A program made the position numbers and the translations under genes. Positions 1-64,000 of a DNA stretch of 64,000 nt are shown here, piece after piece. The notes under the pieces are model-generated. The model ran no database searches. It was not told where the DNA came from and was given only the letters and a program-made list of their open reading frames with translations. Positions within the stretch are counted from its first letter, which is position 1. The number at the start of each line of letters is the position of its first letter. Source of the DNA: a virus. The stretch is from the IMG/VR virus record IMGVR_UViG_3300017989_000003, positions 6,606-70,605 of that record; one strand, 5' to 3'.

Positions 1-1981
1 AGACCTAGTTAACAAAGTGGGTTTACCTCTTACTTCTCTTCCAGATTATGCTGTTCAGTCAGCCATACAGTTTTTGCAGAGGGGTCAGATTGTTGCGTTT
101 CTAAGGGTTGAGAGCGGTCTGACACCAGCTGTAGAGTCATCTGTGACAATAAATGACTATCCTTCTGATTCTTCTCCCACTGTTGACTTCGAGGCTATCT
201 CTCCTGGAACATGGGGTGATGACCTAAAAGTTCAGATATTGCTTGAAGAAGATGATGAGTATAGTGAGGTTCTTGGTCAAGGAGATGGTATTACTACTAA
301 TTTCCAATCTATTCCTGTTGCTAATATTAGCTCATTGACTAATTTCCCGGTTCTTCCAGGCACAGTTCAGATAAATGCTATTGTTGGTAGTAACGTAGTG
401 GTATTTACTGACGACGGTCTTGGTAATTTAGCGGGTCCAGCTGTTGGTGATATAGGTACTGTTGATTATGAGACCGGTGACCTTGTGGTAGTTTTTGGTG
501 GTAGTGGTGCACCTGATAACCTCACTGACATTACGGCTACATATCGTTCAGTACAGTACAACGAGACGTTTACTGCTACAGGTGGTGCTACAGTCCAATG
601 GGACGAAACTCTTGCTGGAAATCCTGTCTTATCGTATGAAAATACCAACTTAATACAGCCTAACACTGTTTACGTGATGGGGAGTGATGGTGCTGGTGGT
701 ATGACTACGATAGGTGTCGACAATGGCGCTGGAGCGATAACTGGAACTAACATTGCTGCTGGAACCATTGATTACGTCACAGGAGCTATTTCAATAACAC
801 TATTTCCAGCAGCTGCGTCACAACTTGTTGTATGCTACAGAGACCCGTATTTTGATGTGGCAATTCAAGCACTAGCTGATAGGTACGGCGCTGTTGCTGA
901 AGTTGAAAAGTTTGAAGATGTCGTTATGGACTCTAATTCCGAAAGGTATATAGAGGACGTAATAAACGACGGTATTTCTGGAGAGATAGCTAAGTCAGCT
1001 TATGTGACAGCTACTGTTCCGTTAGTACCATCTGGGTATCAACCTATGTCTGGATTGTATGATTTAGCGGGTGGTGGCGATGGCACAGCTGGTATCGCTG
1101 ATGCGGATTACATTGGCACGTATGCTGGTGGTTCTGCAAGTGGACTTCAGGTTATGGCTAATCCTGAATCTGTAGTTATCGACTTATTGGCAGTTCCTGG
1201 AGTGTCGAGCGGCTCGGTTGTAAATGCAGGATTAGCTGTGTGTGCTGACAGAAAAGACGCTATGTTTATAGTAGACCCACCGTTTGGTTTAACTACTACT
1301 GACGTTGCGAATTGGCACAATGGTATTGGGTATTCCCATGCTGCGTTTAACAATGAATACGGTATATTGGATTGGGCGTGGATAAAACGTTATGATGCGT
1401 ATAACCGTATGGATGTATGGCTTCCACCTTCGGGTTTTGCCGCTGCACAGATGGCGTACACTGATGAAGTTTCTTACCCATGGAATGCTCCAGCTGGTAG
1501 AAACAGAGGTGTGTTACGTGACGCTCAGGAAGTGGAATACTCTCCTACAAGAGCAGAGCGTATTATTCTGTATGGGCATCCAAACGCGATTAATTCGATT
1601 GTGGATTTCCAGAACACTGGAATTGTCATTTGGGGACAAAAAACACTTTATAGACGTAATACTGCGCGAAACCGCGTGAATGTTATGCGTATGATGTGTT
1701 ACATCCAAAGAAGTGTGGTCTCATCGTGTGAATATTTGACTTTCGAACAGAATGACGCTTTTCTGTGGGCTAGATTTAAGGCGCTTGTTGACCCTATATT
1801 CTCTAGTATCAAATCGTCTGGTGGTTTAGAAGATTACACAATTATTTGTGATGAGTCTACTAATCCTCCTGCGGTTAGAGACCAGCTTGAAATGCACGCA
1901 AGGGTCATACTTGTGCCGTTAAAGACTGCTGAGAAGATAGTCATTGAGTTTGTTCTTGAAGGTGCCGGCGCATCAGTTTAA
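1..1981 (+). CDS. Contractile tail sheath protein (5'-truncated by the window edge)
   Basis: The frame is open from base 2, so the true start is upstream. The C-terminus has sheath motifs PPSGFAA, PWNAPAG, WGQKTL, RVNVMR, FEQND and ICDESTN...PLKTAEKIVIEF. Two inserted GT(V/I)DYxTG domains are present. Confidence 0.95.
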   Translation, partial: DLVNKVGLPLTSLPDYAVQSAIQFLQRGQIVAFLRVESGLTPAVESSVTINDYPSDSSPTVDFEAISPGTWGDDLKVQILLEEDDEYSEVLGQGDGITTNFQSIPVANISSLTNFPVLPGTVQINAIVGSNVVVFTDDGLGNLAGPAVGDIGTVDYETGDLVVVFGGSGAPDNLTDITATYRSVQYNETFTATGGATVQWDETLAGNPVLSYENTNLIQPNTVYVMGSDGAGGMTTIGVDNGAGAITGTNIAAGTIDYVTGAISITLFPAAASQLVVCYRDPYFDVAIQALADRYGAVAEVEKFEDVVMDSNSERYIEDVINDGISGEIAKSAYVTATVPLVPSGYQPMSGLYDLAGGGDGTAGIADADYIGTYAGGSASGLQVMANPESVVIDLLAVPGVSSGSVVNAGLAVCADRKDAMFIVDPPFGLTTTDVANWHNGIGYSHAAFNNEYGILDWAWIKRYDAYNRMDVWLPPSGFAAAQMAYTDEVSYPWNAPAGRNRGVLRDAQEVEYSPTRAERIILYGHPNAINSIVDFQNTGIVIWGQKTLYRRNTARNRVNVMRMMCYIQRSVVSSCEYLTFEQNDAFLWARFKALVDPIFSSIKSSGGLEDYTIICDESTNPPAVRDQLEMHARVILVPLKTAEKIVIEFVLEGAGASV

Positions 1982-1995
1982 GAAAGAGGTGATTT

Positions 1996-2640
1996 ATGAT
2001 GCCAGTTAGACTAGACGCAAGTCACTTAGGTACTTATGGCTCAAAGCAGACATTTGAACCTCAGCGTCAAAACAACTCGTTGTTGTTCTTAACTGGATTG
2101 CCAGCTCTTTTATCTGCTGGTGGTTTTGCAGCTAATCAGGACGCTGAAAGTATTATCGCTCTCAGTATTGATTCTTTCCCTGCTCCGAAGTATTCGAATA
2201 ACATAATAGAAGTACCGTACAATAACATGCGAGTTAAATTTGCGGGTTCTATGATGTTCGAAGATATGGACGTGCAGCTTAAGGATTTTGTAGATTCTGA
2301 TACTGCGAAACTGTTACATCAGTGGAGACTGTGCTGCTCTAATCCTGTTAATGGTGCGGTTGGATTTGCGCGCGAATATAAGTTAAATGGAGTCTTTGTG
2401 GCGTTATACCCACCTGATGGACGACCTGATTACTTTAGGTATTTCCAGCTTGATGGTGTATGGCTTTCGAGACTAGACCAGGGTGATATTGACCATGCAT
2501 CTGACGACTATTTACGTATAATTGCCACACTTACGTGTGATAGAATTATACCTCTATTAGCTCTTGATGCTGGCGTTTCCCCAGAGAATGTCGGTGCTGG
2601 TAGTGGTTTTTCCACTCTAACTCCGCCTAAGACTCCATAG
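1996..2640 (+). CDS. Tail tube protein, T4 gp19-like (paralog 1)
   Basis: Lies directly after the sheath gene. Contains FEPQR, EVPYNNMRVKFAG, LKDFVD and QGDIDHASDDYLRIIATLTCDR. RBS GAGGTGA. Confidence 0.85.
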   Translation: MMPVRLDASHLGTYGSKQTFEPQRQNNSLLFLTGLPALLSAGGFAANQDAESIIALSIDSFPAPKYSNNIIEVPYNNMRVKFAGSMMFEDMDVQLKDFVDSDTAKLLHQWRLCCSNPVNGAVGFAREYKLNGVFVALYPPDGRPDYFRYFQLDGVWLSRLDQGDIDHASDDYLRIIATLTCDRIIPLLALDAGVSPENVGAGSGFSTLTPPKTP

Positions 2641-2662
2641 ATGTATTAATAATGGGGGTTGG

Positions 2663-3430
2663 TTGACGCCAATCCCCTTATTCTTACTGTTAGGAATGTT
2701 TATGGGAAAGAAAGAAGTCGGTAAAGTTGGCGCTAAAACAAATTTTCCTCTAGTTGAAAGTCTGTTTTCGGCTAATTTTATTGGCGGCTCAGCGGTTAAC
2801 AAACAAGATTATTACGGGTTTGAGCCACAGAGGCGTAATAATGGATTTTTGTTTGTTCCACTTCAAGAACTTAAGGGTATATCGGGATTTCCAGCATATT
2901 TACCAGGTACTCTTGCGATGGCTCTTAAGAGTGTAGAATTACCGAAAGATGAAAATGAGATTATTGAGCTTGGGTATTTTAACCAAAAAAGGTTTTATGC
3001 TGGGCAACATAGGACACAAGAAATATCTATGGTATTTGTTGACTATGTTGATGTTCCCGTGGCTCACGCTTTAGAGTTTTGGAGAGCGACAGTCTATAAT
3101 GCTGTTAATGGTGCTGTAGGTTGGGCTTCTAGTAGCCCTAAGGCGATTATTCCATCTCTTGCTGGATACAAGCAAGATGTTTTTTTGATGACATTATCAC
3201 CGAATGCTGATTGGGTTTATTCTAAGATTTATATGCTCAAAGGTGCTTTTCCGTCGTCTATAGATAGAGGCGATATTGACTTTGCTGACGAAGATATATT
3301 AGAGATGACTTTAACTATCCACTACGACGAAGTTTTTTTGATATCACATGGATGGATACCTGAAATAGCACTTTATTACAATCCAATGACAGCTGGTGAT
3401 ATAGATATTAAACTTGAAATACCAACATAG
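2663..3430 (+). CDS. Tail tube-like protein (paralog 2); real start probably ATG 2696 or 2702
   Basis: FEPQR, ELGYFNQKRFYAG, FVDYVD and RGDIDFADEDILEMTLTIHYD align by eye with paralog 1. Confidence 0.8.
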   Translation: MTPIPLFLLLGMFMGKKEVGKVGAKTNFPLVESLFSANFIGGSAVNKQDYYGFEPQRRNNGFLFVPLQELKGISGFPAYLPGTLAMALKSVELPKDENEIIELGYFNQKRFYAGQHRTQEISMVFVDYVDVPVAHALEFWRATVYNAVNGAVGWASSSPKAIIPSLAGYKQDVFLMTLSPNADWVYSKIYMLKGAFPSSIDRGDIDFADEDILEMTLTIHYDEVFLISHGWIPEIALYYNPMTAGDIDIKLEIPT

Positions 3431-3437
3431 GCGTATA

Positions 3438-4154
3438 ATGACCTTACCTGTTCCAAGTAGAACACCAACGATGTCAGCTAAATTCTTAGGAAGTGCTCTA
3501 AGATATCGAGATGGTGCGCCTTATGGTGGAACTTTTCAACCTCAGATGTCTTATTTGGGGTTTGTATTATTTAGGTTTGATACATCACTTATATCAGGTT
3601 TTCAGGAGGCTGACAACAAGATAATATTGATGTCACTCGAATCTAGTAGCTTGCCTGAAATTGTAATTAATACGACTACTTTATCCTATAATAATGAGCG
3701 GCGTAAATACCCTACGTCGGCTGAGTTTCCTGATTTTGAACTTACACTTAGAGATTTTGTGGACATACCAACGGCTAGGATAATTGATAAGTGGTTGTAT
3801 CTTATTTACAACGAATATAATGGGGCTATTAATCCAAAGATAGCGTACCGTGTCAATACCTTTGTTTGTCTTATAGACCCTACAGGTAATCTCTCACGGT
3901 ATTATCGTATGATTTGTTTTCCAATAAGTGTAAATTTTGGAAATATTGATGGTAATTCTTCTGATTATGTTAAAATTAATGTAACGCTAGCTATAGATAA
4001 GCTATATCGGGTTCCAGAGGATGAGCTTAAAGACTGGGGTTTATCTGGTGCTGGAACATATCCCAATAGTAGGGATTTTAATTCTCGAAATATTACCCAG
4101 CCTATAGACCTTGGTAAAAAGTTAAAGGTTGGTTTCAACAAACAGGCGTACTAG
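3438..4154 (+). CDS. Tail tube-like protein (paralog 3)
   Basis: FQPQM, TLSYNNERRKYP, LRDFVD and FGNIDGNSSDYVKINVTLAIDK; same motif order as the other paralogs. Confidence 0.78.
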   Translation: MTLPVPSRTPTMSAKFLGSALRYRDGAPYGGTFQPQMSYLGFVLFRFDTSLISGFQEADNKIILMSLESSSLPEIVINTTTLSYNNERRKYPTSAEFPDFELTLRDFVDIPTARIIDKWLYLIYNEYNGAINPKIAYRVNTFVCLIDPTGNLSRYYRMICFPISVNFGNIDGNSSDYVKINVTLAIDKLYRVPEDELKDWGLSGAGTYPNSRDFNSRNITQPIDLGKKLKVGFNKQAY

Positions 4155-4160
4155 GAGGAT

Positions 4161-4790
4161 TTGATGACTACTCCAAGCAGCATAGAATTTCACGCAGACT
4201 CCTTTATTAAGGAAAGAGAGTTTGAGCCACAGCGTCAGAATAGTGGGTTTTTATATGTTCCATTAATAGATGGGATTGTGATAAATGACCCTAAAGTGTT
4301 GGCGCTAGCCATAGATACGTTGCGTCTTCCGTCTTATGGCACAGAGGATATCCAAGTAGGTTATTTTAATGAATTTGTTAGCTTTGCTGGGAAGTCTGTG
4401 TTTGACGATATTGACATGACTATAAAGGACTTCGTTGATGGTGACGGTATGCTTGCCATAGACAAATGGTTCAACCAAGTGTATAGTCCAGGTAATGGTG
4501 AGATGGAGATGGCGTATACTATTAAGAAAGATGCATATGCTGTTATATACGACACAGCAGGTGAGAATATGCGGTATTATCTTCTCAAAGGATGTTTTCC
4601 GTCGCATATAGCTCGCGGTGATTTAGACCAGAATACGTCTGACTATGTTAGAATTACAGTAACTTTCTCTGTGGATAGGGTTGTGCCGTGGTTTATGGAA
4701 GGTAAACTTGGTAGTGGAGCAGCTAAATACCTTCCTGGTGGAACATCACCATTAAATTTAACTGACGCAGTTAGTAAATTAACTAAATAG
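4161..4790 (+). CDS. Tail tube-like protein (paralog 4)
   Basis: FEPQRQNS, QVGYFNEFVSFAG, IKDFVD and RGDLDQNTSDYVRITVTFSVDR. RBS GGAGG. Confidence 0.82.
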   Translation: MMTTPSSIEFHADSFIKEREFEPQRQNSGFLYVPLIDGIVINDPKVLALAIDTLRLPSYGTEDIQVGYFNEFVSFAGKSVFDDIDMTIKDFVDGDGMLAIDKWFNQVYSPGNGEMEMAYTIKKDAYAVIYDTAGENMRYYLLKGCFPSHIARGDLDQNTSDYVRITVTFSVDRVVPWFMEGKLGSGAAKYLPGGTSPLNLTDAVSKLTK

Positions 4791-4797
4791 GTGTAGT

Positions 4798-5421
4798 ATG
4801 ACGATACCATTAAGTGCTGATTTTCTCGGCAAGTATTCAACAACTGGTAAAGTAACACGAGAACCACAGCGTACTAGTGTTGGCACAATATACGTTAATT
4901 TTAACGTATCTGTCATGAACTTTAGCGAGATTATACGTTCGAGTTTATCTAATCCAGAGATTATGTTGGCTATGTCTATAGATTCATGTAATCTCCCAGG
5001 CTACGGCGTTGAAGTCATAACAATGGGGTGGTTTCTTGAGACTGTTAAGTTTCCAGGAAAGGCTATTGTTGATGATACTAACTGGGTACTTCGAGACTTT
5101 GTTACAAGTGACGTGGCTGATATTTTAGATGCGTGGTGGGCTATGACGTTTAACCCATTAAGTGGCGCTGCGCATAAAGCGGCTAAGTACAAACAATACG
5201 CATATGTTATGTTGTTTGGAACGGATGGCGAGATTGATAGTAATCGATGGTATAGGCTAGAAGGTTGCTATCCGTCTAGAATTGAGCGAGGGGATATTGA
5301 CCATACTGGTGGAGACTACGTTAGGATAACCGTGTCGTTAAAAGCCGACAGGGTTGTTCCTTTAGTATTTGAACGTACTGGTGCTGACGTTGAGAGGGGT
5401 TTACCAACCCCAACTAAGTAA
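4798..5421 (+). CDS. Tail tube-like protein (paralog 5)
   Basis: REPQR, TMGWFLETVKFPG, LRDFVT and RGDIDHTGGDYVRITVSLKADR. Confidence 0.8.
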   Translation: MTIPLSADFLGKYSTTGKVTREPQRTSVGTIYVNFNVSVMNFSEIIRSSLSNPEIMLAMSIDSCNLPGYGVEVITMGWFLETVKFPGKAIVDDTNWVLRDFVTSDVADILDAWWAMTFNPLSGAAHKAAKYKQYAYVMLFGTDGEIDSNRWYRLEGCYPSRIERGDIDHTGGDYVRITVSLKADRVVPLVFERTGADVERGLPTPTK

Positions 5422-5570
5422 TAATAAAATAGTCCTGGACGCATTTGCTGACGGGATAGAGGGCTTTAGGTTCAGCCCAGTTAGAGTAAATCTTTAACAA
5501 ACATACATTTTTGCATGAGAATCATCCTATAACGGCTCATAAGAGTCAAATAAGTTGAAAGGAGTGTGTT

Positions 5571-6827
5571 ATGACTAAAGGTAGTAGACCTAAGAAAAGA
5601 CGTCCTTTATCGAAAGGAAATCCCGAGCAAAGTGTTCCTAAATCATTTCCTACTGTAATAGGTTCTGAGAAGGCTAAAAATATACCTCCAGAGCTTATGG
5701 AGCATCTAACAAACATGGGTGCTTCCAGAGAAAGTTTTGTCCCACCGTCTGCGTCACCAATCCCACCTATTAGGGGTAAAAGACCAAAAGTTAAAGTGTC
5801 TTCGAAAGTTACTGATGTAACAGGTGATGTTCCTGGTAATGTTAGTAACATTACTGACGAAATTCCCGCAAATGATTACGTTGAACAGGATGAGTACGAC
5901 GAGAGCGCAGAAGATGATAATTACGATTATCAATCGCAACCACCTATTCAACAACCACCTATTCAACAACCACCTATTCAACAACCACCTATTCAACAAC
6001 CACCTATTCAACAACCACCTATTCAACAACCACCTATTCAACAACCTGTATCTTACGTGCAGCAGAAACCAGCACATATACGAAGATTTGTTGGGCAGTT
6101 ACCGTCAAAAGGTATTCCATATCGCAGCGTAGGTGCTTATGTTGATGGTAGAATAGATATATGCCCTATGACCACGAAGGAGGAGTCGTTATTGTATTCT
6201 CCTGGTGACTCGTTGGCGCATATCAATAAAATATTGGACAGTTGCATTGTTGATGACGATAAGGCTAAGCTTAGTCCTATTGACTTAACAATAAATGACA
6301 GATTTGCTGTACTTCTTTATATCCGAACATTTTCTTATGGCTCTGAATACGAAATACCGTTTACGTGTGCTTCATGTAATTACTACAACCCAAAAACAAT
6401 TATAGATATATCGTCTGATTTATCTATGAATTTTATGGACGAGGATGCTGAAGAGCCGTTTGAAGTTGATTTACCACGTTCTGGTGATTACATTCATTTT
6501 AGGCTATTGCGTGGTAGAGACGAAGAGACTATCGCCAAATACGCCAAAAGACTCAAGATGCAGTCTACTGACGAAGGTGACCCTTCAAATATTTACCGTT
6601 TGGCGTTATCCATTGTAGGTATTAATGGTATGGAAGTATCTGACTTCGACGCAAAAGTTGAGTACGTTAAGAACATGATTGCTGGTGATGCTAATACGTT
6701 GCGTCTAGCAATTCAAAATGCGGATGGTAGAATTGATACTACGTTGTTTATTGATTGTCCTGCGTGTGGTTTTGCGAACAGATTCGAGATGCCATTTACT
6801 GCTGAATTTTTTCGCCCATCTAGGTAG
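5571..6827 (+). CDS. T4 gp26-like baseplate hub / tail assembly chaperone with a long disordered N-terminus
   Basis: Lies between the tubes and the tape measure. Contains MTTKEES, DRFAVLLYIRTFSYGSEY, two CxxC pairs (CASC, CPAC) and the C-terminus EFFRPS. RBS AAGGAG. Confidence 0.75.
   Translation: MTKGSRPKKRRPLSKGNPEQSVPKSFPTVIGSEKAKNIPPELMEHLTNMGASRESFVPPSASPIPPIRGKRPKVKVSSKVTDVTGDVPGNVSNITDEIPANDYVEQDEYDESAEDDNYDYQSQPPIQQPPIQQPPIQQPPIQQPPIQQPPIQQPPIQQPVSYVQQKPAHIRRFVGQLPSKGIPYRSVGAYVDGRIDICPMTTKEESLLYSPGDSLAHINKILDSCIVDDDKAKLSPIDLTINDRFAVLLYIRTFSYGSEYEIPFTCASCNYYNPKTIIDISSDLSMNFMDEDAEEPFEVDLPRSGDYIHFRLLRGRDEETIAKYAKRLKMQSTDEGDPSNIYRLALSIVGINGMEVSDFDAKVEYVKNMIAGDANTLRLAIQNADGRIDTTLFIDCPACGFANRFEMPFTAEFFRPSR
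5937..6046 (+). repeat. Perfect 15-bp tandem repeat (CAACCACCTATTCAA x7 plus a partial copy) encoding (QQPPI)n
   Basis: The CACCTATT core recurs at 5941, 5956, 5971, 5986, 6001, 6016 and 6031. Confidence 0.97.
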
Positions 6828-7035
6828 TAATGTCGGAGATTTATTCGACCAAGTGTTCTTTTTGGTGTATTATGGAAAGAATTACGACTATACTGCCGTT
6901 ATGGATATGCCAACTGATGAGCGCATATGGAACATACAAAGATTACATCACCAACTAATGGAAGAGAAAAAAGCTCATGAGGAAGCGATGCGCGAGGCGA
7001 AAAGAAATAGTGCAAATAGACCTAGAAGAAGGTAG
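6805..7035 (+). CDS. T4 gp51-like small tail-assembly protein, or a frameshifted C-terminal extension of the gp26-like gene
   Basis: DQVFFLVYYGK...AVMDMPTDERIWNIQRLHHQL resembles gp51/GT-type segments. There is no well-placed ATG. The frame is +1 relative to the upstream gene and is open across the T6 run at 6807-6812. Confidence 0.65.
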   Translation, partial: NFFAHLGSNVGDLFDQVFFLVYYGKNYDYTAVMDMPTDERIWNIQRLHHQLMEEKKAHEEAMREAKRNSANRPRRR

Positions 7036-7054
7036 AATAGATGTATTGATAAAA

Positions 7055-7106
7055 CGTCAAGGGGTTTTTTGCAACCAGTAACGAATTACCCCTTGACGAC
7101 AACTGT
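7055..7106. repeat. Dispersed palindromic element, copy 1
   Basis: CGTCAAGGGG...TTGCAACCAGTAACG...CCCCTTGACGACAACTGT; 10-bp perfect inverted repeat. Confidence 0.9.
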
Positions 7107-7121
7107 AGTTGAGGACGTGTA

Positions 7122-10100
7122 ATGGCTGACATAATATCGCTATCATTAAAGCTAGACGCAGTAGACGCACTAAAATCAATACAGTCTTTTACAAAGACGA
7201 TAGAAGATGCAGCTAAATCATGGGATAAGGCTATTGACAAAGCTAGTAAAAATATCGACGAAAAGTTATCAGAAATGACGGACTCTATAAGCAGTTTATC
7301 GAAGGAGATTGACGTAAGTGTCGCAGTAGGGGAAATTAAGGTCGATGATAGTTTTGATAAAGCTCTTGAGTCATTCTATAAAAATGTAAAAAACCAAATA
7401 CAACAAAAAGTTAAAACGGTATCTGCTGATATAACTACACCGTTAAAAGTTAGGGTGTCTTCATTATCAGGTAATATCGAGGATGTTATCGTGAGTGAAG
7501 TAGCTGATGCTGTCGCATTAGGAGTACGGAAAGCTCCGATTGGTGGTATTGGGATAGGTAATGCTGCACAGGAGTTAACTACTCTGTTGTTGGTTACGTT
7601 ACCTAGCGTCATAAACAAAGCGGTTTCTAATATAGGAAGCGAGATAGCTAATAGTATTAAGCCTATCACTGATGCTGTGTCAAATTTGCCTAAAGACCTA
7701 AGTGTAACATTAGATTTATCTTCATCGATGGCGTCGATAAGGGACGAAATACAGCGTGAGCCCATAGACACTTATTTACGGGTGGTATCTGTTACAACAA
7801 CTAGTGATTTTACGCCTAGTGGAACTAAAGGCGCTGGCACTGGTGAGGGGGCTAGAATTAAAATCCCAGCGGCACTTAAAGTAGTAACTATAGTGGGTTC
7901 ACCTATAACTGTTGATGCTAAACTTAACATAAAGGGTTATAATCCTAAGACTCTGAATATTGACGTAAAAGCTGCGGTGGATTTAAAATTATCTAATGTA
8001 AATGATTTAGATGCGTTTGTTAAGAGTATTCAGGATAGCTTAACTGTTCAGTTGGTTGTGGATGGGTTTATCCCTGCCTCTGGTAAAACGTGGGAAGATT
8101 TTGCTGGCGAGATATCCAAAAAGTTACCAATATACCCATTAATTAAAGGTTTCGTAGAGGAATGGACGGAGTCAGATTTACCTAAAGTTCCAGAATTACA
8201 TGCCTGTATAAAAACTATTGATTTACGTCCTGACTTTAAGGCTCCAAAGGTAGATGAATACCTGAATGAGCTAAAGGCTAGTATTAAAAAGTTTGATGTG
8301 ACTAAGACAGTGATTAAAAAACTTACGTCTGATATATCTGATAGTCCAGATTTTGCTCCAACTATTAAGGATATAAAATTTGACTTAAGTGACGACGTAT
8401 TGTCTAACTTGGAATATGACCTAGAATTTATTATGTCTAATGTGGCTGTGTCACTTGAGCAGGATTTACTGGACGTACTAGGTAAGTTTCAGCTTAAGCT
8501 TATCGACCATGTAGTTGAAGGTATAGATTTAATGTCTAAGGAGATTGATGCTGTATTACAGAAAGAGCGTCATATTCCTACGGTGAAAGCTCAGGCTGGT
8601 GGTGGAGCTTTCACTCCTATAGATATCACTGATACTATAAAGGACGCAGTTACTAACGCCATTAACTCTGTGAGAACTACTAGTAAGGACATAAGTAAAG
8701 CTTCGCTAAAAATAGCGAAGGACGTTACAGACGAAGCTGTCAAAAATATTAGTGGTATTGATGTCGATAGACTTGTTGATGTACCGCATGAGAAGTTATA
8801 CAATGCCATGCGTGTTTCTGAGGATGCGATAGTAAAGAGTGGAAAAGCTCATACTGAGTCTATATCTAGAGGATTAGGTAAGGTTGGAGATTTTCTAAAA
8901 GATGTGTTTATATCACCTAAGGTGAAGGATATTATCCGAAAAGGATTATCCACCGAGACACGTATTAAGGATTTGTCTGAAGTTTCAGATACGATAGACA
9001 ATATTGTAAAAGGGCTTTCTGATGAATTTGGGGATACTAAAGAGGCGTTAAGTAGTATTTCAAATAGTATTAAAAAGGCTAACGAGGCGGCTAAAGATGC
9101 TTCTAGCCTCTTTACTAAACCAGAGGATGTTGTAAGCGGTTTTGCTGATGCCTTTAATTTGATGAAGGAGTCTGGTGATTTAATGTCGAAGGAGATAGTT
9201 AAATTACCAATGACTGATTTTAGTAAGGCGTATGACTCGCTTTTATTGTTGCAGAAAAACATCGATGAGTTTTCCGGCATCCAGGAAAAATTCTCAGGTA
9301 TTCCTGAATTTCAATCTCGGATGGAAAAAGCTCAGATTATGATGGGTATGGTTGGAACTAACCTTGCAAATACGATTGAGGCGTTTGTACAAAATATAGA
9401 GAGTATCCAGGAAGGTTTGCCATTAGACGCAGATTTGTCAGAAGTAATAGCTTTGGAGTTGGAATCAATAGGCGACAAACTTAGAGACGTGTCCATAGTT
9501 ATTCCAACTGGCGTCGATGCTCCAGCTGTTCGTGATTTTATGGAGAGTCTTGACTACCTGTCGGTGGTGTTACAAAATGCAGGTGATGGCGTAGAGACTG
9601 TTGGGTTACAAGGACTGTCTAAAATAAGCTCGTCTATTAATACAGTGTTAAAGCAACTTGAATACAGTTCTGGGTCAGTTAACGACTATATAGATGCAAT
9701 GAATAGGGCATCTGTATCAGTTGGTGCTGTGCCCCCACAACATCAGGATGTTTTGACAAATACTATAATGTCGATGAAAAATGCGGTAGGCAGTCTTAAA
9801 GCTCTAGGTACTACGTCTGGTATAGTGTCTGGTACTTTTAAGAGTGTAGCTAACATAGTTAAGAGGTCTGGAAAGAAAATTGACTCAGCTTTTGGTAAAT
9901 TATTAAAGTCTGGTCTTGGGCTTCTTGGTGGTTTTAGTTTAATACGTACGATGGTTCAAGGAATTGACCGAGAGTATAGAGCGGCGCAATTAGGTGCTGC
10001 TGGCGGTATGTACCAGCCAGGTAAAGAAGCATGGTGGCAGCAATTTAGAGGCGCTGCTATAAAGGGTCTTACCGAAGAAGAAATATCTGAAATGTTCGGT

Positions 10101-11885
10101 ACGGCTATGATGCAAAAAATATTTGAAGCTGGGGAGCGTGGTGTGAAGCAAATGGAGTTATACACAAAATTAGCTTCTGAATCTACGCAGGCATGGAAAG
10201 TTTTTGGTGCTACAGCTGAGGGCGTAGGGGTGTTGCTGGGTAAGACTTTGCGGTTTGCTGGTGTGTCTATGCTTGGTTTTACTAAAGTACAAGAATATAT
10301 GACGATGGCTATGCAAAAGGGTAGAATGTCGTTCTTAGATGCTGCGGCTGCTATAGACGTATTTCGAGGAAGACTTGCTATATTAGAGACAATGGGTGGT
10401 GACGCTACTTTAGCTATAGCTGGAATTGAAGATGCGGTTGCTACACTTACTCTAGTTGGTATGGACGCGCAGGATGCCATTCAAACATTGTCTGGAATGT
10501 TCGACATTACAAATGCCCAGAAGTTTGCTGGCGTATTCGGTTTGATGGGTATGAATGTGATGGAGTTCCAGACTTTGTTGCTTAGGGGTGACACGCAAAA
10601 AGCTTTAGATGCGTTAATGACCGGACTTTCGAAATTACCAGCTGAGAGTGTACTGAGGTTTGGTACTATATGGGAGAGAATTACTGGTCTGTCTAGAGAC
10701 GCTTTGGAGACAATGTACGCTGCTTCTACTAAGTGGTCTGACATATCTGAAGACATGCGAAAGGCTCAGCAAGAGCAGGAAGCTAGACTTAAGTCTATGG
10801 CTGAGTCGCCGTTTATTAAAATGCTTAACGAACAGATGGATACATTTCAGATGATGGTTAAAGTAACTGGAGGTCGTATTAGAAATGTCTCAGACGTATT
10901 TATGTTAAGTCTACTACCGTCTCTTAAAAGAATTCTACCTGTAGTTGAATTAATCGCTGAAGGTCTATTTAAGGTTGTAAGTGTTGTGGCTTCATTTGGT
11001 GAGACTCTATCGTATATAGTGCCGACTATTTTAGCTGCTGTGGCTGCTCTAAAGACATTTAGTATTGTTGCGGCAATAGCTCAGTCATTAGTACATCCAG
11101 TAGCAGCTATAGCCGGTATTGCAGCAGCTGTTGGAGTAGGGGCAGTTGTATTTGGTGCTTTGAAATCTGTCACTCCTGATGAAAAATCTTTGAGACGTGT
11201 GAGTGAGGAAATGGAGGCTATAAACGCTCAGTATAAAGAACGTAAAAAGTATGAGGGTATGATGCCACCAGCATATGGTGTTGGAGCAACTAGACGCCAA
11301 GAATGGCGAATGAGTAATGAGACGTACCGCTTTGAAGGTGCTGTTCCAGGTTACCAAAAAGGTGTGGCGGGTATTGTTTCATCTCCTGCTATGGTTGGAG
11401 AAAAAGGCAAAGAACTTGTTATAGCAGCTCCTGTAAGTAAAATGAATGCGCCGGGTATGCAAGATGTGACTAGTATTTTTGGAAAACAAACGGACTATTC
11501 TAATGTACTTACTAAAATTAACGATAATGTCGGCAGTATAAGTAGAAAGTTAAATGATGTAACAGCATCCACCATGAAAATGGTGGATAATGCTCAGATG
11601 GAAGTTGAGCGAGATAGAATTAGGAAAATAAAGGAGGAAGACTTTAGACCTTTACGAAAAGTTCCTATTATAGAAAAAGAATTACTCCAAACACAGGGTA
11701 ATGGCGGGTTAGAGTCAAAGTCTGAATTAACGGATGAACTTATTGTTTCTAACAATAGACTTTCTACTTTAATCCAAAGAATGATTACTGTTCTTACCGA
11801 CATTAAGGATAATACTGAAGTAACTTCGAAGAATACGCGTAAAACGCGGGATGTAAGCTTATTTCACAGTAAAGAAGGTGTATAA
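7122..11885 (+). CDS. Tape measure protein
   Basis: 1587 aa, largely helical and Ala/Gly/Leu-rich, with hydrophobic stretches near the C-terminus and a PAMVGEKGKELVI motif. Canonical position after the chaperones. Confidence 0.8.
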   Translation: MADIISLSLKLDAVDALKSIQSFTKTIEDAAKSWDKAIDKASKNIDEKLSEMTDSISSLSKEIDVSVAVGEIKVDDSFDKALESFYKNVKNQIQQKVKTVSADITTPLKVRVSSLSGNIEDVIVSEVADAVALGVRKAPIGGIGIGNAAQELTTLLLVTLPSVINKAVSNIGSEIANSIKPITDAVSNLPKDLSVTLDLSSSMASIRDEIQREPIDTYLRVVSVTTTSDFTPSGTKGAGTGEGARIKIPAALKVVTIVGSPITVDAKLNIKGYNPKTLNIDVKAAVDLKLSNVNDLDAFVKSIQDSLTVQLVVDGFIPASGKTWEDFAGEISKKLPIYPLIKGFVEEWTESDLPKVPELHACIKTIDLRPDFKAPKVDEYLNELKASIKKFDVTKTVIKKLTSDISDSPDFAPTIKDIKFDLSDDVLSNLEYDLEFIMSNVAVSLEQDLLDVLGKFQLKLIDHVVEGIDLMSKEIDAVLQKERHIPTVKAQAGGGAFTPIDITDTIKDAVTNAINSVRTTSKDISKASLKIAKDVTDEAVKNISGIDVDRLVDVPHEKLYNAMRVSEDAIVKSGKAHTESISRGLGKVGDFLKDVFISPKVKDIIRKGLSTETRIKDLSEVSDTIDNIVKGLSDEFGDTKEALSSISNSIKKANEAAKDASSLFTKPEDVVSGFADAFNLMKESGDLMSKEIVKLPMTDFSKAYDSLLLLQKNIDEFSGIQEKFSGIPEFQSRMEKAQIMMGMVGTNLANTIEAFVQNIESIQEGLPLDADLSEVIALELESIGDKLRDVSIVIPTGVDAPAVRDFMESLDYLSVVLQNAGDGVETVGLQGLSKISSSINTVLKQLEYSSGSVNDYIDAMNRASVSVGAVPPQHQDVLTNTIMSMKNAVGSLKALGTTSGIVSGTFKSVANIVKRSGKKIDSAFGKLLKSGLGLLGGFSLIRTMVQGIDREYRAAQLGAAGGMYQPGKEAWWQQFRGAAIKGLTEEEISEMFGTAMMQKIFEAGERGVKQMELYTKLASESTQAWKVFGATAEGVGVLLGKTLRFAGVSMLGFTKVQEYMTMAMQKGRMSFLDAAAAIDVFRGRLAILETMGGDATLAIAGIEDAVATLTLVGMDAQDAIQTLSGMFDITNAQKFAGVFGLMGMNVMEFQTLLLRGDTQKALDALMTGLSKLPAESVLRFGTIWERITGLSRDALETMYAASTKWSDISEDMRKAQQEQEARLKSMAESPFIKMLNEQMDTFQMMVKVTGGRIRNVSDVFMLSLLPSLKRILPVVELIAEGLFKVVSVVASFGETLSYIVPTILAAVAALKTFSIVAAIAQSLVHPVAAIAGIAAAVGVGAVVFGALKSVTPDEKSLRRVSEEMEAINAQYKERKKYEGMMPPAYGVGATRRQEWRMSNETYRFEGAVPGYQKGVAGIVSSPAMVGEKGKELVIAAPVSKMNAPGMQDVTSIFGKQTDYSNVLTKINDNVGSISRKLNDVTASTMKMVDNAQMEVERDRIRKIKEEDFRPLRKVPIIEKELLQTQGNGGLESKSELTDELIVSNNRLSTLIQRMITVLTDIKDNTEVTSKNTRKTRDVSLFHSKEGV

Positions 11886-12616
11886 TGACAGTATCTGAAA
11901 AACCAATAAGTCCTGTAACGTATAGGACTCCTAAAGATAAAGGGTTGCCTGTTGGGTATTTGGTGATAGACCCTCTTGGAGCTAATTACAAGGAGTATAA
12001 GAGGATAGCTGACTTAAGTAACTATCCTATACAATATCCTTTGTACTTGCAGTTTCTGGATTTTGAGTATGGAATCCAAGATAATGTTATACATAACTAC
12101 GATGATGTAGCCCCTTATATGCGGTCTGAACGACACAAATTCTATTCTGGCTCTCAGAACGTACAACTTGAGGTTATGGTCAGATTTTTTTCTACATGGA
12201 ACGCCAAGGCAGAGGTTCATGCTAGTTATGAGTATCTACTAGCATTACAATACCCGTGGATTGACCCCCAAGGTGGATATAAATATGTTCCTCCAAAGTT
12301 GATTTTTGTTGCTAATTGGAGTATTCGAAGAACTGGGTATATTACAGCGATGAATACGACGTGGTTTAATCCTGTTGGATACGAACAGGAAGTGTATATG
12401 ACTCCAAGTACTAAGTACGGTGAACGGCAATATGCGGTTGTTAATTTTTATGCGGAAATGCTACTTACTTTCACGGTAGTTGGTAGCACAGTGTACAATG
12501 GTAGCTTTAGGGATATTCCGTCAGCAAATACTAAGTTTGACAATTATAACAGGGCGTTACCTAATCTTGCAACTATGCCGTATCCATATGCTACACCGCC
12601 TGGTTACCATTCATAG
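11885..12616 (+). CDS. Putative tail-tube initiator / baseplate protein (gp48/gp54-like)
   Basis: Position after the tape measure; segments RSERHKFYSGSQNVQLEVMVRFF and YVPPKLIF...GYITAMNTTW. Confidence 0.55.
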   Translation: MTVSEKPISPVTYRTPKDKGLPVGYLVIDPLGANYKEYKRIADLSNYPIQYPLYLQFLDFEYGIQDNVIHNYDDVAPYMRSERHKFYSGSQNVQLEVMVRFFSTWNAKAEVHASYEYLLALQYPWIDPQGGYKYVPPKLIFVANWSIRRTGYITAMNTTWFNPVGYEQEVYMTPSTKYGERQYAVVNFYAEMLLTFTVVGSTVYNGSFRDIPSANTKFDNYNRALPNLATMPYPYATPPGYHS

Positions 12617-12625
12617 GAGAGAGAG

Positions 12626-12949
12626 ATGCTATCACGTAGTTCAAGATATATTGATACTGAAATTCTTAGATATGACTCTAAGGACTGTTTTGATTTGTGG
12701 AAGCGTGTGTCTGAAATCTTACATAGCGATGATTCATTAAATTTTCTTGAGCATACAGTTAATTCACCTGAAGTTGGGTGTTTGGACTTAATCGCTGATA
12801 GGTATTATAACAATGAGAGGCTGTGGTGGTTTATCGCTGCGTTTAATAACATAATCGACCCTGTTGCGGATATGTATCCTGGACAGACTCTAAAAATACC
12901 GTCTTTGCTGTTTATTCAATCTTTTATAGCGAGAAGTCAGAATGGGTGA
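12626..12949 (+). CDS. Small baseplate wedge protein, LysM/gp53-like
   Basis: LDLIADRYYNNERLWWFIAAFNNIIDP...YPGQTLKIP motif. Confidence 0.85.
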   Translation: MLSRSSRYIDTEILRYDSKDCFDLWKRVSEILHSDDSLNFLEHTVNSPEVGCLDLIADRYYNNERLWWFIAAFNNIIDPVADMYPGQTLKIPSLLFIQSFIARSQNG

Positions 12950-15356
12950 TAGTGTTGAGACACAACAGGTTTTACTGGAAATTATTCTTAATAAGGTGCG
13001 TATATTCCCTTCTTCAGAAGATGCTGATTACACTACTGTAGATGGTAAAAAAATTGACGGACTAAACCCAATTTATTTATCGCAGATAGGAGTAGAGAGT
13101 GTAAGAGTGGCGTTTGGTGAAGGTGGTTTTGATATAGAAGTTGTATTGTTTGACCCATCTATGGCGGCGTTGGATATAATTATTTACGGTGTGCCGTTCG
13201 CGGACAATGTTATTAAAGTAACGTTAGGTTGGATGGGGGATGGTCTTGACGAGAACAAGCGTACATTTGAAGGTAACTTGGTATCTGTACGTCCAGATAT
13301 AACTGCTGGTGGTGTAAGGTACACTCTTAATTATTATTACTCATGGGTCGTTTATGGCGCTATAAAGAGTGATAATGAGTTTGTGGATTTTATTACAAGA
13401 GTTTACGATGATGGATATTTTACTATAACTCCGTATACTTACTCATACCAGGATGACCCAGACAGCGATGTTTTTAAGGTTATATTGCGTTCTTTTACGA
13501 CTGATTACACATGGGATATGTACGAAGATATGTCGCTGTTACTGTCGTACTCGTTAATGGAACTGTTGTTTGAGAGGTTTATGCGAAAGGATGTAGTTGT
13601 AAATGTAAATGGTTCTCCTGTAGTTTTGTTTAAGAGCGAGTATGTGGCGTATGTTAGAGGGCTCATGCGTCGTGTGAAAAATGGAGAAATTGAGCTTGCT
13701 AGATGCGTTAAAGTTATTAATAAATTACTTACAGGGAATTATATATTTCCAGATATAGGGGGTTTTGAGAACTATAGGGCGTATTATAAGCTATATGTAC
13801 ATGGTAGTGGAGAGACTGGTTCAGAGTTAATGGCTGATAGTGCTACTTTATACAACAGTGTGGCGCATGTATCAGTTTTTAATAACCCTGATGACTGTGT
13901 GTTGGGAAAGCCGGATTTTAGTGGATGTTTTACGCCTGTACATATACTGTTAATATTTGCTGCTTTGTACGGAATGGACGTTGAGATTGGTGAAGGGCTA
14001 TTAAGGTCGTCCCAAAATGGGACTAAGGATAGTCTGTCTGTGTTTCTAAATGAGAAGGTAATGTCTATTCCTTATGCTGCTTATAGGGATTGCCGTGACA
14101 CAGATGTTTTTGGGTACATGCGTGACGTGTTTGAATTTGCTACTAATAAACTTGACTCACTAGTTCGTACGTCAAGTTTTGGTATTAATGTCCTGTCAAA
14201 TCCACCTTCTGGGTATACCCAGAAGGAGTACGCTGAAATGATTGGTGGGGCATTTTTCGCCGATAGATTACATGTTACTATTGTTTATATTCTCCGAAAG
14301 GTATTTGCTGAAGGAAAATCTGCTGAATTTAGCGACGATGAGCTTAAGGGTGTAATGGACGCTAGGCGTGGCAATGTCCCGTCTGAGGATGTAGCTAAGT
14401 CATACGCTGAATTCGCTATTAATTCATATGATGAGTCGCTTGGGTTCCACCGATATAAATTCAGCCAGGATTTTTATTCAGACTTAAGTTACACGCGTAA
14501 CCCAGGAGACAAGCTTCTTGGGTTCTTACAGGATATGTTCAAGTATAGTGGATTTTACTCGCCAACTGGTTTTTCAGATTCGGCGGATGAAGACCCAGAT
14601 TTGCTAAGATTGTTTGTAGATATAGCGCCTAGTAAAAATACAGGTAAGAGCGTAATTATTGTAAAGGGCGAACAGGTAGATATGCGTTTTAAGCCTACTC
14701 ATATCTTTACTTACCCACGACAGAGTATTAAAGAGAAAGTGACCTCATTTGAAGTTGTCTCTGATGGCGGTGTATTTTTACCGTACTATGGCGGTATTTT
14801 AGTTAATGACTTTAGTTCTATTCCGACAAGTTTGACCAGGAAAACTAAGTCAACCGACTTTAAGCCATCTCTTGTTGAGGGAGAGACTGTATGTAGGCTA
14901 TACTCTGATGTAAATCTGGACAAAATTAAAGAACTTGTGAAGAAGACTGAGGATATTAACGCTAAGGTTATGACTGAGACGGCTAGAGCGGTAATATCTA
15001 AGTTAGTGTATCCGTTTTATTCGTCGGTTAAGCGGCGAGAACCTTTTGATATAGCTACTTATACTGCATCGTTGGTGTCGTTTCAACGTGTTGGTATGAT
15101 ACAAGCTGATATGGAGATTATAGGAGATGTCAACGTAGACTTGTTTGACTACATATTTATAAGTATTGTTACTGAAAATTACACTATGTATCATCTAAGT
15201 GGTGTTTATCTGATTACACACGTTGAACATTCAGTAGCTGTAGGAACGTCGTTTACGACGAAACTGGCTATTCAGAGGATGGGTTCGTACGCTAGGGGAA
15301 TAAAAGCTATTGATGTAGCTAACTTGCGTAAGTTTAAGCTCGAGGAGGAGAAATAG
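12942..15356 (+). CDS. Baseplate hub protein (gp27/gpD-like) with large insertions
   Basis: Position before the spike gene. The C-terminus ADMEIIGD...LSGVYLITHVEHSV...FTTKL is typical of hub proteins. Confidence 0.65.
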   Translation: MGDSVETQQVLLEIILNKVRIFPSSEDADYTTVDGKKIDGLNPIYLSQIGVESVRVAFGEGGFDIEVVLFDPSMAALDIIIYGVPFADNVIKVTLGWMGDGLDENKRTFEGNLVSVRPDITAGGVRYTLNYYYSWVVYGAIKSDNEFVDFITRVYDDGYFTITPYTYSYQDDPDSDVFKVILRSFTTDYTWDMYEDMSLLLSYSLMELLFERFMRKDVVVNVNGSPVVLFKSEYVAYVRGLMRRVKNGEIELARCVKVINKLLTGNYIFPDIGGFENYRAYYKLYVHGSGETGSELMADSATLYNSVAHVSVFNNPDDCVLGKPDFSGCFTPVHILLIFAALYGMDVEIGEGLLRSSQNGTKDSLSVFLNEKVMSIPYAAYRDCRDTDVFGYMRDVFEFATNKLDSLVRTSSFGINVLSNPPSGYTQKEYAEMIGGAFFADRLHVTIVYILRKVFAEGKSAEFSDDELKGVMDARRGNVPSEDVAKSYAEFAINSYDESLGFHRYKFSQDFYSDLSYTRNPGDKLLGFLQDMFKYSGFYSPTGFSDSADEDPDLLRLFVDIAPSKNTGKSVIIVKGEQVDMRFKPTHIFTYPRQSIKEKVTSFEVVSDGGVFLPYYGGILVNDFSSIPTSLTRKTKSTDFKPSLVEGETVCRLYSDVNLDKIKELVKKTEDINAKVMTETARAVISKLVYPFYSSVKRREPFDIATYTASLVSFQRVGMIQADMEIIGDVNVDLFDYIFISIVTENYTMYHLSGVYLITHVEHSVAVGTSFTTKLAIQRMGSYARGIKAIDVANLRKFKLEEEK

Positions 15357-15358
15357 GT

Positions 15359-16342
15359 ATGAAGTACGATGGAGTATACAGTGGATTTGTTGCTAGTGTT
15401 GACGGAGCTACTTCTAAAGAAGGTGTTAAGTCTGACGGTACTTTTCAGAAAATAAAGGTCATAGTTCCTGGTATCGATGCTATTGACGCTGATATCAATG
15501 TCTTGCCTAATGCAGTGGTTAGATATAATAGGGCTGGGGATGGTTGGGGCGAGGTTTATCCTGTGTTGCCTAAGGATAGTGTCATAGTCGAGTTTGAGGG
15601 AGGTGACCCCACTAGACGTATAATTACAGGAATGGCGCATGGTTCTTGGAAGTTACCCGTGTTTTTTGCAGCTAATTATCCTCATCGTGAGGGGTTTGTC
15701 AGCCGTGGGGGTCATCTGCTTGCTTTTGATAATTTTGTTGATTACGATGTAATGAGGTCATTTATACTTATGTCGTCGATTGGTGGAAACTCTATTAGGA
15801 TGCGTGATTTTTATTCTACGCTAGAGGGTTCCATTAATACTGGAGCTAAAATAGTTCTTCGAGGAACGGCGTCTGATTCTGACGATACTTTTCCAACTAA
15901 CGTTGGTGTGTTAATTACGGGTAATCCAGATGTGAGTGTGTCTCCTCTTAAAAATTATACTATTAAATTTGACGAGGAAAATCTTGAGCTAGAGATAAAA
16001 AGTCGCGAAGGTTATACTGTGACTTTACGGGATAAAGATGCCTCGGGTGGTTCTGTCAATAAAGGTATTACTGTAAAGACACAAACTGGTCGAGAGATAG
16101 TAATCGACGAAGAAGATGGTAAGATATATATTAGGAATACAGATGAAATTCATTTGAGTGGAAGTAAAGTTGTCGTTGATAGTGATTTGGAGGTTAACGG
16201 TAAGATTGATGCCACTGACAATATATCTACTCTTGGTGAGGTGTTTGATACGTATATGGGCGTGCCAAGTAATTTAAGTCAGCATGACCACACTATTCCT
16301 CCTCCTCAGGGTGGTACTACTATTCCTCCACGGACACCGTAA
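15359..16342 (+). CDS. Baseplate central spike (gp5 OB-fold / gpV-like)
   Basis: YSGFVASVD...KIKVIVP and VYPVLPKDSVIVEFEGGDP; beta-repeat C-terminus ending in an HxH motif (QHDHT). Confidence 0.85.
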   Translation: MKYDGVYSGFVASVDGATSKEGVKSDGTFQKIKVIVPGIDAIDADINVLPNAVVRYNRAGDGWGEVYPVLPKDSVIVEFEGGDPTRRIITGMAHGSWKLPVFFAANYPHREGFVSRGGHLLAFDNFVDYDVMRSFILMSSIGGNSIRMRDFYSTLEGSINTGAKIVLRGTASDSDDTFPTNVGVLITGNPDVSVSPLKNYTIKFDEENLELEIKSREGYTVTLRDKDASGGSVNKGITVKTQTGREIVIDEEDGKIYIRNTDEIHLSGSKVVVDSDLEVNGKIDATDNISTLGEVFDTYMGVPSNLSQHDHTIPPPQGGTTIPPRTP

Positions 16343-16352
16343 AGAGGTTAAA

Positions 16353-16724
16353 ATGGATTATAGAGGATTGGCTGCACCGATAACTAAAGGAAATGGCGGT
16401 TATTTTGTATCTGCTAGATTCGAGGAGTTAGTTTGGTCTTCGATATCGTTAATACTGTTTACGCCATTAGGTTCGACGCCAGGTAGACGTAAATTTGGTA
16501 CGTCTATTGTAGATATGGTATTCGCGCAGGTTGATTACTTAATGCTTTATGAGCTTCAAGCTCAAATTAAAGGCGCTATCGAAAAATACGAACCGCGAGT
16601 TTTTGTAGATAGTGTGGTTTGTTATCAACAACAGCATTCTGTTTATGCTAAAATAAGATTGAGAATTCGAAGAAGTCTACAGACTACGGAAAGAATTCTA
16701 GTTTTTAATGATTTTGAGGTGTAA
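16353..16724 (+). CDS. Baseplate wedge protein, gp25/gpW-like
   Basis: SISLILFTPLGSTPGRRKFGT and IEKYEPRV. RBS GAGG before ATG 16353. Confidence 0.9.
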   Translation: MDYRGLAAPITKGNGGYFVSARFEELVWSSISLILFTPLGSTPGRRKFGTSIVDMVFAQVDYLMLYELQAQIKGAIEKYEPRVFVDSVVCYQQQHSVYAKIRLRIRRSLQTTERILVFNDFEV

Positions 16725-16726
16725 AT

Positions 16727-19700
16727 ATGACGTTACCTACTACACTTGATTACACGGCTCGAGATTTTGACTCAATAAAAATCTCGTTGGAAAATTATGT
16801 TAGAGCCACAGAACCCACACTGTGGACTGATTTCTTTGAAAGTAATTTGGGTGTTTTACTCATAGATTTTAATGCGTATGTGGGCGATATTGTGTCATTT
16901 GTTGCTGATAGAATATCAGAGGAAGTGTTTCCTGTTACAGCCAAAAGGCGTAATAGTCTCATAAAATACGCGAGAGGCGTGGCGTATTCACCGCAAGGTT
17001 CGTCTCCGTCGACTGTTCGCGTAGTTGCGAATAATGACTCTATACCATCTACTTTTAGTACACAGGGTCTGTTGTTTTATGCAGGTACTGTTTTTACGGT
17101 AGATGAGGTTACGTTTGAGTTAATTAAGGACTACTATTTTCCTGCACTCACTAATCCAGTTGAGATGGATTTTACGTCGGGTCTGTCTGACGCTGAAACT
17201 TTTATTGCTGATGGTAGACAATGGCAAGAATATACTGTTGAAGTTGACGACGTGATAAATGATTCATGGAAAGTATTTGTGGATGGAATCGAGTGGGATT
17301 TCGTGGATAATTTGCTTTTTTATGAAGCTGAGCGTGTTTACGAAGTAGTGTATGAAGACGACGGTAGTATTACCGTTAGGTTTGGTAATGGCGTTCATGG
17401 TCTTATTCCTGCTTCTGGTTTATCTGTTGAAATACGATATAGGTATGGTGGCGGAATAAGTGGTAATATTGAATCTAGGTCAGTTAACACGACTATTACT
17501 GGATATTTCGATGACGGCAGTTCCGCTTCTATTAGCATAAATAACCCGAATCGTGCTTCAGGCGGCGAAGACCCTGAAACTATTGAACACATTAAACAAT
17601 GGTTGCCCGGTTGGATTAAATCTAACAATAGGGCTGTGTCTGTTGAAGACTATATGACATTAGTTAATAAATTTACAGACCCTGATTATGGTTCTCCATA
17701 TCGTGCTAATGCTCGGTTACGTATTAGTGGTTTCGGTAACATAATCGGTGGTATATACCTAGAATCTGCATTGATGCCGTATGTGGAGTCATCTTCGTTT
17801 GAGATATTTGCTGTTGGTGATGGCTCCACTACTAATTTTACTTACAATACATTACAAAAACCTATAGTCCCGTATACTGTTAGAATTACGGGTTATTTGA
17901 CCTTTGGTTTTCCGCCAACTACTGTTGCGTTTGAGGTGAGGGATGATGGGCGTGGTGGACTTGAGAGTGATTATATTATAGGAGGCTCAGTGGACTACGA
18001 TAACGGTATTATACAAGTTAGTTTTCGAACTGGTAATGCCCCTGTAGCTTCTGCTGGGATTTCCTTATATTACGAATTTTCTCCAGTGTCAATAACAGGT
18101 GTTAACAGGTACGACTATTCCCATTTGCTAGGAATAGGTGATGGAATAGTTACGGCGTTTAGTGACACTATTATAATACCAACTAGTTTATTAGTACCGA
18201 ATGAAGATGCTTATTTGTTTTCGTCTATTAACGATTTTGGGATAAGGTTGAAAACTGTGTTGGACAATGCAGGTACTGACATTCCGATTGACCTTTTTGA
18301 CGGCTCTTTAACCGTTCCAGTAACTCAACCTGTTGGTACATTTACGGACTTAACTGGTGCCCCAGACCCAAATGTGATATCTAGTACGATAAATTATGAA
18401 TCTGGGTTTATATCAATAACATTCGCGCATCCTGTAAAACTAGATGAGGGAATTAAAATATACTTCACAGCGTTTAATTTTAATTGGGATGAAGGCGATG
18501 GTATTAGCGTGGCATTTTCAGGTTATGTCGGTGAGGACATAGTTCCAGGAACGTTGCGAGTGCATCTAGTTGTAGGTACAACTGATATATTTATCCGTGA
18601 TAATCTAGTGGCTGGTGTGTGGTCTCTAATAGTGATAAATGCGGCTACTGGGGTGTCTGTTGTTACATCTGATATAGATTATGATGCAGGATATTTGTCA
18701 TTCACACTGTCCCATCCACCGGATAATCTTACGCTAGTTTCGTTAGCGTATAGAACTGCCGCCGAGGTTACTGACTTGCCTTACGGAGTTATGAACTTTG
18801 TGACTGCTATAGATAGTACTACGGGAGGTCTTGATAACGCTGGTGTTTACCAGTGGTTATCTGATAGGTGGAATTTACTTGTAAAACAGGGTGAATTTGA
18901 TTACGCTCTTCCTGCTAACGTTGTTGACCTGTGGCTATGGTCACAGGATACCGATGGGTATTTAGCGTTTGCGTCTGAAGGTCTTATAGATGCGGTGAGG
19001 GATTGGTTACTTGATTATGAGATTTCGACTGTGCAATTGAATGTAGAGTCAGGATTACTACAGCCGTTTAATATAGACATAGGAACTGTGTATTACGATA
19101 AACAGTATGAGGTTAATGACATTCGGATTGACATACAAGAAGCTATTCGGCAATTGTTAACGTCAGACGCCGTGTATCCTGGTGAGGAAATTACAGTATC
19201 TGAATTATATAGTGCTATTTATGACGTTGAGGGTGTGTTGGGGTTCAAAATGTTGTCTCCAACATCTAATATATCGCTATCGAAGAATGAGATGGCTTCT
19301 TTTGGTAAAGTTGAACGTTATGACACTGGGGTTAAGGGTCTTCCGTCAGAGCAAACTATTGGTTATGGTGACCCTAGTATCCCAACTTTAGTGTTTTCAT
19401 CAACTTTGTCAGGGGTTGGAGCATCTAATAATGTCATTGAAACCGCTAATTCTGTTATTGTCGAGACGTATGTTGTAACTCCTACTGGTATAGAATTCAG
19501 TCAGGCAAAAAGTATAGTAGGGGCTGTTCCTGGTGTTATGGAGTTTGTAAATACTGTTGGTAATTACGTTGATACCTTAGCTGCTAATTCGTATGTTAAT
19601 GTATCCACTGGAGCTATTCAGGTAACATATAATGGTGGAAATCCTCCAGATACTGATGTGGCAGTGGTGGTAACATATTGGACTGAGCATTTTGTCGTAA

Positions 19701-20005
19701 TAAGTCAACTTATGTACTATCCTGTAACGGGTGGTACTGTAAGATTAGAATTTGGAGATTTGCTTATTGTAGATGACGGTGCGGGTAATCTTGTGTCAAA
19801 TCAAGTTTCGGGTTCGATAGATTATGATACTGGTGCCCTAAAATTTGATTTTAATAATGACACATTATCTATACCACCACCTATTGACGGTGAGTCTCTT
19901 TTAGCTACGTATAATTATACATATAAGGCTAATTTTGTGCCTTTGGTGAAAGGAAGTGTGACTGACAAGATGGGTTATTGTCCTGATTGGGACTGTCCAG
20001 ATTAA
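16727..20005 (+). CDS. Baseplate wedge protein, gp6/gpJ-like, expanded with repeated beta domains
   Basis: LDYTARDFDSIK, VRFGNGVHG, ASGGEDPETIEHIK and RAVSVEDY. About five GxIDYxxG-type domains are inserted. Confidence 0.9.
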   Translation: MTLPTTLDYTARDFDSIKISLENYVRATEPTLWTDFFESNLGVLLIDFNAYVGDIVSFVADRISEEVFPVTAKRRNSLIKYARGVAYSPQGSSPSTVRVVANNDSIPSTFSTQGLLFYAGTVFTVDEVTFELIKDYYFPALTNPVEMDFTSGLSDAETFIADGRQWQEYTVEVDDVINDSWKVFVDGIEWDFVDNLLFYEAERVYEVVYEDDGSITVRFGNGVHGLIPASGLSVEIRYRYGGGISGNIESRSVNTTITGYFDDGSSASISINNPNRASGGEDPETIEHIKQWLPGWIKSNNRAVSVEDYMTLVNKFTDPDYGSPYRANARLRISGFGNIIGGIYLESALMPYVESSSFEIFAVGDGSTTNFTYNTLQKPIVPYTVRITGYLTFGFPPTTVAFEVRDDGRGGLESDYIIGGSVDYDNGIIQVSFRTGNAPVASAGISLYYEFSPVSITGVNRYDYSHLLGIGDGIVTAFSDTIIIPTSLLVPNEDAYLFSSINDFGIRLKTVLDNAGTDIPIDLFDGSLTVPVTQPVGTFTDLTGAPDPNVISSTINYESGFISITFAHPVKLDEGIKIYFTAFNFNWDEGDGISVAFSGYVGEDIVPGTLRVHLVVGTTDIFIRDNLVAGVWSLIVINAATGVSVVTSDIDYDAGYLSFTLSHPPDNLTLVSLAYRTAAEVTDLPYGVMNFVTAIDSTTGGLDNAGVYQWLSDRWNLLVKQGEFDYALPANVVDLWLWSQDTDGYLAFASEGLIDAVRDWLLDYEISTVQLNVESGLLQPFNIDIGTVYYDKQYEVNDIRIDIQEAIRQLLTSDAVYPGEEITVSELYSAIYDVEGVLGFKMLSPTSNISLSKNEMASFGKVERYDTGVKGLPSEQTIGYGDPSIPTLVFSSTLSGVGASNNVIETANSVIVETYVVTPTGIEFSQAKSIVGAVPGVMEFVNTVGNYVDTLAANSYVNVSTGAIQVTYNGGNPPDTDVAVVVTYWTEHFVVISQLMYYPVTGGTVRLEFGDLLIVDDGAGNLVSNQVSGSIDYDTGALKFDFNNDTLSIPPPIDGESLLATYNYTYKANFVPLVKGSVTDKMGYCPDWDCPD

Positions 20006-20019
20006 TAAGTGTCAATTTT

Positions 20020-20075
20020 GTCAAGGGGTAATTTGCAACCAGTAACGAATTACCCCTTGACGACAACTGTCAAGG
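20020..20075. repeat. Dispersed palindromic element, copy 2
   Basis: GTCAAGGGGTAATT-TGCAACCAGTAACG-AATTACCCCTTGAC (14-bp perfect inverted repeat), followed by GACAACTGTCAAGG. Confidence 0.92.
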
Positions 20076-20081
20076 ATTGCT

Positions 20082-23000
20082 ATGTTAAAGATAGAAGTTA
20101 CAACGCCAAACGTAGTAAATAACGTAGTTTTCGGAGAAAATGTTGAGTTATCGTACTTATTATACGATGCCTCATACAGTCTTTGTGATTTGTCTGTAGA
20201 GTATAGCATTAATTCAGGTCTTACGTGGAATGCTTGTACGCCAAATTTACTAAATCCTTTGCATGAGAATCCAGCCAATTTAACCTCGTCTCCGTCAGGT
20301 GTTAAACATTTTTTCGTATGGGAGTCTCCGACTGATATACCTAGTACCGGCTCTGTTAGGATTAGAATTCAAGCTACTAATTTACCTAGTAATCAGGCTA
20401 TAACTGACTTATTCCAAGTTGATAATATACACGCTATTGTGTTGGTTGCAACACCCGATAAATTACAGACAGGTAGTTTTACTATTGGCTATACTGTATA
20501 TAACTATTCTGGAGATGACGCTGATATTGTTTGTTATTACTCAAAAGACGGAGGCTATAACTGGTGGGAAGCTAAGGAAGATGTGAGTATTGGCGATGGA
20601 GTTGAAAATTTAAGTACGTCTGTAGATGGTGATACCCATTTATTTGGGTGGGATAGTGCTGAGGATATTCCTGTTGGGTCTGTATATGTTAAAATTGAGC
20701 CCTCTAATTCGAGTACATCCGAGATTGGGTATTCTGGCTCATCTGAAGAATTTTTTGTAAATAATACGACTTCTTGGCTTGAGAAGAAAGTACCATTTAC
20801 ATTATTTGCTCTTGACCCTGATGATGTACTTAAATTCTACATTAATATATTGGACTTTGAACGGGCGCATAACACTGAGATAACCACCTCACTAATAGAG
20901 CTTTTGGACCCACTAAAATGCCCTGAACAGTATTTGAATGTATTAGGGGATACTCTGGGGGTGAGACTAGACGGTGAAGCTCCAACTGATATAAAACGTA
21001 GGCAGATAGCGTCTGCGGTATTATGGTACAAAGAAAAAGGTACTTTATCAGCGTTCGAAGCATTTTTCATGACATTGGGTTATAAAATAGATGTGTACGA
21101 AGTAACTACGGATGGTAAAGATTGTGATACTGATTTTGTAAGTAGTAATTGGTATAAGACGGCTAGACTTAGACTAACGTTTCTAAAGTATGATGATGAC
21201 GCATGGATAGAGCCATGGGAAACAGAAGAATTGATGTCGCTTCTTGAGGAAGTTAGACCAATTCATGACCTTATAACAACATATAACTGGGGATTTGATT
21301 TTAGCGAAGTACTCTTGTTTGATGATGATAACGAAAAAGACGTGCTTGTAGATAGATTGAGTTACATAGCAGACGAGTGGATTAACCCACCTTTGGAGAT
21401 AGAGCTATTTGATGCATGGTTTGGGGATGGTATTCTGGCTACGTTCGCTGGTATAATACCATTACCAGCTGGTGTACAAATTTTACCTGAGTCACTCCAA
21501 GTGTTTGCCACTGGTGTTGGTAATCAGCCAATGATTGGTACTGATGACGGTCTTGGTATAATTGATGGGGCGTATATAATAAACGGAACTATTGACTACG
21601 TCACTGGGTCGATTTTTGTACTATTTGGCGTTGCTCCAGATATTGGGGCTGAGGTTACTATAAAATATTCGTTGGATTCGTCTTATTACAGTTATCCGAT
21701 TGATGCCCCCCATCATTACTACACTAGAGATGGAAATTCGTTACTTGTTCGCGATAGGGCGTGGTTAACGCAAGTAGCTCCGTTTGACGTGACTGTTGGG
21801 GTTATTGATAGCGTAGGAACGCTTTTACCTGCTACTGCTAGTAGAATGGGGGTATTGATTGATATATTTCAAACTAGCTCTAATCGTAAAGTAGCCACTG
21901 TCTGTGAATATGATAACGGTAATTTACGTAATGTCGAGAATGTCATCCATAATGACATAAACGATTATTTACTATTAGCGAATACTGTTGGTGGTGTCCC
22001 TGTTTATGGCGGAAACTTAAATAACAATGTTATCCCAAGTTCTGTAATCATGTCTATAGATGAGTTATGGGCGTATGATGACGGAAATGGGGTCTTATCT
22101 GGCTCTGGTAACATAAGTGGTGTACCTACAGATTTAACTGGTACTATTACGTATGATACAGGAGCTATTTCTGTTACGCTTAATCCTGCCCCTGGTGTTG
22201 CCGGCATTCCAATAAATATAAATTACAAAACTTACGAATATTTTGTTACAGGTACTGGTGGAGCTATGCCTGCGGTGTTGTACACCACAGATTTCACAAA
22301 TATAGAGCCAGGAACGGTGAGAATATTTTCTCGGGACGGAGAGTTGGCTTCAGATGATACGGTAGGCAACATAACAGGCAGTGGAATCACGGGTACAATA
22401 AACTACGCTACTGGTGCGATGAATCTTAGTTTTGCTTCATCCGTGCTAAATTGGAATTATGGAGTCCAATACCGTATTTATCCATTACGTGTTGATGAGG
22501 GTTTATCGAGACTTAACCGGGGTATGCAGAGTGTTATAGCTACAGGAGATGGTGTTTCAACTATATTTCGTTCTACGCTTGACCCTAATGGAGTTCCAGT
22601 CTCGCTAGGGAGTTTATTATCTCCAATACCTATACTTCCAGGTTCATTTTATGTTAAATCAGCTCTAAATTCTGGAAGGAGTGATACTACACAGCCTTTT
22701 GGTAACGTAGTTGGTAGTATAACTGGGACAATCGAGTGGTCGTCAGGATTCTATGAGTTAGTATTTGCAGTAGCCCCAGCTGACGGTGAGGAAATAGTAG
22801 CGGGATGGGAGAGTAACTACCTTAATTTGGTGTTTGAGCAACCATTCGACCAAAGTTTGTACAATGTACAAGTACGTAATTCGTGGAATACTATTGATAG
22901 TAATTATGACCAGGCTAATAGTCATCATTACACTCGCGATAGCTATAATTATTCATACTCGAAGCCGTTTATAGGGCGTGAGGGTCACGCTCATAATATA

Positions 23001-23405
23001 GGAATTGGGGATGGTTTTACTCCTTTGTTTACCGGAACATTACCGAATACACCTGTTTTGCCGAATTCTGTGACTGTATTAGTTTGGTGTGAGAACAAAC
23101 AAATGTTACCTCATCAGTCACTTATTCCAGTACAAGTTTTAGCCTATGATGATGGCGCGAATAATATTATTGGAATGGACGATGACCTAGCGCCTGTATG
23201 GGGTACAATAAACTATTTGACGGGTGCTATCACTGTTAATTTTAGTTTTGGTAATATGTGCGTACCAATTTCTGGAGCTAATGTCGTGGTACATTACTCG
23301 ACACAGGTTGACGGAGCACTTCAGGAAATAGGGTGGAATCACTGGAAGAAAAAAGGAAGTAGATTATCCATTTTACGTAATTCAGTTTTATTCTATAATG
23401 GGTAG
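20082..23405 (+). CDS. Baseplate protein with a P2 gpI/gp7-like core, N-terminal Ig-like domains and five GTIxYxTG domains
   Basis: LDPLKCPEQYLNVLGDTLGV...RRQIASAVLWYKEKGT. The N-terminal YSINSGLTW / YSKDGGYNW segments are duplicated. Confidence 0.75.
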   Translation: MLKIEVTTPNVVNNVVFGENVELSYLLYDASYSLCDLSVEYSINSGLTWNACTPNLLNPLHENPANLTSSPSGVKHFFVWESPTDIPSTGSVRIRIQATNLPSNQAITDLFQVDNIHAIVLVATPDKLQTGSFTIGYTVYNYSGDDADIVCYYSKDGGYNWWEAKEDVSIGDGVENLSTSVDGDTHLFGWDSAEDIPVGSVYVKIEPSNSSTSEIGYSGSSEEFFVNNTTSWLEKKVPFTLFALDPDDVLKFYINILDFERAHNTEITTSLIELLDPLKCPEQYLNVLGDTLGVRLDGEAPTDIKRRQIASAVLWYKEKGTLSAFEAFFMTLGYKIDVYEVTTDGKDCDTDFVSSNWYKTARLRLTFLKYDDDAWIEPWETEELMSLLEEVRPIHDLITTYNWGFDFSEVLLFDDDNEKDVLVDRLSYIADEWINPPLEIELFDAWFGDGILATFAGIIPLPAGVQILPESLQVFATGVGNQPMIGTDDGLGIIDGAYIINGTIDYVTGSIFVLFGVAPDIGAEVTIKYSLDSSYYSYPIDAPHHYYTRDGNSLLVRDRAWLTQVAPFDVTVGVIDSVGTLLPATASRMGVLIDIFQTSSNRKVATVCEYDNGNLRNVENVIHNDINDYLLLANTVGGVPVYGGNLNNNVIPSSVIMSIDELWAYDDGNGVLSGSGNISGVPTDLTGTITYDTGAISVTLNPAPGVAGIPININYKTYEYFVTGTGGAMPAVLYTTDFTNIEPGTVRIFSRDGELASDDTVGNITGSGITGTINYATGAMNLSFASSVLNWNYGVQYRIYPLRVDEGLSRLNRGMQSVIATGDGVSTIFRSTLDPNGVPVSLGSLLSPIPILPGSFYVKSALNSGRSDTTQPFGNVVGSITGTIEWSSGFYELVFAVAPADGEEIVAGWESNYLNLVFEQPFDQSLYNVQVRNSWNTIDSNYDQANSHHYTRDSYNYSYSKPFIGREGHAHNIGIGDGFTPLFTGTLPNTPVLPNSVTVLVWCENKQMLPHQSLIPVQVLAYDDGANNIIGMDDDLAPVWGTINYLTGAITVNFSFGNMCVPISGANVVVHYSTQVDGALQEIGWNHWKKKGSRLSILRNSVLFYNG

Positions 23406-23423
23406 TATATACGGGAGATAAAA

Positions 23424-24569
23424 ATGCAAAGAGTAAACAAAGTAGTAGACTATATTCCATTCAGGGGAATTTTCGAAATTCTTAGGTACAAAGAGGATGG
23501 TAAGACGTTACTACATAAGCCATACCGTGACCCTAACACAATTGTTAATATAGGTCGACAGTTTATTCGCGGTATGCTGGCATCATCATCTACATGGAGT
23601 AATTTTCCTACTGTAGGAACCTCCTGGGGAGATATGCAGCCATTGGCTAATAACGATTTATTCATAAGTCGTATGAAGCTGGGTATGTCTTCGATATCTG
23701 CGTCTCCAGTTGACGAAGAACTTATATCACCTATAGGCGATAATATAGCTAAAGAGAATCTCGCTACTGGTGATGGTGCCACAACGGTGTTTGCTCCTGC
23801 TGCACTTGTTGGCGCTCCTGTTCGGAAGACTTTAGTAATATCAACTTGGGTTAGGTTAACTGCTACAGTAAAAACGTATCTTTATGCGGTGGATGACGGC
23901 AATGGTAATATTTTTGGCAGCAAAGATGTGTTTGTAACTGGTACTGGTTGGGTATCGACTTCTGTAACAGGAACTATTGATTACACGACCAAGCTTATAA
24001 ACTTAACTTATTCCCATGCTCCATGGGCTGGTGATAATATCGATGTGACATATGAGACAGCAGTTACAGCTGTTGACGTATTTGCAGCCGGAGGTGTTTC
24101 TTATAGTAATAATTTCGGTGTTTTACCTATTGGTCATAGGTCGCTTACTATTGTGGCTTCTGGCGGTGGTGGCGGTGGTACTGTAGGATTCGCATCTGAC
24201 GTAGGGTCAGGTATTATCCAGGGAACGTTTTTAATAGGCGGTGTGACACTAGTTAATGTTACTGGAACTATAGAGTACACAACTGGTTCGTTGGTTCTTA
24301 ACTTTTCTGTTCCGTTACCGCCAGGTGTTAATTTCGCATTTGGATACCGTGTTGACTGGTCTCATTCTGTATCGACTTACTTTCCTAGTCCATATACCGT
24401 AAGGTTTGAAGTCACATTAGGGGCTGCGGACTTTGCTGGCTATAGATTTGCGGAAGAAGGTATTTTTACGGATTCTACGCTAGACTTAATGCTAGCTAGA
24501 AAAGCTTTTACGCCCTTTGAAAAGGGTGTTGGTGAGATAACTGTGTTTAGACATTCTATTCTGTTTTAA
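23424..24569 (+). CDS. Baseplate / tail-fibre attachment protein
   Basis: The N-terminal NTIVNIGRQFIR...MKLG and C-terminal EEGIF...MLARKAF...K are typical of fibre-attachment proteins. Two GTI(D/E)YTT domains are inserted. Confidence 0.6.
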   Translation: MQRVNKVVDYIPFRGIFEILRYKEDGKTLLHKPYRDPNTIVNIGRQFIRGMLASSSTWSNFPTVGTSWGDMQPLANNDLFISRMKLGMSSISASPVDEELISPIGDNIAKENLATGDGATTVFAPAALVGAPVRKTLVISTWVRLTATVKTYLYAVDDGNGNIFGSKDVFVTGTGWVSTSVTGTIDYTTKLINLTYSHAPWAGDNIDVTYETAVTAVDVFAAGGVSYSNNFGVLPIGHRSLTIVASGGGGGGTVGFASDVGSGIIQGTFLIGGVTLVNVTGTIEYTTGSLVLNFSVPLPPGVNFAFGYRVDWSHSVSTYFPSPYTVRFEVTLGAADFAGYRFAEEGIFTDSTLDLMLARKAFTPFEKGVGEITVFRHSILF

Positions 24570-24574
24570 GGGGA

Positions 24575-27403
24575 TTGATTATGACTTTTCCCATTGCTAG
24601 ACTTGATTTAACAGCAGCTGGTGGTGAGTTCTGCATAAATAATGGGGTTGATTATTACGGTTCAAATACTCCGTATGATGAGAATTCTGACAACCATCCT
24701 ATACGTACATTAACCGCTAGAACTACGTTAATCGCTAATCGGGTTGACTCTCTTATCGACTTTATAGATAACGCCTTAAATGGTTCTGAAATACGCGGTA
24801 GTAGCGACCCTGGTACGTCTGATGTAACCGATAGTGTAGATACACTTGAGAAATTTTTGGCTGTATCGCATAATGCAGATGGTTCTATAAAGAAATCTGC
24901 TATTGGTGATATTCACCCTCCTGTTACCGAAGCAGCTGGAAATAGCTCAGCTTTGAAAATTTTTGTTGGTTCTCAGAAAATAAAATTGGAAGCTGGCATA
25001 GGTAACAATAAAGTGGCATATTCTACCGACGCGAGATTTGCTTACTTTGATGCTGTAATAGCTCCTTCTGGCTCACAATCTCGTGTTAATTCACCAGGAG
25101 TATTACCCCCAGCACCTTTTACTTATCACGAGTCGATTCCTTTTGTTGAAGGGATAACTTATTACACTTCTCTGGAAACTGCTCTTGATGCTGGAGCGAG
25201 AAGAATACTAGCATTAGAGGGTACATTTGTTGAGTCTACTTTAACTGGTGTTTACGACCTAGGGAGTAGGGATTTGTATTTGTATGGAATCGAGGAAGGG
25301 GCAGTAGTCGTAAAGTTACCTAATGGTACTACCCAATTCGATAACGGCTCAGTGATTCTGGAGAATATAAAAATTCAGGCTATAAGTGGAACAGCTACTG
25401 TTTCTATTACAGGAGCTAATGACTTAAAAATGTATTCATCAGTTGGAGATGCGAATACCGTGTTGTCGGTTGCATCTGGCAGGTGTGAAATAAACGACTC
25501 TGAGGTACGTAAATTATCTCTTAATAGTTCAAGTAATTGTACTATTACGGCATCATCGTTATTTACTGTGGTAGCCACTAATATTGATACAACTGTATTT
25601 ACGAATTGTGGGATAGGTGACATCACCTTTTTTGGAACTGCTAATTTTGTTAATTTTGTAGACACAGCTATTTATGTCTATAGTTCTGATTTGGCGTTAG
25701 CTACCGCGTATTTTAAGTTTGACAAATGTTATATAGAGGTAATGTTAGCGGGTAAGTCTGACTTCTTTTCATTTCTTACGTGTAATATAATAACTAGTTT
25801 GACTTTTGTTACGGCTATAACGAACGTGATAATGAGTAATTGCGACGTTGATGCAACTGTATCGTTTGCTGGTGATGTTACTGCATTGATTTTGGATAAT
25901 AACGTATTTAACGATACTGTGTCGAATGCGGCGTTAATGTCAATAAACTACTTTAGGTTCGATACGAACACGTTTAACGCAGTTGTTTCTATAGTTAGAT
26001 TACTCAATGGGTCAGTGTCTGGTAATGCATTTAACAATGATTTCGAGTGTACTGACTGGATATCAGATGTAGATTTTTCCGGCAATGATTTTGCTTCTGA
26101 CTTTTTATTTGATTGTGACCTATCGAATATAGTACTAAATGGGAATGACTTTGCTGAGGGTATTAAGTTTGTAAAGTCTGGAAGTTCAATTGACAGTCTG
26201 TCTATTGGTGACAATAAGCTTAATGACAAATACATCGGAGTTTCGGGGTTGGGATGGGTCGATAGCGCTACAAATGTGATTATTCACGATATATTTGACC
26301 TCCTAGGTGTGTATTTTCTAGGAGATGCTGTCACTGGAGAGACTATAAGTTTGTTTACTGTTAGGAATTGTGTTATAACGAATCCAAATGTTAACGAAGG
26401 TATTGTGTTGGCTAATGTAGCGGATATTAGCTCGATAAATATTGATGCAGTTAGCCTTAACACTAGTGTTACAGGAGCGTGTCGTATAATAATTAGCTCT
26501 GTAGCTAATCTGTACACAACATGGAGTGATATCTACATTACTAACACTACACATAATGGTGCTCCAGCGGCTAGTGCGCACATTATTGACCTTAACGAGG
26601 TAGTTGAACTCTATAATTATCATATTCTGAATTGTAGCGGTCTTAACTCGCATATTAGTGTAAGTACTTACTACAGTGGTGTAGTGCAGCCTAGAGTGTT
26701 ATCTCAGCATAACGTTGATGGGTGTTTTAATTGCGCTTACTACGTGGATTTTGCGGGAGTTCCTGCACATTCTGGAAATCATCTGGCTATGGCTAACATT
26801 ATAATGAGCTCGTGTAGGTATTTGGATAATCTTACGTATTTCTTCAAAGCTGACGTAACTGATGTATTTGAACAAAGTTACTTAACTGGAGACTTTTCAG
26901 ATATATCAGGTACATTTGATATTACTGATAGTCAGAGTCCTATTAATTTGAATTTTGCAAATGTTGTCAATGTTAATCTGGACATTTCTGATATAAAAGT
27001 TATTGCGATGCTGGGAGACGCTACAATTACGAATCACGCGTTTTTGATGCGGCATATTAATTCCGATGCGGTGTTAACTAATATTTCGATAAATGACATA
27101 CATGTAATGATTCGAGATGATTGGACAGGTATAGAAACATGTCTTGTAAGTCATGACAGGACTGTTGGTGCGGCTGCTCCAGAGTCTTTATGGTTTATGA
27201 GAGAATGTCACGTTCAGCGTAAGTACGGCTCCACTACGTATAATATAGGAACGTTTGCTTTTGCTGTTAATACAGCTGCTGCGGCAAAGAAAAGATACTT
27301 TTCTGGGTATGATGTAGCGGGGTTAGGTGCTCCTCTTTATGCTGAAGACGAGACTGGCTCAACTAACAAGGCTTACCTCATGAATTTGTATGTCTTCCCA
27401 TAA
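24575..27403 (+). CDS. Tail fibre/spike with a right-handed beta-helix
   Basis: N-terminal LEKFLAVSHNADGSIK anchor, then Asn/Ile/Val/Phe-rich short repeats (e.g. SGNDF, NGNDF, DNNVF). Last gene of the tail module; start may be ATG 24581. Confidence 0.7.
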   Translation: MIMTFPIARLDLTAAGGEFCINNGVDYYGSNTPYDENSDNHPIRTLTARTTLIANRVDSLIDFIDNALNGSEIRGSSDPGTSDVTDSVDTLEKFLAVSHNADGSIKKSAIGDIHPPVTEAAGNSSALKIFVGSQKIKLEAGIGNNKVAYSTDARFAYFDAVIAPSGSQSRVNSPGVLPPAPFTYHESIPFVEGITYYTSLETALDAGARRILALEGTFVESTLTGVYDLGSRDLYLYGIEEGAVVVKLPNGTTQFDNGSVILENIKIQAISGTATVSITGANDLKMYSSVGDANTVLSVASGRCEINDSEVRKLSLNSSSNCTITASSLFTVVATNIDTTVFTNCGIGDITFFGTANFVNFVDTAIYVYSSDLALATAYFKFDKCYIEVMLAGKSDFFSFLTCNIITSLTFVTAITNVIMSNCDVDATVSFAGDVTALILDNNVFNDTVSNAALMSINYFRFDTNTFNAVVSIVRLLNGSVSGNAFNNDFECTDWISDVDFSGNDFASDFLFDCDLSNIVLNGNDFAEGIKFVKSGSSIDSLSIGDNKLNDKYIGVSGLGWVDSATNVIIHDIFDLLGVYFLGDAVTGETISLFTVRNCVITNPNVNEGIVLANVADISSINIDAVSLNTSVTGACRIIISSVANLYTTWSDIYITNTTHNGAPAASAHIIDLNEVVELYNYHILNCSGLNSHISVSTYYSGVVQPRVLSQHNVDGCFNCAYYVDFAGVPAHSGNHLAMANIIMSSCRYLDNLTYFFKADVTDVFEQSYLTGDFSDISGTFDITDSQSPINLNFANVVNVNLDISDIKVIAMLGDATITNHAFLMRHINSDAVLTNISINDIHVMIRDDWTGIETCLVSHDRTVGAAAPESLWFMRECHVQRKYGSTTYNIGTFAFAVNTAAAAKKRYFSGYDVAGLGAPLYAEDETGSTNKAYLMNLYVFP

Positions 27404-27443
27404 TTGTAAAGTAAAAATTTTACATAATTTTTGCAAAAAGTGC

Positions 27444-27472
27444 TTGACAACACCCTGTTAACGGATTATACT
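27444..27472 (+). promoter_or_regulatory. Consensus sigma70 promoter of the replication module
   Basis: TTGACA (27444-49), 17 nt, TATACT (27467-72), with an AT-rich UP element upstream. Confidence 0.9.
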
Positions 27473-27498
27473 CTATGTAAAACATAAGAGGATTTTAT

Positions 27499-27912
27499 AT
27501 GTCGTTAACTGCTAGGAAATTTAACAAATTGGTAGAAAAAGCTAAAAAAGACGAGGATGTTCTTGTTCGGTCTACGCATGAGTCTGCCGTATTATACGGA
27601 GTTTCATACAAGGATATGTCTCGAATAAGAAGTAAAGTTCGTTTTATCGTGGGAACAGTTAAGAGTGTAGAGCATTTGAGAGAGTTGGATAAGAAGCGGC
27701 GTATTAACCGTATTGAGAGAAATTTACAAGGTGTTAACGAAACATACCCTGGTATGTTAGCTTATATCTACACTGGTGAGGTTCTCGCGGCTATAGGTAG
27801 AAAATATAATATATCAAGGCAACGTGTCCATCAAATTAAGACGCAACTCGACGAGCTTATCGAAGAGAAGGGTCTTGTCTACGTACGTCATAATGTAATT
27901 TACAAAAAGTAA
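27499..27912 (+). CDS. HTH DNA-binding protein (sigma region 4-like)
   Basis: LAAIGRKYNISRQRVHQIK helix-turn-helix. RBS GAGG. Confidence 0.75.
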   Translation: MSLTARKFNKLVEKAKKDEDVLVRSTHESAVLYGVSYKDMSRIRSKVRFIVGTVKSVEHLRELDKKRRINRIERNLQGVNETYPGMLAYIYTGEVLAAIGRKYNISRQRVHQIKTQLDELIEEKGLVYVRHNVIYKK

Positions 27913-27918
27913 CTAACA

Positions 27919-29451
27919 ATGCAGAAGAATAAGTACAAATTTAGTGTCGGAGCGGCTACGACTAAGCTTACGCGTGGTGACCATCGTGTAGTTAATCGGT
28001 GTTTACGGGTTTTGAAAGATGATAAGTATGATAGAAAATTTGGAGGCGGAGGTCTCTCATACGTTAGTTTTTTCAATATAGAGAAGAAGAGTTTTCCGAC
28101 GGGTTTACTTCTTTATGTTACGGAGTTTCTTAAGAAACATGTCGATAATGTGTCTATAACCATTAATGATACTGTCGTAAAGCCAGAATTGGGTTCTATT
28201 GACAAAGATATCCTTCCTGGAATAACTCTTTATGATTATCAGGTAGCTACAGCTAATAAAGCTCTAGAATGTCAAAGGGGTACAATTATTGCTGCTACTG
28301 GTTCTGGTAAGACTGTAATAATGATGGCTATTCTGGCTGAGTTGTCATTCCATAAACTGAAAACTCTTATCATAGTCCCAACGACGAATATATTGCTTAA
28401 TACAGCCCAAAATATTAGAGATAAGCTTGATATAGATGTGGGTATGTACGGCGATAAATTTCACGATATTAAGGATGTTACGGTAATAACAAACCAATCT
28501 CTTGATGCTTATCTCAGGGGTAGCCATTATAAATCAAATCTTCCTATATTCGAAGCTAAAGTATCGCTTGCTCGAGATGACGCCTTAGGAAAATATGTAG
28601 CTAGCTGTGACGCTATTATGGTAGATGAGGTTCACTTATCTACTGCACCAGCGTGGTATAATGCGTGTATGCTTTGTAATGGCTGGTTTAGGATAGGTTT
28701 AACTGGTACTGTGGATAGTACAAATGAGGAAAGAATGTTCAGGTTAAGAGCAGCTACCGGTGATATTATAACTGAAATAACTGCTGATAGTCTTATAAAT
28801 TCAGGTCATTTGGCTAAGCCGTATATCCACGCTGTGATTGACCAAGAAGTTTATAGTGGGTACAATATCCCTGATTTTACAGTAGACCTAGATGGTGGAG
28901 CTTTCTACCATAAATTATACAATTTGTCTACAGTCGAGAATGTACAGTATAACACTAAAATTGTTGATTTAATCGAGGTTTTGTATACTTATGGTCAGGC
29001 TGTGTTGATACTCACAAATCGTAAAAAGCAATTAAGTTTATTGTCTCAGTTACTAAGTGAGCGCGATATTGAGTTTTTTATGTTAAGTGGCGATACACCG
29101 TTAGGTGTACGTGCTGAGGCTGTTGAGGTTGTTGAGCGCGACGGACATGGTGTAATTCTAGCTACTAAGATATTCGATATAGGCGTGGATATTCCTGCAT
29201 TAAATTCGGTAATACTTACAGCTGGTGGAAGGGCTGAGATATCCACAAGACAGAGAATAGGTAGGGGGTTAAGAGCGAAACCAGGTGAGAATGTAGTACA
29301 TATTTACGATTTTATGAATGTATCACACACATTGTTGGCAAAACATTCTCTACAGCGTTGGGAGATATATGAGGCAGAGAAGTTTACGATTATTCCTGAA
29401 GATAACTTCGAAGAAATGCTGGATGATATTAGAGGATTAACAGATGGATAG
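27919..29451 (+). CDS. Superfamily 2 DNA helicase (UvsW-like)
   Basis: AATGSGKT, DEVH, GLTGT, FDIGVDIP and QRIGRGLR motifs. Confidence 0.93.
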   Translation: MQKNKYKFSVGAATTKLTRGDHRVVNRCLRVLKDDKYDRKFGGGGLSYVSFFNIEKKSFPTGLLLYVTEFLKKHVDNVSITINDTVVKPELGSIDKDILPGITLYDYQVATANKALECQRGTIIAATGSGKTVIMMAILAELSFHKLKTLIIVPTTNILLNTAQNIRDKLDIDVGMYGDKFHDIKDVTVITNQSLDAYLRGSHYKSNLPIFEAKVSLARDDALGKYVASCDAIMVDEVHLSTAPAWYNACMLCNGWFRIGLTGTVDSTNEERMFRLRAATGDIITEITADSLINSGHLAKPYIHAVIDQEVYSGYNIPDFTVDLDGGAFYHKLYNLSTVENVQYNTKIVDLIEVLYTYGQAVLILTNRKKQLSLLSQLLSERDIEFFMLSGDTPLGVRAEAVEVVERDGHGVILATKIFDIGVDIPALNSVILTAGGRAEISTRQRIGRGLRAKPGENVVHIYDFMNVSHTLLAKHSLQRWEIYEAEKFTIIPEDNFEEMLDDIRGLTDG

Positions 29452-30052
29452 GAAGTTGCTGAGTACTATACGTAGTGCTGCTTTTGCGTATTGTGAATGC
29501 TCAGATAAGTATTTTGGGCATGGAGTGCGCAATATGCGCGATGATTCTGTTAAGATTAAATATTTCTCAGATGTTTCGGAATATTGCATCGAGAACTTAA
29601 TTGATGTAGCTCTATTTGTTGAAGCTCAGTTTTATTGTCTTACTGATTTTTTCAAAAGTAAAGGTGTCAGGAGTCTACCAGTTAATACCATAAATGATAG
29701 TGCTAAAGCTATCGAGAGATATAACCGGTTTTTATCCGATAATCTGGAAATAAGTGGTACTTACTCACAGTCTGAGAAATCTTTAGTTAACGACGACCCT
29801 GACAAAAATAGCCAGAAGTTAGCTTTGTTTGAGTATGTATTATCTTTACTACGTGGTAATAGTAAAGTTAAGTCTGCTAAGATAGCGCAAAATATTTATA
29901 GCAAATTTAAGGTGACAATAGACAGAGATACTGCGCTAGATGTTATTACGAAAGTATGCCCCACTATGGTTAGTAATATTACGTTTGAAGATGGGTGGGA
30001 TTGGGAAGATTTGCGCCAATTTCTTATTGACCTAGGAGTTTTACATGGATAA
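29444..30052 (+). CDS. Hypothetical protein
   Basis: 202-aa ORF with coupled overlaps to both neighbouring helicase genes; no motif recognised. Confidence 0.7.
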   Translation: MDRKLLSTIRSAAFAYCECSDKYFGHGVRNMRDDSVKIKYFSDVSEYCIENLIDVALFVEAQFYCLTDFFKSKGVRSLPVNTINDSAKAIERYNRFLSDNLEISGTYSQSEKSLVNDDPDKNSQKLALFEYVLSLLRGNSKVKSAKIAQNIYSKFKVTIDRDTALDVITKVCPTMVSNITFEDGWDWEDLRQFLIDLGVLHG

Positions 30053-31424
30053 GTTTAACAAAAAGTTTCAAAATCATGTGGTTAGTACGATACTTAAGTC
30101 ATATAGAGCAGCAGCAGCTATATTACCAATAATTGAGACGAGATACTTTGAATATGATGGCAATAGACTATTAGTACGTGAACTAAAAGAATACTATAAG
30201 ATATACAGGACTTTGCCGTCTAAAGCAACTCTTAGTCAGGTAATGGACGATACATACCATGAGCATATTCGAAAGCTGTTTAAGAAAAAAATACCTGATG
30301 TTGATATTGTAGTGGCTGAGGTTAAAGAGTTTATAAATTTTCAAAATGCACGTGAGGCGTTTTATAAGGGAGCAGAGTTAATTGAGCGTGGGGATATCGA
30401 TGGTGTTTTTCCACTTATGAGGACAGCTTTTTCCAATAGAAGTAATAGCGTTACAGGACATGGAACTTCAGGTAGTTTTTTCAAGAAGCAATTACTCTCG
30501 AATATCATTGAAATTACAGTAATGGACACTGAAAAGGTTGTCCCTACTGGGTTCACACATCTAGATGAAACTATGAACGGGGGATTGCATCCAGGCGAGC
30601 TTGGTGTGATTATGGGTAGGCTAAAACTTGGTAAGTCGTTTTTCCTTCTGAATGTTGCATTTAATGCTGCTAGTTTCTTGGGTGGATTGAATGTAGTGCA
30701 TTATACTCTAGAGAACTCTAGATGGAAGACACTAAGACGGTATTATAGGAGGCTTATTCATCAATCTGAAATAACTATGGAAGAGGAAGACGTTATTCGA
30801 GAACGAATGGATTTATGTTTTACAGGGGATGTGTACGTTCAGCAGTTTCCTACGAAGAAAGCTTCTGTTTCGAGTTTATACTCGCATATGGACTATCTAA
30901 TAGGCGACGTAGGATTTAACCCTGATTTGATAGTGGTTGACTATGCTGACTTGCTTAAACCAGAGCGCGGTGTTGGTGAGAAAAGATTTGAGTTAAGCGC
31001 TATATTTGAGGATTTGCGGGCTATGGCTATTGAATTTGATGTACCAATATGGACTGCTACTCAAACTCGACGTCTTGGGCATAGTAAGTGGCTTGTTGAC
31101 GCCGATGATGCGTCGGAGAGTTACGAAAAGCCACAAATAGCTGATGTATTTGTTACAATGTCACGTACTCCAGAAGAAAAAGCTAATCATCAGATACGTC
31201 TTAATTGTGCGGCTATGCGTGACTCTCCTAGCGACAAGGTAATTATGGTACATACGGACTATAGAAAGTCGCTGATGTACACAACAGATGTTGCAGATGT
31301 CGAAGAACTTGCAGAGAAAGAAGCACAGGAAAAAGAAAATTATGAGAAACGGCGAAGATTTAAGAAAACTGATTCCAGAACTGTCGGTGAAGAATTATCC
31401 AAAAAGCGCAAGAATAAGCAGTAA
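30045..31424 (+). CDS. dnaB: Replicative DNA helicase (DnaB/gp41-like)
   Basis: GGLHPGELGVIMGRLKLGKS, VVDYADLL, WTATQ and ADVFVT motifs. Confidence 0.9.
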   Translation: MDKFNKKFQNHVVSTILKSYRAAAAILPIIETRYFEYDGNRLLVRELKEYYKIYRTLPSKATLSQVMDDTYHEHIRKLFKKKIPDVDIVVAEVKEFINFQNAREAFYKGAELIERGDIDGVFPLMRTAFSNRSNSVTGHGTSGSFFKKQLLSNIIEITVMDTEKVVPTGFTHLDETMNGGLHPGELGVIMGRLKLGKSFFLLNVAFNAASFLGGLNVVHYTLENSRWKTLRRYYRRLIHQSEITMEEEDVIRERMDLCFTGDVYVQQFPTKKASVSSLYSHMDYLIGDVGFNPDLIVVDYADLLKPERGVGEKRFELSAIFEDLRAMAIEFDVPIWTATQTRRLGHSKWLVDADDASESYEKPQIADVFVTMSRTPEEKANHQIRLNCAAMRDSPSDKVIMVHTDYRKSLMYTTDVADVEELAEKEAQEKENYEKRRRFKKTDSRTVGEELSKKRKNKQ

Positions 31425-32382
31425 AAGCGCGTTATCGGCTTTGAAAAGAGTTTTGGGGGATTTCACACGGACAGGCGGGGAATATAACTTTGAGTGCCCT
31501 TTTTGTGAAAGCAGTGGGAATTCAGTTATAGGTCACCTGCATGTTAGTCTTAAAAAGGGTAAGGCACTGTGTCATAAATGTGGGTATGGGGCTGGGGTAT
31601 TAATTAAACTTTTCTATGACCTTGGCATTGACGACCCTGACTTGTTTGTAGCTATACCTACTAAGATAAAAACATTTCTGAACGATGTATTCTATAAAGA
31701 CGATAGTAGTGACTCAGTCGAGCCTGTAGAGTTGCCTAAAGGGTATACGGCACTCAGTATCAATTCTAAGGATATTGTTGATAAGCTTTTTTTAACGTAT
31801 TTGAAGCGTTATCGCGGTGTAACTGATAAAGAAATGTCGTTAATACCAATGGGGTACACTGTGTCTGGACAGTACAGTGGTAGGCTTATATTTCCAGTTT
31901 ACATGCATGGAAAATTTGTATATTTTACTAGCAGGTCGGTCATTGCAGGTAAACCTAAATCCTTGCATCCTGGAACTTCTAAGAAATATGTTGTATATGG
32001 TCTCGATTGGCTGGTCGATACATCTCATGTTTTTATTGTCGAGGGAGTTTTTGATACATTTGCTTTCCCAGGACGTTCTCTTGCAGTTCTAGGTCATTTT
32101 ATTACTCCGCAACAAGCTGAGGTGTTACGACGACTAGACGCTAGGGAATTTACCATATGCTTTGATTCAGACGTACCTATAGAGGTTATTCGTAGAACCT
32201 GTAGGTATTTGTCAACTCAGACGGAGTCTACGGTGTCTTTTATAGAGTTGGAACATGGAGACCCTTTTGACAATCGGCATACTATAGATAGGTATATAAG
32301 ACGTAGGATAGTGTATAACCAAGGACAGGCTATGCGTAATAAGCTCGAGGAGGTGTTTGAAAATGGGCGAAAGTTTCGTTAA
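31342..32382 (+). CDS. DNA primase (Zn finger + TOPRIM)
   Basis: CPFC...H...CHKC zinc-binding domain, GRLIFPV, and TOPRIM motifs VEGVFD and CFDSD. The start is uncertain; ATG 31342 was chosen. Confidence 0.88.
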   Translation: MRNGEDLRKLIPELSVKNYPKSARISSKSALSALKRVLGDFTRTGGEYNFECPFCESSGNSVIGHLHVSLKKGKALCHKCGYGAGVLIKLFYDLGIDDPDLFVAIPTKIKTFLNDVFYKDDSSDSVEPVELPKGYTALSINSKDIVDKLFLTYLKRYRGVTDKEMSLIPMGYTVSGQYSGRLIFPVYMHGKFVYFTSRSVIAGKPKSLHPGTSKKYVVYGLDWLVDTSHVFIVEGVFDTFAFPGRSLAVLGHFITPQQAEVLRRLDAREFTICFDSDVPIEVIRRTCRYLSTQTESTVSFIELEHGDPFDNRHTIDRYIRRRIVYNQGQAMRNKLEEVFENGRKFR

Positions 32383-32839
32383 AAAATGTTTTGGAAAGTT
32401 CAAATATCCTAAGTGTTTAACGCAGCCGTGTAGGCATGAGTGTGTTGATAAGTTTAACTCTGGTCGTAAAATCAAATTTGCCCTAAAACGTCAGAGTAAA
32501 AAAAGGTCTGAGACCAAAAAAATTTATAAGGGTGTGGGAAATGTCAGATTTGATGCTAAAACTGTTAGTAAATTTATTACCAAGGTGCTTAGAGGTATCC
32601 CCCTTAACAAGAATCAGGGAGTTGATGTAATAACGTGGTCTTACCGGAATAAGAGGTTAATATGGCTAAAAAAGGCAAAAAACCAAAAGGTTCAGATAGA
32701 GTTGATAAACGAGATGAGTTGCCCCGGAGCGCGGGTCACGAAGAAGAAGAGGATTTCGATAAGCGTATCATTAGACGACGAGATAAAATTAGAGCAGCTA
32801 AAAGAAAGCATACGTCGCTGGTTTCGCAACCGCAACTAA
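32357..32839 (+). CDS. Hypothetical basic protein overlapping the start of polA
   Basis: 160-aa Lys-rich ORF with N-terminal Cys residues; its last 178 nt overlap polA. Confidence 0.5.
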   Translation: MKMGESFVKKCFGKFKYPKCLTQPCRHECVDKFNSGRKIKFALKRQSKKRSETKKIYKGVGNVRFDAKTVSKFITKVLRGIPLNKNQGVDVITWSYRNKRLIWLKKAKNQKVQIELINEMSCPGARVTKKKRISISVSLDDEIKLEQLKESIRRWFRNRN

Positions 32840-35691
32840 ACTTACACTATCCTGCGGAATTAAAAGATAGCAAGGATGCTAAGATTAAGCGTTGGTTTAA
32901 CGCCGGTTGTTTGCATTGTTACATGTATCCATGCACTGGTTCCCCTATTATGGATAAATTTAAGGGCAAAGCTAGTAAGCAGCAAGAGGATTATTACGTA
33001 AATACCTATAAGGTTTCTGGACGTGGAAATACCGACCCTGCTATACTGTTTGTTGGCGAAGCGCCTGGTTACATGGAAGATAAGCTCGGCAAAGTTTTTG
33101 TTGGGGAATCTGGTAAAATATTACAAGATGCTATTCGGGATTCTGGTATAACTAAGTCATCTAAATGTAGTTGGTATATAGATAATGTTGTGTGTTGTAG
33201 ACCAAATGAGAATAAGACACCCTCATTTACTGAAATGATACCGTGTTCAGCATTTTTAGCGGATAAGATTAAAGAGCTAAATCCATCTGTGATTGTGCCT
33301 CTTGGCGGGTCCCCGCTTAAGATACTACTGAATGATAAAGACGCTAGAATAGGAACTTATGTCGGTAATATTCGGGATATAGAGCTTAGTATGGGTACGT
33401 TTAAGATGTTTCCTATGTGGCATCCTGCTTATATACTCCGTAATATGAATGTTTACGGAGATTACGTATTCTACTTGAAGCGTCTAAAAGACTTCTTGAC
33501 TGGCGATGCGTCTGTGGATGAATCTTTTGATATTGTTATTTCGAAAACTGAAAAGAGCGTGGTTAAGGCTGAGAAAGTAATTCAGAAAATGCTTATTGGT
33601 ACAAAGAAAACTGCATTTGATATTGAGACAGCTTCCGTAGCTGATGTTGAGAATGACGCTCTTAACCCATTTTCTTCGACGTCTAGAATTGTATCTATTG
33701 CATTTACATATGGAAGTGATAAAGCTGTTACTTTATATACTTACCACCCTGATATTAAAGACTCGGTACTTAATAAGAATCGCAAACTAGCGGAACTCAT
33801 TCTTAAGTCTAATATTAGGAAAATAGCCCATAATGCTAAATTTGACGTGTTGTTTATTCTTGAGAAGTGGGGGTTTGAGGTTAATAATCTTGTAGAGGAT
33901 ACATTGCTGACTCATTACAGTCTTGTAACTGAACAGCAGGGTACTCATGGGTTAAAGGCGTTAGCTACTCGATATGCGGGTTTAAGTGACTATTCTGACT
34001 ACGTACGCGATGAGGATATATTTAAGCGGAATCTTGTGTTCTCTATGTCAAAGAAGAAATTTGGGGAGTATAACGCTATGGATGTCATAGCCACTGACCG
34101 TATTAGTAAATCTTTTCGGGAGAAATCCAAAGATTTTATGGTATCTGTTAGTAACCCTGTGGCGTACAAGTTGATGCCAAAAGCTACAATTGCGCTCACA
34201 CGTATGGAACATAATGGTATGTTTATTGATATTGACATTGCCCGCGTAATTAAGAATATTTTTAAGAGAACGCGCAAAATATATAAGTCTAAGATAAGTA
34301 GTCACCACGTCATTAGAAGATACAAAAAATTGTTACCAAAACTACGTGAAAAAGGTGTAGTTGGAAAAACGGTTAAGAAGTTTACGATACGTTCTCATCC
34401 CCAGCTTAGGGTTATACTTTTTGACAAAAAGTTTTTAGGTTTGCCTGTGATTGCCCTCACAAAAAAGGCGAAGCTACCATCGACAAACAATAACGTTATG
34501 ACAACTTTATCCGCTAGGCATGACTGTGACTTATGTGGGTTAATACTGAATTATAGAGGAGTTGATAAGACTTATGGGACATACCTTAAGCCCTTTTACA
34601 AGATGGCTCGGGCAAATAATGGTTATATCCATGGAAGGTTTATGCTTTCAACTACTGTTACAGGTAGGTTGAGCAGTGTATCTCCAAATCTCCAAAATAT
34701 TCCTAACAAAAGTGCAGGACATGTTAAACGACTTGTAGTGTCTAGATATGGGGATGATGGTCTTATTCTTAGTATTGACTACTCTCAGTTGGAACTACGT
34801 GTTCTTGCAGCGCTGAGTGGCGATGAGAAAATGATGTCTGCTTACAAAGAGGGCAAGGATTTGCACAGGCTAACCATGTTGTCAATATATGGAATATCTG
34901 AGGAAGAGTATAATTCGTATGATAAGGATAAACAGGTTCTAATGAGAACTGTGGCTAAGAGAGTCAATTTTGGGGTTATATACGGTATTACCGCTGGTGG
35001 TATAGTAAACATATTAGAAGGTGAGGGCATTGTTATCGAGGAAGACGAAGCTGAGCTTTATATTGGTAGATTTTTTGAAGCGTATCCTGGCGTCGAGGAA
35101 TTTATCCAGAATGTTAAGGGCAAAATGTATGAGGATGGAGTGGCTGTATCAGCGTTTGGTCGTGTTAGGCGTTTTGCTGAGGCTCTTCTCGCGTCGTATT
35201 TAAGAAAAATAGCAGGCTATGATTCTCCGCATCTATATGGAACTTTAAGTAAGTCTGAACGCCAGGCGGCGAATCATGTTATACAATCTACTGCTAGTGA
35301 TTTAACATTATGTAGCCTGATAGCTTTTGACGATTGGTTAATTAAGCAGGATGTTGAGAAGGCTAAAACATTCGCTGTTATACATGATGCTATTGACGTG
35401 GATGTGAAACGGGAGTACGCTGTTGAAGTTATACAGAAACTTATTCATATCATGGAGCATGTACCTGAGTACTCTAATCTTATATTTACTAAGAAATTGG
35501 GTATTAATTGGGATTTTTTTAACCAAGTTCCCATTAAGGCTGATGCTGATATTGGGGTTAATTGGAGGGATATGGTGTCTTTAGAAGGTGAAATTACGGA
35601 CATAAATATCAGCAAATTACTTAATAAGTCGCTAGAGCGCCAAAACGAAGTTGACGCAGATTTGTTGGAGGGTAATTATTATGAAGGATAA
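32662..35691 (+). CDS. polA: Family A DNA polymerase with an N-terminal family-4 uracil-DNA glycosylase-like domain (SPO1-type architecture)
   Basis: UDG motifs GEAPG and HPAYILR; exonuclease motifs FDIET and HNAKFD; polymerase motifs DYSQLELR, AKRVNFGVIYG and IHD. RBS GAGG. Confidence 0.95.
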   Translation: MAKKGKKPKGSDRVDKRDELPRSAGHEEEEDFDKRIIRRRDKIRAAKRKHTSLVSQPQLNLHYPAELKDSKDAKIKRWFNAGCLHCYMYPCTGSPIMDKFKGKASKQQEDYYVNTYKVSGRGNTDPAILFVGEAPGYMEDKLGKVFVGESGKILQDAIRDSGITKSSKCSWYIDNVVCCRPNENKTPSFTEMIPCSAFLADKIKELNPSVIVPLGGSPLKILLNDKDARIGTYVGNIRDIELSMGTFKMFPMWHPAYILRNMNVYGDYVFYLKRLKDFLTGDASVDESFDIVISKTEKSVVKAEKVIQKMLIGTKKTAFDIETASVADVENDALNPFSSTSRIVSIAFTYGSDKAVTLYTYHPDIKDSVLNKNRKLAELILKSNIRKIAHNAKFDVLFILEKWGFEVNNLVEDTLLTHYSLVTEQQGTHGLKALATRYAGLSDYSDYVRDEDIFKRNLVFSMSKKKFGEYNAMDVIATDRISKSFREKSKDFMVSVSNPVAYKLMPKATIALTRMEHNGMFIDIDIARVIKNIFKRTRKIYKSKISSHHVIRRYKKLLPKLREKGVVGKTVKKFTIRSHPQLRVILFDKKFLGLPVIALTKKAKLPSTNNNVMTTLSARHDCDLCGLILNYRGVDKTYGTYLKPFYKMARANNGYIHGRFMLSTTVTGRLSSVSPNLQNIPNKSAGHVKRLVVSRYGDDGLILSIDYSQLELRVLAALSGDEKMMSAYKEGKDLHRLTMLSIYGISEEEYNSYDKDKQVLMRTVAKRVNFGVIYGITAGGIVNILEGEGIVIEEDEAELYIGRFFEAYPGVEEFIQNVKGKMYEDGVAVSAFGRVRRFAEALLASYLRKIAGYDSPHLYGTLSKSERQAANHVIQSTASDLTLCSLIAFDDWLIKQDVEKAKTFAVIHDAIDVDVKREYAVEVIQKLIHIMEHVPEYSNLIFTKKLGINWDFFNQVPIKADADIGVNWRDMVSLEGEITDINISKLLNKSLERQNEVDADLLEGNYYEG

Positions 35692-36118
35692 AACAAGTGT
35701 GTTTAAGATGTCTAGTGTATCTGTAAAAGTGGATGGTGTGGTGTACACATTTGAAGCATCTGTTTCTTTAGATTTAAGAAGTGCGGACTTTGACGCTATT
35801 TTGCATACACATGCTGAGGAGTACTATTTTTGGAGAAATCTTAGAGATAGAGTCAAGAAAAAATTGAGGTCTCTCAGATTTGAATATGAAGTTGTCTATT
35901 CTGAGGATTATTTCAGACATTTTTCAGTGGCGGAAAACTCTTACAATTTTGTTAGCAATAAAGTTATTGAGGGATTAATGACTGTATCAAATAACCAAGA
36001 TATAGCTAAATTAGCGCATAAGATTCGTTTAGCCGAGGATAAGCTCGATAAGCTAAATTCAATAGTATATGCGTTGGAGCATCGCAAGGCTATGATATCG
36101 TTAATTTCTAATATGTGA
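35681..36118 (+). CDS. Putative UvsY-like recombination mediator (coiled coil)
   Basis: Helical 145-aa protein ending ALEHRKAMI, located between the polymerase and SSB genes. Assignment is from context and shape. Confidence 0.5.
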   Translation: MKDKTSVFKMSSVSVKVDGVVYTFEASVSLDLRSADFDAILHTHAEEYYFWRNLRDRVKKKLRSLRFEYEVVYSEDYFRHFSVAENSYNFVSNKVIEGLMTVSNNQDIAKLAHKIRLAEDKLDKLNSIVYALEHRKAMISLISNM

Positions 36119-36154
36119 CATCTGTCGTCAAGGACTTTTTTGCAACCGGTAACG
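36115..36154. repeat. Dispersed palindromic element, copy 3 (left arm and loop only)
   Basis: GTGACATCTGTCGTCAAGG...TTGCAACCGGTAACG. Confidence 0.85.
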
Positions 36155-36232
36155 GTCTAGCTGTGTTTATAAATTTGTATACACAATATGAAGTGTAAAT
36201 AGAATTTTTTTGAATTTTTTTACTTTTTTTAC

Positions 36233-36260
36233 TTGACATTCAGTAAAATTTGACTAAAAT
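36233..36260 (+). promoter_or_regulatory. Sigma70 promoter of the SSB-recA-parB operon
   Basis: TTGACA (36233-38), 16 nt, TAAAAT (36255-60), with a T-rich UP element upstream. Confidence 0.8.
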
Positions 36261-36296
36261 TCTAAATGATTAACAACCCTGTTAGAAGGAGAAATT

Positions 36297-37649
36297 ATGG
36301 CAAAATCCAAAAAGCCTTTGAAAAAGGCTAAAAGTAAGTTTGACTTTGGTAGCATAGAGCAGTACCAGGGTGCAGATATGATGCCTGCTCTAAACGATGA
36401 CACTAGCTTTTTTTCAATGAAGGGCAAAAAGAATGCTCAGTTGCGTTTATTGCCAGTTGTTCGGAAGGGTGACGTACTGGTTAAAAAGGTTGGTAGACAC
36501 TGGTTCGATTCAAAGCCTTTTACATGTCCTAATATAACTTTCGGAAAACCTTGCTTAGTGTGCGAGCTTCGTAAGTTGTTACCTGACTTGCTTGAGAGTG
36601 CTACTAAAGCTAAACAAAAAATAATTGAAAAGGTCGCAGAAGCTTTGCGTCCTAAAGTCAGGTATTTTATGCGGGTGCTTGACCGAAAAGACATCGGCAC
36701 TGGTGTTCAAGTTTATGACGCTCCTTACCAAGTATTTCAGGTAGTATGGGAAGCTGTTAATAATTATAATATCAATGTTGCGCATCCTGAAGAAGGGTTT
36801 GACCTTTTTATTAGCAAAACTGGCAAGAATCGCGATACTAACTACAACTCACATTTTTCTGATAGTCCATCTGTCTTGGCTGATGATTACGACGAGTTAA
36901 TCCTTGCAATGGAAAATTCAAAATGGGAGTCTTTATGGGACTTAAAACCTGAATTGCAAGAATTTGCAGAGACATACGCTGAAGAAATCGGGGTTGACTT
37001 TAGGGAACTTGCTGAGACATGTGGTATCGAGCTAGATGCTGATGAATACGATGACGACCTTCCTGATATAGGAGAGGCTGACTCTGATGATGTCGAAGAG
37101 GACGAAGAGGACGAAGAGGACGAAGAGGACGAAGAAGATGACGATGAAGATGATGAGGAAGACGAAGAGGACGAAGAGGACGAAGAGGACGAAGATGATG
37201 AAGAGGACGAAGATGATGAAGATGATGAAGACGAAGAGGACGAAGAGGACGAAGAGGACGAAGATGAAGATGATGATGATGATGATGAAGAAGATGATGA
37301 GGAAGACGATGAAGACGAGGTAGTAGAAAGTGCCACTGAAGCAGCAAGAAAAGACAAGGGCGAAGGTAAAGTGGTGAGAAAGAAGAATGGGAAACTTTCT
37401 TACGTTAAGGCTGAGGATGCCCCTGACGACGCGAAAGCTAAAAAGGCAGTTGTTAAGAAAAAGCCTGCTGTTAGAGCTAAAGGCAAGAGCGGTGGCTCGA
37501 ACAAAGGAAGCGCTGTATCTGGTAAGAAAGGCAAATCTGTCGCTAACTCCGCTGTTACTAAAAAGAAATTCGAAAAGAAGGCATCTGCAAAAAAGAGTAC
37601 TAAGGCTGGAAAAGCTATTGTCAAAAAAGCAACAAAAAATAAAAAGTAG
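36297..37649 (+). CDS. T4 gp32-like ssDNA-binding protein with an internal acidic tract and a histone H1-like basic tail
   Basis: LRLLP, HW...FTCP...PCLVC zinc ligands and GFDLFISKTG; then about 85 D/E residues; then a K/A-rich tail. RBS AAGGAG. Confidence 0.85.
   Translation: MAKSKKPLKKAKSKFDFGSIEQYQGADMMPALNDDTSFFSMKGKKNAQLRLLPVVRKGDVLVKKVGRHWFDSKPFTCPNITFGKPCLVCELRKLLPDLLESATKAKQKIIEKVAEALRPKVRYFMRVLDRKDIGTGVQVYDAPYQVFQVVWEAVNNYNINVAHPEEGFDLFISKTGKNRDTNYNSHFSDSPSVLADDYDELILAMENSKWESLWDLKPELQEFAETYAEEIGVDFRELAETCGIELDADEYDDDLPDIGEADSDDVEEDEEDEEDEEDEEDDDEDDEEDEEDEEDEEDEDDEEDEDDEDDEDEEDEEDEEDEDEDDDDDDEEDDEEDDEDEVVESATEAARKDKGEGKVVRKKNGKLSYVKAEDAPDDAKAKKAVVKKKPAVRAKGKSGGSNKGSAVSGKKGKSVANSAVTKKKFEKKASAKKSTKAGKAIVKKATKNKK
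37095..37319 (+). repeat. Degenerate 9-bp (GAAGAGGAC / GAAGATGAT) tandem repeats encoding poly-D/E
   Basis: Directly visible low-complexity array inside the SSB gene. Confidence 0.95.
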
Positions 37650-37655
37650 GTGGTC

Positions 37656-38654
37656 ATGGCTAAAAAGCGCTCGAGTGTTAAGAAAACTGAGAATACCCCC
37701 AAAAAAAAGAACGCATCTGAGCTTACGGGTGGTAAGTCTATTTTTTCGTTGCTATCAGAGGAAGACCCTATATCTAAGGTTAAGCATTGGTTTCCAACTG
37801 GGTTGCCTCTTATGGATACATTTTTATCAGATGGTAGAGGCATCCCTGGGGGAAAGCTTATTGAAGTGTTTGGGAATTTCTCTACAGGCAAAACAGCGCT
37901 GTGTCACTACTTTATACAGATGATTCACCGTCTAGGAGGATGGGCAGTATTTATTGACTTTGAGTCCACTCTTGATGATGAACATCTTAGTTGTTATAAG
38001 GATATAGACTTAAGTAGAGTGTTGTACTCTGCTCCAGAGACTATTGAGGATGCATGGGGAGGAATCTTTGACTTTATTGACAAGTCGAAAGATTACTCCC
38101 CTTTTATTATATGTTTGGATTCGGTATCCGCTGGAGTCCCAAAAGCTGAATTAGGTGATGTACCATCTGTAGCTCCATTAGCCAGGGCGATGTCCCGTAA
38201 TCTGCGTAAGCTAATATTGAAACTTGCTGGAAAGCCTGGGTTTGCTTATTTTACTAATCAGGTTCGGACAAACATAGGTGCGATATCATTTGATAAGACA
38301 ACTAGACCTGGCGGTCATGCTCTGGATTTCTATTCGGACATAATAATAAAAAGTGCGATGAAGAAGAACCTAACAAAAACTGTCAATGGTGTTACAAAAT
38401 CTACGGGATACTTGATAGAACTAACTAGCAAGAAAAACAGGAAAGCTGCTCCTCGGGCTAAATATGAGTTTGTGTTGTCATTTAATCGGGGGGTGGATGT
38501 TCCAGAAACGATATTACATACGTTATTGAAAAATGACATTGCTAGAAAGCGTGGTAATAAGATAGTTGTTGGCGAGAAAGAGTATTCTTCGCGCAATGCA
38601 CTTATTGCTGCTATTGACAAGGACTCTGCTGAGTTTATGAAGTACTTTGGCTAA
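37656..38654 (+). CDS. recA: RecA/UvsX-like recombinase
   Basis: GIPGGKLIEVFGNFSTGKT, FIDFE, CLDSV, TNQVR and PGGHALDFYSD. Confidence 0.93.
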   Translation: MAKKRSSVKKTENTPKKKNASELTGGKSIFSLLSEEDPISKVKHWFPTGLPLMDTFLSDGRGIPGGKLIEVFGNFSTGKTALCHYFIQMIHRLGGWAVFIDFESTLDDEHLSCYKDIDLSRVLYSAPETIEDAWGGIFDFIDKSKDYSPFIICLDSVSAGVPKAELGDVPSVAPLARAMSRNLRKLILKLAGKPGFAYFTNQVRTNIGAISFDKTTRPGGHALDFYSDIIIKSAMKKNLTKTVNGVTKSTGYLIELTSKKNRKAAPRAKYEFVLSFNRGVDVPETILHTLLKNDIARKRGNKIVVGEKEYSSRNALIAAIDKDSAEFMKYFG

Positions 38655-38677
38655 TAAATTACACGAAAGGTAATAAC

Positions 38678-39745
38678 ATGGCTAAATCGAAGAAAAATAG
38701 TAAAGGGAAGTCTAAAGCAAAGAGCAAGAAAGAGTCGCCGGTTTCAAGTGCGACTATGGTGTGGCTTCCTATAAACGATATTGAGGTAATTGAGGGATTT
38801 AATCCAAGGGAGAACCTGGGAGCTCTCAAAGCTTTGGTTGATAGCATAAAGAAGAACGGAATTATCGAAAATTTGGTTGTGTGGGTAAAGGACAGTGTGT
38901 ACTACTTAATATGTGGGCATCGTCGTCTCAAAGCTGCTGTTGAAGCTGGTATGACTGAAGTTCCAGTTACTGTTAGAACTGACGTTAAAGATGCAAATCA
39001 GGCGTTGTTAATAGCTATAGCCGAGAATTCGTCTGATAGCAGGTATAACCTAACTCCTATTGAGGAAGCTATAGCGTTTAATCGACTTAAGGAGGAAGGG
39101 TATAATATTACGGAGATTGCTCTTCAAAGTGGACTGTCCAGGACTAAAGTTAGTCGTACACTTAAGATTTTGGAGTTGCCTGACAGGGTTAGGGACAATG
39201 TTCGTTCTAGCTTACTGTCGGCTAATGCTGCTATGGCTATAGCTGATTTACCAGAGAAAGAAAGAAATGCTGTGTTTAAGAATATCGACAATATTGCGAA
39301 TAAAGCTCAGTTAGACTCAATGCTTGAGAAAATAAGCGTTAAAAAGAAGTCTGATAAAGTCGATATTGAGTATATCACAAAGAACCGCACGAACAAGGAC
39401 ATCCGCAACGCTATTCTTAACTTTTACGACGATTACAAAAATGAGAAAAAGAAAACTGTTCAAGCTAACATTCTCCACATTATAGCTACGCTACTGTGGA
39501 CATTGGGAGAAATTGACTTTATTGATATCGAGGACAAAGTGTTTCTAGAACAGATAGAGTTCATAGATTCGGAGTGGGAAGAGTTGGAGCACAGTGAACC
39601 TGAAGAAGAAGGCGAAGAAGATGACGAGACTTCCGAATACGAAGAAGACGAGGACGCCGATGAGGAAGAGTACGAAGAGGATGATGAAGTCGAGGACGAA
39701 GACGACGAAGAGTACGAAGATGACGACGACGAAGAGTACGAATAG
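38678..39745 (+). CDS. parB: ParB/Spo0J-like protein with an acidic C-terminal tail
   Basis: FNPR, LICGHRRLKAA, AENS...LTPIEEA and an HTH segment. Confidence 0.9.
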   Translation: MAKSKKNSKGKSKAKSKKESPVSSATMVWLPINDIEVIEGFNPRENLGALKALVDSIKKNGIIENLVVWVKDSVYYLICGHRRLKAAVEAGMTEVPVTVRTDVKDANQALLIAIAENSSDSRYNLTPIEEAIAFNRLKEEGYNITEIALQSGLSRTKVSRTLKILELPDRVRDNVRSSLLSANAAMAIADLPEKERNAVFKNIDNIANKAQLDSMLEKISVKKKSDKVDIEYITKNRTNKDIRNAILNFYDDYKNEKKKTVQANILHIIATLLWTLGEIDFIDIEDKVFLEQIEFIDSEWEELEHSEPEEEGEEDDETSEYEEDEDADEEEYEEDDEVEDEDDEEYEDDDDEEYE

Positions 39746-39756
39746 AAGGGGGTTTC

Positions 39757-40257
39757 ATGTTAATTATATTTGATAAACTAGTGGATTTCCTGAAAGCTGG
39801 AGCGCTCAGTATATTTATTAAAGAGTTGCCCCCGAATGAACTACGAACTGAGGATATAATAGTTCTATGTGGGATTGTTTTGGTGTCATTGGATACGGAC
39901 ATAATAGCTAGTACGTCTGTAAGGGTAAAGATGTGCGAGGGTCTTACTAAGGAATCTGTAGTTGAAGAGCTCTCAAAATACTGGCGTATGTATCCTGGAA
40001 CTATAGTTGAATCAATGTCTGACGCTAAATCATTTACGGATGACTCTTTTTTGCTTAAGTCCGTTGAGAAAATTGACGGAGTTGAACATCTCAAAGAGAT
40101 AATTGAAACTGCGGTTAACCATATAGAAGAGAGCAAGCGAAAATCGCCACCTAAGACCTCTGCTCATGATATTGAGGAAATGCTTCGTAAAAGGAAGCAA
40201 AATAAGCTTGCGAAGTTTACTAATCCTATTAACAACAATAGACGTAATAAACCATAA
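39757..40257 (+). CDS. Hypothetical protein
   Basis: 166-aa ORF with RBS GGGGG; no motif recognised. Confidence 0.7.
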   Translation: MLIIFDKLVDFLKAGALSIFIKELPPNELRTEDIIVLCGIVLVSLDTDIIASTSVRVKMCEGLTKESVVEELSKYWRMYPGTIVESMSDAKSFTDDSFLLKSVEKIDGVEHLKEIIETAVNHIEESKRKSPPKTSAHDIEEMLRKRKQNKLAKFTNPINNNRRNKP

Positions 40258-40267
40258 GGTGTAGCAT

Positions 40268-41221
40268 ATGGCGACTCTTATAGTTGATGGAAATAATATG
40301 TGCGCAAGATTTGCACATTCATACGACTTGCTAACTTCTACTGGAAAGCTGTCGGGTGTAGTTTATGGCGTTATGTTGTTTCTTAGACGGTTTCTGAGTT
40401 CGCACAGGGAGTACGATAGGGTTATATTTGCGTTTGACTCTTCTGTACCAAAGTTTAGGTACAAATTATGCCCAGAATACAAAGCTACTAGGGCGGCTCA
40501 ACGTAAGAAGCGTAAGGAGTCAGAGCTTTTTTACTATTCATATATGGAGCAGGTAGAAATTCTTAAAGAGGTATTGCCGAAGTTGAACGTCATAGTTGCA
40601 GTACTACCGAATTTTGAAGCTGATGACGCTGTTTATAAATTGACGCGAGAAATTAAATGCGACGATGGTTTTGCCCTGTATAGCAATGACAGGGATTTTC
40701 TTCAGATGGTTTCGAAAAAGCGTAGGATTGTAGTTGTTAAGCCTGTTCATCATAGACCTATTGACGAGTTTATATCAACAAAGCCTAAATATTATTTGAT
40801 GCAAAGAGCTTTATGGGGAGATGTTTCGGATAATATTAAAGGTGTTAGTGGTATAGGGGAAAAGAGGTCTAACGAGATTATAAAAGCAATTGGCGAATCG
40901 TCTTTAAGTAAGTTTTTCAAGAATGTCGATAAGTGCCCGAAATACCGTGATAAACTCATTGAGAACGAGACTGTAATTAAAAATAATTACAGGGTTATGT
41001 CGTTGAAGTATGCATACGATAACTATTCAGGAGCTGCTATGGGTTTGTACGTGAAAGCAAGATTCTCACCAACTGGGTTTATAGAAATATGCCGCGAGTA
41101 TGAGTTAAAAAGTATGTCGCTTGAGGGTGAGATTTTCGAAAGGTTGTTGCGTGTTATGGAACATTCAATTCCTTCAGATAACTTTAAGAAAGTTAAGAAA
41201 CTTGAGCCTAGAAGAGAGTAA
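40268..41221 (+). CDS. 5'-3' exonuclease / flap endonuclease (T4 RNase H/T5 FEN-like)
   Basis: LIVDGNN, YKATR, FEADD, SNDRDFLQ and GDVSDNIKGVSGIGEK. Confidence 0.95.
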   Translation: MATLIVDGNNMCARFAHSYDLLTSTGKLSGVVYGVMLFLRRFLSSHREYDRVIFAFDSSVPKFRYKLCPEYKATRAAQRKKRKESELFYYSYMEQVEILKEVLPKLNVIVAVLPNFEADDAVYKLTREIKCDDGFALYSNDRDFLQMVSKKRRIVVVKPVHHRPIDEFISTKPKYYLMQRALWGDVSDNIKGVSGIGEKRSNEIIKAIGESSLSKFFKNVDKCPKYRDKLIENETVIKNNYRVMSLKYAYDNYSGAAMGLYVKARFSPTGFIEICREYELKSMSLEGEIFERLLRVMEHSIPSDNFKKVKKLEPRRE

Positions 41222-41399
41222 ATATGAGTGTCCATACTGTGGTTATAAGATACTACTAAGTGTTCTATTGGACGCTTGGATTGACGATATTATCGTCAAG
41301 AAGACAAAAGATGTCAAAGCTTCAACCTGGGAGATTTGTCCAGAGTGCGGCAAAGATTTCAGGATAGTGTGGAGGCTGGATAAAATTGTAAAAGGTTAA
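41202..41399 (+). CDS. Small zinc-ribbon protein
   Basis: CPYC...CPEC; the TTG start is uncertain. Confidence 0.6.
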   Translation: MSLEESKYECPYCGYKILLSVLLDAWIDDIIVKKTKDVKASTWEICPECGKDFRIVWRLDKIVKG

Positions 41400-41413
41400 C
41401 TTTGGAGGTTATT

Positions 41414-41626
41414 ATGTCACAAAAAGTACTTAAGTGTAGTAGTTGCGGTGCTGTTATAGATAGATATCAGAAATTTTGCACAAAATGTGGTGTGAGACTT
41501 GTAGCTACTGAGTCAACATTACCAGACACAAAAAAGTTGTGTCGCAAGTGTAATAAAGTTAACGAAGCTAGTGCCACTTACTGTGAGAATTGTGGTGAGG
41601 ATATCCGTGATTTGCTGATGGAGTAG
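41414..41626 (+). CDS. Double zinc-ribbon protein
   Basis: CSSC, CTKC, CRKC and CENC. RBS GGAGG. Confidence 0.8.
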   Translation: MSQKVLKCSSCGAVIDRYQKFCTKCGVRLVATESTLPDTKKLCRKCNKVNEASATYCENCGEDIRDLLME

Positions 41627-41640
41627 AACCGGAGGTTAAG

Positions 41641-41916
41641 ATGGAAAAAGATTTTACGCAAAGATTCTGGGTTTCGCATGAACACAAAAATCCATTGAAC
41701 TTACAAAAAGAAGAAATAGCAATTTTCAAGTATTTTGAAGATATGAGGGAGTGTGTTGATACGCTCCTTAAATTGGCAGAATACAAAAATCATCGTTTCG
41801 TTGTCAAAACAAAATGTCCGAATTGTCATATGATGATGGAAATTGACATTGATAACGAAACATGGATTTGCGATGAGTGCGACTGCCATTTTAGTAGTGA
41901 TTTTGATATTTATTAA
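41641..41916 (+). CDS. Hypothetical protein with a C-terminal Zn ribbon
   Basis: CPNC...CDEC. RBS GGAGG. Confidence 0.75.
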   Translation: MEKDFTQRFWVSHEHKNPLNLQKEEIAIFKYFEDMRECVDTLLKLAEYKNHRFVVKTKCPNCHMMMEIDIDNETWICDECDCHFSSDFDIY

Positions 41917-41928
41917 TCTGAGGCTAAG

Positions 41929-42273
41929 ATGTGGAAAAATTTATTGCTTACTAAATTATGGTTTCATAATAAAAATATGTGAGCTTCAAATTGTCCGTGT
42001 TTGCGGGCAGATAAAATACCTGCTGAATGTGAAGCTATTGGCGTTAATTTAGAGGACATTACAATAGACGAACAAGAAGGGTGGAAAAGAACAGATGTAT
42101 GCAAAGACAGCGAGTTGCCGTTACAGGTTTTAATTGACAGCCTTGATTTGCTATTAAACGAATGGGCTATAAACAACATGGATTACTATTGGAAAAAACA
42201 TCCTGACGATAAAGAAACGATTGAAGAAGCCAAAGTTTTATATAAACAGCTTACAAAGATTATCGGAGGTTAA
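41929..42273 (+). CDS. Cys-rich protein with an in-frame TGA at codon 18 (selenocysteine, readthrough candidate or pseudogene)
   Basis: RBS GAGG and ATG 41929, then MWKNLLLTKLWFHNKNM-TGA(41980-82)-ASNCPCLRADKIPAEC in one frame. A hairpin lies at 41992-42009. Confidence 0.55.
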
Positions 42274-42274
42274 T

Positions 42275-42847
42275 ATGGCTGATGATGTAATGAAAAAACA
42301 AGTTGGTGGTGACCATTATGTAGATTCAGAGGTACAGCCTATAGAAGTCATAATGAGTAAAAATCTAAATTTTCAGATAGGAAGTGTGGTAAAGTACATA
42401 GCGCGTCGTAACCGCAAGAATAATTCTACGGAAGACTTGAAAAAGGCTGTACACTACCTGGAATTTGAATTGCATCGTATTTCTAATCCTACAGAGTACC
42501 CAAACTTACCAGATATCATAGACGCGTGGGAACTAGATAGCGACTTAACTAAAGTTGTTGAATTACTAACGCAGGACGTGGAAGATTACGCAGTCGCACT
42601 GCGTGAGTGTATAGAACTACTTAATTCTGAGTTGAAGTACATGGAGACTATAAAATCTGTTACGTTACCGATGCAAGATGTGGCTCATTGTAAGTGCACA
42701 AAATGCCCATATAGACATACGCCAAATATGACACAGGAAGAGTTTGATAGGGAATTGGAAAATGCCATGATGGAGAAAAGTGGTTGTGTATTTCCGCTAT
42801 GTTTTACTGTAGTGGTTATCATACTTATTCTATATTGTATTTTATAA
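42275..42847 (+). CDS. DUF3310-like protein with an extra C-terminal Cys motif and hydrophobic tail
   Basis: QVGGDHY...QPIEVI...GSVVKYIAR...EDLKKAVHYL. RBS GGAGG. Confidence 0.8.
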   Translation: MADDVMKKQVGGDHYVDSEVQPIEVIMSKNLNFQIGSVVKYIARRNRKNNSTEDLKKAVHYLEFELHRISNPTEYPNLPDIIDAWELDSDLTKVVELLTQDVEDYAVALRECIELLNSELKYMETIKSVTLPMQDVAHCKCTKCPYRHTPNMTQEEFDRELENAMMEKSGCVFPLCFTVVVIILILYCIL

Positions 42848-42856
42848 AACGGAAAG

Positions 42857-43822
42857 GTGGTCGGGATGCAAAGTGAGCCAATTTTATCTATTGATGTTAT
42901 TACTGACGACGAGACTGGGTTATGGTCACGCGATATTTGCGATATGACCATAGTCACAGACAGAGTTGATAATATCCTTAGGGTTTATGGTGAAAAAGGC
43001 TTTAAGGAAATTATGGAGTTACTTGACGTAATTAAAAACTCTGTTACAGACATGTGGGAAGAGCTTAATGAACTAAATACCTCAAGTAAACTTGAATACT
43101 TATCTAAAAACGAAGAACACGTAAAAACGTTCTTGAGGTCTTTAGGCGCGGTTGAGGTTGACAGTATAGGCAAATACGGTTTCTCACACAGTGAAAGAAC
43201 GAATTCGTACATTACTTGTTGGAACCAACGCACTAAGAAACTAGATGAACCTGAGCGGCTTGTTGAAATTTACTGGCATAATGAAAAGTGTAATCAAAGC
43301 GGTGGAAGTGACGGGCATACAAACGGTATAGACATGCCTGAAATGCGGTTAATGACGCTCCGCGAATTCTATGAGATATTAGATGAGGTGGTAGAAAAAG
43401 TCAAGAAGATAGAAAAAGACGCGACGCCGCCATTTTTAGAAGAGTATAACATCATAGATGTAGACCCTCGGGGTAATGTTATTCGTTTCTACCTTGGTAA
43501 AAATGGGAGTCAATATGGTGATGACTGGAATGACGCGCCATATGAGCATAACGCTGGTCGTGTTTACTTAGAATTTGTGGTGGGTTACGTTGACGTTGCG
43601 TTTCCATTTGAGAGTCATATTGTGTATCCAGAGGAAGGTACGTATCCGCATGAAAGTGGTGCTGAGTATACTAAAAACGATATGCGAGACAGAAAAATAC
43701 ACGCTGTAGAAGTTAATTCTCATAAAATATATTTCGGGGATTACATCAACGACGATTTTAGGAACAAAACTTCTGGGTTTATTTTAAGAGTAATCAAGAA
43801 AATAGAAAATAACCGTGTATAA
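42857..43822 (+). CDS. Phage hypothetical protein
   Basis: The C-terminal FYLG...GDDWNDAPYEHNAG motif is of a type common in phage proteins of unknown function. Confidence 0.7.
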   Translation: MVGMQSEPILSIDVITDDETGLWSRDICDMTIVTDRVDNILRVYGEKGFKEIMELLDVIKNSVTDMWEELNELNTSSKLEYLSKNEEHVKTFLRSLGAVEVDSIGKYGFSHSERTNSYITCWNQRTKKLDEPERLVEIYWHNEKCNQSGGSDGHTNGIDMPEMRLMTLREFYEILDEVVEKVKKIEKDATPPFLEEYNIIDVDPRGNVIRFYLGKNGSQYGDDWNDAPYEHNAGRVYLEFVVGYVDVAFPFESHIVYPEEGTYPHESGAEYTKNDMRDRKIHAVEVNSHKIYFGDYINDDFRNKTSGFILRVIKKIENNRV

Positions 43823-43837
43823 CAGAAAGGATTTATT

Positions 43838-44158
43838 ATGAAGTTGGTAGTACTTGTGCTTGTAGTGTTTCTCACAGGTTGTCTTCCGTATAACATTAAT
43901 GTCGATAACGACATAGCGATAGCTGAGTATAAAGCAGAGCAGATGGTTAGCATAGTTACTTGTGGGCTATTACTACTTATATTGTCGATTGGGCTGATTG
44001 TCTTTATGAAAAATATAAGCGCTATTGATAAAGACGATAGGACGTTTGCTGTTACCATGACATGTGTTGTTTACGGAGCATTAGCAATACTTTTGCTTAT
44101 TGTTATTGGTATATTTACAGGCAATTACGTCGCTCCTAACATTAACTTTCGCCCATAG
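43838..44158 (+). CDS. Putative membrane lipoprotein
   Basis: Signal peptide with lipobox LTGC, plus two further hydrophobic helices. Confidence 0.65.
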   Translation: MKLVVLVLVVFLTGCLPYNINVDNDIAIAEYKAEQMVSIVTCGLLLLILSIGLIVFMKNISAIDKDDRTFAVTMTCVVYGALAILLLIVIGIFTGNYVAPNINFRP

Positions 44159-44172
44159 AAAGGAGCTTTGTA

Positions 44173-44391
44173 ATGCCTACTGATAGTAATGACAGTATCA
44201 TACTGGTATATCAAAAGAACGGTATTGTATACCCTGTTGCTCTCACAAAAGAGCAAGACGAACTCGTAAAAATGGCGTTAAGTGCTATTTTTACAAAAGG
44301 CAACGAAATTGTGGTTTGCATAGATAAACCAATAGGTATCGTAAAGGATTTGAAAATTAACAAAGATAAAATCATAAACGGTGGAGGTTAA
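44173..44391 (+). CDS. Hypothetical protein
   Basis: 72-aa ORF with RBS AAGGAG. Confidence 0.65.
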   Translation: MPTDSNDSIILVYQKNGIVYPVALTKEQDELVKMALSAIFTKGNEIVVCIDKPIGIVKDLKINKDKIINGGG

Positions 44392-44812
44392 AGTGCGAAT
44401 AGTCTACGATAAAGAAGCGGTCAGGTCTTGGGGAAATCGTCATGAGCCGGGAAATACTCCAGATGATTTAGAGAGAAAAGTCATAGAAAAATTAACTCTT
44501 ATCGGAAAGTGGATGCTCGCCGATAAAGTTATATTCCACGATTACGATAAGGGACAAGCCTACTATATTATTAAAGGCGACAAAATGCTTGTATTGTCGG
44601 CACTTTCGACGCCGATTGATGGAGGGTGGATTAACTTTGACGAAAAGGCTATTCCCGATAAATTCAAAGACCCCGCGTTTTGCCCGGATAGTATGAAATA
44701 CGTTGAAATCAACGGGGTTTATTTCAGAGAAATAGACGCAAAAACGGGGTTACCCACAGGTGAATTTTATCACGAAAAATTAGAAGAAGGAGGAAATAAT
44801 GCAACTAGTTAA
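44381..44812 (+). CDS. Hypothetical protein
   Basis: 143-aa ORF overlapping both neighbours. Confidence 0.6.
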   Translation: MEVKVRIVYDKEAVRSWGNRHEPGNTPDDLERKVIEKLTLIGKWMLADKVIFHDYDKGQAYYIIKGDKMLVLSALSTPIDGGWINFDEKAIPDKFKDPAFCPDSMKYVEINGVYFREIDAKTGLPTGEFYHEKLEEGGNNATS

Positions 44813-46418
44813 TCCAAAAGTAATCGTGTATAAAATGCACGAATTTGACGTAATCAAAAAACTCATTGAAATCAACGCTCGACGTTGTTGGCGCTCAGAG
44901 GATAGAATCGGCGAAGGTTCTGCCGACAAAATCATCAAGTTTCTTCGAGACAAAGGGCATCACGCAATGCTCGAATTCGGTGTTATTGCCGTTGAAATCA
45001 CTTGCGACCGCGGAATTAGTCATGAAATTGTGCGTCACAGACTAGCGTCTTACGCGCAACAGTCTACAAGGTACTGTGATGAGGGTAGCGAGAAAAAATT
45101 CGGTGGAGTTAATTTTATCGAGCCATTTTTCTTTGACGAATATGACGATGCTTCTGACGACGATAGAAAAGATATACAATTGCCGCATCCAATACCTGTT
45201 ACATGTATTTCGGTTGGTAGTAAAGCACCAAAAATAACTCCTTGGCATTTTGTAAATGCAGATAAAGGAAGTAAACATTCAATGACCGCGTGGGACGTGT
45301 GGTTCATATCCTGTTTATGGTCTGAGTGGGCTTACAATACACTTCGAAATGAATTTGGAGCAAAACCTCAAGAAGCGCGTGCGGTGCTTCCTAACTGCCT
45401 AAGAACTGTAATTGGAATGCAAGCATCTATTCGTGAGTGGCGTCATGTGCTCAAGCTTCGGTGCCACAAAGATGCACACCCACAAATTAGACAAGTTATG
45501 ATTCCGCTGCTTAAGTTCTTCCAAAAAGAACTGCTTGTATTATTCGAGGATATCGAATACGACGATACGTACAAAGGCGAAAAGATTCCATTACCAGAAG
45601 TCGAAGTAGTCGAGGTTTATGACGAGTTCATCTATAGTAATACGAAAGCAGCAGCATATTGCGAAATACATGACCCGCGCCCTTACGAAGAACCTTACTG
45701 TGACGACGCCGAGGAAGAGGAAGATACTGACGATGAGGATATTTCTAAGGAAGAAGTAAAATTGCATGAGAAACAAAAGTTGCGTTGTGTAGAAATTGAA
45801 TGTCCTTGGCTTGATGAAATCGGTTGCAGAAATCCAGATGGGGCAGAATGTCCAATAAGAAAGAATTTTATTATAGCAACAGTAGGTATTAAGGCGGACG
45901 AACCAACAGCAAATGGCGACATTTACCCACGTGAAGTTGTCGAGAAGATGGTTAATGACGTGAAGGATAAAACTATACTTTTGTATCCATCACAGCCTTT
46001 GGGTGTAAGTGAAGATTCACAAGAAGCTATCGGAGAAGTAGAAAAATTGGAAATTAACAATAACAATGAATTGATTATGAACTGTAAAATTCTTAAACAC
46101 AAAGATGACTTTCCTATTTCAAAATTAATTGAAGATGGGCTTGTTAAAGTCGTACCTAGTGGTGTTGGTAAGTTCGAAGTTGATTCCCAAATTGTAGAGG
46201 AGTTCCAAATAACAAGCTTTGGGGTTGTCGAAACACAACCTATGAAAGAAATGGCACCAATACCCAAAGATACGGTGAAGAAGGTCATAGACTATCTTCA
46301 AGGTATTGCAGGTTCAAGGAAGGCGAGTTTAGGCGACCATCAATCTTATGATGCTTTACTGCCTGTCAAACAAACCGACGGGTTGCTTGATGAACTTAAA
46401 CAAATATTGGAGGATTAA
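44799..46418 (+). CDS. thyX: Flavin-dependent thymidylate synthase ThyX with a C-terminal extension (acidic linker, 4-Cys motif, gp21 protease-like domain)
   Basis: GHHAMLEF, DRGISHEIVRHRLASYAQQSTRY, ARAVLPN and AHPQIR. Confidence 0.93.
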   Translation: MQLVNPKVIVYKMHEFDVIKKLIEINARRCWRSEDRIGEGSADKIIKFLRDKGHHAMLEFGVIAVEITCDRGISHEIVRHRLASYAQQSTRYCDEGSEKKFGGVNFIEPFFFDEYDDASDDDRKDIQLPHPIPVTCISVGSKAPKITPWHFVNADKGSKHSMTAWDVWFISCLWSEWAYNTLRNEFGAKPQEARAVLPNCLRTVIGMQASIREWRHVLKLRCHKDAHPQIRQVMIPLLKFFQKELLVLFEDIEYDDTYKGEKIPLPEVEVVEVYDEFIYSNTKAAAYCEIHDPRPYEEPYCDDAEEEEDTDDEDISKEEVKLHEKQKLRCVEIECPWLDEIGCRNPDGAECPIRKNFIIATVGIKADEPTANGDIYPREVVEKMVNDVKDKTILLYPSQPLGVSEDSQEAIGEVEKLEINNNNELIMNCKILKHKDDFPISKLIEDGLVKVVPSGVGKFEVDSQIVEEFQITSFGVVETQPMKEMAPIPKDTVKKVIDYLQGIAGSRKASLGDHQSYDALLPVKQTDGLLDELKQILED

Positions 46419-46419
46419 A

Positions 46420-46977
46420 ATGGGTTTATTCAAACGAAAATACAGCAAAAAATTTCGAGAAACTATTGACGCTATTATTGATGAGGGAGACAAAAAAGAC
46501 AAGCTCGAAGAAGATAACAATAGATTGCGCAGCTATGCCGCTGGGATAGAGGAAGGCGCATTAAAACTTTTTTTGGTAGATGGGATAGAATCTAATCCTA
46601 AAAAATTGGGTGGGCGGTGGTGTCTTAAAGGAACGAGATTCCCTTTATCCAGAGTGTTAGCAGAAATTTCAGATGATAACAAACTGTCTGAAATTGCAGA
46701 TGATTGTGATTTGGATTTGAAACTTCTTAAGTCAATATTTGAGGATTTAAGTGGTGCGTTGGACGAAAAACCTAACTCCGTAGCTTCTGATAATTCCAGT
46801 TCCATAGATAGCACAAAAACACAAGAAGAAATGGCACTGACGATGCTGCGTGAAGGTTACGAAAATTTCTGCATCGACTACGAAGAAAAGACAGGGCAGG
46901 CAAGACACGATTGCCCATTTACCTTTGAGGGCTACGTTGAACACCTAATCAAAACTAATTGTGGAGAAGGGGGTTAA
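46420..46977 (+). CDS. DUF433-domain protein (paralog A)
   Basis: SNPKKLGGRWCLKGTRFPLSRVL...EIADDCDL. Confidence 0.75.
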   Translation: MGLFKRKYSKKFRETIDAIIDEGDKKDKLEEDNNRLRSYAAGIEEGALKLFLVDGIESNPKKLGGRWCLKGTRFPLSRVLAEISDDNKLSEIADDCDLDLKLLKSIFEDLSGALDEKPNSVASDNSSSIDSTKTQEEMALTMLREGYENFCIDYEEKTGQARHDCPFTFEGYVEHLIKTNCGEGG

Positions 46978-46979
46978 TT

Positions 46980-48329
46980 ATGACAGTACGTGACAAGTTC
47001 AAATTCGGAAAAGTAGTTTATTGCCCTAATTGTGGTAAAGCCCACGATTACGTTGAAAGTTATTCATTCAGCGACGAACTAATGCTGGTTTACAACGTAG
47101 GTGACGAAGTTCCGTCGCATAAAAATAAGAATGTCGTTGTTAAAGAAGACATGGTTTGTTGCGGTGGTAATTTTTATGTCTATGTTGTTATCGAACACGG
47201 TATTTATGTTGGAGCTTTCGTTTGGGACGAAATGCTGTTTCAACTAAGCTACGATGAGGAAGAGTATGACACGTCAGATAGTGGTTACACCTTCGCACTT
47301 CCCGGATGCAAGTTCGATGCCGGGGTTACGTTTCGTGAGGTCGATGAATCTTTCGTCGGTATCCCTGAAGACGTCAAAGACAAACTCAATGAAGTTATTG
47401 AGAACGCCTTTGCTGATACAATTATAACTACAGCGTTAGAGGACGAACTGAAGAAGCATTTTAACGCAGTCAATATAAGAAAAGACAACAATAATTTATA
47501 CATCGACGTTCAGCCTGTAAAGTCAGCAGAATTTATAAAGACGCAGGTCGTTATAGATACCGGTTTATCGTTGGCTAATCGTATAGTATTGCCAATAGTG
47601 AGACCAATGGGTAAATTACATAAGTTAATGACGATTACTGACGACGTAAAAATCACCGCAGATGCTATTATTCTCGAAGATAACCCTACGAAAGAAACGC
47701 TCGAACGTGCTGAAAAAGAGCACAAGATGATTATAGTTCGAGTTGACGGGGATGCCCATGCGGTCTTAGAAAAACAGGAACAATTAATGCGAGAACTTGG
47801 GGAATCGAAACGTGTGGCGGTTTATACAACACCTTACGTCGAGGAAAAAGAAACCGAAGAAGTTGTTAATGAATTTTTATCACTTGGTGGTTTTACAACT
47901 AATTATAGCTGGACGCTTCACAATAATAGCATTGTTCCAAAAAGTGTGTGGATTAGGTACGACGAGTGGACGAGTCCGAAAGATGATGGAAATGGTTCAA
48001 TAAAGGACGGTTATAAGTTGGTCAAGATAGATTATGATACGGGTAGCTTATCGCTTCAAGTGTTTAATGACAAAGAAACACCTACACCGAATAAGCCTAT
48101 TTACGTTTCTTATAGTTATACCGAAACAAAGATTCGTAAAATGACCGATGAAGAGGCTAAAGAATTTTTCGTTAGCAGGCTCAACAATGAGGGTTGGGTT
48201 GCTCCTGCTGGTAAGAAATTTAATTTATCAAATATCACTGTCGTCGATTGCGATGCAATACGCAAAGGCGACGAAATGAAATCTGAAGGTCATGACAAAA
48301 TAGATTTCGAGGAGGATGACAATGAATAG
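46980..48329 (+). CDS. Mosaic protein: Zn ribbon, sheath C-terminus-like fragment and a GTIDYxTG-type domain
   Basis: CPNC...CC; NNNLYIDVQPVKSAEFIK; LHNNSIVPKSV...DDGNGSI...IDYDTGSLSL...VSYSY. Confidence 0.65.
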   Translation: MTVRDKFKFGKVVYCPNCGKAHDYVESYSFSDELMLVYNVGDEVPSHKNKNVVVKEDMVCCGGNFYVYVVIEHGIYVGAFVWDEMLFQLSYDEEEYDTSDSGYTFALPGCKFDAGVTFREVDESFVGIPEDVKDKLNEVIENAFADTIITTALEDELKKHFNAVNIRKDNNNLYIDVQPVKSAEFIKTQVVIDTGLSLANRIVLPIVRPMGKLHKLMTITDDVKITADAIILEDNPTKETLERAEKEHKMIIVRVDGDAHAVLEKQEQLMRELGESKRVAVYTTPYVEEKETEEVVNEFLSLGGFTTNYSWTLHNNSIVPKSVWIRYDEWTSPKDDGNGSIKDGYKLVKIDYDTGSLSLQVFNDKETPTPNKPIYVSYSYTETKIRKMTDEEAKEFFVSRLNNEGWVAPAGKKFNLSNITVVDCDAIRKGDEMKSEGHDKIDFEEDDNE

Positions 48330-48747
48330 AAAAGTTTATGTTGCAAGTAAGCTACGAAACAAAGAAAAAGTTGCAGAAGTCCAAGAGTTTGTTAAGTCTT
48401 TGGGTTGGTCTATTGCCTATGATTGGGCTTCAATGTCCAAGGTTAAACCCTACACCGACCACATTGGGCATTGCAATCAACGGGCAAAAGCTGAAATTGA
48501 CGCTATTGTGGACTCTAAAATATTTATACTACTTCTTCATAATGAAATCGGGAGTGGAATGTATACGGAATTCGGAGCGGCTTTAGCTTCCAGCTTACTA
48601 ACCAACAAACCTCATATTTTTGTTGTTTATGAAAACAAAGAACAGAAGAACAACTGCCTTTTCCATTTTCATCCATTTGTTCAGTGGTGTAATAGTTTAG
48701 AAAAGTTAAAGAGAGAGTTAAACAATTTGAAAGTTGCAATGGACTAG
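48316..48747 (+). CDS. Nucleoside 2-deoxyribosyltransferase-like protein
   Basis: VYVAS, YDW, EIDAIVDSKIFILL and GSGMYTEFGAALA. Confidence 0.75.
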   Translation: MTMNRKVYVASKLRNKEKVAEVQEFVKSLGWSIAYDWASMSKVKPYTDHIGHCNQRAKAEIDAIVDSKIFILLLHNEIGSGMYTEFGAALASSLLTNKPHIFVVYENKEQKNNCLFHFHPFVQWCNSLEKLKRELNNLKVAMD

Positions 48748-48783
48748 GGCAACTAATCCCAATTGTAGAGAAAGGAGCTGGTT

Positions 48784-49068
48784 ATGGCGGAAGAAGTAGT
48801 CGAAGGATACCCGGAACACGAAAAACTCAAAAAGATAAATGATAAAAGCCAGACTATTGGCGAGTTCATCGATTGGATAAATTACGAAAAAGATATAGTT
48901 CTCGCAAAATACGAAGACTACTGCTTGTTTCCGATACGCACTCCAATCGAAAAACTTCTCGCTGAGTTCTTTGAAATAGATTCGGATAAGTTGGAAAGTG
49001 AAAAATGTCAAATGCTTGAACTGATTCGTAAACGAAATCTCGAAAAACCAAAACCGACGAGTCAATAG
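48784..49068 (+). CDS. Phage hypothetical protein
   Basis: 94-aa ORF with RBS AAGGAG and YPEHEKL...SQTIGEFIDW. Confidence 0.75.
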   Translation: MAEEVVEGYPEHEKLKKINDKSQTIGEFIDWINYEKDIVLAKYEDYCLFPIRTPIEKLLAEFFEIDSDKLESEKCQMLELIRKRNLEKPKPTSQ

Positions 49069-49084
49069 ATTTCGAGGAGTGATA

Positions 49085-49660
49085 ATGCCACGAAAAGAAC
49101 GTTATCCATATTCGCATCATGTAAACAAAACCCGCAAAGAACACAAATGTGTTGCCTGTGGAAAAATAATTCCGAAAGGAAGTACCGCAAGGTATAAAAA
49201 CGGGTTTGATGGTAAACGTATGTATATACATTGTGTTCCAGATTGTGACAAATTCAAACTAAATTATACTCTCCCTGCAATCTTACACAATAGTTTTAAC
49301 CTTGAAGACGAACATCATATTGACGTGACTACGGAAAAGCCCGGTGTCGTATCTTTATGGATTCCTATTCCCGGAGAGGAAGGAGAAGGTATTTATGGAG
49401 ATATTCTTTGGGGTGACTTCAGAAGACTTTATGATGCATTGAAAAAAGTTTTTGATGTTTCAGAGGATAAGCCAAAAGAAAAACCAACTATCAAGGGATA
49501 TGATTTCAAGTGTCCTAAGTGTGGAAAATGGGTTGATGCTACTGATTTAGTAGGAAGTGTTATCAATGAACTTCATACAGAAGGTGATATGGAGTGCCCT
49601 CACTGTGGAGTTCTTGTAGTATTTCAGTGGGAACTTGCCAATTGGGGAGCGGACGAATAA
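49085..49660 (+). CDS. Multi-zinc-finger hypothetical protein
   Basis: KTRKEHKCVACG...HC..C, CPKC and CPHC. Confidence 0.7.
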   Translation: MPRKERYPYSHHVNKTRKEHKCVACGKIIPKGSTARYKNGFDGKRMYIHCVPDCDKFKLNYTLPAILHNSFNLEDEHHIDVTTEKPGVVSLWIPIPGEEGEGIYGDILWGDFRRLYDALKKVFDVSEDKPKEKPTIKGYDFKCPKCGKWVDATDLVGSVINELHTEGDMECPHCGVLVVFQWELANWGADE

Positions 49661-49839
49661 TGCCTAACATCATAAAAATTTATTGGGAATATGAAGATAA
49701 TTTACCAGACGATTTATCAGATGCAGAATACGATGCTATGTTTCTATTGAGTAAAGTAGACATAGTACGAATGTTTCCCTATATTATAGTCAAAGGTAAA
49801 AAGTTATTTTTATCCGAACGTATACTACTGAGGAAATAA
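49660..49839 (+). CDS. Small hypothetical protein
   Basis: 59 aa; its ATG overlaps the upstream TAA (TAATG). RBS GGAG. Confidence 0.6.
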   Translation: MPNIIKIYWEYEDNLPDDLSDAEYDAMFLLSKVDIVRMFPYIIVKGKKLFLSERILLRK

Positions 49840-49851
49840 GAAAGGATAGTC

Positions 49852-50541
49852 ATGGGACAAGTGGATATTGTTGGAGAGATAGTGTCGCTTTTCGTTGGGT
49901 TAATAACGGGTATAGTTGTCTTTATTATAATTTATTTAGAAAGAAAGAAGTCTCGCGAATGGTGGCGCGAGGGTGTCGAAGATACTAAGAAAAGGGGAAT
50001 AGGCATGAATAAGGATACTAAATACGTAGAGTTTACTTCTGACGTAGAGGTGTCAGCTAAGGTATTGGCTAGTTACGACGACGCCATAGAAGAAACGTTG
50101 GAACTAGCAAAGAAAATGAATTGTGAACTAGTGCTTAAGCATAACTCGGTAAAATTAGTAATTGGGGCAAAAGACACACTTAGTGAGCTAATTGATGCAT
50201 GGTGGAACGCAGCGTATCCTACTAACGGAAATGTCGCAGAAAATACGGCAAATGTTGCTGAGAATGTGAGTGTAAGATTAAACGATGTCGTAGACCTGAC
50301 CAAGATACAGGGTATTGAGTATAGTGCTAAGAAACTTGGTGGTGTATGGTGCCTTAAAGGTACGGGATTTCCGTTATCAAGGATATTTATGGAGCTAGCT
50401 TCAGAAGAGTCTACGTTAGAAGGGATAGCTGAATATTACAATCTAGACATGTGTTTATTGAACGATATATTTCGTGCATTCGGTGAAGCTATATGTGTAG
50501 CGCACGAAGGAAGTACCGGGAAAGAAGGCGGCATTTGTTAA
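49852..50541 (+). CDS. Membrane-anchored DUF433-domain protein (paralog B)
   Basis: N-terminal transmembrane helix; KKLGGVWCLKGTGFPLSRIF...GIAEYYNL. Confidence 0.7.
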   Translation: MGQVDIVGEIVSLFVGLITGIVVFIIIYLERKKSREWWREGVEDTKKRGIGMNKDTKYVEFTSDVEVSAKVLASYDDAIEETLELAKKMNCELVLKHNSVKLVIGAKDTLSELIDAWWNAAYPTNGNVAENTANVAENVSVRLNDVVDLTKIQGIEYSAKKLGGVWCLKGTGFPLSRIFMELASEESTLEGIAEYYNLDMCLLNDIFRAFGEAICVAHEGSTGKEGGIC

Positions 50542-50568
50542 CTAGAAACAGAAAGAACAGGATTAAAA

Positions 50569-51315
50569 TTGTTAGATTCAAAAATAATTAATAAAATACA
50601 CTGCGCTGACTGCATAGAATTTATGCAAGACAAAATCGTTGATAACTCAGTCGATTTAGTGGTAACTTCCCCACCTTATAATATTGGACAGGATTACGGC
50701 ATTTACAAGGACAACATGACGTGGGGGAAGTACTTAAAGTGGTGCCGTAAATGGCTTTCAGAAATTTATAGGGTATTAAAGCCTGATGGACGTATTGCTC
50801 TTAATTGTTTGTTAGAGATGGGTACACAGAACAATAAGGTAAGAGTTAGTCCGTTTGCTTCATTCCAGCGTTTGTTCAAAAAAGTTGGGTTACACTATAA
50901 CGGAGTTGCGGTTTGGACAGATAGACACAGAGGAAGACATTCAGCCTTTGGAAGTTATTTAAGTGCTAGTGCGCCTTATATCTATTGTCCTTTTGAGGTT
51001 GTAATGTTTGGGTATAAAAAGCAATGGAAAAAAATACAAAGGGGTGTTTCAACTATAGAAAAAGATGACTTTATGAAGGGCGTATGCGGTATTTGGAACT
51101 TGCCTACACAGCCAGAATTAACCAAAGCAAACTTTCATACGGACTTATCGGACTTGTGTATTAACTTATTGAGTTACAAAGGAGACTTAGTACTAGACCC
51201 GTTTGCTGGGGCATCTACGGTAGCTGTATCATGTATAAATCTTGGCAGAAACTTTGTAATGATAGAGTTATCCCAGGAATATTGTGAGATAGGACTAGAA
51301 AGGATTGGTGTTTAG
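50569..51315 (+). CDS. Amino (N4-C/N6-A) DNA methyltransferase, beta class
   Basis: VTSPPY precedes VLDPFAG; also IHCADC and IELSQEYC. Confidence 0.93.
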   Translation: MLDSKIINKIHCADCIEFMQDKIVDNSVDLVVTSPPYNIGQDYGIYKDNMTWGKYLKWCRKWLSEIYRVLKPDGRIALNCLLEMGTQNNKVRVSPFASFQRLFKKVGLHYNGVAVWTDRHRGRHSAFGSYLSASAPYIYCPFEVVMFGYKKQWKKIQRGVSTIEKDDFMKGVCGIWNLPTQPELTKANFHTDLSDLCINLLSYKGDLVLDPFAGASTVAVSCINLGRNFVMIELSQEYCEIGLERIGV

Positions 51316-51535
51316 GATGATTAAACTACATGAAAAAGTTATTGTGAGTGACGCTAGTGTTATAAAGTTTGCTGTTAGAATGGGTAGTAACATAAGGTTA
51401 CTTTTGAATCTAGGTGGTACGTGTTTTACAGAAGATATCCAGTTTACTAGTGAAGGTGTAGCTAAGAATGTTATGAAGAGAATACTGGACATAAAGCAAG
51501 ATGACGGCGATGTGCCTGCTGGTTTTCGTAAATAA
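51305..51535 (+). CDS. Small hypothetical protein
   Basis: 76-aa ORF coupled to the MTase gene. Confidence 0.55.
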   Translation: MVFRMIKLHEKVIVSDASVIKFAVRMGSNIRLLLNLGGTCFTEDIQFTSEGVAKNVMKRILDIKQDDGDVPAGFRK

Positions 51536-51557
51536 TACTACGGGAAAGGAAAAATTT

Positions 51558-52109
51558 ATGGATTACAAGATATTTCTGGATATGGACGGTGTTCTTTCTG
51601 ATTTTGTGCGTGCGTGCGAGATGCTATTTAACCGAAATTTATACCATAGTGCTATGTGGGAGAAGTCTACTGTATATGACAGGATTGGAGTACCTGAGGA
51701 TATATTTTGGAGGTTTATCGAGATGAACTCCAAAGAGTTTTGGCTTAATATGCCCGAATACAATATAGCTAAGACCCTGTTTTACACATGTACGGACTAT
51801 GTTGGCAAAGAGAATGTGTTTATATGCTCGACTCCATGCGCTGACCCGAATAGCGCTGGATATAAGGCAGCGTGGATTAATAAGCGCTTTGGTATATTAC
51901 CTGAAAACTACTTTTTATGTAAGCAGAAGCATTTAATAGCAAGAGACAATCATATACTAATAGATGACCAGGATTCCGTAATAGAGAAGTGGGATGTCGC
52001 AGGTGGTATACCCATTATGGTTCCAAGACCATGGAATTCGCTCTATGACTTATGGTACAATGACTTAGAATATGTACGGAAAAAACTAAGAAAAATAATG
52101 TACCCATGA
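51558..52109 (+). CDS. HAD-family 5'(3')-deoxyribonucleotidase
   Basis: FLDMDGVLSDF, CSTP, K..W and LIDD...KW. Confidence 0.9.
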   Translation: MDYKIFLDMDGVLSDFVRACEMLFNRNLYHSAMWEKSTVYDRIGVPEDIFWRFIEMNSKEFWLNMPEYNIAKTLFYTCTDYVGKENVFICSTPCADPNSAGYKAAWINKRFGILPENYFLCKQKHLIARDNHILIDDQDSVIEKWDVAGGIPIMVPRPWNSLYDLWYNDLEYVRKKLRKIMYP

Positions 52110-52153
52110 GTAAAACCCTGGAATAAAGTCTGACAAAGTATGAAAGGCAAGTA

Positions 52154-52318
52154 ATGAGTAAAAAAAGAAAAGAAAAATCCTGTAATAATTGTAAATATCA
52201 GGACAAAAACGGTAATTGCACTAATCGCAAAAATAAAAAACCAAAAGATTATGGGATGACAAAATTTACATGGTGTATACACTGGAAAGAAAAAGACATT
52301 AAAGAAAGTGGGGTGTAA
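52154..52318 (+). CDS. Small Cys-rich protein (54 aa; not in the ORF track)
   Basis: MSKKRKEKSCNNCKY...C...WCIHW. RBS AAGG; fills the gap before mazG. Confidence 0.6.
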   Translation: MSKKRKEKSCNNCKYQDKNGNCTNRKNKKPKDYGMTKFTWCIHWKEKDIKESGV

Positions 52319-52321
52319 GCG

Positions 52322-52690
52322 ATGTTAAATTTTTCTGAATACCAACAGGAAGCACGGAAAACAGCTATATACCCAAAGGAATATAGTATCATCTACCCTG
52401 CTCTTGGTCTTAATGGGGAAGCGGGTGAGGTTGCTGAAAAGATTAAAAAACTCATAAGAGACGGTGCTATTGAAGAATTACAAGACGAAAGTTTTAGGGA
52501 AAATAACCCTAATATTTGCGCCACTGTTATTGATATGGTTACAAAGGAAATGGGAGACGTACTGTGGTATTTAGCCGCTCTTGCGTCAGACCTGGGTGTT
52601 GATTTGGCTGATGTAGCAGCTGAAAATATTGCTAAACTTAGTAGCCGCCAACAGCGAAACAAACTTTCTGGTTCTGGGGATGAAAGGTAA
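52322..52690 (+). CDS. mazG: MazG-like NTP pyrophosphohydrolase
   Basis: LGLNGEAGEVAEKIKK, EMGDVLWYLA and NIAKLSSR. Confidence 0.93.
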   Translation: MLNFSEYQQEARKTAIYPKEYSIIYPALGLNGEAGEVAEKIKKLIRDGAIEELQDESFRENNPNICATVIDMVTKEMGDVLWYLAALASDLGVDLADVAAENIAKLSSRQQRNKLSGSGDER

Positions 52691-52695
52691 CATTT

Positions 52696-53265
52696 ATGAA
52701 AGAAGTTGATATTCCTACTTGCGGGGAGATGATGTATCTCAGAGGATATAACTATGGCGTTGCGGGTAATATTAGTGTTCGCAAGCCATATGGCATTTCT
52801 ATTACTGCGTCGGGTACTCATCTAGGTTTTTTGCAAAGTGAGGACTTGGTCATTGTAACTCATGGTGGTAAATGTAAACATAAGAACGCAAATCCGTCTT
52901 CTGAGGTACAAACACACCTTTCCATATACAATATTGACGATTCTGTAAACGCTGTAATACACGTACATCCCGTAAGTGTGATAGCGGCTATGAAGAATCA
53001 TATCCAGTGGTATAATCGTATTTCGACTGAACAATCTAAGCATTTTCTTAGGATAAAAACGACAGAATTATACCATAAGTCTGGTAGTAAAGCGTCTAGG
53101 CTTGCTGCTATGAAGATAGCTGGGGAAAAATACAACACTATTTTGATGTTGCATCACGGTGTGTTTGTAACAGGGAATACTTTGTTTGAGGCATTTGTTA
53201 GGTTAGAGATGGTGTGTGAGTTGGCTGAGTTGTATAACACTGTGTATAGAGGATTAAATGCATAA
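52696..53265 (+). CDS. Class II aldolase/adducin-family metalloenzyme
   Basis: GNISVR, ITASG, PSSE..TH..IY, VIHVHP and HHGV. Confidence 0.88.
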   Translation: MKEVDIPTCGEMMYLRGYNYGVAGNISVRKPYGISITASGTHLGFLQSEDLVIVTHGGKCKHKNANPSSEVQTHLSIYNIDDSVNAVIHVHPVSVIAAMKNHIQWYNRISTEQSKHFLRIKTTELYHKSGSKASRLAAMKIAGEKYNTILMLHHGVFVTGNTLFEAFVRLEMVCELAELYNTVYRGLNA

Positions 53266-54247
53266 AATAGCTGTATGTGCTGATGTACATGCTCATAATT
53301 ATGTGCAGTACTCTAGTATAACTAAGGATGGTCTTAACTCCAGGTTAGAGTGGGTATTGCAAGCTTTGTCCAGTATAATTTCCATAAGTGAAGACAAAGG
53401 AGTCGACGCATTAATAATCGCAGGTGACTTGTTTCATAGTCGTAAATCTATTGATGTAACCGTATTGGATAGCGTATACTCGGTGCTTTCGAAGTCTACT
53501 ATTCCGTTGTACATTCTTAAGGGTAATCATGACATCTCAAACGATGGAACACGGGTATCAATTAGAATACTTAGTAAAATAGCTAAAGTTATAGTTAAAC
53601 CATCAGTTGTTAATGTTGCGGGTAAAAGCGTAGGTTTTATTCCGTGGAGTGATTCTCCAGAATACGTGGGCGAAAAGGTACGGTCGCTGAGAAAAAATGG
53701 GGCTACTTGTTTAGTTGGTCATTTTGGTGTTAAAGGAGCGATGGTTGGAGCACATGAATATGTAATGGAAGGCGGTGTCCAACGTGGTATATTTAAGAAT
53801 TATGAATGGGTGGCTCTAGGACACTACCATAAACAACAGAAAATTCGTAAAAATGTCTATTATGTCGGCTCCCCGCTACAGCATACCTGGGGTGAGTCTG
53901 GGAATACTAATGGATTTATGATATTTGGTGGTACAGCTCCTGAGTTTGTGAAGCTTAATAATCTCCCAAAGTTCGTACGTGTTACGTGCGAAGATGACAT
54001 GCAAGAAGTTCGGGATATAGACTACGTTAAAGTAATCGCAGATGGCGATACAATTAGCAAAATAAAACCAAAGTCTGGCATGAAGGTTATACAGACTGTT
54101 GCTGCCGAAGACGAATATAAGCCTCGAATAATGTTTGACCAAACATCTGTTAAGGGTATTCTTCGTCAGTATGTCGAAGAATTTCCACATGATTCTGCTG
54201 AAAGTGACTTTCTAGTTAGTAAGGGATTATATTACCTAAAGGAATGA
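53258..54247 (+). CDS. sbcD: SbcD/Mre11/gp47-like nuclease
   Basis: ADVH, GDLFH, GNHD and GHYH metallophosphoesterase motifs. Confidence 0.93.
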   Translation: MHKIAVCADVHAHNYVQYSSITKDGLNSRLEWVLQALSSIISISEDKGVDALIIAGDLFHSRKSIDVTVLDSVYSVLSKSTIPLYILKGNHDISNDGTRVSIRILSKIAKVIVKPSVVNVAGKSVGFIPWSDSPEYVGEKVRSLRKNGATCLVGHFGVKGAMVGAHEYVMEGGVQRGIFKNYEWVALGHYHKQQKIRKNVYYVGSPLQHTWGESGNTNGFMIFGGTAPEFVKLNNLPKFVRVTCEDDMQEVRDIDYVKVIADGDTISKIKPKSGMKVIQTVAAEDEYKPRIMFDQTSVKGILRQYVEEFPHDSAESDFLVSKGLYYLKE

Positions 54248-54248
54248 A

Positions 54249-56093
54249 ATGCGAGTATTAACAATAACGGCTGTTAATTTTATGTCGTTTAAGTCCCTAA
54301 AGTTGGATTTGCGCGAATTTTATGGCGTTACGCTGATAAATGGGCGAAATGGTTCAGGTAAGAGCACGTTACTCGAAGCAATATCATGGGCTATATTTGG
54401 TAAGACTATTCGTAAAACAAGAGCAGATGATGTAATTCATTCCGATGCGAATGCTTGCGAGGTATGGTTAGAAATTGAAACGCCTAATGACACTTTTGAG
54501 ATTAGACGTAGACGTGAGCGTGGAAGTGGCACAACTCTATCGTTTAGTAGCGTGACTGACGGTACTAACAAGGGCAAGCAAGCTCTTTTAGAGCAATATT
54601 TAGGGTTTGACTATCAATACTTTACAAGTACGGTTCTATTTGCTGGTAGTACTTCGTCGTTTTGTAGGCTTACTGACTCTGCTAGAAAGAAGGTTCTCGA
54701 AGAGTTGCTTGGCTTTGATGCTTATGCTAAAGCTTACGTAAAGGCGCAGAAAGACAAAAATACGTATGAAAGTAGGCTATCCCAGATAAAATCGCAGATA
54801 TTTGGAAAAGAACAGGAAGTTAGTAATCTTCAGGAAAGTCTTGCTGAGTATACCGAGGAGTCACGTATATTTGACTTTAGGTGGCAATCTAACTATATTG
54901 ATTTTATTAAGGATATAGGAGAATTGCAAGAAGAGGAACATACTCTGATAGATGAAATGCTAAATAACGAGATTATTACGACGGATATAAGAGATAGTTA
55001 TATGCAGAGAGTGGAGAAGTATAACTCCCAGAAAAAAAGATACACTACAAGTTTAAGACGTATCAGCCAGGAGCTTCGGGAGGTAGTGGGAAAGATTTCA
55101 GCTATTAAGGAGCGTGTTAAAGTAGCAAAGAAAGACGTGATTGATAAAAGCGACGCTAACGCAAAACAAGAAGAAGGTATTTGTCCTTTTTGCGGTCAGT
55201 ACTTACCGAGAGCTTTTGAGAAAAGGGTGTATGCCGTACAACCTTTGCGAGATGAACTTGAGAAATTAGAATCTGAATACAAAGAGCACGTTAATAAGCA
55301 ATCTAGTCTTGAAACAGAGTTTGATGACATAGAGTCTAAACTAAATTCATTAGAAGAGCCTGACGAACCTGATTATTCGGTTGTCAGTAGGTTAAAGGTT
55401 GAGTTGCGTAATAATCGAATATCGCAAAGTTCTGCGTGGGTTAAGGTACGGAAACACATTAATGACAGTGACAATAGATTTGTGACACTGATTAGCAACG
55501 CTGAGTTAAAAATTAAGTCTGCACTGTCCCAAATAGACAAATTGAAGTCTGAGGCAATCGACGTTGAGGAATACCTGTTTGTAGCAGAATATTGGATGAA
55601 GGCGTTTCATTATAATGGTATCCCTTCGTACCTGCTTGATAATTTGTATCCTGTAATAAATAAGTGCGCAGTTAGCCATTCTGAGTTTTTAACAGATGGT
55701 GACCTTAAGATACGCTTTAGGAATGATGACGGTAATTTGGGACTAGATGTCTCTTATAGTGATGGCGGAGATGCTTACGATATTGTGTCTACTGGTGAAA
55801 AGACTCGAGTTGACCTAGTTGTGTTATTATCTATTCGTGATGCCATTGAGTTTACGTATAGTAGTTCGTTCTCACAGTTATTCCTAGACGAGATATTTAA
55901 CGGTTTAGATGAGTCTGGCGTAGAGTCCGCGATGAATTTACTCCGTAAGAATTTCAAGGATAAACAGGTATTTTTAATAACTCATGAGAGTTCTCTTAAG
56001 GATTTGGCTGATAATGTCATTAATGTCGTAAAAACAAATGATGGTTCATTTGTAAGTGACATTTGTCGTCAAGGGGTATTTTGCAACCGGTAA
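54249..56093 (+). CDS. sbcC: SbcC/Rad50/gp46-like ATPase
   Basis: NGSGKST, CPFC zinc hook, STGEK signature, LFLDE and LITH. Confidence 0.95.
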   Translation: MRVLTITAVNFMSFKSLKLDLREFYGVTLINGRNGSGKSTLLEAISWAIFGKTIRKTRADDVIHSDANACEVWLEIETPNDTFEIRRRRERGSGTTLSFSSVTDGTNKGKQALLEQYLGFDYQYFTSTVLFAGSTSSFCRLTDSARKKVLEELLGFDAYAKAYVKAQKDKNTYESRLSQIKSQIFGKEQEVSNLQESLAEYTEESRIFDFRWQSNYIDFIKDIGELQEEEHTLIDEMLNNEIITTDIRDSYMQRVEKYNSQKKRYTTSLRRISQELREVVGKISAIKERVKVAKKDVIDKSDANAKQEEGICPFCGQYLPRAFEKRVYAVQPLRDELEKLESEYKEHVNKQSSLETEFDDIESKLNSLEEPDEPDYSVVSRLKVELRNNRISQSSAWVKVRKHINDSDNRFVTLISNAELKIKSALSQIDKLKSEAIDVEEYLFVAEYWMKAFHYNGIPSYLLDNLYPVINKCAVSHSEFLTDGDLKIRFRNDDGNLGLDVSYSDGGDAYDIVSTGEKTRVDLVVLLSIRDAIEFTYSSSFSQLFLDEIFNGLDESGVESAMNLLRKNFKDKQVFLITHESSLKDLADNVINVVKTNDGSFVSDICRQGVFCNR

Positions 56094-56110
56094 CGAATTA
56101 CCCCTTGACA
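56056..56110. repeat. Dispersed palindromic element, copy 4 (supplies the sbcC stop codon)
   Basis: GTGACATTTGTCGTCAAGGGGTATTTTGCAACCGGTAACGAATTACCCCTTGACA. Confidence 0.92.
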
Positions 56111-56132
56111 TTTTAGGCTATGTGTATACAAT
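56105..56132 (+). promoter_or_regulatory. Sigma70-type promoter upstream of the packaging operon; its -35 comes from the palindrome's right arm
   Basis: TTGACA (56105-10), 16 nt, TACAAT (56127-32). Confidence 0.7.
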
Positions 56133-56149
56133 ATATAGTGGAGGTTTTT

Positions 56150-56857
56150 ATGGGAAGTGACCATTCTTTTGTACCATGTCAGTATTGCGAGGAAGATACA
56201 GAGCCAGACTCTTTGTATACTATATGCAAAGATGGGTTGTTTTTCTCCGTTTGTATGAAGTGTCTGGCAGTTTATAAACCTCAAGAGGTTTTTGCTAAGA
56301 TGATAGAGGAAGGGGTATCTTCAGTTATTCCAGCTAGTAGCCAAGTTGTGTCTAATAGGTACTTAACGTGTCCGGTGTGTTCGGGTAGTTATGTAGAGAC
56401 TGATTTTGTCGTGTTGATATACGACGATGAAACAGTTCCTTATGGAAGTGATGGTATCGTCATATGCAAAGGTTGTTTTAGGAGTAAGTTTGAGGGAACT
56501 TACCTTAAGAATCCTGATAAAACACTAGATAAAATAGCTAGTAAGAATCTTACAGTAGCTGAGATAGTCACGACTAAACAAGTAGAGTCGTTATCAAAGT
56601 TCCATGACATAATAGACAGTAAAGTTCCAAGAGTAGAGACAGAGGGATTTGATTGTGTAATTTGCAAATCTCACTTTTCGTCTAGGGAAATGGCTTATGT
56701 TATTCCTTACGAATGTGACGCTACTCTCGGAGTATACACTCCGAAGTCTGAGAGCAAGGTCTGTGTTGATTGCTATAAGAAGTTATGGATAGTTGCAGCT
56801 CAGAGAGTACCGTCTAATATATACAAAACTGTAATGGAAGCTATGGTTGAGTTATGA
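56150..56857 (+). CDS. Protein with six CxxC pairs (three predicted Zn fingers)
   Basis: CQYC, CMKC, CPVC, CKGC, CVIC and CVDC. RBS GGAGG before ATG 56150. Confidence 0.75.
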   Translation: MGSDHSFVPCQYCEEDTEPDSLYTICKDGLFFSVCMKCLAVYKPQEVFAKMIEEGVSSVIPASSQVVSNRYLTCPVCSGSYVETDFVVLIYDDETVPYGSDGIVICKGCFRSKFEGTYLKNPDKTLDKIASKNLTVAEIVTTKQVESLSKFHDIIDSKVPRVETEGFDCVICKSHFSSREMAYVIPYECDATLGVYTPKSESKVCVDCYKKLWIVAAQRVPSNIYKTVMEAMVEL

Positions 56858-57633
56858 CACTAGATATACCTCTTACACCTGATGAGATAAAATTGGCTAA
56901 GAAATACGTAGTCCATGGAGAGGCTGCGCTCTTATCTGCTGGTTTAACCCCTAATGAGGTGTCATCATTCCTAAATAGGTATGATATTCAGTATTTCCTT
57001 AAGACTTTATATAAGGATTTCGAATTTAAGGACTCGAGATGGGAAAGGGTACAATTTTATGCGCTTAGCGAGCTAGAGAAGTTAATGGCTCAAGCTTTGT
57101 CAGTTATAGCTAGGTCTTTAATGGGCATAACATCAGACATGACTGATTTACCGCCGTCTGGACAGCAGTATAAGGCTGCTGTAGACTTACTGGATAGGTT
57201 AGGCGTTAAAGTTAACCAGCAACCTGCTAACAATCAGGAGAATCCAACTATTGCCCTAAACAGTATTAATGTGAATATAAGCGAAGACATAGATTCAGTG
57301 TCTAGAGAGAGAATACTGACGATGGTTGATATGTTCGTCGGTGGGGCAGATAAAGTTGTTAGTACAGACGATGACGTTACGCGTTCGGTAAATGTAAAAA
57401 AGTTACCTATGGTTGATGATTTACCTGAAGCGCGCGATAGATTGAAAGATTTACATGTGAGGAAAAGTTCAAATGGCGGAAAACCAGAAAAAATCAAAAA
57501 AGAAAAAAAGCTCGAAAAACGAAATGTTCGAAAAAGACCCTCTTCTAAAGATAACGAACCTAAAAACGACAAAAAACGTAGGGGAAGTAAACCTAGCAAA
57601 AAAACTATACCAGGAACATCTACACAAAAGTAG
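56854..57633 (+). CDS. Putative terminase small subunit
   Basis: Helical protein directly upstream of terL, with a basic disordered tail. Assignment is positional only. Confidence 0.45.
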   Translation: MTLDIPLTPDEIKLAKKYVVHGEAALLSAGLTPNEVSSFLNRYDIQYFLKTLYKDFEFKDSRWERVQFYALSELEKLMAQALSVIARSLMGITSDMTDLPPSGQQYKAAVDLLDRLGVKVNQQPANNQENPTIALNSINVNISEDIDSVSRERILTMVDMFVGGADKVVSTDDDVTRSVNVKKLPMVDDLPEARDRLKDLHVRKSSNGGKPEKIKKEKKLEKRNVRKRPSSKDNEPKNDKKRRGSKPSKKTIPGTSTQK

Positions 57634-60600
57634 GAAGTTCTTTGATTCATTGTCACCTAATGAACAGAAAGTAGCCTTAGAGATATTTAATGAGTTACGT
57701 AGTAATGACGGTGATAGTCCGTTATATGACCATATCTGGGAACTTGATTACATCGAAAAGCCTGTACCCATATGGAAATTTTTAGAAGATGACTTTTATG
57801 CTGGTTGGATAGTTCCTGACTTATACCCTAAATGGCGTGAGATGCTAGAAGAGATATTTGCGCCTGGTTCACAATATTATGAAGTTATTCTAGGTGGCTC
57901 TATTGGTTCTGGAAAGACTACTAGTGCTGCTATTGCATACGTTTATTTACTCTATAGGTTAACCTGCCTTAGAAACCCAGCTAAGTATTATAACCTTGTG
58001 GAACGTTCCAGAATTGTTTTTGGAGTGTACTCAATGACTAAACGTCTTGTAGCTGACGTTGGTTATGGGCGTATAAGGGCTTTTATTGAGAGAATGCCAT
58101 ATTTTAGGACTAAATTTCCACATGACCATAGAATACTACAAAAAGTTAATTTCAAGAAAGCTGATGTATCAGTGGTTTATGGTTGTGTATCTGAAGGCAC
58201 TAAGATAGCTACACCCTGCGGTGATGTCGCGGTAGAACAACTAGCTAATACGTCCAGTGAGGTACTGACATCATATGGTAGCGACGTTTTCTCGAGTGAG
58301 TATAAAGGCGTTAAGTACTCAGGTGTAAAAAAATGCTTGGAAGTAATAACTGAAACAGGTGACAGCCTTGTTTGTAGTTACGACCATAAATTTATAGTAG
58401 AGGGTTCAAATGGAAGTTACATTAGAAAAAAAGCAGGCGAACTCAAAGAAGGTGAAGAAGTGTTCGTGCTGCGCGAAATTGATGCCAATAACCGAGTTCT
58501 ACATGAATCGCGGAAAACCTTTTTCACAATGCAAGGAATGTGTGAAGAAGAAAAGCAACAAGAGATACCACAATACAAAAAAGTGCAAGGACAAGAAAGC
58601 ACACTCGGTAACAGAGGGAACGAAGAAGTGCTCAAAATGCGGTGTGGTAAAACCAGTAAGCGAGTTCGGAACTCGAGTTGTAAAATTAGTGAATTCAGAA
58701 AAAAGATACCTAAGAGGCAATTGCAAAGAGTGCGATGCGGAATTTTCCAGGAAATGGGCGAGCAAGAACAGGGAGAAAAAGAAAAAGAAACGTCAAACGG
58801 AAGAAGGGAGAGAATACGACCGAAAAATCTGTGCGAATTACTACAAGAAGAACCGAGAGAAAATTCTAGCGGAAAAGGCTCGCCCAGAGAACAGGAAACA
58901 TATAAATGCCCGGCAGCGAAAATGGAGAGCAAAGAATCCGGAGAAACTCAAGGAATACAGGAAAAAATGGAAGGAAAAGCATCCGGAACGCACGCAGCGA
59001 ATTTTAATGTTACGTCACCAACGACGGAAATCACGGAAGAAGAATGTAGAGTTTACCCTAACAGAAAAAGACGTTGCATTTATGATGGGTTATTTTGGTT
59101 ATTCTTGTGTTTATTGTGGAAAGGATATAAGCAAGTATTCTACCATAGACCATATTATTCCTGTAGCAAAAGGCGGAGGGACAACTCCTCAAAACATAGT
59201 TCCTTGTTGCAGGAAATGCAACAGCAGGAAATATACTCGGAATCTGGAGGAGTTTGTAGAAGATTTTCCGAATGGGAAAAAAATATACCAAAAAATTATG
59301 AGGTATATAAAACATGTATCAAATCTATAACTGATGTTGGGTATAGAAAAACATATGATGTTGTAGAAGTTCCTAAGACGCATAGCGTTTTTACAAATAA
59401 TATATTAACCTCAAATTCCCAGGAATTTCATGTGCTCGGGCAGGACGTTTTTTCCATGTACATGGACGAAGTAAACTTTATGCAAGATAAAGTGACTGCG
59501 CCAAATAAAGCTGCTAGTATGTCAGAGGAGTTAGGGCAAGCTCAGGAAATTTACAATGCTGCTAGAAGTCGTATTAAATCCAGATACATGCGTCCAGGGG
59601 GTTATGTTCCTGGTATGACCTTTCTACTGTCGTCTAAAACTAGCAAGCACTCATTTCTGGAAAGACATGTTCAAAAAGTTAGACATGAGATAGAAGAAAA
59701 GAAAGTGTTCTTAGCTGAGTATGCATTGTGGGAGGTTAAGCCCCAGTCACTATATGTAAAACCTAAGTTTAGAGTACAGTTAGGAAATGCGCTGCATCCT
59801 AGTAGGATATTAGAGGAATACGAAACTCACAAAGATGGCACTGAGGTCATTGAAGTACCTGGGGAATTCAAAGAAGATTTTGAGCGAAATACCGAACGTG
59901 CTCTTAGGGAAATAGCTGGAAGAGCTACTGTAGGAATATCACCACTTTTCCGAATAAAAGAACCGATTATTAAGTGTGTAGATGGGCGTAAACACCCATT
60001 TACACAGGATATAATTAAAATTTCTATTTATTCTGACATTGAAATAGTGGACTACCTTATGGTAAATGAGCTGTTTCATGTGAAAGACTCTGATTATGTT
60101 CCACGTTTGAATCCTGGAAGTCCAAGAGTTGTACATTTGGATTTGTCGCGCAAAAAGGATGCTGCTGGATTCTGCATGGGTCATATAGGCGGATTGCGCG
60201 AAGTTAAAAAGATGCGCTATGATAACACATATTATATCGACAAAGAGCCTATGATTGTCATTGACATTATTATGGCTATTAAGTTATTAGGAGAGGGCGA
60301 GATTGACTTCTCTAAAATCAGGGCTTTTATTATAGCACTTAAGGAGTATGGGTATCCAATAACTCATGTGACGGCTGATAAATACCAATCGGCTGATACC
60401 CTTCAGATATTCTCGAAGTTGGGATACAAGACAGCGTTTTTGTCTGTAGACGAACGCCCTGAGCCATATCATTATACTAGGCAGGCGTTTGTTGAGGATA
60501 GAATACGAATATACGACTATCCATTATTAATAAGGGAACTGATAGACCTTGAGGAGGATTTGGATAGTGGTGTTATAGACCATCCTAACGTAGCAAGTGA

Positions 60601-60895
60601 CGGTTCTGTTGGGTCTAAAGATACGTCTGACGCATTAGCAGGAGTTGTGTACACACTCATGAACGAAAAGAGTGTAATGAAGGGGGCAACTGTTACTAAT
60701 TTAACTTCAGTATCTTTAGCAGAATCTACCCCAACGTCTTCTCCTAATAAAACTGATTTGATAACTGTCCGTGGTGAAATGAAAATTTCTTTAGACCATA
60801 TGGCAGATGAAGTGATAAAATACATTAACCTACATAAAAGTTCTAACTCATTATTCGAGGGGTTACAAGATGCCGATGACAACAAAAAAGGCTAG
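57473..60895 (+). CDS. terL: Terminase large subunit precursor containing a 411-aa intein (mature protein about 729 aa)
   Basis: Walker A GGSIGSGKT; the spliced junction VVYG|SQEFHVLGQDVFSMYMDEVNF restores the Walker B region; nuclease motifs VHLDLS, TADKYQS and KDTSDALAG. Confidence 0.95.
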   Translation: MAENQKKSKKKKSSKNEMFEKDPLLKITNLKTTKNVGEVNLAKKLYQEHLHKSRKFFDSLSPNEQKVALEIFNELRSNDGDSPLYDHIWELDYIEKPVPIWKFLEDDFYAGWIVPDLYPKWREMLEEIFAPGSQYYEVILGGSIGSGKTTSAAIAYVYLLYRLTCLRNPAKYYNLVERSRIVFGVYSMTKRLVADVGYGRIRAFIERMPYFRTKFPHDHRILQKVNFKKADVSVVYGCVSEGTKIATPCGDVAVEQLANTSSEVLTSYGSDVFSSEYKGVKYSGVKKCLEVITETGDSLVCSYDHKFIVEGSNGSYIRKKAGELKEGEEVFVLREIDANNRVLHESRKTFFTMQGMCEEEKQQEIPQYKKVQGQESTLGNRGNEEVLKMRCGKTSKRVRNSSCKISEFRKKIPKRQLQRVRCGIFQEMGEQEQGEKEKETSNGRRERIRPKNLCELLQEEPRENSSGKGSPREQETYKCPAAKMESKESGETQGIQEKMEGKASGTHAANFNVTSPTTEITEEECRVYPNRKRRCIYDGLFWLFLCLLWKGYKQVFYHRPYYSCSKRRRDNSSKHSSLLQEMQQQEIYSESGGVCRRFSEWEKNIPKNYEVYKTCIKSITDVGYRKTYDVVEVPKTHSVFTNNILTSNSQEFHVLGQDVFSMYMDEVNFMQDKVTAPNKAASMSEELGQAQEIYNAARSRIKSRYMRPGGYVPGMTFLLSSKTSKHSFLERHVQKVRHEIEEKKVFLAEYALWEVKPQSLYVKPKFRVQLGNALHPSRILEEYETHKDGTEVIEVPGEFKEDFERNTERALREIAGRATVGISPLFRIKEPIIKCVDGRKHPFTQDIIKISIYSDIEIVDYLMVNELFHVKDSDYVPRLNPGSPRVVHLDLSRKKDAAGFCMGHIGGLREVKKMRYDNTYYIDKEPMIVIDIIMAIKLLGEGEIDFSKIRAFIIALKEYGYPITHVTADKYQSADTLQIFSKLGYKTAFLSVDERPEPYHYTRQAFVEDRIRIYDYPLLIRELIDLEEDLDSGVIDHPNVASDGSVGSKDTSDALAGVVYTLMNEKSVMKGATVTNLTSVSLAESTPTSSPNKTDLITVRGEMKISLDHMADEVIKYINLHKSSNSLFEGLQDADDNKKG
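58184..59416 (+). mobile_element. Class 1-type intein in TerL (Cys1...Ser-Asn / Ser+1)
   Basis: Block A CVSEGTKIAT; block B LVCSYDHKF followed by AGELKEGEEV; block F KTYDVVEV; block G VFTNNILTSN|S. Confidence 0.92.
58410..59330 (+). CDS. HNH homing endonuclease encoded in the +1 frame inside the intein
   Basis: Own RBS AGAGGG, ATG 58410 and TAA 59328-30. Two KKCxxC..K/M P..EF Zn fingers and CVYCG...TIDHIIPVAKGG...NIVPCCRKCNSRK. Confidence 0.93.
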   Translation: MEVTLEKKQANSKKVKKCSCCAKLMPITEFYMNRGKPFSQCKECVKKKSNKRYHNTKKCKDKKAHSVTEGTKKCSKCGVVKPVSEFGTRVVKLVNSEKRYLRGNCKECDAEFSRKWASKNREKKKKKRQTEEGREYDRKICANYYKKNREKILAEKARPENRKHINARQRKWRAKNPEKLKEYRKKWKEKHPERTQRILMLRHQRRKSRKKNVEFTLTEKDVAFMMGYFGYSCVYCGKDISKYSTIDHIIPVAKGGGTTPQNIVPCCRKCNSRKYTRNLEEFVEDFPNGKKIYQKIMRYIKHVSNL

Positions 60896-62525
60896 GCTAG
60901 CCGCATTATTTGGAATTGACTCCCATGTTACTAGACCTAAGGAAGAGCGACCAGTTGCTGAGTCTGACGGTGATGACTATGCCTATGGTAGGCTAAGAGG
61001 TGACATTCTCCAGATGATACTTCGAATGCCGCGCAGTAGAACTGACAGGTATGCTTTGTTGGACGACCTGGATGAGGGTATTGCCGCGTCTGTATTAGAT
61101 TTATATACTGAAGAAACAACCCAGCCAATTCGCGAGTCTAAGCCTCAAGTTCCCATAATAATTAAGAGTGAGAACAAAGCTATTGAAAAGGAAGGAAATG
61201 CACTGCTTAATAAACTTGGCATATCCAGTAATCCTCAGCCGTTAATGCGTGTTATATGCAAGTACGGTGATTTGTTTTACAGGTTGTTTTATAGTGGCGA
61301 GAAAGGCATAGAGTACGGATACATTATAAAAAATCCAGGGACAGTAAGTCGGGAGGAAAGTGACCAGAAGGTTCTAACTGGTTTTAAGCAGGTTGGTGTT
61401 CGTTTCGAAAAGGGTAAAGAACAATCAGACCCGTGGGATTATGTCCACTTTGCTAATTTATTGCATCCAGAGAATTTTCCGTATGGTACGGCAATCCTTA
61501 GTAATTCATATCGTTCTTTGCGGCAGATAATACTATCTGAGGACTCGGTGTTGCTTTACCGTCTTATCCGTCATCCTGACAGATTGTATCATGTTATTGA
61601 TACAGGAGATGCTGACGAAGTTGAACAAAGAAGACAGTTACGTCGGTACGCTTCGGACTTTCGTCGAAGTCAGAATATTAATCCGTCGGTAGGCACCATG
61701 ACGCATAGACATGCGCCTATGACTCCATTGGAAGATATATTTATCGCGATAGGTAACCAGAACGTTAATACGAAAATAGATAAGTTGCCTGGGTCTAGTA
61801 ATGCCTTTGAGGTATATGACCTTGATTACTACATTAATAAATTTTTCTCTGAGGTTAGAGTACCAAAAGCGTTTTTAGGCTTTGAAGGTGACATTAACGC
61901 CAGAGCGACATTAACTAGTCAGTCAATTAGATTTGCGAGAGCGGTTATTCACATGCAGTCAGTGTTAAAAAAGGGTATCAAGCGATTGCTTATGATACAT
62001 TATACTCTTTTGACTAAGAGTAATACTGACCAAACGTACAAGACTGACGAAGATGGCTCTAACTTTAATATAGAAATGTGTTATACGTCAGGGCTAGCTG
62101 AGCTTGATTGGATTAGTCTGATGTTACAACGTTCTGAATACGCCCAGACTCTTTATGCGTACGCTGACAATCCATATATCGATAACCATGCTATGCTGAA
62201 TTACCTTTTCAGGGATATACTAAAGTTGAAAGAAGATGACATTAGTAAGATTGTGCTGAAATCTCCTGTATACCCAGTGCCGCCTAAAGAACAATATCCT
62301 AACATATCTAATATGCGTAAGGCTCGAGTGAAGGGTGTTACACCTCAGGAACAGGAATATGCCAAAGCTATAGTAAAGTCGATTCCATTCAATAGCTTTG
62401 TAGATGAAATACAAGCGTATCTTGAGGACGTAAAACAATTGCATATTGAATCCAATAGACCAGTTACGCCCATTGACCCACGTTCTGCTTTACCTAATAA
62501 TAGTGGTAGTAAAAGTGGGCGGTAG
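60870..62525 (+). CDS. Portal protein (T4 gp20-like)
   Basis: KYGDLFY, DYVHF, YGTAIL, EDSVLLYRLIRHPDR, EDIFI...KLPG and VPKAFLG. Confidence 0.93.
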   Translation: MPMTTKKARLAALFGIDSHVTRPKEERPVAESDGDDYAYGRLRGDILQMILRMPRSRTDRYALLDDLDEGIAASVLDLYTEETTQPIRESKPQVPIIIKSENKAIEKEGNALLNKLGISSNPQPLMRVICKYGDLFYRLFYSGEKGIEYGYIIKNPGTVSREESDQKVLTGFKQVGVRFEKGKEQSDPWDYVHFANLLHPENFPYGTAILSNSYRSLRQIILSEDSVLLYRLIRHPDRLYHVIDTGDADEVEQRRQLRRYASDFRRSQNINPSVGTMTHRHAPMTPLEDIFIAIGNQNVNTKIDKLPGSSNAFEVYDLDYYINKFFSEVRVPKAFLGFEGDINARATLTSQSIRFARAVIHMQSVLKKGIKRLLMIHYTLLTKSNTDQTYKTDEDGSNFNIEMCYTSGLAELDWISLMLQRSEYAQTLYAYADNPYIDNHAMLNYLFRDILKLKEDDISKIVLKSPVYPVPPKEQYPNISNMRKARVKGVTPQEQEYAKAIVKSIPFNSFVDEIQAYLEDVKQLHIESNRPVTPIDPRSALPNNSGSKSGR

Positions 62526-62591
62526 CTTAGTCGATGAAAAGCCCAACGTCTGATAAACGTTGAGACTCTGGTGCAAACCCAGACCGCCCAC
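62516..62591 (+). tRNA. Degenerate tRNA-Ile(GAT)-like cloverleaf (pseudo-tRNA or tRNA mimic)
   Basis: Acceptor TGGGCGG/CCGCCCA; TA; D stem GCTT/AAGC; anticodon stem AACGT/ACGTT with loop CT-GAT-AA; T stem TCTGG/CCAGA with loop TGCAAAC. No GG in the D loop and no CCA. Confidence 0.7.
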
Positions 62592-63068
62592 TTACTTTTT
62601 GAAGCCAAACACAATAGCAAGTAGTTTGTCTATTCTCTTTTCTTCACTTATTTTGTTGGATAAGTCTTTTGTGATACCTTTTTTGCTTAGGTGTGTGTCG
62701 GTGCCCATTTTATGCATGTCAGTAACGATATTATCTTTAAGCTTATGATGAATAACCGTACGTACCATGTACTTGTTGTGCCTATAGTTGTAATACGGCA
62801 TTAGAGTTAGAATGTCCCTAAAGTGAGATGGTTTGCATACAATGGTTCGCTTATTTATGACATTTGTGAGGGATAAAATTATTCCAAGAGCTTCCTCGGG
62901 TTTAATGTGTAATTCATCTGCAAGGTCTATAGCCATGTCTACTAGCACGACATTCTCAAAAGTTTTACTTATTTGTACCTGTTTTAATATTTCTAGAACT
63001 CTACTGTCTTTTAATATAAGAGCATCGCGAATTTTTTTCCTATTGACTGATGTTAGTTTCTCAAACAT
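62592..63068 (-). CDS. Hypothetical protein co-transcribed with queC
   Basis: 158-aa ORF whose ATG overlaps the queC stop. Confidence 0.7.
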   Translation of the reverse strand: MFEKLTSVNRKKIRDALILKDSRVLEILKQVQISKTFENVVLVDMAIDLADELHIKPEEALGIILSLTNVINKRTIVCKPSHFRDILTLMPYYNYRHNKYMVRTVIHHKLKDNIVTDMHKMGTDTHLSKKGITKDLSNKISEEKRIDKLLAIVFGFKK

Positions 63069-63681
63069 TGGATAACTCCCAATCTATCTGACGTGCTTCA
63101 CAGTGGATACAGGCTCCACAACCCAGTCCCCAGTCAAATTGTTTTAGAGTGGAGTCCGTAGCATCGTAACATGATGTAGACTCTTTGATAAATTTCTTAT
63201 GGTGTTTTTTAACCCATTTGAATATCTGGGCTCTTTTCCAGCCATATACAGGGTTTATTATATTAATACTAAGTTCCTTCCCCATACCTTCGTTAAGAGC
63301 AGTTGTTAGCTTACTTATGAAATTCATGCTGGTATCTGGGTATCCGGATAATGGGTACGAACTATCTGTACCGAGTCCAGTGATTAATATATTTGTGTCG
63401 TAGTCACCCACGGCTATATTTGCGGCGTACGTAAGAAAAAGAGCGTTTCGAAAAGGGAAAAATGGTTCGTTATTTTTGTTGTCCAGTAGCGCTGGTTTGC
63501 ACTTTACAATATCGAGTTCTAGGGTAAGAGCCTTAGCCATTCTCTTTACGGTCTTAATTTCTGCTTGTGGACGTCCAGTATCGAAGTATAAGGCTATTCC
63601 ACCAATACTATCGCTCTCGAGATATAGATTTGTTGCTACAAAGCTGTCTAGACCAGACAATAATGTTACGAATTTTGGCAT
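63061..63681 (-). CDS. queC: 7-cyano-7-deazaguanine (preQ0) synthase, QueC-like
   Basis: LLSGLDS, FPFRNALF, GYPD, TSCY and CGACIHCEAR. RBS GAGGTGG before ATG 63681. Confidence 0.9.
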   Translation of the reverse strand: MPKFVTLLSGLDSFVATNLYLESDSIGGIALYFDTGRPQAEIKTVKRMAKALTLELDIVKCKPALLDNKNNEPFFPFRNALFLTYAANIAVGDYDTNILITGLGTDSSYPLSGYPDTSMNFISKLTTALNEGMGKELSINIINPVYGWKRAQIFKWVKKHHKKFIKESTSCYDATDSTLKQFDWGLGCGACIHCEARQIDWELSNV

Positions 63682-63692
63682 GTGACCACCTC

Positions 63693-63747
63693 TTGACAAA
63701 GTTTTATACAGTGTTATAATTATAACATTGTAGCTTTGTGTGGTCAA
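63693..63747. promoter_or_regulatory. Symmetric bidirectional sigma70 promoter
   Basis: Plus strand: TTGACA 63693-98, 16 nt, TATAAT 63715-20. Minus strand: TTGACC 63747-42, 17 nt, TATAAT 63724-19. Both are extended -10 elements within the perfect palindrome TGTTATAATTATAACA (63712-27). Confidence 0.88.
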
Positions 63748-63763
63748 GTGTGGAAGGATTTAT

Positions 63764-64000
63764 ATGTTGTATTTTCCATCGATTACTGAGGGGTTTTCCC
63801 CACCATCTTTAGCATCTCTATATTTTGCCGACAGATACCTTGTATCAATATACCCATTCATTACTGAAAAACGTCCTATTAAAGCCATTAAACATGCCCT
63901 TGAATTATTCCCAGATAAATTTGTCATGATTGACAGTGGTGTGTACAGTCTAGTACACAAGGACAGTGTTATGTCCAATGACGCTCTAGTTGCTTATACC
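63764..64000 (+). CDS. Putative TGT/DpdA-like transglycosylase (3'-truncated by the window edge; not in the ORF track)
   Basis: RBS AAGGA, ATG 63764, open to the window end. MLYFPS...FVMIDSGVYS resembles the DSG motif of TGT-fold enzymes, and the gene is divergent from queC. Confidence 0.5.
   Translation, partial: MLYFPSITEGFSPPSLASLYFADRYLVSIYPFITEKRPIKAIKHALELFPDKFVMIDSGVYSLVHKDSVMSNDALVAYT

Follow-up and report, generated by a model that had tools for sequence, protein, structure and literature searches.

A small gene in the replication/recombination operon of an uncultured phage, whose complete, 155,386-bp genome from IMG/VR is flanked by direct terminal repeats, carries an in-frame UGA shortly after its start and stays open long after it. 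The question raised by this locus is whether the UGA ends translation or is decoded, and in the latter case as which amino acid. The gene, referred to as S1, lies among small zinc-ribbon genes within the 64,000-nt stretch of DNA analyzed here (bases 6606-70605 of the record), which we call the window. A first-pass annotation of this DNA had left three readings side by side, namely insertion of selenocysteine (Sec), stop readthrough, and a nonsense mutation. Sec is now the best-supported of these, because the genome contains four more UGA-interrupted genes, two verified Cys/UGA pairs and a common spacing between UGA and hairpin loop. We estimate the probability that the UGA of S1 is read as Sec via host machinery at about 0.5, while a nonsense mutation or upstream ORF combined with restart at a downstream TTG is a weaker, tentative option.

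Every sequence statement of the first-pass annotation on the gene itself was confirmed, i.e., a good ribosome binding site and ATG at 41929, 17 codons, TGA at 41980-82 and 114 aa in total. After the UGA, the frame encodes A-S-N-C-P-C-L-R-A-D-K-I-P-A-E-C, and the read-through product contains U18, C22, C24, C35 and C58. The UGA is found in an otherwise intact ORF with its own start signal and a coding-like frame on either side, and the ATG of the following DUF3310 gene lies one base past the final TAA (Table 1).

Translation very probably begins at 41929. Intergenic gaps in this operon are 1-14 nt, and the ATG, 12 nt after the previous stop, fits this packing, whereas initiation at TTG 42001 would open a gap of 84 nt. 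The 17 codons before the UGA have a dicodon coding score of +6.2 bits in frame versus -2.6 and -25.7 in the other frames, and only 0.7% of off-frame 17-codon windows match this value. After the UGA, the score is +12 over the first 17 codons and +62 over the remainder. TTG 42001, 6 codons past the UGA, is the first in-frame start downstream, and the length of its SD-like upstream match is 0, which bears out the earlier claim that it lacks a ribosome binding site. All public gene calls for the gene start at this TTG and give a 90-aa protein. Another public call, of 59 aa in the +1 frame (window 41873-42052; L002 4873-5052), overlaps the start of the UGA gene and is probably spurious, an ORF called to bridge the gap that the UGA creates. 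A frameshift into this +1-frame ORF (41843-42052) was ruled out, as its dicodon score is negative.

Directly upstream (window 41121-41916) are three small zinc-ribbon genes, one with CPYC...CPEC, one with a double zinc ribbon (PF12773) and one with CPNC...CDEC, and the trio is flanked by a 5'-3' exonuclease and the DUF3310 gene. For the U/Cys cluster of S1 itself, a redox or metal-binding role is a guess.

Table 1. Coordinates of the features of S1, in the window, and of the UGA-interrupted genes S1 to S5, in the phage genome.
Feature	Position	Strand	Remarks
Stop codon TAA of the upstream zinc-ribbon gene	window 41914-16	+	from the sequence
Shine-Dalgarno core GAGG	window 41920..41923	+	5 nt before ATG, 4 nt past upstream TAA
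ATG start and 17 N-terminal codons, M-W-K-N-L-L-L-T-K-L-W-F-H-N-K-N-M	window 41929..41979	+	ATG at 41929-31
In-frame UGA, candidate Sec codon	window 41980..41982	+	residue 18, U-x3-C-P-C
Coding sequence after the UGA, 96 codons and TAA	window 41983..42273	+	TAA at 42271-73; Cys at residues 22, 24, 35, 58
In-frame TTG, start of the 90-aa product in gene calls	window 42001..42003	+	within hairpin loop and 3' arm; without SD
Conserved C-terminal helical module, residues 63-110	window 42115..42258	+	sole homolog-bearing part
Two-tier stem-loop, SECIS candidate	window 41982..42036	+	from a fold of 63 nt
Lower helix, 7 bp	window 41982-88 with 42030-36	+	begins at the A of the UGA
Upper helix, 8 bp	window 41991-98 with 42003-10	+	from the fold
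Apical loop GUUU	window 41999-42002	+	begins 16 nt after the UGA
UGA of S1 (gene under study)	genome 48585		
UGA of S2	genome 93339	+	gene 93066-93425; L048 567-926
UGA of S3	genome 103257	-	gene 103111-103383; L048 10612-10884
UGA of S4	genome 103862	-	gene 103734-103946; L048 11235-11447
UGA of S5	genome 106524	-	gene 106417-106602; L048 13918-14103

The UGA is not a sequencing error. The first-pass annotation had considered that the codon might be TGT or TGC in reality, but three other assemblies, one from ENA (L002) and two from Logan runs (L003 and L004), carry the same codon and match the window at 100% identity over 5-10 kb. These identical assemblies come from ERZ27256778, SRR6963311 and SRR14699969 and were compared over window 37001-47273; such a distribution is unusually clonal. 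With 100% identity over 10 kb, all available copies represent a single clone and are silent on evolution, so they cannot show purifying selection on the frame past the UGA.

A global reassignment of TGA (code 4 or 25) was also rejected. TGA ends 25-28 of about 200 crude ORFs, and seven of the 12 long TGA-ended genes have an ATGA start/stop overlap, that at window 56854-57 among them. Under the standard code, 92% of the genome is covered by ORFs (coding density 92%), and a search of the phage genome for tRNA-Sec, a suppressor tRNA and a SelB domain returned none of them. This agrees with the earlier statement that TGA is a normal stop elsewhere in this DNA and is not recoded globally. Large genes have no in-frame TGA, and the in-frame TGAs of the genome number only five, all in small genes.

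In S1, an in-ORF stem-loop is found right after the UGA, with its apical loop a short distance on and with G in the first two loop bases. The hairpin described in the first-pass annotation, with a loop beginning 16 nt after the UGA, exists and has an upper stem of 8 bp closed by GUUU, but the 7-bp lower helix had been missed. The 63-nt fold has a free energy of -16.3 kcal/mol (z = -2.07; 7 of 200 shuffles fold equally well) and ranks in the top 3% of 3000 in-frame 60-mers from the same genome. The annotation had also pointed to a bacterial consensus in which the loop begins 16-37 nt after the UGA. The S1 loop falls within this range, but the range is weak as an argument by itself, since the loose bSECIS description with a 6-bp stem is satisfied after 18% of random in-frame codons. 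The fraction is 4.3% for a stem of at least 8 bp and 0.4% for such a stem at the exact 16-nt spacing. Furthermore, the S1 stem beats 96% of synonymous recodings that keep the peptide and follow the codon usage of the genome, and its arms use the rare codons CCG (14% of Pro) and CGG (6% of Arg). Depending on the test, the significance of the stem-loop is moderate (P about 0.004-0.07), i.e., the S1 hairpin moderately exceeds chance. An Rfam search of the locus returned only noise.

A search for homologs with Cys or TGA at the UGA position had been proposed earlier; we ran it, and it yielded no relative covering this position. No homolog spanning residue 18 was found in 5.8 billion clusters, 1.84 billion representatives, IMG/VR, JGI metagenomes or GenBank phages. 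The search of the 5.8 billion clusters returned the UGA gene itself only, and blastn and tblastn searches of phages with the UGA gene gave no relative. Exhaustive HMMER searching of the 1.84 billion representatives returned the gene itself, repeat-inflated matches, and one protein (P0004) that matches the C-terminal part only. P0004, 60 aa long, stands alone and has a strong ribosome binding site of its own; it matches residues 63-110 at 56% identity and no other part of S1, and is encoded on a 2-kb contig (L047) without synteny with the phage. A likeness of residues 19-58 to an HYR / Ig-like adhesin repeat (PF02494, about 80 aa) was considered and rejected as repeat-summed noise; the phmmer E-values of the giant HYR-repeat proteins result from adding up 6-15 half-domain matches, each of about 28 bits. 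The S1 protein has no match in Pfam at E <= 1, the HYR model included, and no family in PHROGs. Relatives of the phage were sought via neighboring genes as well, where the DUF3310 search gave domain-level matches only and the exonuclease reached at most 33% identity. An AF2 single-sequence model of the protein had a mean pLDDT of 42.5 and was unusable. The searches thus yielded neither a Cys/Sec pair nor a conserved UGA or covariation for S1, which counts against the Sec reading. The standard for selenoprotein genes is at least two Cys homologs at the UGA position (PMC1976440), and by this standard S1 is only a "candidate".

The C-terminal helical module of S1 (L-D-L-L-L-N-E-W-A-I-N ... W-K-K) occurs as the standalone 60-aa gene at L047 1854-2036, on an unrelated small contig. 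The module seems to be a mobile mini-domain.

S1 is one of several interrupted genes in this phage. We scanned the genome by ORF structure and with no hairpin criterion, requiring an SD-led upstream piece, an in-frame stop and an open downstream piece, with no SD start within 30 codons past the stop and no overlap with other genes. The scan returned five small genes with one mid-gene TGA (S1 to S5), and no TAA or TAG case with both halves of 25-50 codons. In S2, the UGA (...PST-U-VDFIENC...) aligns with Cys in an intact paralog from the same genome (...PRT-C-LEFIRSC..., L048 3466-3813); identity is 45%, and the homology runs on past the UGA. S4 (...GCSC-U-EDVDAHREH) is 66% identical to a viral homolog on L049 that has Cys, encoded by TGT, at the same position (...GCSC-C-EDVDAHREH). 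No homologs of S2 were found among cultured phages, and the searches gave none for S3 and S5. It is by such Cys/UGA pairing that selenoprotein genes are generally recognized (PMC1976440, PMC12013277). The genome holds a UGA-specific set of five interrupted small genes, two of which have verified Cys/UGA pairs. S3, S4 and S5 have no start codon of any kind within 30 codons past the UGA, and S1 is the only site of the five with an in-frame start soon after it. U-x3-C-P is found in both S1 and S5, and UGU-CCN forms the 5' arm in both. A reverse scan gave additional UGA-plus-hairpin sites, each of which was antisense to a real gene and was discarded.

The distance between UGA and loop was compared across the five sites. 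In S1, S3, S4 and S5, a contiguous hairpin of at least 5 bp has its apical loop beginning exactly 16 nt after the UGA. At a background of 6.9% per site, the binomial P of this agreement is 1e-4; the family-wise P, estimated empirically for any exact distance from 8 to 40 nt common to four of five random codons, is 0.002. When S1 is left out, a distance of 16 nt is still seen in three of the four remaining sites (P = 0.03); among ordinary TGA stops, 4 of 28 have a hairpin at 16 nt, which is near background. As the spacing criteria were fixed after the hairpins had been viewed, a sensitivity analysis over stem length, loop length and window width was performed, and in its 18 settings the family-wise P ranged from 0.003 to above 0.3. 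The signal of a shared 16-nt spacing is parameter-dependent, and we regard it as suggestive, not conclusive. The synonymous-recoding test gave P = 0.037 for S1, 0.015 for S5, 0.13 for S3 and 0.11 for S4. Compared with in-frame 60-mers, the folding energy of S2 to S5 is unremarkable, and no common motif was found when the loop sequences of the UGA sites were compared. The Cys homolog of S4 on L049 has a small GC hairpin as well, with the loop at 15 nt, so a hairpin restricted to UGA alleles cannot be claimed, and the comparison of S4 with L049 and of S2 with its paralog is not discriminating on this point.

The prototype of an in-ORF SECIS read by SelB is fdhF of E. coli, in which the apical loop reportedly begins 18 nt after the UGA. 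The upper stem of the E. coli SECIS begins 11 nt after the UGA, whereas that of S1 begins 8 nt after it and no bulged U is seen in the S1 upper stem. S1 resembles bacterial selenoprotein genes with an in-ORF SECIS, as described by the bSECISearch consensus used in PMC1976440 and PMC12013277, in that an in-frame UGA interrupts an intact ORF, a stem-loop within the coding sequence begins at the UGA or directly behind it, G opens the apical loop about 16-18 nt past the UGA, Cys is nearby, and UGA is still a stop elsewhere. Unlike these genes, S1 sits in a phage without its own selA, selB, selC and selD, lacks a Cys or Sec homolog, has its UGA only 17 codons from the start, and encodes a protein without an assigned family. 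With S2 to S5, S1 shares the small accessory gene, the single mid-gene UGA and the SD start upstream with none downstream, as well as the 16-nt hairpin loop (three of those four) and, with S5, U-x3-C-P. It differs from them in lying 45 kb away in another operon, in having the strongest hairpin, and in the nearby in-frame start; S2 and S4, in contrast to S1, also have a homolog showing Cys at the site.

If the UGA of S1 encodes Sec, translation would start at ATG 41929, and host SelB and Sec-tRNA(Sec) would decode the UGA under the guidance of the stem-loop, which starts at this codon and presents its GUUU loop 16 nt on. The product would be a 114-aa protein with a U-x3-C-P-C motif ahead of the conserved two-helix C-terminal module. 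This one mechanism would explain the UGA specificity, the Cys/UGA pairs, the intact frames, the lack of starts in S3 to S5, and the common spacing. For S1, the Sec reading rests on analogy and on its own moderately significant hairpin. By this analogy, S1 would belong to the same programme as the other UGA genes, and the residue inserted at its UGA would be Sec. Counting against Sec at S1 are the position of the UGA, just 17 codons from the start, and the TTG, as a restart there could express most of the protein without recoding.

Such a restart would turn the locus into two cistrons, the first an upstream ORF of 17 codons, present either by design as a leader or as what a fixed nonsense mutation has left, and the second giving a 90-aa protein from TTG 42001. 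By classical translational coupling, the hairpin would mask the TTG until a terminating ribosome melts the 5' arm. We consider this arrangement, the main alternative to Sec, possible, though on balance doubtful; it applies to S1 alone, since no other site has a start close by. The in-frame TTG indeed lies 6 codons past the UGA, where the hairpin has its loop and 3' arm, and being without SD it would need coupling; as in the termination-reinitiation of phage and bacterial operons, a short ORF led by an SD stops 18 nt ahead of a start codon that has no SD and is buried in a hairpin. The 90-aa product of all public gene calls and the lack of comparative proof of recoding at S1 also fit two cistrons, and P0004, the sole homolog, is without the N-terminal half, which means that the conserved module does not need residues 1-24. 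However, two cistrons leave unexplained why the interrupted small genes of this genome all have TGA, and restart cannot be the general mechanism, given that S3, S4 and S5 are startless within 30 codons. We estimate that an in-frame start would occur by chance among 6-7 codons in roughly a quarter of cases. Coupling also gives no reason for a loop spacing equal to that of other UGA sites, and the C-P-C cluster right after the UGA would go untranslated. Coupled gene pairs usually overlap or abut (ATGA or TAATG), and elsewhere in this genome ATGA overlaps are indeed seen, while in S1 the stop and the putative restart share a frame with Cys-rich codons between them. In addition, the stop of S1 is the very codon that the genome seems to recode elsewhere.

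The UGA could also be decoded as an amino acid other than Sec. In some Clostridia and Desulfobacterota, a tRNA(Sec)-like Cys tRNA inserts Cys via SelB and SECIS, and low-level readthrough of UGA by near-cognate Trp or Cys tRNAs is exemplified by the Q-beta coat gene. The intact frame, the hairpin and the UGA specificity support such decoding with the same structural evidence as Sec, S2 and S4, with their Cys/UGA pairs, are as compatible with Cys insertion as with Sec, and no result computed here separates Sec from Cys. SelB-dependent recoding to Cys is, however, rarer than Sec, and leaky readthrough needs no hairpin and leaves both the common spacing and the location of the UGAs at Cys positions, not at gene 3' ends, unexplained. 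We therefore think it unlikely that S1 is decoded in one of these ways. Still less credible is a dead gene, in which a change from TGY or TGG to TGA knocked out an accessory gene that this clone can do without, and no product arises past the stop. In favor of a dead gene, S1 is an orphan, and its copies, all of a single clone (100% identity over 10 kb), cannot demonstrate purifying selection past the UGA. Against this, five nonsense events that are all TGA and never TAA or TAG would be unlikely by chance in an AT-rich genome with 92% coding density. Moreover, frame and homology persist past the UGA in S2, and in S1 the UGA is followed by 96 open codons that score well as coding.

With Sec at these UGAs, we infer that the host carries selA, selB, selC and selD. 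The sole tRNA of the phage, a tRNA-Ile(GAU) at window 62515-62592, is highly divergent from bacterial tRNA-Ile, and a host search based on it gave no match for this reason; a csp scan for the host gave identities of at most 59% spread over many phyla.

Selenoproteins are known from cells and a few animal viruses, and our full-text literature searches brought up no phage-encoded example. If the Sec reading is true, a lytic-type 155-kb phage borrows the SelB pathway of its host for several accessory genes, and the fitness of the phage could depend on the selenium status of the host. SECIS hairpins could then point to Sec-using hosts of uncultured phages. Standard gene callers would truncate or miss such genes, and the database entries for S1 are all the 90-aa fragment. 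S1 extends the set of UGA genes to a second genome region and has the strongest hairpin of the set, which makes it a convenient reporter construct. A more speculative idea, which we hold to be improbable, combines Sec decoding and restart into a selenium switch. With Sec-tRNA present, the 114-aa selenoprotein with its U-x3-C-P-C center would be made; in its absence, termination would give a 17-aa peptide and, once the hairpin has melted, restart at the TTG a 90-aa variant without the redox/metal site. The switch at S1 would be part of a selenium-dependent programme of at least five accessory genes in two genome regions, and the phage would in this way sense the selenium or redox state of the host.

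Two further regularities were seen around the UGAs. S2 (93339) and S5 (106524) have the same six bases, AGUACA (Ser-Thr), just before the UGA, and a G follows directly after the UGA in four of the five sites.

Follow-up and report, generated by a model that had tools for sequence, protein, structure and literature searches.

The locus described here raises the question of how a single stretch of an essential phage gene can carry two protein-coding frames at once. In the window (64,000 nucleotides of viral DNA, IMG/VR record IMGVR_UViG_3300017989_000003), the large terminase gene (terL) is interrupted by an intein, and the same bases that separate the two splicing lobes of this intein also read, on the same strand and in the +1 frame, as an HNH endonuclease (Table 1). 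Two things had to be decided: whether the HNH frame is a gene in its own right, and whether the intein frame that runs through it is still read. The true start of TerL is uncertain, as the longest ORF overlaps an upstream gene (end 57633); the corresponding database gene call (P0018, TerL, 1081 aa) starts at 57650. PF27249 (MJ0330_N) is present in P0018 and in its relatives, and a T4-type portal gene comes after each; this TerL-portal order is the same in all relatives. In total, 3725 TerL relatives were considered. The terL region gave no match by blastn against 50,697 deposited phage genomes, a viral-contig scan with the C-extein as query gave no match either, and none of the RNA runs searched contains the terL region.

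Table 1 Features of the terL locus, in window positions.
Feature	Position	Strand	Remarks
TerL large terminase gene, longest ORF	57473..60895	+	Open frame through intein
Class-1 intein, 411 aa, C58184...N59416, Ser at +1	58184..59416	+	Pfam Intein_splicing
N-terminal splicing lobe, residues 1-99	58184..58480	+	pLDDT 75-95
Shine-Dalgarno-like AGAGGG	58399..58404	+	5 nt before HNH ATG; inside intein V-E-G codons
HNH endonuclease gene, +1 frame, 306 aa, ATG 58410, TAA 59328-59330	58410..59330	+	HNH_5, HNH
5' dual-coding overlap, HNH start and first Cys pair / last N-lobe strands (GELKEGEEVFVLRE / ...KKVKKCSCCAKL)	58410..58480	+	
Two CxxC...CxxC zinc ribbons	58461-58541 and 58629-58733	+	HNH frame
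Intein-frame linker, residues 107-368	58502..59287	+	Motif-less, no predicted structure
HNH motif	59106-59240	+	HNH frame
3' dual-coding overlap, HNH C-terminal helix and TAA / start of C lobe	59288..59330	+	
C-terminal splicing lobe, residues 369-411	59288..59416	+	pLDDT about 70-96
T4-type portal gene	60870..62525	+	Portal_T4 7.5e-42

The intein splits TerL between ...VVYG and SQEFH.... It matches Pfam Intein_splicing (PF14890) at 4e-9, exceeding the cut-off, and has Cys1, block B (S-Y-D-H), block F (T-Y-D-V-V-E-V...T-H), Asn411 and Ser+1, with the catalytic residues unchanged across four aligned related inteins. The penultimate residue of block G is Ser (..LTSN/S) and not His, here as in all relatives. 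A His at this position is usual, yet it is not universal among active inteins, so its replacement does not exclude membership of class 1. In an AlphaFold2 model of the intein, both splicing lobes were predicted at about 85–95 pLDDT, and Foldseek matched the model to the Mtu RecA mini-intein (3ifj; E 2.6e-6, TM 0.59, rmsd 1.9 Å) and to 37 further inteins. The fold search was needed to make this link: a phmmer search of the intein against PDB sequences returned nothing significant. A viral-contig scan with the single intein sequence gave no match. The N lobe is 47–62% identical to its counterparts in L007, P0019 and P0020, and the C lobe 45–64% identical to its relatives. Between the lobes lie 262 residues with pLDDT <50 throughout (AlphaFold, intein frame), in which a Pfam search of the intein frame found no domain.

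Read in the +1 frame, the same region encodes an HNH endonuclease. It passes the Pfam cut-offs for HNH_5 (PF14279; 1.7e-14, 53.9 bits against 27.5) and HNH (PF01844; 2.3e-13, 50.5 bits against 21.4), matches the HNH protein in PDB 4h9d by sequence (1.4e-8), and contains a helical Lys/Arg-rich region in addition to the zinc ribbons and the HNH motif. The AlphaFold2 model of this frame had a mean pLDDT of 88.3. Foldseek returned no match for the full-length model at E <= 0.001; the weak matches were to the HNH domains of Cas9 and Cap5 (E about 0.03, probability 0.9–0.99). The AGAGGG site has a duplex energy with the 16S tail of -6.3 kcal/mol (median -6.0 for the window's long ORFs) and ranks in the top 8% of all ATGs, and two consecutive stop codons (TAG TAG) lie just 5' of the ATG in the HNH frame. 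Judged from these start signals, the HNH would be translated separately, from its own start. All database relatives of the HNH are stand-alone genes, the closest being phage genes of 170–320 aa. These free-standing relatives often adjoin terminase genes. The nested HNH itself is missing from the protein database, though the 1081-aa TerL is there. There is no second copy of the HNH in the window's own genome, a viral-contig scan with this single HNH gave one weak match, and a metagenome scan returned free-standing relatives only.

A first-pass annotation made from the letters alone had described the 411-aa intein with its Ser+1, a motif-less and stop-free middle, a 306-aa +1-frame HNH with two zinc ribbons and its own AGAGGG, ATG and TAA, and an overlap reaching into both splicing lobes. 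We found each of these elements as described. At the 5' end the bases for EEVFVL of the intein also encode KKCSCC of the HNH, and at the 3' end the HNH TAA falls inside the intein's S-I-T codons.

To this window we could add seven further lineages (GC 47–63%) with the same intein, site, frame and HNH, giving eight DNA-verified lineages in all (window, L007, L040, L041 and L044-L047; GC 39–63%). Six more long inteins (P0046, P0048, P0057, P0061, P0062 and P0138) are candidates for this layout. The TerL frame is continuous in 8/8, with 0 stops, and the HNH ORF is intact in every one (306–420 codons), although the HNH of the seven other lineages is at 30–41% identity. The eight zinc-ribbon cysteines and the C..C-DH...N...C..CN..K pattern are invariant, and Pfam HNH passes its threshold in all eight. 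The boundaries are held as well: the first CxxC falls at intein residue 91–103 and the HNH stop 7–31 codons ahead of the intein end in 8/8 lineages. A start candidate at <= -5 kcal/mol lies upstream of the first Cys pair in 7/8; the candidate starts of L007 have no SD-like site. Comparison of the window with L007 gave 33% identity in the HNH frame (E 8e-58, 177 bits) versus 23% and 24.6 bits in the intein frame across the same region, a shadow of the former, and the mean pairwise identity over the eight lineages was 31.9% for the HNH frame versus 19.0% for the intein-frame linker. We show here that the HNH frame is under purifying selection at the protein level and that the layout is ancestral to at least eight diverged phage lineages. 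Even the closest pair shares only about 40% identity, with saturation at synonymous sites.

The same TerL site also exists in other states. Mini-intein alleles, whose existence the first-pass annotation had suggested looking for, occur in P0019 and P0020, the latter with nothing left of the +1-frame HNH but its final ~45 codons (57.5% identity, E 1e-13), and the site is empty in P0021 and P0024, the latter 78% identical to the C-extein of L007. Empty, mini and truncated-HNH alleles fit the pattern of a homing cycle; as intein divergence parallels extein divergence, however, long vertical descent with losses accounts for them as well as recent horizontal homing would. These alleles also bear on the question of whom the nuclease serves. 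HNH proteins encoded beside terminases are packaging cofactors in some cos phages, and the terminase neighbourhood of the free-standing relatives would suit such a role, or that of a weapon aimed at host DNA or at the DNA of competing phages, with the location inside the intein being incidental. We regard service to the phage as unlikely, though as the best surviving of the alternatives: the empty sites of P0021 and P0024, the mini-intein of P0019 and the truncated HNH of P0020 indicate that the nuclease is dispensable for packaging, and the HNH co-occurs with this intein, at this single TerL site, in 8/8 lineages.

The mini-intein relatives further show that the HNH can be lost, which is what would be expected were the ORF in the window a dead relic, its nuclease frame decaying while only terL and the intein function. 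Against this stand the intact ORF in eight lineages diverged to about 32% identity, with the cysteines, HNH motif and Pfam scores already described, and the number of stops that a neutral frame would hold (the third plus-strand frame has 26 in the window, 14 and 8–28 in the other lineages). A relic is therefore very improbable.

The intein frame behaves quite differently from that third frame. Across the HNH ORF it has 0 stops, compared with the 26. To obtain the probability of a stop-free intein frame, a calculation that the first-pass annotation had proposed, we held the HNH protein fixed and recoded it with the codon usage of the window in an exact dynamic-programming calculation: 36.6 stops were expected, and P(none) = 2e-22. 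Even with the HNH's own codon usage, which is already biased, P(no stop) was 1.5e-10. The bias is visible at the third codon position. The earlier claim that T-ending codons are avoided in a genome that otherwise favours them was borne out, with T-ending codons in 0/77 stop-creating contexts versus 62/126 safe contexts (Fisher 6e-17), compared with 53% use of T in such contexts by the window's other genes; third-position T has a frequency of 0.40 in the phage genes and 0.20 in the HNH ORF. The result holds in other lineages (P(0 stops) 1e-8 for L007, 5.6e-5 for L040 and 3.8e-5 for L041; third-position T in stop-creating contexts 0/74, 0/66 and 0/73, respectively), and the equivalent frame in about 32 free-standing relatives or loci has 7–126 stops. 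Chance is ruled out as the source of the stop-free intein frame. Our data show that the intein-frame stretch across the HNH is selected solely against stop codons, and this selection along its length means that the unshifted frame is read from end to end. Since TerL is essential and selection holds this frame open, we infer that the intein is splicing-competent and that the TerL precursor would be spliced.

Selection on the unshifted frame also weighs against recoding, in which programmed ribosomal frameshifting or transcriptional slippage would place the HNH in frame with the splicing lobes. An A7 run (58426–58432) is suitably placed, after the HNH-frame stops but ahead of the first Cys pair, and if the mRNA lost one A there, the N lobe would run on into the HNH frame. 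The run is not kept in L007 or L008, however, a second and opposite shift before the HNH stop would be needed to reach the C lobe, and most lineages have their own start codon with an SD. We give recoding about as little weight as the relic. Still less credible, to the point of being negligible, is an artefact in which two compensating indels mask a canonical in-frame HNH intein: the frames would be fused by one shift within 58400–58470 and a return shift before 59330, and the A7 run is a typical spot for indel errors, but the TAG TAG lies just 5' of the HNH ATG, the 0/77 stop-creating T-ending codons would be pointless were the intein frame unread, seven lineages from other samples (30–41% HNH identity, GC 47–63%) have the same +1 offset, and over 57400–61000 the Logan contigs of 4 runs, which belong to 3 studies, agree fully (0 substitutions, 0 gaps). 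As the Logan sequences are assembled contigs, and the source sample may be among the runs, their support on indels is limited and the independent lineages carry the argument. The dismissal of paired frameshift errors in the first-pass annotation is thus upheld by the identical contigs and the shared layout. Its two broader proposals, that both frames are under selection and that a separate out-of-frame HNH occupies the endonuclease slot of a splicing-type intein, are likewise supported, by four lines of evidence (stop statistics, HNH-frame conservation, structure predictions and the eight lineages).

We consider it likely that a homing-endonuclease gene of the free-standing HNH type is nested, out of frame, in a splicing-competent class-1 intein at a conserved TerL site, and that the essential terL thus harbours a composite selfish element. 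In this composite element the HNH gene would fill the endonuclease-insertion loop of the intein, on the same strand and in the +1 frame. TerL would be translated straight through, the intein folding around a floppy linker of ~260 aa, and intein and linker would then be spliced out to restore ...VVYG-SQEF.... The HNH would be made apart, by internal initiation at ATG 58410 with its own SD, and could cut intein-less terL alleles in co-infection, whereupon repair of the break would copy intein and HNH into the cut allele (homing). As for its origin, a free-standing HNH gene probably invaded a mini-intein; only insertions with an open intein frame would have been viable, and selection would have held the frame open since. 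More tentatively, and with more doubt than confidence, the out-of-frame layout may represent a design that is stable in evolution, not a brief step toward an in-frame intein nuclease. Two observations suggest this: within one TerL-intein family the layout persisted through HNH divergence to about 32% identity and a GC range of 39–63%, and the HNH start and stop always lie inside splicing-lobe codons. If so, a free nuclease would be advantageous, its own initiation site governing dose and timing independently of splicing, a decoupling that the first-pass annotation had conjectured, and the family would be a natural test bed for an intein origin in which splicing comes first and a nuclease invades later.

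Since gene callers overlook the nested nuclease, inteins seemingly lacking an endonuclease may be mobile, and surveys limited to in-frame domains under-count active elements. At a single site the family presents every stage, from empty through mini-intein and truncated HNH to full HNH, and is direct material for the model in which intein nucleases arise from free-standing genes invading mini-inteins. It also offers a clean case, from nature, of two overlapping genes with selection on one frame merely for the absence of stops, and the avoidance of third-position T before AA, AG or GA codons provides a simple statistic for finding further cases. If splicing is confirmed, an intein tolerating an unstructured insert of ~260 aa would be of engineering interest.

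The first-pass annotation knew of no described case, and here it did not hold: the general arrangement is already published (Gorbalenya, 1998, as cited in bioRxiv 10.64898/2026.09.14.751524; Gosselin et al, 2025; Phillips et al, 2026). Gosselin et al (bioRxiv 10.1101/2025.01.02.630785) described inteins whose homing endonuclease lies in a frame other than their own, often in TerL, in cultured actinophages. As in the window, these are true inteins whose splicing blocks enclose a nuclease ORF on the same strand but in a different frame, with the intein frame open; the nucleases are kin to free-standing phage nucleases, and the proposed origin is a free-standing gene invading an intein. The nuclease ORF between blocks, the open host frame and the free-standing kin were all found here. 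However, their nuclease is EndoVII-like (IPR004211) and in 'frame 3', whereas ours, read in the +1 frame, is an HNH (PF01844/PF14279) carrying two zinc ribbons, and our phages, which have a T4-type portal, are uncultured and come from samples of sediment and seawater. HNH is listed by Gosselin et al only as an in-frame domain. Phillips, DeSimone and Gogarten (bioRxiv 10.64898/2026.09.14.751524) described a cyanobacterial dnaX intein with an out-of-frame LAGLIDADG endonuclease. It shares with our element the overlapping nuclease ORF, purifying selection on the nuclease frame with a relaxed intein frame, the coexistence of mini and empty alleles, and the proposed secondary invasion of a mini-intein, but differs in its cellular host, its LAGLIDADG nuclease and its +2 frame, as opposed to HNH, +1 and phage terL. 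None of the descriptions by Gosselin et al, by Phillips et al and by Gorbalenya as cited has a true intein with its HNH out of frame.

Three other systems are related in part. Inteins of the canonical kind, with an in-frame HNH (Dalgaard et al, 1997, as cited), likewise combine intein and HNH in phage genes, but the nuclease there is a domain of the intein, while here it would be a separate gene product. In the fractured gene/split intein system (Dassa et al, 2009, PMC2677866), the endonuclease gene splits the host gene into two ORFs that are translated separately, splicing is in trans and the nucleases are GIY-YIG or Vsr-like; the evolutionary model, endonuclease invasion of inteins, is shared, whereas here the host gene is not fractured, its frame being continuous, and splicing would be in cis. 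Finally, a phage methylase gene hides an HNH of the ShiLan type (Arsenault et al, Genes 2025, PMC11855218), likewise out of frame and nested in a stop-free host ORF, whose host-frame product is a predicted loop. With splicing domains lacking in ShiLan, the insert is retained in the protein, whereas the complete intein here would be expected to remove it. A detectable RBS, absent in ShiLan, is present in the window.

An intein interrupts TerL here and an HNH endonuclease gene is overprinted on it in the +1 frame (see table), which confirms the observation of the first-pass annotation. Its details were also exact: the bases encoding EEVFVL in the intein frame encode KKCSCC in the other, the HNH TAA falls within Ser-Ile-Thr codons of the intein, and AGAGGG, a putative ribosome-binding site, stands 5 nt ahead of the HNH ATG. 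The viral record containing the window is complete (155,386 bp, direct terminal repeats), and identical sequence is present in sediment and seawater metagenome samples.

Coordinates of the terL intein and its overprinted endonuclease gene in the window
Feature	Position	Strand and frame	Description
Longest TerL ORF	57473-60895	+	Open through 411-aa insert
Intein in TerL	Cys 58184 to Asn 59416, then Ser	+	411 aa; Pfam Intein_splicing 4e-9
HNH ORF	ATG 58410 to TAA 59328-59330	+, +1 frame	306 aa; HNH_5 1.7e-14, HNH 2.3e-13

With T scarce in this region (AT skew up to 0.6), chance openness of the intein frame needed testing. A stop in this frame requires a T-ending HNH codon followed by one beginning with AA, AG or GA, and such positions are frequent, since Lys, Glu, Asn, Asp and Arg are abundant in the HNH. 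For the synonymous-recoding test that the first-pass annotation had proposed, we kept the HNH protein fixed and took the frequencies of synonymous codons from the 17,651 codons of other genes in the window. This gave 36.6 expected intein-frame stops versus 0 observed (exact P of none = 2e-22), and P was 1.5e-10 even with the HNH's own, already-biased codon usage. T-ending HNH codons occupy 0/77 stop-creating contexts versus 62/126 safe ones (Fisher 6e-17); in the phage's other genes, T-ending codons make up 53% where the next codon poses this risk. The third plus-strand frame has 26 stops over the HNH stretch, and approximately 32 free-standing relatives of the HNH have 7–126 stops in the frame equivalent to that of the intein, which is usually their most stop-rich frame of all. 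Considering these statistics together with the stop-rich frame of the free-standing relatives, the stop-free state of the intein frame is maintained by selection. Minus-strand ORFs of the region, such as those of 171 aa (58417-58932, - strand) and 88 aa, had no family match or other support and are by-products of the T-poor plus strand.

The same layout was found in related viruses. In the TerL relative P0022 (locus L007, GC 57%), the intein is 427 aa long, its middle is motif-less, and a 352-codon HNH ORF occupies the +1 frame. The HNH frames of the window and L007 are alignable over their entire length (33% identity, 177 bits, E 8e-58), versus 23% identity and 24.6 bits for the same DNA in the intein frame. 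L007 avoids stops likewise (P = 1e-8; third-position T in 0/74 versus 60/209), as do loci L040 and L041 (P = 5.6e-5 and 3.8e-5), which were recovered by a viral-contig scan with the intein alignment. An exhaustive profile-free search with the TerL query yielded 3725 relatives, and a homologous intein (393–467 aa) occupies the window's site in 13 of the 150 highest-ranking cluster representatives; an in-frame nuclease domain was present in 0/10 scanned among these thirteen. All four examined at the DNA level (L044-L047) have 0 intein-frame stops and, in frame +1, an HNH homologue of 330–420 codons (tblastn 8e-42 to 3e-59) that passes Pfam HNH thresholds. The window and these seven loci make eight verified lineages spanning GC 39–63%, among which mean pairwise identity is 31.9% for the HNH frame, 36–37% for the splicing lobes and 19% for the intein-frame middle. 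None of the eight zinc-ribbon cysteines varies, nor does the C..C-DH...N...C..CN..K motif. In 8/8 lineages, the first Cys pair is encoded at the end of the N-terminal splicing lobe (intein residue 91–103) and the HNH stop lies 7–31 codons ahead of the intein end, so overlap with both splicing lobes is a family trait. Over window 57400-61000, Logan contigs of four runs (three studies) agree letter for letter and without gaps, although these are contigs rather than raw reads and some runs may be the record's own source. An artefact is excluded, for which the independent lineages are the stronger argument.

Structure prediction (AlphaFold2) separated the two frames. The model of the HNH frame (mean pLDDT 88.3) combines a pair of zinc-ribbon hairpins with a long helical region and an HNH core. 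In the intein frame, residues 1–106 and 369–411 form a confident Hint fold, with a match to 3ifj, the mini-intein of Mtu RecA (E 2.6e-6, rmsd 1.9 A), whereas residues 107–368 have pLDDT < 50. The alignment of that middle had two rows only, but the contrast is still meaningful, as the splicing lobes reached ~90 with just four rows. The element consists of two frames that overlap and are selected in different ways, with a splicing-type fold in one and an intact HNH in the other, which supports the earlier interpretation of a composite of an intein and a separate HNH gene.

Shine-Dalgarno sites are used by this phage (<= -4 kcal/mol in 68% of long ORFs; median -6.0), and that of the HNH ATG, at -6.3 kcal/mol, ranks among the best 8% when all ATGs are scored. 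In 7/8 lineages, a start codon lies 4–35 codons ahead of the first Cys and has a site <= -5 kcal/mol, L007 being the sole one without. Slippage into the HNH frame could in principle occur at an A7 run (58426-58432), which lies within the 5' overlap, past the HNH-frame stops but ahead of the first Cys pair; however, the run is not conserved in L007 or in the locus L008. For the composite element, we infer that TerL would be read through the linker, after which the intein lobes would dock and splice, while the HNH would be made by independent translation. The HNH would cut the intein-less terL of co-infecting relatives, with repair copying the whole element. The arrangement may have originated when a free-standing HNH gene invaded a mini-intein, the same origin proposed by Gosselin, Arsenault & Gogarten (bioRxiv 10.1101/2025.01.02.630785) for actinophage inteins.

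Mini-intein alleles, for which the first-pass annotation had suggested a search, occur at exactly the window's site in the TerL relatives P0019 and P0020 (C-extein ~52% identical). In its +1 frame, the P0020 'mini-intein' (L039:3844-4338, residues 782-946) retains the 3' end of the HNH gene, comprising the final ~45 codons with the stop (57.5% identical to residues 266-305 of P0002, E 1e-13), and is an internal deletion of an HNH-bearing intein with both frames preserved. Sequence from just ahead of the first Cys pair appears to have been fused by the deletion to the CC..CN motif. No HNH remnant was found in the P0019 mini-intein. The site is empty in P0021, P0023 and P0024, the last although it is 78% identical to L007's C-extein. 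The alleles of this single site (full, truncated, mini-intein and empty) are the stages that a homing cycle is expected to produce, and they also show that packaging does not require the HNH. Intein divergence roughly parallels extein divergence, so recent horizontal movement is not demonstrated.

Nucleases encoded out of frame in inteins have been published, so the general kind is already known. Among actinophage inteins, many in TerL, Gosselin et al (10.1101/2025.01.02.630785) described three non-canonical layouts, including antisense-strand nucleases (LAGLIDADG or Vsr-like) and an EndoVII-like nuclease in 'frame 3', with HNH solely as an in-frame domain. In cyanobacteria, Phillips et al (bioRxiv 10.64898/2026.09.14.751524) found that the dnaX intein contains an out-of-frame LAGLIDADG under frame-specific selection. 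The HNH reported by Arsenault et al (PMC11855218) is likewise out of frame but lies within a methylase, in an insert that lacks splicing domains, and Dassa et al (PMC2677866) described inteins split into two halves that are separated by a free-standing nuclease gene. None of these four papers reports an HNH encoded in the +1 frame of an intein that is both bona fide and continuous. As the kind itself was published in 2025-26, the new part is limited to the nuclease-and-frame combination and its well-populated family, to which the window contributes exact stop-avoidance statistics, eight verified lineages that differ widely in GC, an HNH overlap that consistently reaches both splicing lobes, and a truncated-HNH allele.

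The TerL family of P0019, P0020, P0021, P0041 and P0043 (alignment A1) is an intein hot spot. In addition to the VxxG|S site, inteins occur on either side of the Walker A motif (mini-inteins in P0019 and P0020; LAGLIDADG inteins following GxGK in P0020 and P0021), and others lie further downstream in P0034 (in-frame HNH_3), P0031 and P0041; P0020 has three inteins. Elsewhere, an unrelated 853-aa host ORF (L043:1058-3616, IMGVR_UViG_2124908012_000095) carries an intein (Hint_2 2.8e-8) with a 234-aa ORF in the +2 frame (2779-3483) containing an HNH_3 domain (PF13392, 2.2e-15), which is a second, different out-of-frame HNH-in-intein architecture.

Gene order upstream of terL is common to window 54249-57633 and L007:1-3053: SbcC/Rad50-like ATPase, two small ORFs, and then terL and the portal. 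The 259-aa ORF at 56854-57633, which shares 160 nt with the longest terL ORF and had no match in a Pfam scan, may be the small terminase subunit. The L007 portal gene adjoining terL (L007:6427-9423, >1000 aa) may be a further intein carrier, considering its weak Intein_splicing match. Intein hosts in Gosselin et al (10.1101/2025.01.02.630785) include thymidylate synthase; the window has a 539-aa ThyX-like ORF (44799-46418) whose Thy1 domain covers residues 20-244 only, the C-terminal ~290 aa falling outside it. The family-A DNA polymerase at 32662-35691 (1009 aa, 3'-5' exonuclease and polymerase domains) has a uracil-DNA-glycosylase-superfamily domain fused at its N-terminus.
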